Shown: positions 1 through 26,298, counted from the first letter of the stretch. The stretch is 26,298 nucleotides of DNA from an uncultured archaeon (GCA_964458565.1 CAYWJO010000046.1:1-26298); one strand, 5' to 3'. Notes: generated by a model from the letters alone, not told the origin. Numbers and translations: made by a program.

Positions 1-2
1 CT

Positions 3-107
3 CATACTGGCAAGGACATATGGATTGACGACTACTATGTCAGAAAATATGTGGAGACTGAACCAGGGCATGGTGGTTGGGGTGGTGTGGAGGTCCTGTA
101 TGCATGA
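3..107 (+). CDS. C-terminal fragment of a DUF2341-type surface protein (5' truncated by window edge)
   Basis: Manual translation HTGKDIWIDDYYVRKYVETEPGHGGWGGVEVLYA* (TGA 105-107). The D..VRKY...EP....WG..E tail resembles archaeal DUF2341-containing proteins. Confidence 0.55.
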   Translation, partial: HTGKDIWIDDYYVRKYVETEPGHGGWGGVEVLYA

Positions 108-183
108 GGTCGATATGTTTAATTCAACACAAGAGAGATTATGTATATTCAGTGATGTGTGTACTAATGCTGGAGGGCATTGA

Positions 184-1824
184 ATGAAACAACAAGAGAT
201 AGAAACATGGCTTATCCTTGGGTTAGTTCTGACAGTGGGTTGTCTGCTGCTACCAAGTTTAGTGAATGGTTCTGCGGACGAGATTCAGTTCTTGTCTGAC
301 GGAGAACTTGCTTCAGACACAATAGAGCTCGGATTCTCCACCTATCTCGGAGGAACTGACTCCGATGAGATATACGCAATAGCAATCGATGATAATGATG
401 ACATCTATCTTGCGGGATGGACAGAGTCCAGCGATTTTCCCACCACTGAGGGTGCCTATGACAGGTCGCATAATGGTGGGGTCTCATGGGACTCAAGTGA
501 CTGTTTTGTGATGAAGCTGAGCAATGATGGACAGGAGATCATCTACTCCACCTTCCTTGGAGGTTCCGACCATGGAGAGTATGTGACAGGTATAGCGGTT
601 GATGAGGAGGGGAATGTCTACATTACAGGTCGTACATCCAGTGATGATTTTCCAACAACAGAAGGTGCGTATGACCGTACATATAATGTAGGTGAGTCTG
701 ACTGTTTTGTAACAAAAATCTCACCGGATGGGAGCGAGCTGCTTTTCTCCACGTATGTTGGGGGTTCAGAGTATGAGAATCCCTCTGGTATAGTGCTGGG
801 AGGAAATGGAGATTGCTATGTTATTGGAAACACATATTCTCCTGATTTTCCAGTGGATACCCCCAATGAACAGGATTCCTGTCACACACTTGGGGGAGAT
901 CAGGATGGATTTGTGTTTAGGTTAAGTGATAATGGAGATAGTCTTGATTATTCCATGTATCTTGGAGGAGATGGAGTAAGGGACGATATTTTTGATGCAG
1001 CGATAGACTCCGAAGATAATATTGTACTTGTCGGTTTCACGTGGTCCTCAGACTTTCCTATAGTGAATGCTTATGATGATGAGTTGTCCGGGGACACTGA
1101 GGGAGTCATAGTCAAAGTACATTCAAATGGATCGTTTATTTTCTCCACATTCTTTGGGGGATCAGATGCAGATGTTGTATATTCTGTGGATATTCATAAT
1201 GATATATATATCACAGGAGGTACTAGTGGCGATGATTTCCCTATTGTAGGTGTTAATAATCCCTTCCTTAGCGGGTCCTTTGGTATTTTTCTTTCAATTC
1301 TCAATAAACAAGGAACTGCATTAAAATACTCAGGAATCATGAAGGACTCTAAACAAGAAGGTGTGAGTACTCGTGTTGGTTCTATAATAGTTGTTTCAGA
1401 GAATGAGATTTGGTTGGGTGGTACTACCAGAAATGAGCAGTTTCCTGTCTCAGAGAACGCACTTGATACGACTATGTCTAAACAAAAGGGATTTCTGACT
1501 ATGATAGACCCTATCAGGAACACTCTAAACTACTCCTCCTTCTTTGGTGGGAGCAATTGGGATACTATGTCTAGTTTTGAGGTTGACTCGTCGAATAATT
1601 TTGTTTCATGTGGTTATACAGACTCTACCGATATTCCAGTGAAGAATGCCATCGAGCCAATAAAAATCAGTTCGGAGAATTATTATGATGGATTTGTCTT
1701 TAGTCTTACTCTCCCCTCAAATACTACGCACCCAGAGCTGTTACCACCACTTGCACTTCTTGCAGTAGGAATTGGAGTAATCACTCTAATTGTCATTGTT
1801 ATAGGCGTCAAGAGGTTAAGATAA
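184..1824 (+). CDS. Membrane-anchored SBBP-repeat (beta-propeller) surface protein
   Basis: N-terminal hydrophobic signal, repeated (F/Y)ST(Y/F)LGG..D...IA.D..G.VY..G.T.S.DFP blades, C-terminal TM helix followed by KRLR. Confidence 0.85.
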   Translation: MKQQEIETWLILGLVLTVGCLLLPSLVNGSADEIQFLSDGELASDTIELGFSTYLGGTDSDEIYAIAIDDNDDIYLAGWTESSDFPTTEGAYDRSHNGGVSWDSSDCFVMKLSNDGQEIIYSTFLGGSDHGEYVTGIAVDEEGNVYITGRTSSDDFPTTEGAYDRTYNVGESDCFVTKISPDGSELLFSTYVGGSEYENPSGIVLGGNGDCYVIGNTYSPDFPVDTPNEQDSCHTLGGDQDGFVFRLSDNGDSLDYSMYLGGDGVRDDIFDAAIDSEDNIVLVGFTWSSDFPIVNAYDDELSGDTEGVIVKVHSNGSFIFSTFFGGSDADVVYSVDIHNDIYITGGTSGDDFPIVGVNNPFLSGSFGIFLSILNKQGTALKYSGIMKDSKQEGVSTRVGSIIVVSENEIWLGGTTRNEQFPVSENALDTTMSKQKGFLTMIDPIRNTLNYSSFFGGSNWDTMSSFEVDSSNNFVSCGYTDSTDIPVKNAIEPIKISSENYYDGFVFSLTLPSNTTHPELLPPLALLAVGIGVITLIVIVIGVKRLR

Positions 1825-2056
1825 TTTCTAGAACTAGACTGTAAGAAACCGTTCGAATCCTATCTTACTGTCTGTCAACTTCTAGCCCAAGTGGGAAGTG
1901 TACACTGAAATAAGAACGAAGAATTCTGAAAATAAATCAAGCACCCTTATTCTACAGACCCTCAAATCCACAATTGGGACACTGATATTCCTCTATGAAA
2001 TGTTATGAGTTCTATGTTAGTGGAAATATTGTTAGAATCTGATGTAAATTGATATA

Positions 2057-2323
2057 TTACATTCTAGAAACTGTTTCCACCTCTACTTGAGCAACGCCCT
2101 CTAGTTGAGTTATGGCTTCCTCAATATCATCTGTACCACCCATCGATTCTTCACGTGCAACATTCATTCTAAGGGCTTTCAGGCCAAATGCTACTGGAAC
2201 AATCTCGTTGGCTCTGACGTCAGTTCCTTCAGGTACTGCTGTTTTGATGCGCTCAAGTAGGTCATCTAAATCAACATCGACATCCTCTGGCATGATCTTT
2301 AAAGTAATGATTACTCTAGCCAC
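2057..2323 (-). CDS. ef1b: Archaeal elongation factor 1-beta
   Basis: KIMPED.DVDLD and PVAFGLKAL motifs, 88 aa; GTG start. Confidence 0.95.
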   Translation of the reverse strand: MARVIITLKIMPEDVDVDLDDLLERIKTAVPEGTDVRANEIVPVAFGLKALRMNVAREESMGGTDDIEEAITQLEGVAQVEVETVSRM

Positions 2324-2339
2324 GATTTATCCCCCTAAT

Positions 2340-2516
2340 CTATGGGCCATCAAAGCCACAGTTTGGACACTGGTATCTGTTAGAGAATCTTCTGCATGAT
2401 TCACATCTCCAGATAATGAATTCTCCACAGGATGGGCACTGAAACTTTACACTATCTTCTTTTGGTGAGATAGAACAGTGACACGATGTGCATCTGATAG
2501 CTCTCATATTCGACAA
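2340..2516 (-). CDS. Small zinc-finger protein (DUF1610 / HVO_2753-like), absent from the ORF track
   Basis: Manual translation (M)[57 protein letters not shown]: four CxxC pairs and a CPxCGFxGP end. GGTGA at 2521-2525 precedes TTG 2516 (alternative ATG 2507). Typical position upstream of ef1b. Confidence 0.92.
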
Positions 2517-2570
2517 AATATCACCAGATGGTTTGTTGTTTACTGGGTTTTGGCACTCATCTTTAGTATT

Positions 2571-2579
2571 ATTATAAAT
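2571..2579 (-). promoter_or_regulatory. Putative TATA box (TTTATAAT) for the zinc-finger/ef1b operon
   Basis: TTTATA on the minus strand about 55 nt upstream of the zinc-finger start, in the divergent intergenic region. Confidence 0.4.
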
Positions 2580-2678
2580 GTGTCGAAGGGGCGCAGAAAC
2601 TGCCTATTAGAAAGCTCGTAGTATACAAGTGTAATCCATATATGAGCTATCCAACTTCTTTAATCATGGTGTGTTCCA

Positions 2679-3713
2679 ATGGGCACAAAGCTCTCTGAAA
2701 TAATGAATGCTGAGACAATCACACTCAGTGACCTCTCGGATCGTAAACTCGCAGTAGATGCATTCAACACGCTATATCAATTCTTATCGATTATCAGACA
2801 GCCAGATGGAACACCTCTCAAAGATAGGCAGGGTCGGATTACAAGCCATCTCTCAGGGCTTTTCTATAGAAATCTCAATCTATTGGAGGTTGGAATTCGT
2901 CCAGTCTATGTCTTTGATGGCATTTCTCCAAAACTAAAAACTCCCGAAAAGGAACGCAGGAAAGAAATTCGGGAGGCTGCACGAAAAGAATGGGCACGAG
3001 CTAAAGAAGAAGGGAGAATCGAAGATGCTCGGAAAGCCGCACAAGCAAGCTCCAGACTAACAAGTGAAATGGTTGAGGAGAGTAAAGAGCTTCTAAGTGC
3101 ACTTGGTATCCCAGTGATACAGGCGCCCTCCGAAGGTGAGGCATTGGCTGCTCAAATGTCTCGAGAGAAAATTGTCTGGGCTAGTGCAAGCCAGGATAAT
3201 GACTCATTGTTGTATAATTGTCCTCGAATGGTTCGAAATCTATCAATATCTGGACGCCGTAGAGCTGGGCGCTCAAAGACGTACAAGACCATTCATCCTG
3301 AAATAGTCGATCTGGATTTAAATCTCAAACTTCTCAAGATAACTAGAACCCAATTAGTGGATATTGCAATATTAGTCGGAACCGACTATAATGATGGCAT
3401 ATCAGGTATTGGTCCAAAGACAGCCCTAAAACTAGTGAAAGAATACGGAACTTTAGAGACGATTCAGAGTGAGAAAGGCATCGATTTAGTTATGCCCTAT
3501 GATGAGATTCGTGATATATTCCTCAATCCCCCAGATGTAAAGATAGATGAACCAGTCTGGACAGAACCTAACCATGATGTGCTTCTAGAAATCTTATGCA
3601 ATGAACACGCCTTTAGCCAAGATAGGGTCGAACGTTCTTTGCAGCGACTTGATGAATCTATTAGGAAGATGCATGAAGAAGCAAAGCAAAGCTCACTAGA
3701 TGACTTCTTTTAA
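2679..3713 (+). CDS. fen: Flap endonuclease 1
   Basis: DAFNTLYQFLSIIRQPDGTPL, APSEGEA, SQDND, GTDYN..GIGPKTA motifs; C-terminal PIP box QSSLDDFF. Confidence 0.97.
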   Translation: MGTKLSEIMNAETITLSDLSDRKLAVDAFNTLYQFLSIIRQPDGTPLKDRQGRITSHLSGLFYRNLNLLEVGIRPVYVFDGISPKLKTPEKERRKEIREAARKEWARAKEEGRIEDARKAAQASSRLTSEMVEESKELLSALGIPVIQAPSEGEALAAQMSREKIVWASASQDNDSLLYNCPRMVRNLSISGRRRAGRSKTYKTIHPEIVDLDLNLKLLKITRTQLVDIAILVGTDYNDGISGIGPKTALKLVKEYGTLETIQSEKGIDLVMPYDEIRDIFLNPPDVKIDEPVWTEPNHDVLLEILCNEHAFSQDRVERSLQRLDESIRKMHEEAKQSSLDDFF

Positions 3714-3817
3714 AAAAGGAAATCCAACATCTACAACAAAGCACAAATAAAGCGCATCATATGTGATAATATGCCAAGTAGTATAGTATACCCAATATTG
3801 GTATTGAGAAAACTAAG

Positions 3818-4531
3818 GTGACTACATTGACATTTCGAGAGCGAATGACCGCAATCAGAGCATCAGTATCTGATATTGTTAATGGCAAATTCGGAGAGGA
3901 TAGCGGACCATATGTCATCTCTCCATACGGAGTTGAATTAAGAAGAATCGCTCTTGTGGGATATATTACAGATCAAAGATCAGGTCAAGGGTCACAAGGA
4001 AAATATGCGTACATTACAATTGATGATGGTTCTGGGGCAATTAAAGCATGGGCTTGGGATATCCATGTTGAGTCACTTGAGAAAATAGAAAAGAATATCC
4101 TCGCTTTGATTATTGGAAAACTCAAGTCTTTCAAGGATGATGTCTATGTTGCACCAGAAATAATTCGCAAACTAGATGATCCAAATTTCATGACATTTCA
4201 CATGATGGAACGATATCGTACACTGCTTACTATGGCTGGTTCAGCTGATTTCGATTTCACTCCTCCAAGTGAGGATATACTCCAAGAAACCCTAGAGAAT
4301 GCATCAAAAACCAAGGTATCTGTTCAACCAACGGGAAAGCTTGGAAAACTGATATACGACTACATTCAGGAAAATCTAGGACCTGACGGAATCAAGATAG
4401 ATGAGATTGTTGCGCACTTTCTCCCGATGGGATATCAAAAAACCGCTGTAAACCTTGAAGTCTTAGACTTACAGGAACAGGGTCTCTTACAAGAGATAAA
4501 AGTAGGCCACTATACTCTAGGTGATGGATAA
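3818..4531 (+). CDS. RPA32/RPA2-like ssDNA-binding protein (OB fold + linker + winged helix)
   Basis: OB fold with IDDGSG.I and GKLK.F, then an acidic linker and a C-terminal wHTH-like segment (IYDYIQE...GIKIDEI...LQEQGLLQEIKVGHY). Confidence 0.7.
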   Translation: MTTLTFRERMTAIRASVSDIVNGKFGEDSGPYVISPYGVELRRIALVGYITDQRSGQGSQGKYAYITIDDGSGAIKAWAWDIHVESLEKIEKNILALIIGKLKSFKDDVYVAPEIIRKLDDPNFMTFHMMERYRTLLTMAGSADFDFTPPSEDILQETLENASKTKVSVQPTGKLGKLIYDYIQENLGPDGIKIDEIVAHFLPMGYQKTAVNLEVLDLQEQGLLQEIKVGHYTLGDG

Positions 4532-4568
4532 TACTAAAACATAAGCTTCAAAAAAGAAAGATTGACGA

Positions 4569-4991
4569 GTGATGAATATGGACGATTACAAGGGCCTCTT
4601 AGAAAGAGGAAGATCACAGATTCCTGAAGATGCATTCAAAAAATCTGGAGAGCGATTTCAAGTACCTCCAGTACAGGTGATAGTGCAAGGAAACAGAACA
4701 TTATGGCAGAACTTCCAAGAAATAATTACTATTCTCAATCGTCCCGGTAAGGAAGTTCTCAAGTATATGGCAGGTCAACTAGCCACAGCAGGTATAATTG
4801 AAGGAAGCAATGCCATTTTCAACGGTACTTTTGTTGAAGAAACAGTCAATGATGTTCTCTTGAGGTATATTGATGCGTATGTGATTTGTCCTGTATGTAC
4901 ACGTCCTGACACTAGTATGATAAAGGACAAAAACGTCTACTACTTATCTTGTTCAGCATGTGGTGCTAGAACCGCCGTCCGTCCGGTATGA
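4569..4991 (+). CDS. eif2b: Translation initiation factor 2 beta subunit
   Basis: ERF..P, GNRT...NF and YVICPVC..PDT...CSACGA zinc ribbon; start may be ATG 4572 or 4578. Confidence 0.95.
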   Translation: MMNMDDYKGLLERGRSQIPEDAFKKSGERFQVPPVQVIVQGNRTLWQNFQEIITILNRPGKEVLKYMAGQLATAGIIEGSNAIFNGTFVEETVNDVLLRYIDAYVICPVCTRPDTSMIKDKNVYYLSCSACGARTAVRPV

Positions 4992-5041
4992 CCTTTACAT
5001 GCTGATTTCGGATAGTTCATATTGATTAACGAGAAGTAGGA

Positions 5042-5362
5042 TTGAAAAACATGACGAAATCCAAGACATTGTTCTATCTAAAGATACATCCTAGAATGGA
5101 GCATTATCTAGTTGCAATATGTGATGAATCCCTTCTTGGTAGGACGCTTGAAGAGGGAGATATCAAATTCAACATATCTGAGGATTTCTATGGCGGCGAT
5201 TTGGTGGATCTCACAACTTACTTGGAACATCTGAAACAAGCTACAATTGTGAACATGATTGGTAAGAACACAGTCACCGCAGCTATCGATGCAGGTTTTG
5301 TAAATAAGAATGCAGTACTCTACATCGAAGGGCAACCACATGCCCAATGGGTCAAGCTCTAG
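5042..5362 (+). CDS. DUF424 family protein
   Basis: VAICD..LLG, FYGG, ATIVNMIG, PHAQ motifs; usual neighbour of aIF-2beta and NMD3. Confidence 0.88.
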   Translation: MKNMTKSKTLFYLKIHPRMEHYLVAICDESLLGRTLEEGDIKFNISEDFYGGDLVDLTTYLEHLKQATIVNMIGKNTVTAAIDAGFVNKNAVLYIEGQPHAQWVKL

Positions 5363-5367
5363 TTCTT

Positions 5368-5742
5368 CTAGTGGTGTTGACCCCCACCACAGGTTTGATC
5401 AATGTCCATGATTGTACTATTTCCTGATAGATAATTCTCGATTACTTCTCTTACAGTGTTTCCTGATGAAATAACAACCTTGATTCCCATATTCTGCGAG
5501 TGCATCAATGGACGTCTTCCCATCCCTCTTGCTATCAATACAGAAACCCCCTTCTCAGCCAACATCTGAACCGGTTCCGCACAGCTCGAATGTGAGGAAT
5601 TTGATATGACCTTAACATCTTCGACTTTCCCATCTATTATTGAAGCAATAACAAACCCTGGACTATGCCCGAAGTGCGCACTGATAGGACTGTTAAGGCC
5701 CTCATTATGTTCGACTGGTACTGCAATTGTTAATGTATTCAT
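5368..5742 (-). CDS. NifB/NifX-family (FeMo-cofactor biosynthesis-like) protein
   Basis: IAVP...ISAHFGHSP.F, GMG.R, C-terminal C-GGGQHH. The track's GTG at 5751 lies inside the AGGTGA SD, so ATG 5742 is preferred. Confidence 0.85.
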   Translation of the reverse strand: MNTLTIAVPVEHNEGLNSPISAHFGHSPGFVIASIIDGKVEDVKVISNSSHSSCAEPVQMLAEKGVSVLIARGMGRRPLMHSQNMGIKVVISSGNTVREVIENYLSGNSTIMDIDQTCGGGQHH

Positions 5743-5887
5743 AAATCTCACCTATGCAAAGATAGCATATCATTCACGACTAATTGCAAAAACATTACGC
5801 CATAAGCATTGCGTTTGGTCAAGAAATACTCACTGACCAATCAACCACGTTTTAAGGGAAAAATGTGTTTACCATCGTGAATAGATT

Positions 5888-6961
5888 ATGGTTGCTCCGT
5901 GTTATCTCTGTGGTGTACCCTCTGTACTCGAGGGGCTCTGTAGTGATTGTTTTGCAAAAGAACACCCATTAGTAAGTACCCCGTCTACGATAAACCTTCT
6001 TTCATGCAAACGTTGTGGTGCTGTGAAAGTTCCAGGGGGCTGGAAGGCTATAGCCGGAGTTGAACCCAATACAGATGAAATGTTAGAACACCAACTGGAA
6101 ATCGCCCTCGGACTTGAGGTGAGTACACTCATTGGCAAACCAGAAATGCAGATTGAAATCACAAAGCGATTAGATCGTGTCCTAGTAACAACGCTTTTTG
6201 TAACTGGCCAATCCGATCCTTCATTAGAACCGCATGAGGAGCAATATCCATTAGAAATTCGTATTGAATATGGGACCTGTGACAGCTGCGGAATGATGAG
6301 TGGTGGTTATCACGAAGCCATTCTTCAAGTACGTGCAGATAGTCGCTCACTATCTGAAGAAGAGTTGATGCAGATTCAGGAGATTGTTGCGACGAGGACT
6401 TTTGACGAATACGGAAAGGACAGCAAGGCATTTGTGACTAACATCTCTGAAACGAAATTCGGTCTTGATTTTATGATTGGTTCTGAACATCTATGCAAAC
6501 AGATTGCAGACGAACTTCAGAGTCAATATCTTGCTGACCGCAAAGAGAATTTCAAACTCATTGGCCAACATAAGGGCGGAAAAGATAAGTTTCGAACAAC
6601 AATACTGATACGACTGCAAAGATATACCCTCGGAGATTTCATCAGAGTATCAGGACAGCCCTGTCAGGTGCGTGGTATTGGAAAAGGGGGTGTTTCCTGT
6701 GCAGGTCTTTTGGATGGTAGTGCTTTCAATGTGAATCCAAAGAGTGCCAAGTGGAGAACAATTGAATTTCTAGCTGAAAAAGATGAAGCGCGAGAATATA
6801 TGGTGATCTCTAGGAATCCCTCCGAATCAGTACAGTTGATGGATTCAAAAACCTTTGAGATACATGAAATAGAAGATAATCTTTTTCCACCAGAAATCGA
6901 AAACGGACAAAAAATACAAGCTGTCACCATCGATGAAACCCTCTACCCGATTCTTTCTTAA
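5888..6961 (+). CDS. nmd3: 60S ribosomal export protein NMD3 homologue
   Basis: Four CxxC pairs, GYHEAILQVR, GKDKFRTTILIRL, and a C-terminal eIF5A-like region (VQLMDSKTFE). Confidence 0.92.
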   Translation: MVAPCYLCGVPSVLEGLCSDCFAKEHPLVSTPSTINLLSCKRCGAVKVPGGWKAIAGVEPNTDEMLEHQLEIALGLEVSTLIGKPEMQIEITKRLDRVLVTTLFVTGQSDPSLEPHEEQYPLEIRIEYGTCDSCGMMSGGYHEAILQVRADSRSLSEEELMQIQEIVATRTFDEYGKDSKAFVTNISETKFGLDFMIGSEHLCKQIADELQSQYLADRKENFKLIGQHKGGKDKFRTTILIRLQRYTLGDFIRVSGQPCQVRGIGKGGVSCAGLLDGSAFNVNPKSAKWRTIEFLAEKDEAREYMVISRNPSESVQLMDSKTFEIHEIEDNLFPPEIENGQKIQAVTIDETLYPILS

Positions 6962-7058
6962 TGGTGTTCTATGTTGCTCTGTCGGTACTCTTAAAAGCTC
7001 AAATCATAACATCCGAGTTATATCGTGGACCATCGGTCCAGATTCTTGGAGGATTATT

Positions 7059-7376
7059 TTGTCTAGAAAAAGTCCAACCCCACCACAAGGAGAGCCAGTT
7101 CGAGTTCGTGTTCCAAATCGCGATGATGGCGAACTATTTGGCATCATCATTCAGATGCTCGGTTATGATAGAGTGAGAGTAAGGTGCGAAGATGGTAATA
7201 TGAGGATTGGCAGAATTCCTGGGCGGATGAAGAAGCGAGTCTGGATGCGTGTTGGAGATACTGTCTTGGTCGTCCCTTGGGAATTTCAGAGTGATGAAAA
7301 AGCAGATGTCATCTGGAGATATCGAGGAAACGAGATTGAATGGCTCAAAAAGCGTGGCATTTTGAAAATGTTCTAA
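7059..7376 (+). CDS. eif1a: Translation initiation factor 1A
   Basis: RVRC.DG..R.GRIPGRMKKRVW...GD.V.V.PW..Q..KADV.WRY. GGAGGA at 7048-7053 precedes in-frame TTG 7059; the 6933 start overlaps nmd3 and is unlikely. Confidence 0.95.
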   Translation: MSRKSPTPPQGEPVRVRVPNRDDGELFGIIIQMLGYDRVRVRCEDGNMRIGRIPGRMKKRVWMRVGDTVLVVPWEFQSDEKADVIWRYRGNEIEWLKKRGILKMF

Positions 7377-7434
7377 AATTACAAGGGTTTTTCTTGTTAT
7401 ATTATTACATCTGATTAAGAGGTCATTTTCCTCC

Positions 7435-8259
7435 TTGGAGAGACTAATTGTCGTGAAGAGAGCAGAAATCAAACGAAAGCGGATTGAAGATGAGCTCGAT
7501 CGCCGTAAAATGAAGCGTCGAAAGGACGACAATGAATTCAAGGTGGTTGAGGGTGTAATTGATTCATCAACGCTCAAGGCTCTATACAAACTACTCAATC
7601 GTGGCACAATCAATGTGTTGCATGGCGCCATTAGCACAGGGAAAGAAGCAAATGTCTATCGTGGTGAGGATTCGGATGGACTTCCCATAGCTGTTAAAAT
7701 TTATCGCGTGAGTACAGCAGAAGCTGACTATATGCTGGAATACATTACCGGAGATCCACGATTCAAACGTATAAGACGGCAAATTCGTTCTCTAATCCCT
7801 CTATGGGCTTTGAAGGAATTCAAGAATCTTAAACGATATCATGAATCAGGAATAAGAGTACCCTGTCCAATAGATATTGAACGTAATGTACTAGTGATGG
7901 AATTCATTGGGAATCTAGAAACAGGATTACCTGCACCTCTGTTACGAAATATTAACATTCCATCACCAGTTGATACATTCGATGAGATTATTGAAATGAT
8001 GGAAATCGGGTATAAATCAGCAGGATTGGTTCATGCTGATTTAAGTGAATATAACATTCTCTGGGATGATGGAACACCTGTTTTCATAGATGTTTCCCAA
8101 GCTGTTGTAAAGACTCATGATAATGCTGCAAAATATCTCTATCGTGACATTCAAAACATAGTGAATTTCTTTAGTCGATTGGATGTAGAATCCGAGGACC
8201 CCAAAGTGATTACAAACCATATATTGGAATCTGGTGAGGAAACAGATGCAAATGCGTGA
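7435..8259 (+). CDS. rio1: RIO1-family Ser/Thr kinase
   Basis: STGKEANVY, AVKIYR, W..KEF.NL, LVHADLSEYNIL, IDVSQAV; start may be GTG 7453. Confidence 0.95.
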   Translation: MERLIVVKRAEIKRKRIEDELDRRKMKRRKDDNEFKVVEGVIDSSTLKALYKLLNRGTINVLHGAISTGKEANVYRGEDSDGLPIAVKIYRVSTAEADYMLEYITGDPRFKRIRRQIRSLIPLWALKEFKNLKRYHESGIRVPCPIDIERNVLVMEFIGNLETGLPAPLLRNINIPSPVDTFDEIIEMMEIGYKSAGLVHADLSEYNILWDDGTPVFIDVSQAVVKTHDNAAKYLYRDIQNIVNFFSRLDVESEDPKVITNHILESGEETDANA

Positions 8260-8809
8260 GATTTTACGTGTACCTGCAGATAGAGTAGGTGTGATTGTTG
8301 GACGTAATGGTAGAGTGAGAAAAAGAATCGAAAAGCTCACTAATACACAATTAGAAATCACTAGTGAGGGCGTAGTAACAATCATCAGCAGTGAACAAGC
8401 AGATGATCCCGTATTGGTCTGGAAGGCGCGTGATATTGTACGTGCTATGGGTCGTGGCTTTAGCCCAAAACGCGCTCTTGATTTGATAGAGGAAGACGCA
8501 AGATTAATTGTAATCTCTCTTCGAGAGATTGTTGGTTCCTCTCCTACCCAGATAAAACGCGTCGCAGGTAGAATAATTGGAGAGAATGGACGAACGCGAA
8601 GAGTGATTGAAGAAATCACAGGTTCTAAAATATCAATATACGGAAAGACGGTGTCTATTATTGGAATTGACCCCGGATTGGATCATGCTCAACGTGCTAT
8701 CTTAATGATTATTGAGGGTGCTCCACACAGTGCAGTATATTCCCATCTAGAACGAATGAGGCGCCAGATGAAACGCGACAGTACAGAACTCTGGGAAGCC
8801 ACTGATTAG
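8246..8809 (+). CDS. KH-domain pre-rRNA processing protein Dim2/Pno1
   Basis: Two KH GxxG loops (VGRNG, IGENG), GRGFSP, GAPHS.VY; SD GGTGAGG before ATG 8246; conserved position after rio1. Confidence 0.92.
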   Translation: MQMREILRVPADRVGVIVGRNGRVRKRIEKLTNTQLEITSEGVVTIISSEQADDPVLVWKARDIVRAMGRGFSPKRALDLIEEDARLIVISLREIVGSSPTQIKRVAGRIIGENGRTRRVIEEITGSKISIYGKTVSIIGIDPGLDHAQRAILMIIEGAPHSAVYSHLERMRRQMKRDSTELWEATD

Positions 8810-8831
8810 ATACATTTCTCCAACCCATTTA

Positions 8832-9863
8832 CTAGAACATCCCAACACCAAAAGGGTATACAAGGAGGAGGAAAATCACGCCTCCAAATGCAATTATTGC
8901 TTGGAGTAGTAGAAGCATTTGTACATTCCTCTTCTCCGTTATTTTAAAGAAGTGTGGGAATACCCAGTACATTGTGTATGGACCTAAGACTTCTAATGTT
9001 CCATCTTCTTTTACCTGCGCAAACTTAGCGTATTGAATTCCTAGACGTTTTACTTGATATTTGTATATCAAATACATCAAGAAGTTAATTCCAAACGGAA
9101 GGTAAAGCACAATCGCAAGACGATCCATATTTCCTAGTATTAGAGCAGCTGCAATTGCCGCTCCCATGGGCAGGCGTCCAACATCACCAGGTAGTACTTT
9201 TGCAGGATATCTATTGAACAAAAAGAATGCTATAGTACTTCCTAGTAGCGCTGCTCCTACAGTAGCAGCATCAAGTTCATTTTGAGATAATCCGCCGTTT
9301 AAAATGGGTAATAATAGAATATAGATGATGATTGCGGAGGCATTTATACTCGTTAACCCCGCTTCTAGTCCATTCATACCACCGTACATATTGGTGGAAT
9401 CGATTATGAATGTCATCATTAATGGGATAATCACAAGTGGGTAGATTATCCCAAGATTTAGAGTACCAATAAATGGAATGTCCATTGTGGTGGTTCCGAC
9501 ATTCATTGCCATCATTGGTATTGACGCAACAATGGGTAGCAGTACCTTGGTTCGATTCTTAAAATCAAGCATATCATCGAGGAGTCCTATCATTCCAGCC
9601 ATCAGGACGGATACAAGTGCTGCTAGAAGGTTTGGATTAGCCACTCCTTCAAACTCGAATGTGCTTATTCCTATGACAAGGAGTAAGGATGCGACAATAG
9701 CAAAGAGTACAATATATCCTCCACCCTTGGGTACTTCAGGTCTATCCAGTTTGTGAACGTCAATACCGGTTCTCCCCCTCTCCCGCAACAGATTGATAGT
9801 ATTAGGAAGAGCGAAGATTACAATCAGAAACGAAACCAGTAAAGATATGAGTAGACCGTACAC
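8832..9863 (-). CDS. UDP-GlcNAc:dolichol-phosphate GlcNAc-1-P transferase (AglH/ALG7/DPAGT1 type, MraY/GT4 family)
   Basis: Polytopic membrane protein with DVHK...VP..GG, GLLDD, N..GG.NGLEAG and FNRYPAKVLPGD.G motifs. Confidence 0.88.
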   Translation of the reverse strand: MYGLLISLLVSFLIVIFALPNTINLLRERGRTGIDVHKLDRPEVPKGGGYIVLFAIVASLLLVIGISTFEFEGVANPNLLAALVSVLMAGMIGLLDDMLDFKNRTKVLLPIVASIPMMAMNVGTTTMDIPFIGTLNLGIIYPLVIIPLMMTFIIDSTNMYGGMNGLEAGLTSINASAIIIYILLLPILNGGLSQNELDAATVGAALLGSTIAFFLFNRYPAKVLPGDVGRLPMGAAIAAALILGNMDRLAIVLYLPFGINFLMYLIYKYQVKRLGIQYAKFAQVKEDGTLEVLGPYTMYWVFPHFFKITEKRNVQMLLLLQAIIAFGGVIFLLLVYPFGVGMF

Positions 9864-10051
9864 TTGTATCAGTTCCTTATTGTGAGAATTTTCAAACCTC
9901 TTTTACACTTTTCGGGGTAAGACCCTTTAGGTGCAACATTTGTACGTCCGAAACCAATAAAAAGCGAACTCGAAGTTGAACCGCAATGCTTGCAGCTCAA
10001 TTAGACATGATACTATAACTGTGAGCACTCGACAGACAATGGTGAAATGGA

Positions 10052-13012
10052 TTGAACCTGCTCCATAAACGACTAGTAACAATGATGCTCCTCACACTCT
10101 TTGTAACAGGTAGTGTGATCGCAATTGCACCAATCACTGAAAACTCTAATTCATCAATAGTGACCACAGATGTTTCATCAGACTATAAAATTGCTGAGTC
10201 ACTAATGGATATAGCAATCCCCTACATCGATGCCCATTATGGATCTGCAGATGGGATAATTGATCCAACTGAATATTCTGTCGAGTATACGGACTCAGTT
10301 ACTGGAATAACTGTACATATGGAGCATAACGGTACAGTTCTTTTCGTTGGTCTTGAAGCACCCACATCTGGTTGGATTGCCTTTGGATGGCAAAATTACA
10401 CATCCGGATTTAACACTGAAGGTCTCAACGGAAGCGACCTAATCTTCGGTTATGCTCCTGGTGAACCCCATGCAGATGTGCCCAGAGTAACTGGAAGTGA
10501 GCCGGTTACAGTACATTATATCCTGAAGTTCCAAAATGGAACAATCTTCCAAGAAGGGGATGTACCAGGTGATGATTCCACAACTCCAATTAGCGATGAA
10601 TTACTTCTTCCGGACTATAGGGATCAAATTTATGGTATGCGAGTTGGTGAGACTCGACATTTCATTATTCCTGCAGAACGTGGTTACAATAGAGTTGGAG
10701 AACTCCTATACGGGGAGGACCTAGAATATATCATTACGCTCAACAGAATTGCAGGCAACTATGATAATCCTACTGATTCTAGTGAGGTTGTTTATAGTGA
10801 CCAGCACGGATTGAGCACTTATCAGCATCTTCCAGATAGTAACCAAGAGCAAATTCTTGCAGCTAATGCTAGTGATGACGGTACACGAACTCAGCTGGAG
10901 TACTTCATTAAAATGATGAGTTCCGACAGTGATGACATCTCGCTAATCAATTCAACTGAATTACGTTATCCTCTCACACTGTTGTTTGGTGCGACTGAAG
11001 ACATTACTCAGCTACCTGTGCAGCACTCAGACTGGTCCAAGCCAATCATGATTAATTTTGTACCTAATGTGGGACCAACTGTAGAAGTTGTCAGTCACGA
11101 ACAAGATGAGGTTATTGAATGGGTTGCTAATTTCCAAGTTGAAGCGAGCGACAATACATATGTCCGAAGAGTTGAATGCAAAATCGATGATGAAGAGGAA
11201 TGGCAACCTTTGAAGTACGACTTTCTGTCCAACCTCTGGAAGATTACACTCGATGCATCACTTTATTCTGAGGATAATCATGTAGCGACGTTCCGTGCAA
11301 TTGATCCATCAAATACAACAGGCTATACAACCCTCGACTTCTTAATCGACCGTCCCTATGTGCCTTTCTTGGGTATGCGCGTTGAGGTTGCGCGAACAGT
11401 AAATACTGAGCTCTTTCAAACAACTTCGGTGGATGATACCTTTACTGTGCGGAATAATGGCTCAGCACCGATTGGCGCAATAGAACTTTACTTACCTCTT
11501 TCATATGCTAACAATTTCTTGTCCATCTACGGAAATGATGAAAACGGCAAATCACTCAAGATTGTCCGTCTTGATGATTCAGAGGATGTTATGCGATGGC
11601 GAGTCTATTTCTTCCAATCCGTTGGATATGATGAGGACTATCAATTTACAGTCGTTTCAAACTATCATTCATTGACGTCAATATTGGAATTTGATGAAAA
11701 CCTATATAGCTTGAAATTTCTGAGATTTCCAGTTGTTCCTTACGTCTTAACTAAAGCTTCTCTAACCATAAACACTCGTAGTGGCGACTCACTAGAAGGA
11801 GCTTCACCTGATACAACTGAAACCAACATTGCACCAATGACGATTAGTGTCTTCAGTATGACAATGACCTCCTATACACCCCTAATAGTTGGACACCGAA
11901 CAACAGAAATCATTATGGATTCATGGGGCTGGTTAAACTACAAGGAAACAATCACTCTTGATAATATCGGTCCTTCAAGGGAGAACATTCTACTCTTCAC
12001 TGTACCTGCATATTCCACAGGTATCAAGATTTATGATCAAGTTGGTGTATTAGCTGCATCACAACCCGGTGATTATAACTGGAATCAAACATTGAACCTA
12101 CAAATCAATTTAAGAACTGATAGATTCGGTGTGGATGGATTCATGCCAGATTATAGCTATACCTTCTTCATAACCTACAGTATCCAAACCGAAAAACATC
12201 AAGAAGCCATCAATACTGGTAACAAACTAGACATACCATTAGGAACAATGGGTGAACTACGAATTGTTGAACATCAGATTGATGTCATAATCCCTGATTC
12301 ATTGGGTATTGTGGATATCACCGATGGGTATCGAAGACTATATGGCGTCTTTGATTCAACTTACAGGTTCACTCAATATAATGGGACTAAATACAATCCT
12401 CTTCAAATCTCAGTGATTTATCAGGTTTCTATAGCTGTTCTTTCAAGACCTCTCTTGTTTGCATTAATAATAGGTCTAGTTGCTCTAGCTTACGTGGCTC
12501 TAAGGAAGGTCGAAGTAGCTGCTGAAACACTCAGCCCACGTATTGATGATGATTACGATGCTGCTGATTCTCGTCCTACCGGAGCGCCTCCTGAGATTGT
12601 TCGCAAATTCGCTACTCTGTACTCTCGAAAGACATCACTAAATATCGATCTTGAGAAACTAGAGGCCTCCCGTCGGAGAGGGAAAATTAAGCAGCGGGAA
12701 TTCATGTTACGTGATCGTGATATCAAATCCCAGATTGAAAATATCGATACAGAATTAGTGGGAGTACGTGGTGAACTACTTGGATACGGTTCAAGATATC
12801 GTGATATGATTGGCCAGCTTGAGCTAGAAAACGAAAAGATTGAAGGTGCAAAAGCTGGGCTTAGACAACTTCTCCGTAGGAAGAAGAAAGCCCAGATTAG
12901 CAGAGCCGCCTTTGAGAAAATCCGTCAGGATTACCTAAAGACAATCAAGAAGGCTACAACTGCAACCGACCGTATCTTACTCACCCTTCAGGAAGAGGCT
13001 GGGGACATATAA
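10052..13012 (+). CDS. Ribophorin I (OST1/RPN1)-like type I membrane protein with N-terminal DOMON, inserted FKBP-like and Ig-like domains
   Basis: Signal peptide; DOMON strands (GWIAFG, GSDLIFG, SD.H, D.DD); FKBP (VTVHY..GT.F..GMRVGETR..IIP....Y); Ig-like domain; RPN1-like motifs TTEIIMDSWGWLNYKETITL, VPAYSTGIKIYDQVG, IDVIIPD, VIYQ...SRPLL+TM; charged helical cytosolic tail. GGTGA at 10041-10045 precedes the TTG. Confidence 0.78.
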   Translation: MNLLHKRLVTMMLLTLFVTGSVIAIAPITENSNSSIVTTDVSSDYKIAESLMDIAIPYIDAHYGSADGIIDPTEYSVEYTDSVTGITVHMEHNGTVLFVGLEAPTSGWIAFGWQNYTSGFNTEGLNGSDLIFGYAPGEPHADVPRVTGSEPVTVHYILKFQNGTIFQEGDVPGDDSTTPISDELLLPDYRDQIYGMRVGETRHFIIPAERGYNRVGELLYGEDLEYIITLNRIAGNYDNPTDSSEVVYSDQHGLSTYQHLPDSNQEQILAANASDDGTRTQLEYFIKMMSSDSDDISLINSTELRYPLTLLFGATEDITQLPVQHSDWSKPIMINFVPNVGPTVEVVSHEQDEVIEWVANFQVEASDNTYVRRVECKIDDEEEWQPLKYDFLSNLWKITLDASLYSEDNHVATFRAIDPSNTTGYTTLDFLIDRPYVPFLGMRVEVARTVNTELFQTTSVDDTFTVRNNGSAPIGAIELYLPLSYANNFLSIYGNDENGKSLKIVRLDDSEDVMRWRVYFFQSVGYDEDYQFTVVSNYHSLTSILEFDENLYSLKFLRFPVVPYVLTKASLTINTRSGDSLEGASPDTTETNIAPMTISVFSMTMTSYTPLIVGHRTTEIIMDSWGWLNYKETITLDNIGPSRENILLFTVPAYSTGIKIYDQVGVLAASQPGDYNWNQTLNLQINLRTDRFGVDGFMPDYSYTFFITYSIQTEKHQEAINTGNKLDIPLGTMGELRIVEHQIDVIIPDSLGIVDITDGYRRLYGVFDSTYRFTQYNGTKYNPLQISVIYQVSIAVLSRPLLFALIIGLVALAYVALRKVEVAAETLSPRIDDDYDAADSRPTGAPPEIVRKFATLYSRKTSLNIDLEKLEASRRRGKIKQREFMLRDRDIKSQIENIDTELVGVRGELLGYGSRYRDMIGQLELENEKIEGAKAGLRQLLRRKKKAQISRAAFEKIRQDYLKTIKKATTATDRILLTLQEEAGDI

Positions 13013-13085
13013 GGCCCCAAACCTCCTCTTGAGGAAATCTTATCAAAGAAAAGCCCTTTAGCTTATATCCATTATTGGTGATTTT

Positions 13086-13940
13086 ATGGACGATATCCAA
13101 GTATTTGAAAGAGATAATGTAGGCGCTGCTGATTTGATTCCTAAGGATTCAAAGGCGATGCAGATGTACCAATACCTGAAAAACAATCCAAAGATTCAAT
13201 CGTATCTTCGCACTGCTAATAGGATGGCTGTTTCCCGACTTGGGTATACTGATCATGGTCCAACGCATGCCGAAGTAGCTGCTTGGAATGCTCTCAGAGT
13301 TTTCGATATCCTTACTCAAACATTCCAACCGAATGTTGTTGCAGAAGAAATTGGAGATCTCGATGATGCCCGTTTGGTCGTTGCTGCAGCTACTTACATA
13401 CATGATATGGGTATGACAATACATAGAAATGAACACACTCAAGCCTCTGTTAATCTGGCTGCACCTATTTTAGAAAAGAAGTTAGAAGATATCTATCCAA
13501 ATCCCGGCCAAGCAACCGATATTCTCTCTATGATTCTTCATAGCATCTATGCACATGATGATGACACTCAATGTCTTACATTAGAAGCTGGAATGACCAA
13601 AATAGGTGATGGTTGTGACCTAACTAAAGGTCGAACTATAGTTCCTTATCACAAAGGGAAAGTAGACATTCATTCAGTGAGCGCTCTTGCTATTCGGAAT
13701 GTAATTCTTAGACCTGGAAAAGAAAAACCACTGCAAATCACAGTTGCTATGGACAACCCAGCTGGAGTATTTCAAGTCCAAGCAGTTTTGGAGAAGAAAA
13801 TATCAACATCTGGTCTTCGAGATCACGTCGAAATTATTGTGTTAGTGAATGGTGATGAGCTCGAACTCTCTCAAGTAAAACGTCTCTTTCGAGTTGAGAT
13901 CCACCCCTCTCCAGATACAATTCCAGTTAAGGAGAAATAA
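13086..13940 (+). CDS. HD-domain metal-dependent phosphohydrolase
   Basis: RLGYTDHG..H, HDMG..IHR..H, AHD, GDGCD...GR and DIHSVSA motifs. Confidence 0.88.
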   Translation: MDDIQVFERDNVGAADLIPKDSKAMQMYQYLKNNPKIQSYLRTANRMAVSRLGYTDHGPTHAEVAAWNALRVFDILTQTFQPNVVAEEIGDLDDARLVVAAATYIHDMGMTIHRNEHTQASVNLAAPILEKKLEDIYPNPGQATDILSMILHSIYAHDDDTQCLTLEAGMTKIGDGCDLTKGRTIVPYHKGKVDIHSVSALAIRNVILRPGKEKPLQITVAMDNPAGVFQVQAVLEKKISTSGLRDHVEIIVLVNGDELELSQVKRLFRVEIHPSPDTIPVKEK

Positions 13941-14048
13941 TGGTAGCCCCGCCAAGACTCGAACTTGGGTCACCGGGGTTTTTCGCCAAGGAGCTTGATG
14001 CTCTTTGCCACCAAAACCCGATATGATGGACCGCTACACCACGGGGCT
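13941..14048 (-). tRNA. tRNA-Gln(UUG) with a 32-nt intron at 37/38 (13979-14010) and genome-encoded CCA
   Basis: Reverse complement folds to a 76-nt cloverleaf: acceptor AGCCCCG/CGGGGCT (A1-U72), anticodon stem TCGGG/CCCGG, anticodon TTG, T arm CCAAG-TTCGAGT-CTTGG, ACCA end. Bulge-helix-bulge: GG|T bulge, TTTT/GAAA helix, AA|C bulge. Confidence 0.96.
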
Positions 14049-14118
14049 GTTGAGTTTTTTGAATTATGATTAGTGTAAAAAACATTCTGTAGAGGCCTTG
14101 TCATAAAGTAGATTCCAT

Positions 14119-15003
14119 CTAACCGATTTCAGTCATTGAATCTATCAATTCTGATAATCTTTCTTTATCTAGTTCTCTCTCGAATAATGGTTTCTTGTCT
14201 TTTTCATATGCACCAGAATTATCTACAAATGTTGGTTTCGAATTTTCATATAGAACTCCTAATGGATACTTGTTTCGTTCTATTGCTTTTTTAAACGCTT
14301 CAACATGGTCTGTAGGATCATAGGATTCAGGTAAGTAGTAGGTATTCTCCTTATACCACCTGTAATTATTGATACGATTATAGGTCACACATGGCTGAAA
14401 TATGTCAAGAATTGCGAACCCCTTGTGACGTATCGCCTTCATCATGAGTTGTTTTGTTTGTTCTTTATCACTACCGAATGCTCTTCCTACAAATGATGCA
14501 TCAAGAGATATTGCTATGGCTAATGGATTGAAAGGTGTATTTGTAACTCCATGTCTGTCCGCTGTCTGGACTGAGGTTATGAAACCACTCTGGCTTGTTG
14601 GAGATGCCTGGCCCTTCGTGAGCCCATAGACCATATTATTGTGCACAAACATCGTGATATTTGGGTTTCTCAAAATTGTATGCACGAAGTGATTTCCCCC
14701 TTCCCCATAAGAACAACCATCTCCACTTTCAACAATGACTTTGAGATCGGGATTTGCAGCATTTATTGCCATTGCTGGTGATAAGGCTCTGCCATGAAGA
14801 CCATTGAACACGTTTGCTTTCACATAATGTCCCATCTTTGCAGCCTGTCCAATACCAGATACAATAACAACCTCTTGTGGTCTAAGTTCGAGTTCAGTCA
14901 GTGCCTCTTGTAGTGTTTCGCGTATCTGATAATTACCGCAACCAGGACACCACGCAATGTCATAGTTCACATCATTCATTATTTCAAAATCGTTTCTCAC
15001 CAA
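14119..15003 (-). CDS. 2-oxoacid:ferredoxin oxidoreductase beta subunit
   Basis: WCPGCG, VSGIG, LHGR, TPP motif GDG...NNMVYGLTKGQASPT, QPCVTYN. Confidence 0.93.
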   Translation of the reverse strand: MVRNDFEIMNDVNYDIAWCPGCGNYQIRETLQEALTELELRPQEVVIVSGIGQAAKMGHYVKANVFNGLHGRALSPAMAINAANPDLKVIVESGDGCSYGEGGNHFVHTILRNPNITMFVHNNMVYGLTKGQASPTSQSGFITSVQTADRHGVTNTPFNPLAIAISLDASFVGRAFGSDKEQTKQLMMKAIRHKGFAILDIFQPCVTYNRINNYRWYKENTYYLPESYDPTDHVEAFKKAIERNKYPLGVLYENSKPTFVDNSGAYEKDKKPLFERELDKERLSELIDSMTEIG

Positions 15004-16737
15004 TCATGACACCTCCTGTCTACTACCACCCTCGATAAATTCGATAACATCCTCAACAGCAAAGGGTAGTCCATCATACTTCAGCAGCTTGTTTTCCTGA
15101 GGTATTTGAAATCCCGTTTCTGTTAGAATAACATCCGCAAACTGTCCTGTTACATTGTTTTCAACAATGAGAACCTCATCAGCTCTTTCCAATGGATTTC
15201 GTATAATATCTGGAAGAGGATAAACCTGACTGAAATGCATCGATGCCACATCATCAGATTGCAATTCATCAAGTGCTTCCCTTACAACATGGAAGTTTGA
15301 TCCCCATGAAATTATCAGGGACTTATAGTTATCAGGGCCAATCACTCTAGGATTGATGAAATCATCTCGTATCTTTTCGAATTTTCTCATCCTCTTTTCG
15401 ACCATCTTTGGTGCAGTAATGAGATTTTCAGTGATATGACCGTCTTCATCATGCTCATCACTATCTGCAACGACAGTTCCTTGTCCATTATTTGGAATTC
15501 CTCTGGGAGATATTCCATCTGCTGTAAGACGATATCTTTGATAATCCTGCTTTGTTTTTGATATGTATGATGTATTTTCTATGGCAGACAAATCCAATTT
15601 CGGAATATTATAGGAGGAATCCACAAAGTACTGATCTGTCAATACAAACACTGGTACCTGAAATTTTGCGGCCACATTGAATGATTGTTGAGTAAGGATG
15701 AATGCCTCTTCCAACGTCCCTGGAGCGAAAACAATTCTTGGAAAGTCACCATGACCTGCATTGATTACATGTCTGAGGTCTCCTTGTGCAGTTCGAGTTG
15801 GCAGTCCTGTTGCAGGACCAGGTCTCTGAGCAAGGTGAATGACCATTGGGCTTTCCATCATCCCTGCAAGACTCAATCCTTCAGTCATCAATGCAAATCC
15901 ACCCCCCGAAGTTGTCACCATAGCACGTCCACCGGCGTACCAGGCTCCTATTCCCTTGTTTATAGCTGAAATCTCATCTTCAGTCTGATCCACGACCATT
16001 CCAAACTTACAAGCTTGCTGTGCTAAGAAAGTCAAAACACCTGTGGAGGGTGACATGGGATAGGATGCAATAAAGTTGCAGCCCCCCGCTATTGCTCCTA
16101 ATGCGATTGCATCTGTCCCACCAAGAATGAGTTCATGTTTAATCTCAGGATTCTTTCTGATTTGGAACGATACCTCTTCCGACTTTACTAGGTCCGAACC
16201 TATCTTATGACCTCTGTCATACGCTTCGATATTCTGCTGTACAATTTTCTCTCCCTTCCTGGCAAATCTTTTTGTCAGGTATTCATAAACCAGGTTTGGT
16301 GTAACCTCAAAAATGGCAGCAATGACTCCGGATGCAACAGTGTTGGTATAGATAGATCCACCAATTTCTTTTGCGATGTCCGAAAAGGGGACTTCAATTG
16401 ATTTTCCTGATTCAGACCCTCTCTTGTTGTGAAGATATTCCTTTTCGCCGATTAAAAGTGTGTCAGTACTAAGTCTAGAGTATCTTTCAAGATGAGGAAT
16501 TGCTGTAACACTTAATGGCACCGCGATATCAGTTCTTCTTAGATACGAGACTCTCCTATCTGATGATATCCTCAATTGTAGAGAGTTAGTCCCTCCTCGA
16601 ATTCTAGACATGAACTCTCTTGTCACAAATACATGATATCCAGCTTCTTTCACCACGGTAGCCAACATTCCGGCTACTGTTTCAATCCCTTGCCCCGCGG
16701 CACCAGCTAATACTATAGAGGCATCAGAACTTGTCAA
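15004..16737 (-). CDS. 2-oxoacid:ferredoxin oxidoreductase alpha subunit (gamma-alpha fusion)
   Basis: GAAGQGI, SRIRGG, YPMSPST, EDEI, TTSGGGF.LM.E, QRPGPATGLPT. The GTG at 16746 is part of the AGGTGA SD, so in-frame TTG 16737 is preferred. Confidence 0.93.
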   Translation of the reverse strand: MTSSDASIVLAGAAGQGIETVAGMLATVVKEAGYHVFVTREFMSRIRGGTNSLQLRISSDRRVSYLRRTDIAVPLSVTAIPHLERYSRLSTDTLLIGEKEYLHNKRGSESGKSIEVPFSDIAKEIGGSIYTNTVASGVIAAIFEVTPNLVYEYLTKRFARKGEKIVQQNIEAYDRGHKIGSDLVKSEEVSFQIRKNPEIKHELILGGTDAIALGAIAGGCNFIASYPMSPSTGVLTFLAQQACKFGMVVDQTEDEISAINKGIGAWYAGGRAMVTTSGGGFALMTEGLSLAGMMESPMVIHLAQRPGPATGLPTRTAQGDLRHVINAGHGDFPRIVFAPGTLEEAFILTQQSFNVAAKFQVPVFVLTDQYFVDSSYNIPKLDLSAIENTSYISKTKQDYQRYRLTADGISPRGIPNNGQGTVVADSDEHDEDGHITENLITAPKMVEKRMRKFEKIRDDFINPRVIGPDNYKSLIISWGSNFHVVREALDELQSDDVASMHFSQVYPLPDIIRNPLERADEVLIVENNVTGQFADVILTETGFQIPQENKLLKYDGLPFAVEDVIEFIEGGSRQEVS

Positions 16738-16823
16738 ATGATTCACCTTATGAAACGGAATATATCCTGTTTCACTTAAAGAGTTGTCATGAGGTTGTTT
16801 CTGTAGAACCTTTCAGAATAGTA

Positions 16824-17138
16824 TCAATCGAGACCAAAAGGGATGCCCTGATCTAGGATGGCATTTGGTATCTTTTCTTTCCATCTTTCTAAGAAGGCTG
16901 TTTCATACTTCTTTTGGATTTCATCATTCAGCCTATTATCATCTGGGAGCATACACGCTATACCATCAATAACAGGATACCAACGATTGCAATTGGGACA
17001 GGTGATGAGAGCTTCGTCTATTTCCTCAATTTGCTCTTCATTTGACTCAATCATGTGAGAAGCAAATACCTCTAGATCAAGTACATTTCGGCAATCCTTG
17101 GCAGGGCAAGCGAGAATGTCCATTAACCATCGCTTCAT
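16824..17138 (-). CDS. trm112: Trm112-family methyltransferase activator
   Basis: MKRWLMDILACP..C...L.CPNC.RWYPVIDGI..MLPD; start ATG 17138. Confidence 0.88.
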   Translation of the reverse strand: MKRWLMDILACPAKDCRNVLDLEVFASHMIESNEEQIEEIDEALITCPNCNRWYPVIDGIACMLPDDNRLNDEIQKKYETAFLERWKEKIPNAILDQGIPFGLD

Positions 17139-17271
17139 ATTATGATGCCTCCAGCAATTGTGAATCATGCTTTGGATACGATTTAAATGATTCTAGAAAC
17201 TCTTTATCATCTACCGACAAATGAGAAAGTCTATTTGGATGGTTTAGTTCGAGTCAAAAATAGTATCTCTG

Positions 17272-18690
17272 GTGGCTAAAATCATGGAGTTCAAACATCC
17301 GTATATTCCTATGACCGTAGAAACAGAAAGGGAAATGTTAGAATCAATTGGTAAGAAGGATATAGAGGATTTATTTTGCAATGTCCCAGATGAATTTCGT
17401 TTGAAGCGAGATCTCAATCTTCCTGATTCGCATTCTGAATACGAAGTCATGGCTAGGATTCGCGAACTAGCTGAGAAGAACAGTCCTGCAGATGATGGCC
17501 AGATCTTCCTAGGTTCTGGTGTTGGGTTACACTATATCCCTAGATTAGTTCCGTCCCTTGCTGGACGCTCTGAATTTCTAACAGCTTACACTAGCTATCA
17601 GCCAGAAGTAAGCCAGGGAATGCTACAAACACTTTTCGAATATCAGAGTCTACTTGCAGAAATACTGGATATGGATGTTGTCAACTCTTCAATGTATGAT
17701 ATGGCCACAGGGCTTGGAGAAGCCGTCCGAATGGCTGTCCGCGTGAATCGCAGACGATCAAAATTTCTCATTCCCGGTACAATCAACCCCGAGCATTATG
17801 AGGTGATGATTACTTATACAGAACCCGCTGATATCGAAATCGTAAAACTTGGTTATGACTCATCCACAGGGTTAATGGACCTTGATGACCTGAGAGCAAA
17901 ACTCGATGATGATGTTGCTGGAGTATACCTGGAGAATCCTAGTTATCTTGGTTTTATTGAAACACAGGTTGACAAAATCAATCAGATAGTACATGATGCT
18001 GGTGCCCTATTGGTAGCAGGGATTGATGTTCTCTCAATGGGATTACTCCGTCCTCCTGGCGATTATGGTGCGGATATTGTGATTGCAGAAGGACAGGTAT
18101 TGGGATCTCCTGTGTCATATGGTGGCCCTCTACTAGGCGTATTCGGATGCACAATGGATCGGAAACTTGTATATCAACTACCAGGGCGTCTTGTGGGGAT
18201 GACCCGTACTATGGAAGAGCCTTATGAAAGGGGTTTTGTACTTACTCTCAGCCCACGAGAGCAGCATATACGCAGGGAGAAAGCCACAAGTAACATCTGC
18301 TCAAATCAAGCATTAGCTGCTGTAACTGCTGCAATATACATGTCAACACTTGGACCTGATGGTATAAAGGAACTAAGTGAAACAATAGCATACAAATCCG
18401 CCTATGCTGCAAGGAAACTGGACGCTATCCCTGGAATCGAAGCACCTGCTATTGGTGAATATATTTGGAAGAATTTCGTTATTCGATTCAGCAATGGTAT
18501 GTCTGCAGAGTATGTATTTCAAGAACTTCTCAAATCAGGAATACAGTGTGGAGTTGTTCTCGATAATGATAAGCAGTGGGCTAAAGAGTCGCTCCTTCTT
18601 TCTGTTACGGAGTTTCACTCATTAGAAAAAATAGACAATCTGATACAATCCTTACAATCAATTGTTACGGATGGAGGTGTATCCAGATGA
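17272..18690 (+). CDS. gcvPA: Glycine dehydrogenase (decarboxylating) subunit 1
   Basis: F.TAYT.YQPEVSQG.LQ..FEYQ, NSSMYD, REQHIRREKATSNICSNQ; start may be ATG 17284. Confidence 0.96.
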   Translation: MAKIMEFKHPYIPMTVETEREMLESIGKKDIEDLFCNVPDEFRLKRDLNLPDSHSEYEVMARIRELAEKNSPADDGQIFLGSGVGLHYIPRLVPSLAGRSEFLTAYTSYQPEVSQGMLQTLFEYQSLLAEILDMDVVNSSMYDMATGLGEAVRMAVRVNRRRSKFLIPGTINPEHYEVMITYTEPADIEIVKLGYDSSTGLMDLDDLRAKLDDDVAGVYLENPSYLGFIETQVDKINQIVHDAGALLVAGIDVLSMGLLRPPGDYGADIVIAEGQVLGSPVSYGGPLLGVFGCTMDRKLVYQLPGRLVGMTRTMEEPYERGFVLTLSPREQHIRREKATSNICSNQALAAVTAAIYMSTLGPDGIKELSETIAYKSAYAARKLDAIPGIEAPAIGEYIWKNFVIRFSNGMSAEYVFQELLKSGIQCGVVLDNDKQWAKESLLLSVTEFHSLEKIDNLIQSLQSIVTDGGVSR

Positions 18691-20234
18691 AACAAACCAA
18701 TACACAACAGGCGAAGTGGGATGAACCGCTTTTATTCGAGATGACTTTGTCTGGAACCACAGGTCATCAGTTTCCAACGACTGAGAAAGAGATACTGAAA
18801 GAAGTTGGAAATCTTGAGAAGATATTCCCCTCTTCGATGAAGCGTAAAAAACCACCCCAATTGCCTCAGGTTCCAGAACCAAGACTCATTCGCCACTTCA
18901 CTCGTCTATCTCAGATGAATTTCTCAATATCCTCTGGTACATACCCTCTCGGCAGCTGTACGATGAAGTACAATCCTGTAATCAATGATTGGGCTGCATC
19001 ACATCCAGGATTTGCCTGGCTTCATCCTCTCCAAGATCCTTCCATGACACAAGGTGCCTTGGAACTATTATGGGAACTTGAACAATGGATTGGAGCGATT
19101 ACAGGAATGGATGCAGTCACACTGCAACCTGCTGCAGGAGCGCACGGTGAATGGACTGGTGTTCTGATGATGCGAGAGTATCACAGGTGTGTGACTCACG
19201 AATGCAATCAGAGAGATGAGATGATTATTCCTGATGCCGCTCATGGGACCAATCCTGCCTCCGCAGCTATGGCTGGATACAAAATCTTGGAGATTCCTTC
19301 TAGTACTGATGGTCTTATTGATATTGAAGCTTTGAAAGAAGCTGCAGGACCTCGGACTGCAGGTTTAATGTTGACAAATCCAAATACAATTGGAGTGTTT
19401 GAAAAGGACATCAAAGAGATTGCTGGTACGGTACATGATGCAGGTGGCTTGTTATACTACGATGGTGCAAACCTCAATGCCATTATGGGAATTACCAGAC
19501 CCGGTGATATGGGATTTGATGTTGTTCATGTTAATCTACATAAGACGATGTCAACACCACATGGTGGTGGAGGTCCTGGAGCTGGACCGGTGGGCGTAAA
19601 CAAAAAACTAGCTGAATTTCTGCCCGTTCCACGAATCGTTCAGACCGAAGGTGAGTTTAATCTAGACTACAATCGTCCACAATCTATAGGTAAGGTCAAG
19701 TCCTTCTACGGCAATTTTGGAGTGTTAGTTCGAGCGTATGCATATATCTATGCACTTGGTAAGAAAGGGCTCAAGCGATCCTCTGAGGTTGCGGTGCTGA
19801 ATGCAAACTATGTTGCCCAGCATGTACGAAACATCAAAGGATTTAGCCTTCCTTATTCTCAAGATGCGCCACGAATGCATGAATGTGTAATCTCAGCTGA
19901 GAAGTTAAAGGAAGACACTGGTGTTACTGCTATGGACGTAGCAAAGAGATTACTCGATTATAGAGTTCATTCTCCTACCGTCTATTTTCCTCTGATAGTC
20001 CCCGAAGCACTCATGATTGAACCTACTGAAAGTGAAACACGCCAAGAATTGGATTATTTCATTGAAACCATGAGACAGATATCAAAAGAAGCTTATGATG
20101 AACCTGAGACTGTCAAGACAGCACCACATACAACTGCAAGACGAGAGCTTGATGAGTACATGGCTGCACATCCGAAAACGCTCACGCTCTCATGGAGAGC
20201 ACATCTCAAAATTCAAGAAGAAGCGAAAAAATAG
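18687..20234 (+). CDS. gcvPB: Glycine dehydrogenase (decarboxylating) subunit 2
   Basis: YPLGSCTMKYNP, QPAAGAHGE, PLP lysine motif HVNLHKT..TPHGGGGPG, MIEPTESE; ATGA overlap with gcvPA. Confidence 0.96.
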   Translation: MKQTNTQQAKWDEPLLFEMTLSGTTGHQFPTTEKEILKEVGNLEKIFPSSMKRKKPPQLPQVPEPRLIRHFTRLSQMNFSISSGTYPLGSCTMKYNPVINDWAASHPGFAWLHPLQDPSMTQGALELLWELEQWIGAITGMDAVTLQPAAGAHGEWTGVLMMREYHRCVTHECNQRDEMIIPDAAHGTNPASAAMAGYKILEIPSSTDGLIDIEALKEAAGPRTAGLMLTNPNTIGVFEKDIKEIAGTVHDAGGLLYYDGANLNAIMGITRPGDMGFDVVHVNLHKTMSTPHGGGGPGAGPVGVNKKLAEFLPVPRIVQTEGEFNLDYNRPQSIGKVKSFYGNFGVLVRAYAYIYALGKKGLKRSSEVAVLNANYVAQHVRNIKGFSLPYSQDAPRMHECVISAEKLKEDTGVTAMDVAKRLLDYRVHSPTVYFPLIVPEALMIEPTESETRQELDYFIETMRQISKEAYDEPETVKTAPHTTARRELDEYMAAHPKTLTLSWRAHLKIQEEAKK

Positions 20235-20237
20235 GGT

Positions 20238-20630
20238 TTGAAAAGAATGCGAATTGAACGTAAAGCTGGAGGCCATACAATCGTTTCAGACTCGCAAGCT
20301 ATTGGAAACGATTTGATCGTCATCATTTATGGTGGTGATGAGCATCACATTGGTGGTATATCCGTTGCTTATCCGACTAAGAGTCATTATCGAGATGCAT
20401 TTACGATCAGCCTGAACTCAATAACACTTCCTGGTCATAAGGACTATGTTCTTGCTAATTCTTTAGCGGAGAAACTCGCTGAAGCTCTCAGAAGAGTTGT
20501 TACTGTTGTCGTAGGTATTCATATGGATAATGCAACAGAGGATGATATCAAAAGAGCAGTTGAAACGAGTCATTTAATGACTGATGAAATCATAGCTCAC
20601 TATTCCAACAAATCGCCTATTTCATCATGA
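20238..20630 (+). CDS. LpdD-like / proteasome-assembly-chaperone-fold small protein
   Basis: G.DL.V...GG..HIG...A, PGHKD, V..GIH.DNAT..DI motifs, as I recall them from LpdD-like proteins; start TTG 20238 or ATG 20247. Confidence 0.7.
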   Translation: MKRMRIERKAGGHTIVSDSQAIGNDLIVIIYGGDEHHIGGISVAYPTKSHYRDAFTISLNSITLPGHKDYVLANSLAEKLAEALRRVVTVVVGIHMDNATEDDIKRAVETSHLMTDEIIAHYSNKSPISS

Positions 20631-20648
20631 AAATCGAGGGATTCTAAT

Positions 20649-20930
20649 TTGCGAGTACACTTCAAGTCCTTTGGTCCTATCAGGCGTGTGGTCGGAGAAC
20701 CAGTTATCAAATTATCTGTGGAAGAGCAGTCCACTATACGAGATGTCATTGATGCTGTGATTGTCTTGTATGGTACTCAGTTGGCTAAAATTATCCTAGA
20801 AAATGACGGCATAAGCGGTAATCTCATCATTCTTCTTAATAGGCGTGATACTAATCGACTTGATGGACTAAATACCCTTGTTTCAGAAGGTGATGAAATT
20901 GCACTTCTTCCTCATGTGCAAGGTGGATAG
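20649..20930 (+). CDS. Ubiquitin-like sulfur carrier (SAMP/Urm1/MoaD family)
   Basis: 93-aa beta-grasp pattern, ILLN..D...LDGL.T....GDEIALLP, C-terminal GG. Confidence 0.9.
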   Translation: MRVHFKSFGPIRRVVGEPVIKLSVEEQSTIRDVIDAVIVLYGTQLAKIILENDGISGNLIILLNRRDTNRLDGLNTLVSEGDEIALLPHVQGG

Positions 20931-20942
20931 GAGGATTGGTAA

Positions 20943-22235
20943 GTGACAGGGTCTTTCTATCTAGAAACCTTCGGCTGTTCTCTGAATACGGCTGATTCTG
21001 ATTTAATAGTTGGGCGATTAGAACAACTTGGACATAATAGAGTTGATCTGAAAAGAGCTGATGTTTTGATCATCAACACTTGTGGTGTGAAGGAACCAAC
21101 TGAAGATCGAATTATTCATCGGTTAGAACAACTGTCCCATATGCCTCAGCCACTTATTATTGTTGGCTGTCTTCCCAAGATATCATATGATCGTGTTGTT
21201 AAGGCTGCACCCAAATATGCTGCTATTCTAGGACCTCAGTCTATCGAATCTATTGCACATGTATTCAGTAGAGTCTTGGACGGTGAGCGAAGTATCCTTC
21301 ATCTTGAATCAGACTCGGGCTCGAAGCTAAGATTCTTTCAAGGTCCTCCGAATACTAAAATTTGCACTATTCCTATCTGCGAGGGTTGTCTAGGTGCTTG
21401 TGCCTATTGTGCAGTCAGATTTGCTAGAGGTGCAGTACGAAGTCATTCAATTGAAGAGATATACGAAGTCGTCAAAAGAAGTGTTCATCTTGGTTATCGT
21501 GAGATTCGTTTAACTTCTCAGGATGCTGGAGTTTTTGGAAGTGATACAGGTGAGTCTTTGACTGAACTTCTTCAAACCCTAAATGAACTCCCCGGACCAC
21601 ATAAATTCAGACTCGGTATGTTCAATCCTAATCTAGTCAGAGATACTATTGATGAATTAGTTGACATCATGTCATCAACTCATTTCTTTCAATTCTTTCA
21701 CATACCTCTCCAGACTGGCAGTGACGAACTTCTTCGTGCTATGAACAGACAGTATACAGTTGCAGATTGGAAAGATATCGTTTCAAGAATTCGTCAACGA
21801 CTTCCGGATTCAACAATCGCTACTGATATTATAGTAGGATTTCCGGGTGAAACCGATGATGATTTCTCTCAGACAATGGAAGTAGTTACAGATGTACATC
21901 CAGAAATTGTGAATATATCTAAATACGGGGACCGGCCAAATACATCTGCATCAAAATCTGATAAAAAGGTAAATACAACTCTCAAGAAAAATCGTAGTCG
22001 AGCGCTATCAAAACTTGTAGAAACTCTATCGCTTCAGACGAATGAATCATGGGTGGGATGGAGTGGTCCTGTGATGGTGACGGAATCAGCTCCGCGAGGT
22101 GGCTATCTTGCTCGAACAACATCATACAAGCCAATTATAATTAATGAAACCGTTAATCTTGGAGCAATCCTCACTGTGAGAGTTGTTGATTCTGAGCAGA
22201 CACATCTGATTGGACAGGTGACTAGCGGCTCTTGA
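20943..22235 (+). CDS. mtaB: tRNA t6A methylthiotransferase (archaeal MtaB/CDKAL1 type radical SAM)
   Basis: UPF0004 cysteines (GCSLN, NTCGVK, GCL), CxxxCxxC (CLGACAYC), TDIIVGFPGET, C-terminal TRAM domain. Confidence 0.88.
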   Translation: MTGSFYLETFGCSLNTADSDLIVGRLEQLGHNRVDLKRADVLIINTCGVKEPTEDRIIHRLEQLSHMPQPLIIVGCLPKISYDRVVKAAPKYAAILGPQSIESIAHVFSRVLDGERSILHLESDSGSKLRFFQGPPNTKICTIPICEGCLGACAYCAVRFARGAVRSHSIEEIYEVVKRSVHLGYREIRLTSQDAGVFGSDTGESLTELLQTLNELPGPHKFRLGMFNPNLVRDTIDELVDIMSSTHFFQFFHIPLQTGSDELLRAMNRQYTVADWKDIVSRIRQRLPDSTIATDIIVGFPGETDDDFSQTMEVVTDVHPEIVNISKYGDRPNTSASKSDKKVNTTLKKNRSRALSKLVETLSLQTNESWVGWSGPVMVTESAPRGGYLARTTSYKPIIINETVNLGAILTVRVVDSEQTHLIGQVTSGS

Positions 22236-23217
22236 CGTGAATATCAACAGCTTTCCCCGATGTTGCACTGAGTCTTGCCGATTCAACGATTTCTAAGGCA
22301 GCTAAGCCGTCATCCAAACCAACTCTCGGCTTATCACCTGTCTCAATGCATTTTAGAAAATCAGTGATGACTTCTCCTAGTGGTTCACCATATACCTTGA
22401 TTGTAGTGCCTCTCTCAGGAAGTCTGAGTGACCTGCCATCAGCAGTTGGTTCTTGATCCAAATCTTGAACCTTGATTATTTGACCAAATAGATCCAGAGT
22501 AAGAGTTCCCTTGGTTCCAGAAACATCCATAGCCCGTTTTCTACCTACATATTGACGTGACAGCAGGAAAATGTGTTCCACTCCGGATTCAAACTTGACT
22601 AAAACGGTACCTGAATTTAAAATCTCATCTTTCTTCAGACATTGTGCAAAGAGTCTTGCCTTTCCGGTGCTTATTCTAGCCATAATATCAAAGTCATGGA
22701 CTCCGATATCCTCAAACACGTCTCCAAGTGATGGAATTCTGCCTGGATGCACAAACCCTCGTCTGTCATGAATTATTGTTCGGGGTGTTCCAATTGCTCC
22801 TTCAGATATGAGGCTTATTGCACGATTAACCACTGGATTGTAAATCTCAGAATGCGATATTATTGTGGCAATCCCTTTCTCTTTTAGAATAGTAGCAACC
22901 TTTTTCGCATCCTCTAGGGTACTAGCAAGTGGCTTCTCAATAAGAATTCCTTTGATATCATAATTCTCAGCTACTTTGAGAGCTATTTTTGCATGAGTGG
23001 ATGTGGGAGTAGCTATTATTACTCCATCAGGATTAGTGGTTTCAATCATTGATTCGAAACTTTCGAACGCAGGCACCCCATAATCGTCCCCTATAGCTTT
23101 GGCACGATTAAAATCAATATCAGCGACACCGGCAAGTGCTCGTAGACTACTAAGGACCCGTGCGTGAATTTGCCCCATGTTTCCGGTACCTATGATTCCA
23201 ATCTTGGGAGATGTCGT
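22222..23217 (-). CDS. Gfo/Idh/MocA family NAD(P)-dependent oxidoreductase
   Basis: IATPT.TH, EKPLA, DIGVHD motifs. The Rossmann motif KIGIIGTGNMG begins upstream of ATG 23178, so the start is placed at ACG 23217. Confidence 0.85.
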   Translation of the reverse strand, partial: TTSPKIGIIGTGNMGQIHARVLSSLRALAGVADIDFNRAKAIGDDYGVPAFESFESMIETTNPDGVIIATPTSTHAKIALKVAENYDIKGILIEKPLASTLEDAKKVATILKEKGIATIISHSEIYNPVVNRAISLISEGAIGTPRTIIHDRRGFVHPGRIPSLGDVFEDIGVHDFDIMARISTGKARLFAQCLKKDEILNSGTVLVKFESGVEHIFLLSRQYVGRKRAMDVSGTKGTLTLDLFGQIIKVQDLDQEPTADGRSLRLPERGTTIKVYGEPLGEVITDFLKCIETGDKPRVGLDDGLAALEIVESARLSATSGKAVDIHVKSR

Positions 23218-23327
23218 GGTTGTTCACCCTTTCATTGATGTGGTGAAACCTAATGCCATCTCCTTTATAGGTTGTCATTGTTCAAATGTCAAGTTTGCGC
23301 ATCTGTTCGAATGACCTTAAATTCAAA

Positions 23328-23416
23328 GGCAAGAACTCAATATTGGCTGCCCAATGATGCAAGCCTGGGCCCATGAGCTTTCTTACCCACAGGCAAGATT
23401 GCACTCCCATGCCTGT
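23328..23416 (-). ncRNA. Candidate structured RNA (two adjacent hairpins)
   Basis: Hairpin 1 ACAGGCA/TGCCTGT (23389-23416). Hairpin 2 GGTAAGA-AA-GCTCA-TGG-GCCCA / TGGGC-AG-CCA-ATAT-TGAGT-TCTTGCC (23328-23387) uses G-U pairs valid only on the minus strand. TATAAAA upstream at 23455-23461. Confidence 0.4.
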
Positions 23417-23568
23417 TCTCTGTTTCAATACGACACATGTTCCACCACACCCCGTTTTATATGAAAGTTCATGGCCCTTACAATCACTTCCTCAACGAAA
23501 TAAGGACAACAGATGCTCGAAAGAATTTCCTTTTAATAATACTAATCCAATCATATCATGGTGATAAT

Positions 23569-23808
23569 TTGTCTGAGATTGCTACTGTCTCTTCTAAAAG
23601 AAGCCTTTTCACACGTAGGGATTACCTCTGGATGGCTGCTACTTTTACTTTGACACCAATTGTTGCGGCTCTCTTATCTCTGGGGGGATATATTCCGTTT
23701 GATGTTTTCACGGCTGGAATCAGTGGATTCTTAGTATCACTTGTTTATGTTGGATTTCGAGTAGCCAATGTCTATCGAGTAGTGAGCATAAGACCAAACT
23801 CAACTTAG
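23569..23808 (+). CDS. Small two-TM membrane protein of unknown function (79 aa)
   Basis: GGTGA at 23560-23564 precedes in-frame TTG 23569; two hydrophobic segments with basic flanks. Confidence 0.65.
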   Translation: MSEIATVSSKRSLFTRRDYLWMAATFTLTPIVAALLSLGGYIPFDVFTAGISGFLVSLVYVGFRVANVYRVVSIRPNST

Positions 23809-24001
23809 AGAAATTTTGCTCCGAATGCATTTATGAATCCAATAGCTTCATACATGTCATCATTGAAATTTTCTTGCTCGGGATAAATTTTACATCTATT
23901 AAGTGCATAGTTTAATGACACTAGGCTTGTATGATTTTTAACTATAATTTCGTCAAATACAAAAGGAATGATATCTCAATCTTGCATTTGTGGTGTAGAG
24001 A

Positions 24002-24646
24002 ATGAAACATAAGAAACGAAGAGCAATGGTTGTATTCGATAGATGGGGTCCATACATGGTCGTGGGTAAACCAAAATTCACCAACTCAAAAGGTGATGAA
24101 CTTGATTTGGATCCGGTCGCGTCACTATGTAGATGCGGGAAATCTAAAAACAAGCCCTATTGTGATGGGAGTCATGGTCCAGCTAATTTCTCTGGCGAAA
24201 AAGAACCTGACAGAAGAGAAGACAAAGTTGTAGAATTTGTTGGAACTGATATAACAATCTATGACAACCGAGGAGTATGTTCTGCAGATGGAGCATGTGT
24301 AAGAGAGAGTCCCAATGTATTCAAAAAGGACCAGAAACCAATGTGGATATTCCCAAATGAAGATAACATCAAGAAAACCGTTGAAACGATTGAAAAATGT
24401 CCGTCAGGAGCACTTAGCTATAGAATTGGTACACAGCGTATTCAGAATTTGGATCGCGAGCCTGCAATCAAGGTAGCAAAGAATGGACCCCTTGAATTTG
24501 TAGGTTGGATAAAGCTCATCGATGAGATGGAATCTAAACCAGAAGCGCTTGAGCATTATACCCTATGCCGGTGTGGAGTATCCAAAAACAAACCATTCTG
24601 TGACAACAGTCACAAGAAAATAGAGTTTGTAGATGACAAGAACTAA
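24002..24646 (+). CDS. CDGSH iron-sulfur protein (two CDGSH motifs around a divergent ferredoxin-like domain)
   Basis: CRCGKSKNKPYCDGSH and CRCGVSKNKPFCDNSH flank C(x5)C...CPSGAL. Confidence 0.9.
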   Translation: MKHKKRRAMVVFDRWGPYMVVGKPKFTNSKGDELDLDPVASLCRCGKSKNKPYCDGSHGPANFSGEKEPDRREDKVVEFVGTDITIYDNRGVCSADGACVRESPNVFKKDQKPMWIFPNEDNIKKTVETIEKCPSGALSYRIGTQRIQNLDREPAIKVAKNGPLEFVGWIKLIDEMESKPEALEHYTLCRCGVSKNKPFCDNSHKKIEFVDDKN

Positions 24647-24684
24647 ATTCGTTACCTTTAAGCAAGATTAATCGTTTCTGATAT

Positions 24685-25143
24685 ATGATGGACTCTTCAA
24701 ATCATTATGAAATCTGCAAAGAATGCGGAGGTTATTGTTGTAGCTTTGGTGGAACTATAGCTACAAGAGAGGAAGTAGATGTGATTCTAAAAGCTGGTCA
24801 TAAGAATCACTTTGTAGGCATCTCAAGTAATTGCTACACGACAATCTGGGGAGAATATGGTATCTGTCCCTACTTAGAGAATGCTAGTTGTACAATCTAT
24901 GACATTCGACCAAAGGTATGTAGGAAATTCCCCATTCTCACGTTCAACAATAAGAAACACTTTCTCGTTCACTGTCCTCTAACCGAACATCTCTCTAAAG
25001 AGGAAATTGAGGAATGTATCTCAATTGCTCGTACTTGTCCTACTGAATTAATGCAGGGAGCTAATCTATACCTTGAACCACATTCAAAGATTATTGATGA
25101 CCGAATCAATGAATTCGAGATGGAAGAGATTCAACTAGAATAG
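24685..25143 (+). CDS. YkgJ-family cysteine cluster protein (CxxCxxxCC)
   Basis: CKECGGYCC ... CPYL...CTIYDIRPKVCRKFP. Confidence 0.88.
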   Translation: MMDSSNHYEICKECGGYCCSFGGTIATREEVDVILKAGHKNHFVGISSNCYTTIWGEYGICPYLENASCTIYDIRPKVCRKFPILTFNNKKHFLVHCPLTEHLSKEEIEECISIARTCPTELMQGANLYLEPHSKIIDDRINEFEMEEIQLE

Positions 25144-25170
25144 ATGGATGGTGTGGAGGGTGAGATGTAG

Positions 25171-26280
25171 TCATCTGGATGTGATTCGAAGATACGACTT
25201 TACCTCACTGATAGATTCTGCGGTAGTTGACTTCACTCCCACTTTTTCCATACTGGATTTGAGAAAACTAGCTAGTGCTTCACTTGCTTCAACTAGTTGC
25301 TCTATGTCCATCGATGTAAGAAGCGATTCCAAAGGCTTTTGACACTCTAGTGGAAGTCTATCAATTTCATCAAGTGTCTTATCGAAACGCTTTGGATCTG
25401 ATTGATTACCTTGAATACTCATCAGAATCCAGATCCCAAATTCAGCAAATTCAACAGCGGCATATCTAACAAAAACCAAGTTTTGTGATTGAGCAGCTGA
25501 ATATACTTTGTTTAGGCAATCAACTATCCCCGACCACTCGCCTGAAATCATGTCAATGGAGTCTTCTCTAGACAATCTCTGTTCATTGAACCAGTGCCTG
25601 AGCAAGAGATCTATATCCAATACAAGGTTCGTAGCTATAGCAAGAGACTCTTCTGGGGGACTGGTAACAAGCTTTTCATAACGTGTAGTGAACTCCGGAG
25701 GAACAATTTCAAATTCACGCAATTCTGAAAGCTGTTTTCCCCAGTTGTGTTTCATTGGTTTCTTATTGAGTGCAGATAATATATGGGAAATTTCAATTGC
25801 TATATTCCATATCAGAAATGAAGGTGTAAGATTATCATCGTGATTCACAGAATCTTGCAATCTCCATAATTGTCCGTAAAGATTTGTGAAGTTGGTAACT
25901 GCATTTCTTAGTACCTCTTCACTTCCATCAGGTATGTATCGGGACACTTCTCTGAACCGTTTCTCGAGATTCTTTGATTTGGACCAGAGAACAACATGGT
26001 TTTCAAAGATAGATGCCCCAACGGACCAAGTTCCATGAACTCCCTTTGCAATTCCAATAGTTTCATCCCAAGACATAGTATGTACTGAAATTGGACGTTC
26101 TTTCAGGACAAAGTTCCAAGAAACTGAGATTTTATCTGAGATGACAAGTAAATCGATATCCGAGAAATCATTTGCTGTCTTACGAGCAAGACTCCCGTAA
26201 ACTACAATCAGATCAATATCATCTGTTTCTTCAGCAATAGCCCTAGCAATCTCTTGTGCTTGGATTAATAAATCACTCAT
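25171..26280 (-). CDS. Pol-beta superfamily nucleotidyltransferase, kanamycin-nucleotidyltransferase-like
   Basis: YGSLAR....FSDIDL motif followed by long all-helical C-terminal domains. Confidence 0.75.
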   Translation of the reverse strand: MSDLLIQAQEIARAIAEETDDIDLIVVYGSLARKTANDFSDIDLLVISDKISVSWNFVLKERPISVHTMSWDETIGIAKGVHGTWSVGASIFENHVVLWSKSKNLEKRFREVSRYIPDGSEEVLRNAVTNFTNLYGQLWRLQDSVNHDDNLTPSFLIWNIAIEISHILSALNKKPMKHNWGKQLSELREFEIVPPEFTTRYEKLVTSPPEESLAIATNLVLDIDLLLRHWFNEQRLSREDSIDMISGEWSGIVDCLNKVYSAAQSQNLVFVRYAAVEFAEFGIWILMSIQGNQSDPKRFDKTLDEIDRLPLECQKPLESLLTSMDIEQLVEASEALASFLKSSMEKVGVKSTTAESISEVKSYLRITSR

Positions 26281-26298
26281 TAGAGCTCACCACGCAAA

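Follow-up and report, generated by a model that had tools for sequence, protein, structure and literature searches.

Ribophorin I (OST1) is the ribosome-docking helper subunit of the N-glycosylation machine. In the window (the whole 26,298-nucleotide stretch of DNA that was analysed, CAYWJO010000046.1:1-26298, from an uncultured archaeon), one unbroken ORF at 10052-13012 on the plus strand encodes a 986-amino-acid protein. Its parts run, in order, signal peptide, DOMON N-half, FKBP, DOMON C-half, Ig-like domain and a complete OST1/ribophorin I (Table 1). The locus raises the question of whether this protein is the OST1 of its genome, and what an FKBP nested in a DOMON domain would do there. 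The earlier note on this DNA had proposed the same layout, in which the Ig-like domain is followed by the two lumenal domains of OST1, then a TM helix and finally a cytosolic tail made of helices. Profiles and folds bear it out, and the coordinates given for all parts of the ORF proved correct, off by a few codons at most.

Table 1. Features of the OST1 gene and its divergent neighbour (positions in the window; residues of the OST1 protein).
Feature	Position	Strand	Evidence
Start site: Shine-Dalgarno-like GGTGA, spacer of 6 nt, TTG codon	10041..10054	+	sequence
Signal peptide, residues 1-27 (hydrophobic stretch preceded by basic n-region with K6 and R7)	10052..10132	+	sequence
Linker, residues 28-52, poorly conserved, probably disordered	10133..10207	+	model, alignment
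DOMON-superfamily N-terminal half, residues 53-137	10208..10462	+	BLASTP, hhalign, fold
FKBP-type domain inserted in DOMON loop, residues 138-238	10463..10765	+	Pfam, fold
DOMON-superfamily C-terminal half, residues 239-338	10766..11065	+	BLASTP, fold
Ig-like domain, Big_7 type, residues 339-435	11066..11356	+	Pfam in relatives, fold
OST1/ribophorin I extracellular core, two beta-sandwiches (residues 436-610, 611-793)	11357..12430	+	fold, phmmer
Single TM helix, residues 794-826	12431..12529	+	model; aligns with RPN1/Ost1 TM helix
Cytosolic part: disordered linker 827-845, four-helix bundle 846-986, stop	12530..13012	+	phmmer, profile, fold
GT4 family (AglH/Alg7-like) polyprenyl-phosphate sugar-1-phosphate transferase	8832..9863	-	Glycos_transf_4

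The TTG start codon, read directly from the sequence 6 nt past GGTGA, gives an N-terminus that agrees with the consensus of the 43-sequence family; as an alternative start, the database gene call begins at M11 (ATG 10082). The structure model places a helix at residues 2-19, in the signal peptide, which is probably cleaved. The linker that follows is poorly modelled (pLDDT <50 over residues 20-52), with a mean identity to relatives of 0.21. The product is a type I membrane protein. Its sequons (N93, N115, N126, N162, N469, N678 and N777) are preserved in 36-43 of 43 sequences, consistent with an outside location of the ectodomain. The relative orientation of the domains is predicted without confidence (pTM 0.45).

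The OST1 part is recognisable by its fold. Using VIA-align, human RPN1 (8B6L chain O) scores Z 31.5, with model residues 438-979 corresponding to chain residues 28-607, and yeast Ost1 (6EZN chain A) scores Z 30.1; both alignments cover the whole mature length, and the next unrelated folds lie at Z 13. Foldseek against RPN1/Ost1 structures returned E 8.8e-28. The model has the two lumenal sandwiches, one TM helix and cytosolic helical bundle of an OST1, the four cytosolic helices lying at 847-983. Fold and topology are alike over the entire mature protein in the solved structures (8B6L O, 6S7O E, 6S7T E, 6EZN A, 7OCI A), at 12-17% identity, but the N-terminal extension has no eukaryotic counterpart. 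Those structures come from solved OST complexes; an association of the thorarchaeal OST1 with STT3 is putative. By sequence, phmmer matches the query to Asgard proteins of 560-620 aa over their full length, down to E 5.5e-46 for P0136, and P0136 itself passes Ribophorin_I (62 bits, cut-off 25). That profile, PF04597, directly matches 11 of the 43 close relatives (best E 9.6e-10); with the E limit set at 10, the query itself gave no match, and none came from searching the genome in six frames, as in control genomes. NCBIfam made no assignment for the OST1 or DOMON parts of the query.

The cytosolic bundle supplies the closest archaeal comparison. Like other Asgard OST1 proteins of 560-620 aa, the OST1 of MK-D1 ('Ca. 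Prometheoarchaeum syntrophicum'; 607 aa, cytosolic domain 8WHN) is homologous to residues 440-986, from the two outer sandwiches to the basic bundle, and its cytosolic domain binds ribosomes (PMC11417166). Our bundle matches 8WHN at Z 17.7 (141 residues aligned, rmsd 1.8 A), by phmmer with a single sequence at E 4.5e-7 and by profile at E 8e-9. The cytosolic part is net basic, with 32 K+R against 22 D+E. The bundle is homologous to the OST1 ribosome-binding domain and, by analogy, may bind ribosomes. The claim of a ribophorin I homologue, made earlier, holds on these fold scores, the P0136 match and the 8WHN match together. OST1 half and extension half, each used as query, occur once in the 93% complete genome, and searches with either half found no second OST1 gene or second DOMON-FKBP-Ig module in it. 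In this Asgard archaeon of Thorarchaeota type, the gene encodes the only orthologue of ribophorin I (OST1).

The extension ahead of this core, about 410 residues, is order-specific. The fused form was found in 73 of 76 genomes of one family and in the single genome searched of its sister family, with ORFs of 985-1034 aa. Of the 301 Asgard genomes searched, the remaining 224 did not yield it; OST1 there has the ordinary length of 560-620 aa and starts at the OST1 core after the signal peptide. Among these genomes, the extension is confined to one Asgard order. Public annotation calls these proteins 'FKBP-type peptidyl-prolyl cis-trans isomerase' or 'hypothetical', which conceals that they are the clade's OST1 orthologues.

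A rival reading is mis-assembly or read-through of separate genes, and an assembly chimera was the danger that the earlier note had pointed to. The source is a fragmented metagenome-assembled genome of 93 contigs; beyond that fragmentation we found nothing in favour of an artefact. The frame is open throughout, and the same architecture recurs in 74 other genomes and >120 protein clusters. Another sample holds a 2444-nt contig that spans 9800-11972 with zero differences, and a further run supplies separate contigs across 10350-10605, 10660-11010 and 11304-11899. Since contigs from other samples bridge every junction without differences, we reject an artefact, whose probability we regard as negligible. 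Exact matches to the gene also occur in metatranscriptome data, as four contigs of 151 nt drawn from two runs, although DNA carry-over is possible. The extension is also conserved: the top-residue frequency is 0.77 in the DOMON N-half and 0.67 in the FKBP, against 0.57-0.59 in the OST1 lumenal core. The DOMON N-half is the best conserved extracellular segment, with 42% of its columns at least 90% conserved; the most conserved part of the whole protein is the cytosolic one. The extension is real and selected.

The host of the insert belongs to the DOMON superfamily. BLASTP against P0200, a Pfam-positive two-DOMON protein, aligned residues 52-112 (E 1e-12) and 242-327 (E 5e-4), and the two matches are separated by 16 residues in P0200 but by 130 in the query. 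With hhalign, the halves match DOMON proteins from other Asgard archaea that are themselves recognised by Pfam (74-108 bits on PF03351), at 99.1%. The query had no direct match to the PF03351 profile, perhaps as expected of a domain cut in two. The beta-sandwich is that of the superfamily (Z 12.4-16.2 by VIA-align): ethylbenzene dehydrogenase gamma (2IVF_C) scores Z 16.2, NxrC (7B04_C) 15.4, the DOMON of dopamine beta-hydroxylase (4ZEL_B) 14.0, and CBM9 (1I82) and the cytochrome domain of cellobiose dehydrogenase (1D7C) 12.4 each. Each alignment spans model residues ~5-293 (~293 being protein residue 340) and aligns just 141-174 of them. An ESM Atlas DOMON cluster matched at TM 0.53 (rmsd 1.8 A, 163 residues). 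In the model, strand 129-134 (DLIFGY) is the last before the break and strand 247-253 (VVYSDQH) the first after it, which agrees with the earlier claim that the FKBP splits the DOMON between GSDLIFGY and YSDQHG. Conserved in the halves are H62, H92, H259, H325, W108, W113, W328 and many invariant Asp/Glu. Unlike its relatives, this DOMON is interrupted by a 100-residue FKBP and has neither its own Pfam score nor an invariant Met for the usual haem ligation, the best Met being M311 (36 of 43 sequences). A haem-binding DOMON is nevertheless possible. Downstream, the Ig-like assignment rests on an Ig-like reference domain that superposes on residues 339-435 at Z 14.2 (rmsd 1.6 A) and on Big_7 matches in 21 of 43 relatives (best E 1.5e-10); the query itself, at E 0.0024, scores below the cut-off. 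An Ig-like domain at this place, as had been claimed, is upheld by both.

The insert scores 31.1 bits with Pfam FKBP_C (PF00254; cut-off 21.1) over residues 150-230 (nt 10499-10741). The same profile recognises 40 of 43 relatives, and the genome search gave 35.9 bits. In the model (pLDDT 91.8), the insert forms the five-stranded sheet round a short helix of an FKBP. Human FKBP2 superposes at Z 11.3 (VIA-align; rmsd 2.1 A, 92 residues), and Foldseek gives TM 0.76-0.77 normalised to FKBP2. The FKBP domain of the earlier note is thus confirmed by the passed Pfam cut-off and the FKBP2-like fold. A weak NCBIfam match of the query to BamJ (15.7 bits, cut-off 100) merely reflects this domain. SlyD and archaeal FKBPs with a chaperone domain inserted in the flap (3CGM, 3PRB, 1IX5) are among the folds nearest to the insert, at Z 12.1 (SlyD, VIA-align), 10.0 and 8.9. 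They share with the query a two-domain design in which another binding domain accompanies the FKBP pocket, but the topology is inverted: in the query the beta-sandwich is the host and the FKBP is inserted in it. SlyD-type proteins are also cytosolic, whereas the thorarchaeal OST1 ectodomain faces outward.

To compare active sites, we used the FKBP12-numbered positions Y26, F36, D37, F46, V55, I56, W59, Y82 and F99, which we take to be the active-site set; columns were aligned to the canonical FKBP of the same genome and counted in the 43 relatives. The Y26, I56, W59 and Y82 columns are Y, L, Y and Y in 43 of 43 (Y156, L186, Y189 and Y212 in the query), and the F99 column is Tyr in 42 (Y226). 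The F36 column holds L, I, F or V, the V55 column L or A, and the F46 position Ser. In the Asp37 column (position 167), Gln occurs in 34 and Glu in 9, and Asp in none of the 43. The 40s and 80s loops are remodelled, the latter shortened. As judged from the alignment, the aromatic pocket is retained and the Asp37 acidic residue is lost. With Asp37 changed to Gln or Glu, F46 to Ser and a short 80s loop, catalysis may be weak or lost; the insert probably binds peptide and may or may not isomerise.

These changes raise the possibility that the FKBP insert is a non-catalytic adaptor in OST1, with a pocket that permanently holds a partner or an intramolecular segment; the module would then recruit or position another factor without acting on nascent chains. 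Replacement of Asp37 in 43 of 43 relatives with remodelled flanking loops would fit an adaptor, and a single constant ligand would be expected to fix the pocket signature, which is invariably Y, L, Y, Y and, in 42 of 43, Y. However, many FKBPs with an altered Asp37 retain some activity. The adaptor also has no known partner, and none is conserved beside the gene. Moreover, a deep-branching relative, P0124, has a more canonical insert, with F-D at positions 36-37 and V-I at 55-56, which suggests descent from an ordinary active FKBP. We consider an adaptor unlikely, though a serious candidate. A precedent is FKBP11, which is recruited to the human OST-A translocon and carries a TM helix and a basic cytosolic helix that contacts the ribosome; its pocket is buried and occupied by CCDC134, and the study reporting this argues that FKBP11 does not serve there as an isomerase (PMC12804085). 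An FKBP at the translocon thus need not be a foldase. FKBP11 (9N9J, 9YGY) matches the insert by Foldseek at E 7.6e-5 and by VIA at Z 10.4, and like thorarchaeal OST1 it combines a lumenal or extracellular FKBP with a TM helix and a basic ribosome-contacting part, the translocon position being here one of analogy. FKBP11 is a separate small protein with substrate-dependent recruitment, whereas the thorarchaeal FKBP lies within the OST1 chain, nested in a DOMON.

The neighbouring gene counts as context for a role in glycosylation. The GT4 gene (Pfam Glycos_transf_4, 100.1 bits; NCBIfam matches weak and of MraY type only) lies head-to-head with the OST1 gene, 188 bp apart. This divergent pairing is retained in a second locus (L006) and in the 35%-identical locus L007. 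The genome also encodes STT3/AglB (163 bits) and OST3/6-like homologues. AglB/STT3 of the same order carries a C-terminal, probably DOMON-like tail with the same distribution as the fused OST1. A recent duplication linking this tail and the OST1 DOMON was rejected, hhalign giving just 12.9% over 39 columns. A complex prediction of the DOMON-FKBP module with the soluble C-terminal domain of AglB, run without controls, gave 0.25 against a mark of 0.32 and is not counted for or against binding. As a further precedent, the lectin malectin pairs with ribophorin I in animal and plant ER quality control (PMC9144812). In that pairing, a carbohydrate-binding-type beta-sandwich is associated with ribophorin I; in the thorarchaeal protein, the sandwich joined to OST1 is DOMON/CBM9-like. 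Malectin belongs to another fold family and is a separate protein, and sugar binding by the thorarchaeal DOMON is only putative.

With moderate confidence, and largely by analogy, we lean towards an OST1-borne folding and glycan-reading helper that would be covalently wired to the glycosylation site. The cytosolic bundle and TM helix would anchor OST1 at the ribosome-SecYEG-AglB translocon, and the Ig domain and OST1 sandwiches would form a stalk that positions the DOMON-FKBP head extracellularly, beside emerging, newly glycosylated chains. The FKBP aromatic pocket may bind proline-containing unfolded segments, as a holdase or, given the change of Asp37 to Gln/Glu, a weak isomerase. The DOMON sandwich, rich in invariant acidic and aromatic residues, could offer a second binding surface, with a glycan or lipid-linked oligosaccharide as its most likely ligand. 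We counted for this mechanism the GT4 pairing, the FKBP11 and malectin precedents, module conservation and pocket retention. Counted against it were the loss of Asp37, the buried pocket of FKBP11, stand-alone copies of the module, the uncertain domain orientation and the lack of a Ribophorin_I or DOMON score for the query.

The stand-alone copies can be read differently. Membrane-anchored DOMON-FKBP-Ig proteins without OST1 (for example P0129, P0131, P0132 and second copies in genomes G179 and G299) start with a signal peptide and the module, to which an additional Ig-like domain and, at the C-terminus, a simple TM anchor are joined, and one of them is located among unrelated genes, carotenoid synthesis genes included. 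The module can thus work away from OST1, and it might be a general Thorarchaeota surface device, serving for instance to bind a ligand or haem, to adhere or to maintain the envelope, with OST1 as one of several anchors and no link to glycosylation. DOMONs elsewhere bind haem or sugars, and the haem-binding ethylbenzene dehydrogenase gamma and NxrC are among the fold matches; the missing invariant Met in the DOMON halves speaks against this reading. So does distribution: stand-alone copies turn up sporadically, in 2 of the order's 77 genomes, but the fused form is near-universal there and is the sole OST1. In addition, conservation is higher in the module than in the lumenal core of OST1, the fused gene still stands head-to-head with that for the first glycan-pathway enzyme, and AglB of the same order also acquired its probable DOMON-like domain. 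We find a general surface device quite improbable.

The earlier note had suggested that this protein may be a proto-ER quality-control module. That reading is weakened, as the extension is limited to one order and was not found in the 224 other Asgard genomes; such restriction argues for parallel invention, not for a proto-ER ancestor. The extension looks like a lineage-specific parallel to separate eukaryotic proteins, FKBP11 and malectin, rather than their ancestor. We did not find the architecture described in the literature on Thorarchaeota/Asgard FKBP, DOMON, ribophorin I or OST, in a search of a collection with few subscription journals; the earlier note likewise knew of no description, and the architecture may be new. 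In PMC10307638, FKBP and DOMON are absent from the supplementary files examined, and FKBP from the main text. The probable DOMON-like tail of AglB/STT3 in the same order is an observation added by the present analysis.

Asgard OST and translocon subunits serve as evidence on the origin of the eukaryotic secretory pathway, and their domain architectures have hitherto been treated as eukaryote-like and uniform. Here, the OST1 of a whole order is 60% longer, with a foldase-type domain and a ligand-binding sandwich at what, by analogy, would be the place where chains are secreted and glycosylated. Tentatively, and with more doubt than for the helper itself, the thorarchaeal OST could be a self-contained 'glycosylate, read and fold' machine, in which an active OST1 FKBP acts as foldase or holdase for chains exiting SecYEG, and DOMONs on both OST1 and AglB/STT3 bind glycans or the lipid-linked donor. 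If so, one prokaryotic complex would do with covalent domains what the ER does via recruited FKBP11, malectin and related factors, and glycoprotein quality control at the translocon would have been invented independently, in a form open to experiment. Should the module act on nascent chains, OST-coupled folding help and glycan reading would not be a eukaryotic novelty, and such coupling could evolve via simple domain accretion. The protein would then also provide a compact study system, a putatively soluble ectodomain of ~380 residues (53-435) with a clear pocket that can be mutated.

The earlier note took this gene for a ribophorin I homologue with an FKBP prolyl-isomerase domain nested in a DOMON domain, and that observation was confirmed. 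Its interpretation, by which a single polypeptide may couple N-glycosylation with prolyl isomerisation or chaperoning, is supported in part only. In a model of the full-length protein (pLDDT 83), residues 438-979 superpose on residues 28-607 of human RPN1, the whole mature protein (VIA-align Z 31.5). The OST1 part (residues 436-986) aligns with yeast Ost1 at Z 30, compared with 13 for the best unrelated folds, and Foldseek gave E 8.8e-28. By exhaustive phmmer, many proteins of 560-620 aa align end to end with residues 440-986, and those checked pass Pfam Ribophorin_I, a family also matched directly by 11 of 43 close relatives in the family alignment. A Pfam search of the query returned no DOMON or ribophorin match. 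The cytosolic tail matches the crystal structure 8WHN, the cytosolic domain of OST1 from 'Ca. Prometheoarchaeum syntrophicum' MK-D1, both in sequence (E 4.5e-7; E 8e-9 with the family profile) and in fold (Z 17.7, rmsd 1.8 A). Ribosomes are pulled down by this MK-D1 cytoplasmic domain (PMC11417166), and ribophorin I is already known in Asgard archaea (PMC10307638; PMC11417166).

The N-terminal addition was modelled separately (residues 48-340, alignment of 41 sequences, pLDDT 91.8, pTM 0.88). FKBP_C covers residues 150-230 with 31.1 bits against a Pfam cut-off of 21.1, and the FKBP superposition occupies the middle of the module model (model 94-190), with Z 12.1 for thermophilic SlyD and Z 11.3 for human FKBP2 (rmsd 2.1 A over 92 residues; TM 0.77, normalised to FKBP2). 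Outside the FKBP, the model aligns with ethylbenzene dehydrogenase gamma (Z 16.2), NxrC (Z 15.4), the dopamine beta-hydroxylase DOMON (Z 14.0), CBM9 (Z 12.4) and the cellobiose dehydrogenase cytochrome (Z 12.4). The DOMON fold alignments span model residues ~5-293 with only 141-174 residues aligned, skipping the FKBP. An ESM Atlas DOMON cluster gave TM 0.53 to the module (rmsd 1.8 A, 163 residues), and profile-profile comparison for DOMON reached 99.1%. The nesting is also visible at the level of sequence: P0200, a database protein whose two Pfam DOMON domains are both intact, matches the query at residues 52-112 (E 1e-12) and 242-327 (E 5e-4), and the gap between these segments is 16 residues in P0200 versus 130 in the query. 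Across the 43 relatives, no methionine of the DOMON halves is invariant; Asp and Glu are invariant at many positions, and there are conserved Trp, Tyr and His residues. We infer a domain more like the sugar- or cation-binding DOMON/CBM9 than a cytochrome. In the Ig domain, Big_7 (residues 342-406) falls just under the Pfam cut-off.

The whole architecture is common to >120 protein clusters of 930-1010 aa with Thorarchaeota as source label, usually annotated as 'FKBP-type peptidyl-prolyl cis-trans isomerase' or 'hypothetical'. In a set of 301 Asgard genomes, 73 of the 76 from the same family (f1) carry the N-terminal module, as does the single genome of its sister family (f2), nearly always within ORFs of 985-1034 aa; the other Asgard families gave only weak partial matches, to the DOMON piece or the FKBP piece separately. 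Every domain junction is bridged, with zero differences, by contigs from other salt-marsh samples. Because the architecture is widespread and independent contigs cross its junctions, an assembly chimera, which the earlier note had named as grounds for rejecting its reading, is ruled out. In the genome itself, 93% complete, each half of the protein occurs in one copy and no second OST1 was found; one STT3/AglB and OST3/6-like genes are present. The note knew of no account of this extended architecture, and we found no description in the literature that could be searched.

The gene is a single unbroken ORF with a TTG start, preceded at a distance of six bases by a GGTGA motif. The N-terminus read from the TTG corresponds to the first residue of the consensus of the 43 relatives; one database gene call starts alternatively at M11 (ATG at 10082). 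Base composition is flat along the window, where informational neighbours of archaeal type (NMD3, aIF1A, RIO1 kinase, KH protein) lie together with 2-oxoacid:ferredoxin oxidoreductase, Trm112 and the glycine cleavage P protein. The OST1 gene and the GT4 transferase likely have a divergent promoter region in common, and their pairing is kept in distant relatives. In L006 and in the 35%-identical loci L007/L008, the position downstream of OST1 is likewise taken by a gene of 288-289 aa to which no Pfam family is assigned, and the trio of GT4 transferase, OST1 and downstream gene appears to be conserved synteny, as judged by position and size of the downstream genes. By eye, the downstream protein in the window has H..HD-like motifs. 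In two metatranscriptome runs from salt marsh, four contigs of 151 nt are identical to the OST1 gene, at 11651-11938 and 12134-12500, a weak hint of transcription, as DNA carry-over is possible.

Location of the OST1 gene, its neighbours, other OST genes and related module copies (bare coordinates are those of the window; G000 is the window's own genome)
Feature	Location	Strand	Length	Remark
OST1 gene with DOMON-FKBP-Ig module	10052-13012	+	986 aa	
GT4 family sugar-1-phosphate transferase, AglH/Alg7 type	8832-9863	-		divergent, head-to-head with OST1 gene
Intergenic region, GT4 transferase to OST1 gene	9864-10051		188 bp	
Downstream protein	13086-13940	+	284 aa	follows OST1 gene; no Pfam or NCBIfam family
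AglB/STT3	G000:C25, L012:213-2972	-	919 aa	tail = P0271, A5
AglB soluble domain (alignment A5)	L012:216-1421			
OST3/6-like ORF	G000:C25:18171-18488 (L004)		148 aa	~4 kb from AglB
OST3/6-like ORF	G000:C74:4236-4478 (L005)		143 aa	
P0124, fused relative	L007:2854-5781		975 aa	
P0131, stand-alone module paralogue	L009:5001-6761			
Second module copy	G179:C23:20722-21888			
Second module copy	G299:C125:6300-7433			

The catalytic domain of the genome's AglB matches eukaryotic STT3 chains at E 5e-24 to 7e-21, versus E 2e-7 and weaker for solved euryarchaeal AglB, which agrees with reports of a eukaryote-like STT3 in Asgard archaea. Its last ~170 residues align to DOMON profiles (hhalign 77%, E 2e-5, 128 columns), and their Atlas language-model neighbours, a lead only, are CBM9_1 and EB_dh clusters (0.90-0.91). 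This tail looks DOMON/CBM9-like. It is found in 72/76 f1 genomes and 1/1 of f2, within AglB ORFs of 908-985 aa, and elsewhere among the 301 Asgard genomes gave just weak matches to small proteins. The distribution is that of the OST1 DOMON-FKBP module; as the genomes are kin, this may represent a single event. Even so, judged from sequence, the catalytic and OST1 subunits of the order's OST both appear to have gained DOMON-type domains. A recent duplication linking the two was ruled out. Both OST3/6-like ORFs score above the cut-off of Pfam OST3_OST6; one aligns with the C-terminal portion of the profile and the other with its N-terminal portion, and OST3/6 may be split or encoded by two genes.

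Conservation was measured within the family as the mean top-residue frequency per column. The cytosolic bundle scores 0.81, the DOMON N-half 0.77, the FKBP 0.67, the DOMON C-half 0.66 and the OST1 lumenal core 0.57-0.59; by this measure, therefore, the added module is at least as constrained as the ancestral core. N-x-S/T sequons are kept at seven positions, one within the FKBP, in 36-43 of the 43 sequences; the tail is basic, the ectodomain strongly acidic. This pattern is consistent with a type I protein whose added module lies outside. The module also exists without OST1, in the paralogues P0129, P0131 and P0132 (567-598 aa, 41-45% identity to the window's module) and as second copies in two genomes. 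A stand-alone copy starts with a signal peptide, continues with the FKBP-bearing DOMON, the Ig and an extra Ig-like domain, and ends in a plain TM anchor at the C-terminus with a short tail; P0132 has a degenerate FKBP motif. These membrane-anchored copies are the basis of a second, less likely rival to an OST-linked role, namely that the module would have a surface function independent of OST.

To return to a role within OST, the FKBP pocket was aligned to the genome's own canonical FKBP (109 aa, 132 bits) and read at the FKBP12 active-site positions. Y26, W59 and Y82 are Tyr and I56 is Leu in 43/43 relatives, and F99 is Tyr in 42/43. F36 is hydrophobic (L, I, F or V), D37 is Q in 34 and E in 9, the F46 position is S, and the 80s loop is shortened. 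Because the aromatic pocket is fixed, the sequence argues for ligand binding by the insert; isomerisation may or may not have survived. In the deep-branching P0124, 35% identical and with the same architecture and synteny, the insert is more canonical, with F-D at FKBP12 positions 36-37, V-I at 55-56 and FKBP_C at 50.8 bits. The insert probably descended from an ordinary FKBP, and the canonical P0124 insert suggests that the pocket diverged progressively in the main clade. The main rival, that the insert is an adaptor, owes its standing to the precedent of FKBP11, a lumenal FKBP that is held by a TM anchor, contacts the ribosome through a basic helix and docks on the OST-A translocon; CCDC134 buries its pocket, and the authors of that study are sceptical that it acts as an isomerase (PMC12804085).

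Besides FKBP11, a second eukaryotic parallel is malectin, a lectin acting through ribophorin I (PMC9144812). Both parallels back only the plausibility of the mechanism that we propose. The OST1 tail would anchor the protein to the ribosome-translocon, a role for which a homologue provides the evidence; the OST1 sandwiches and Ig domain would form a stalk, and the DOMON-FKBP head would bind emerging chains, possibly their glycans too.
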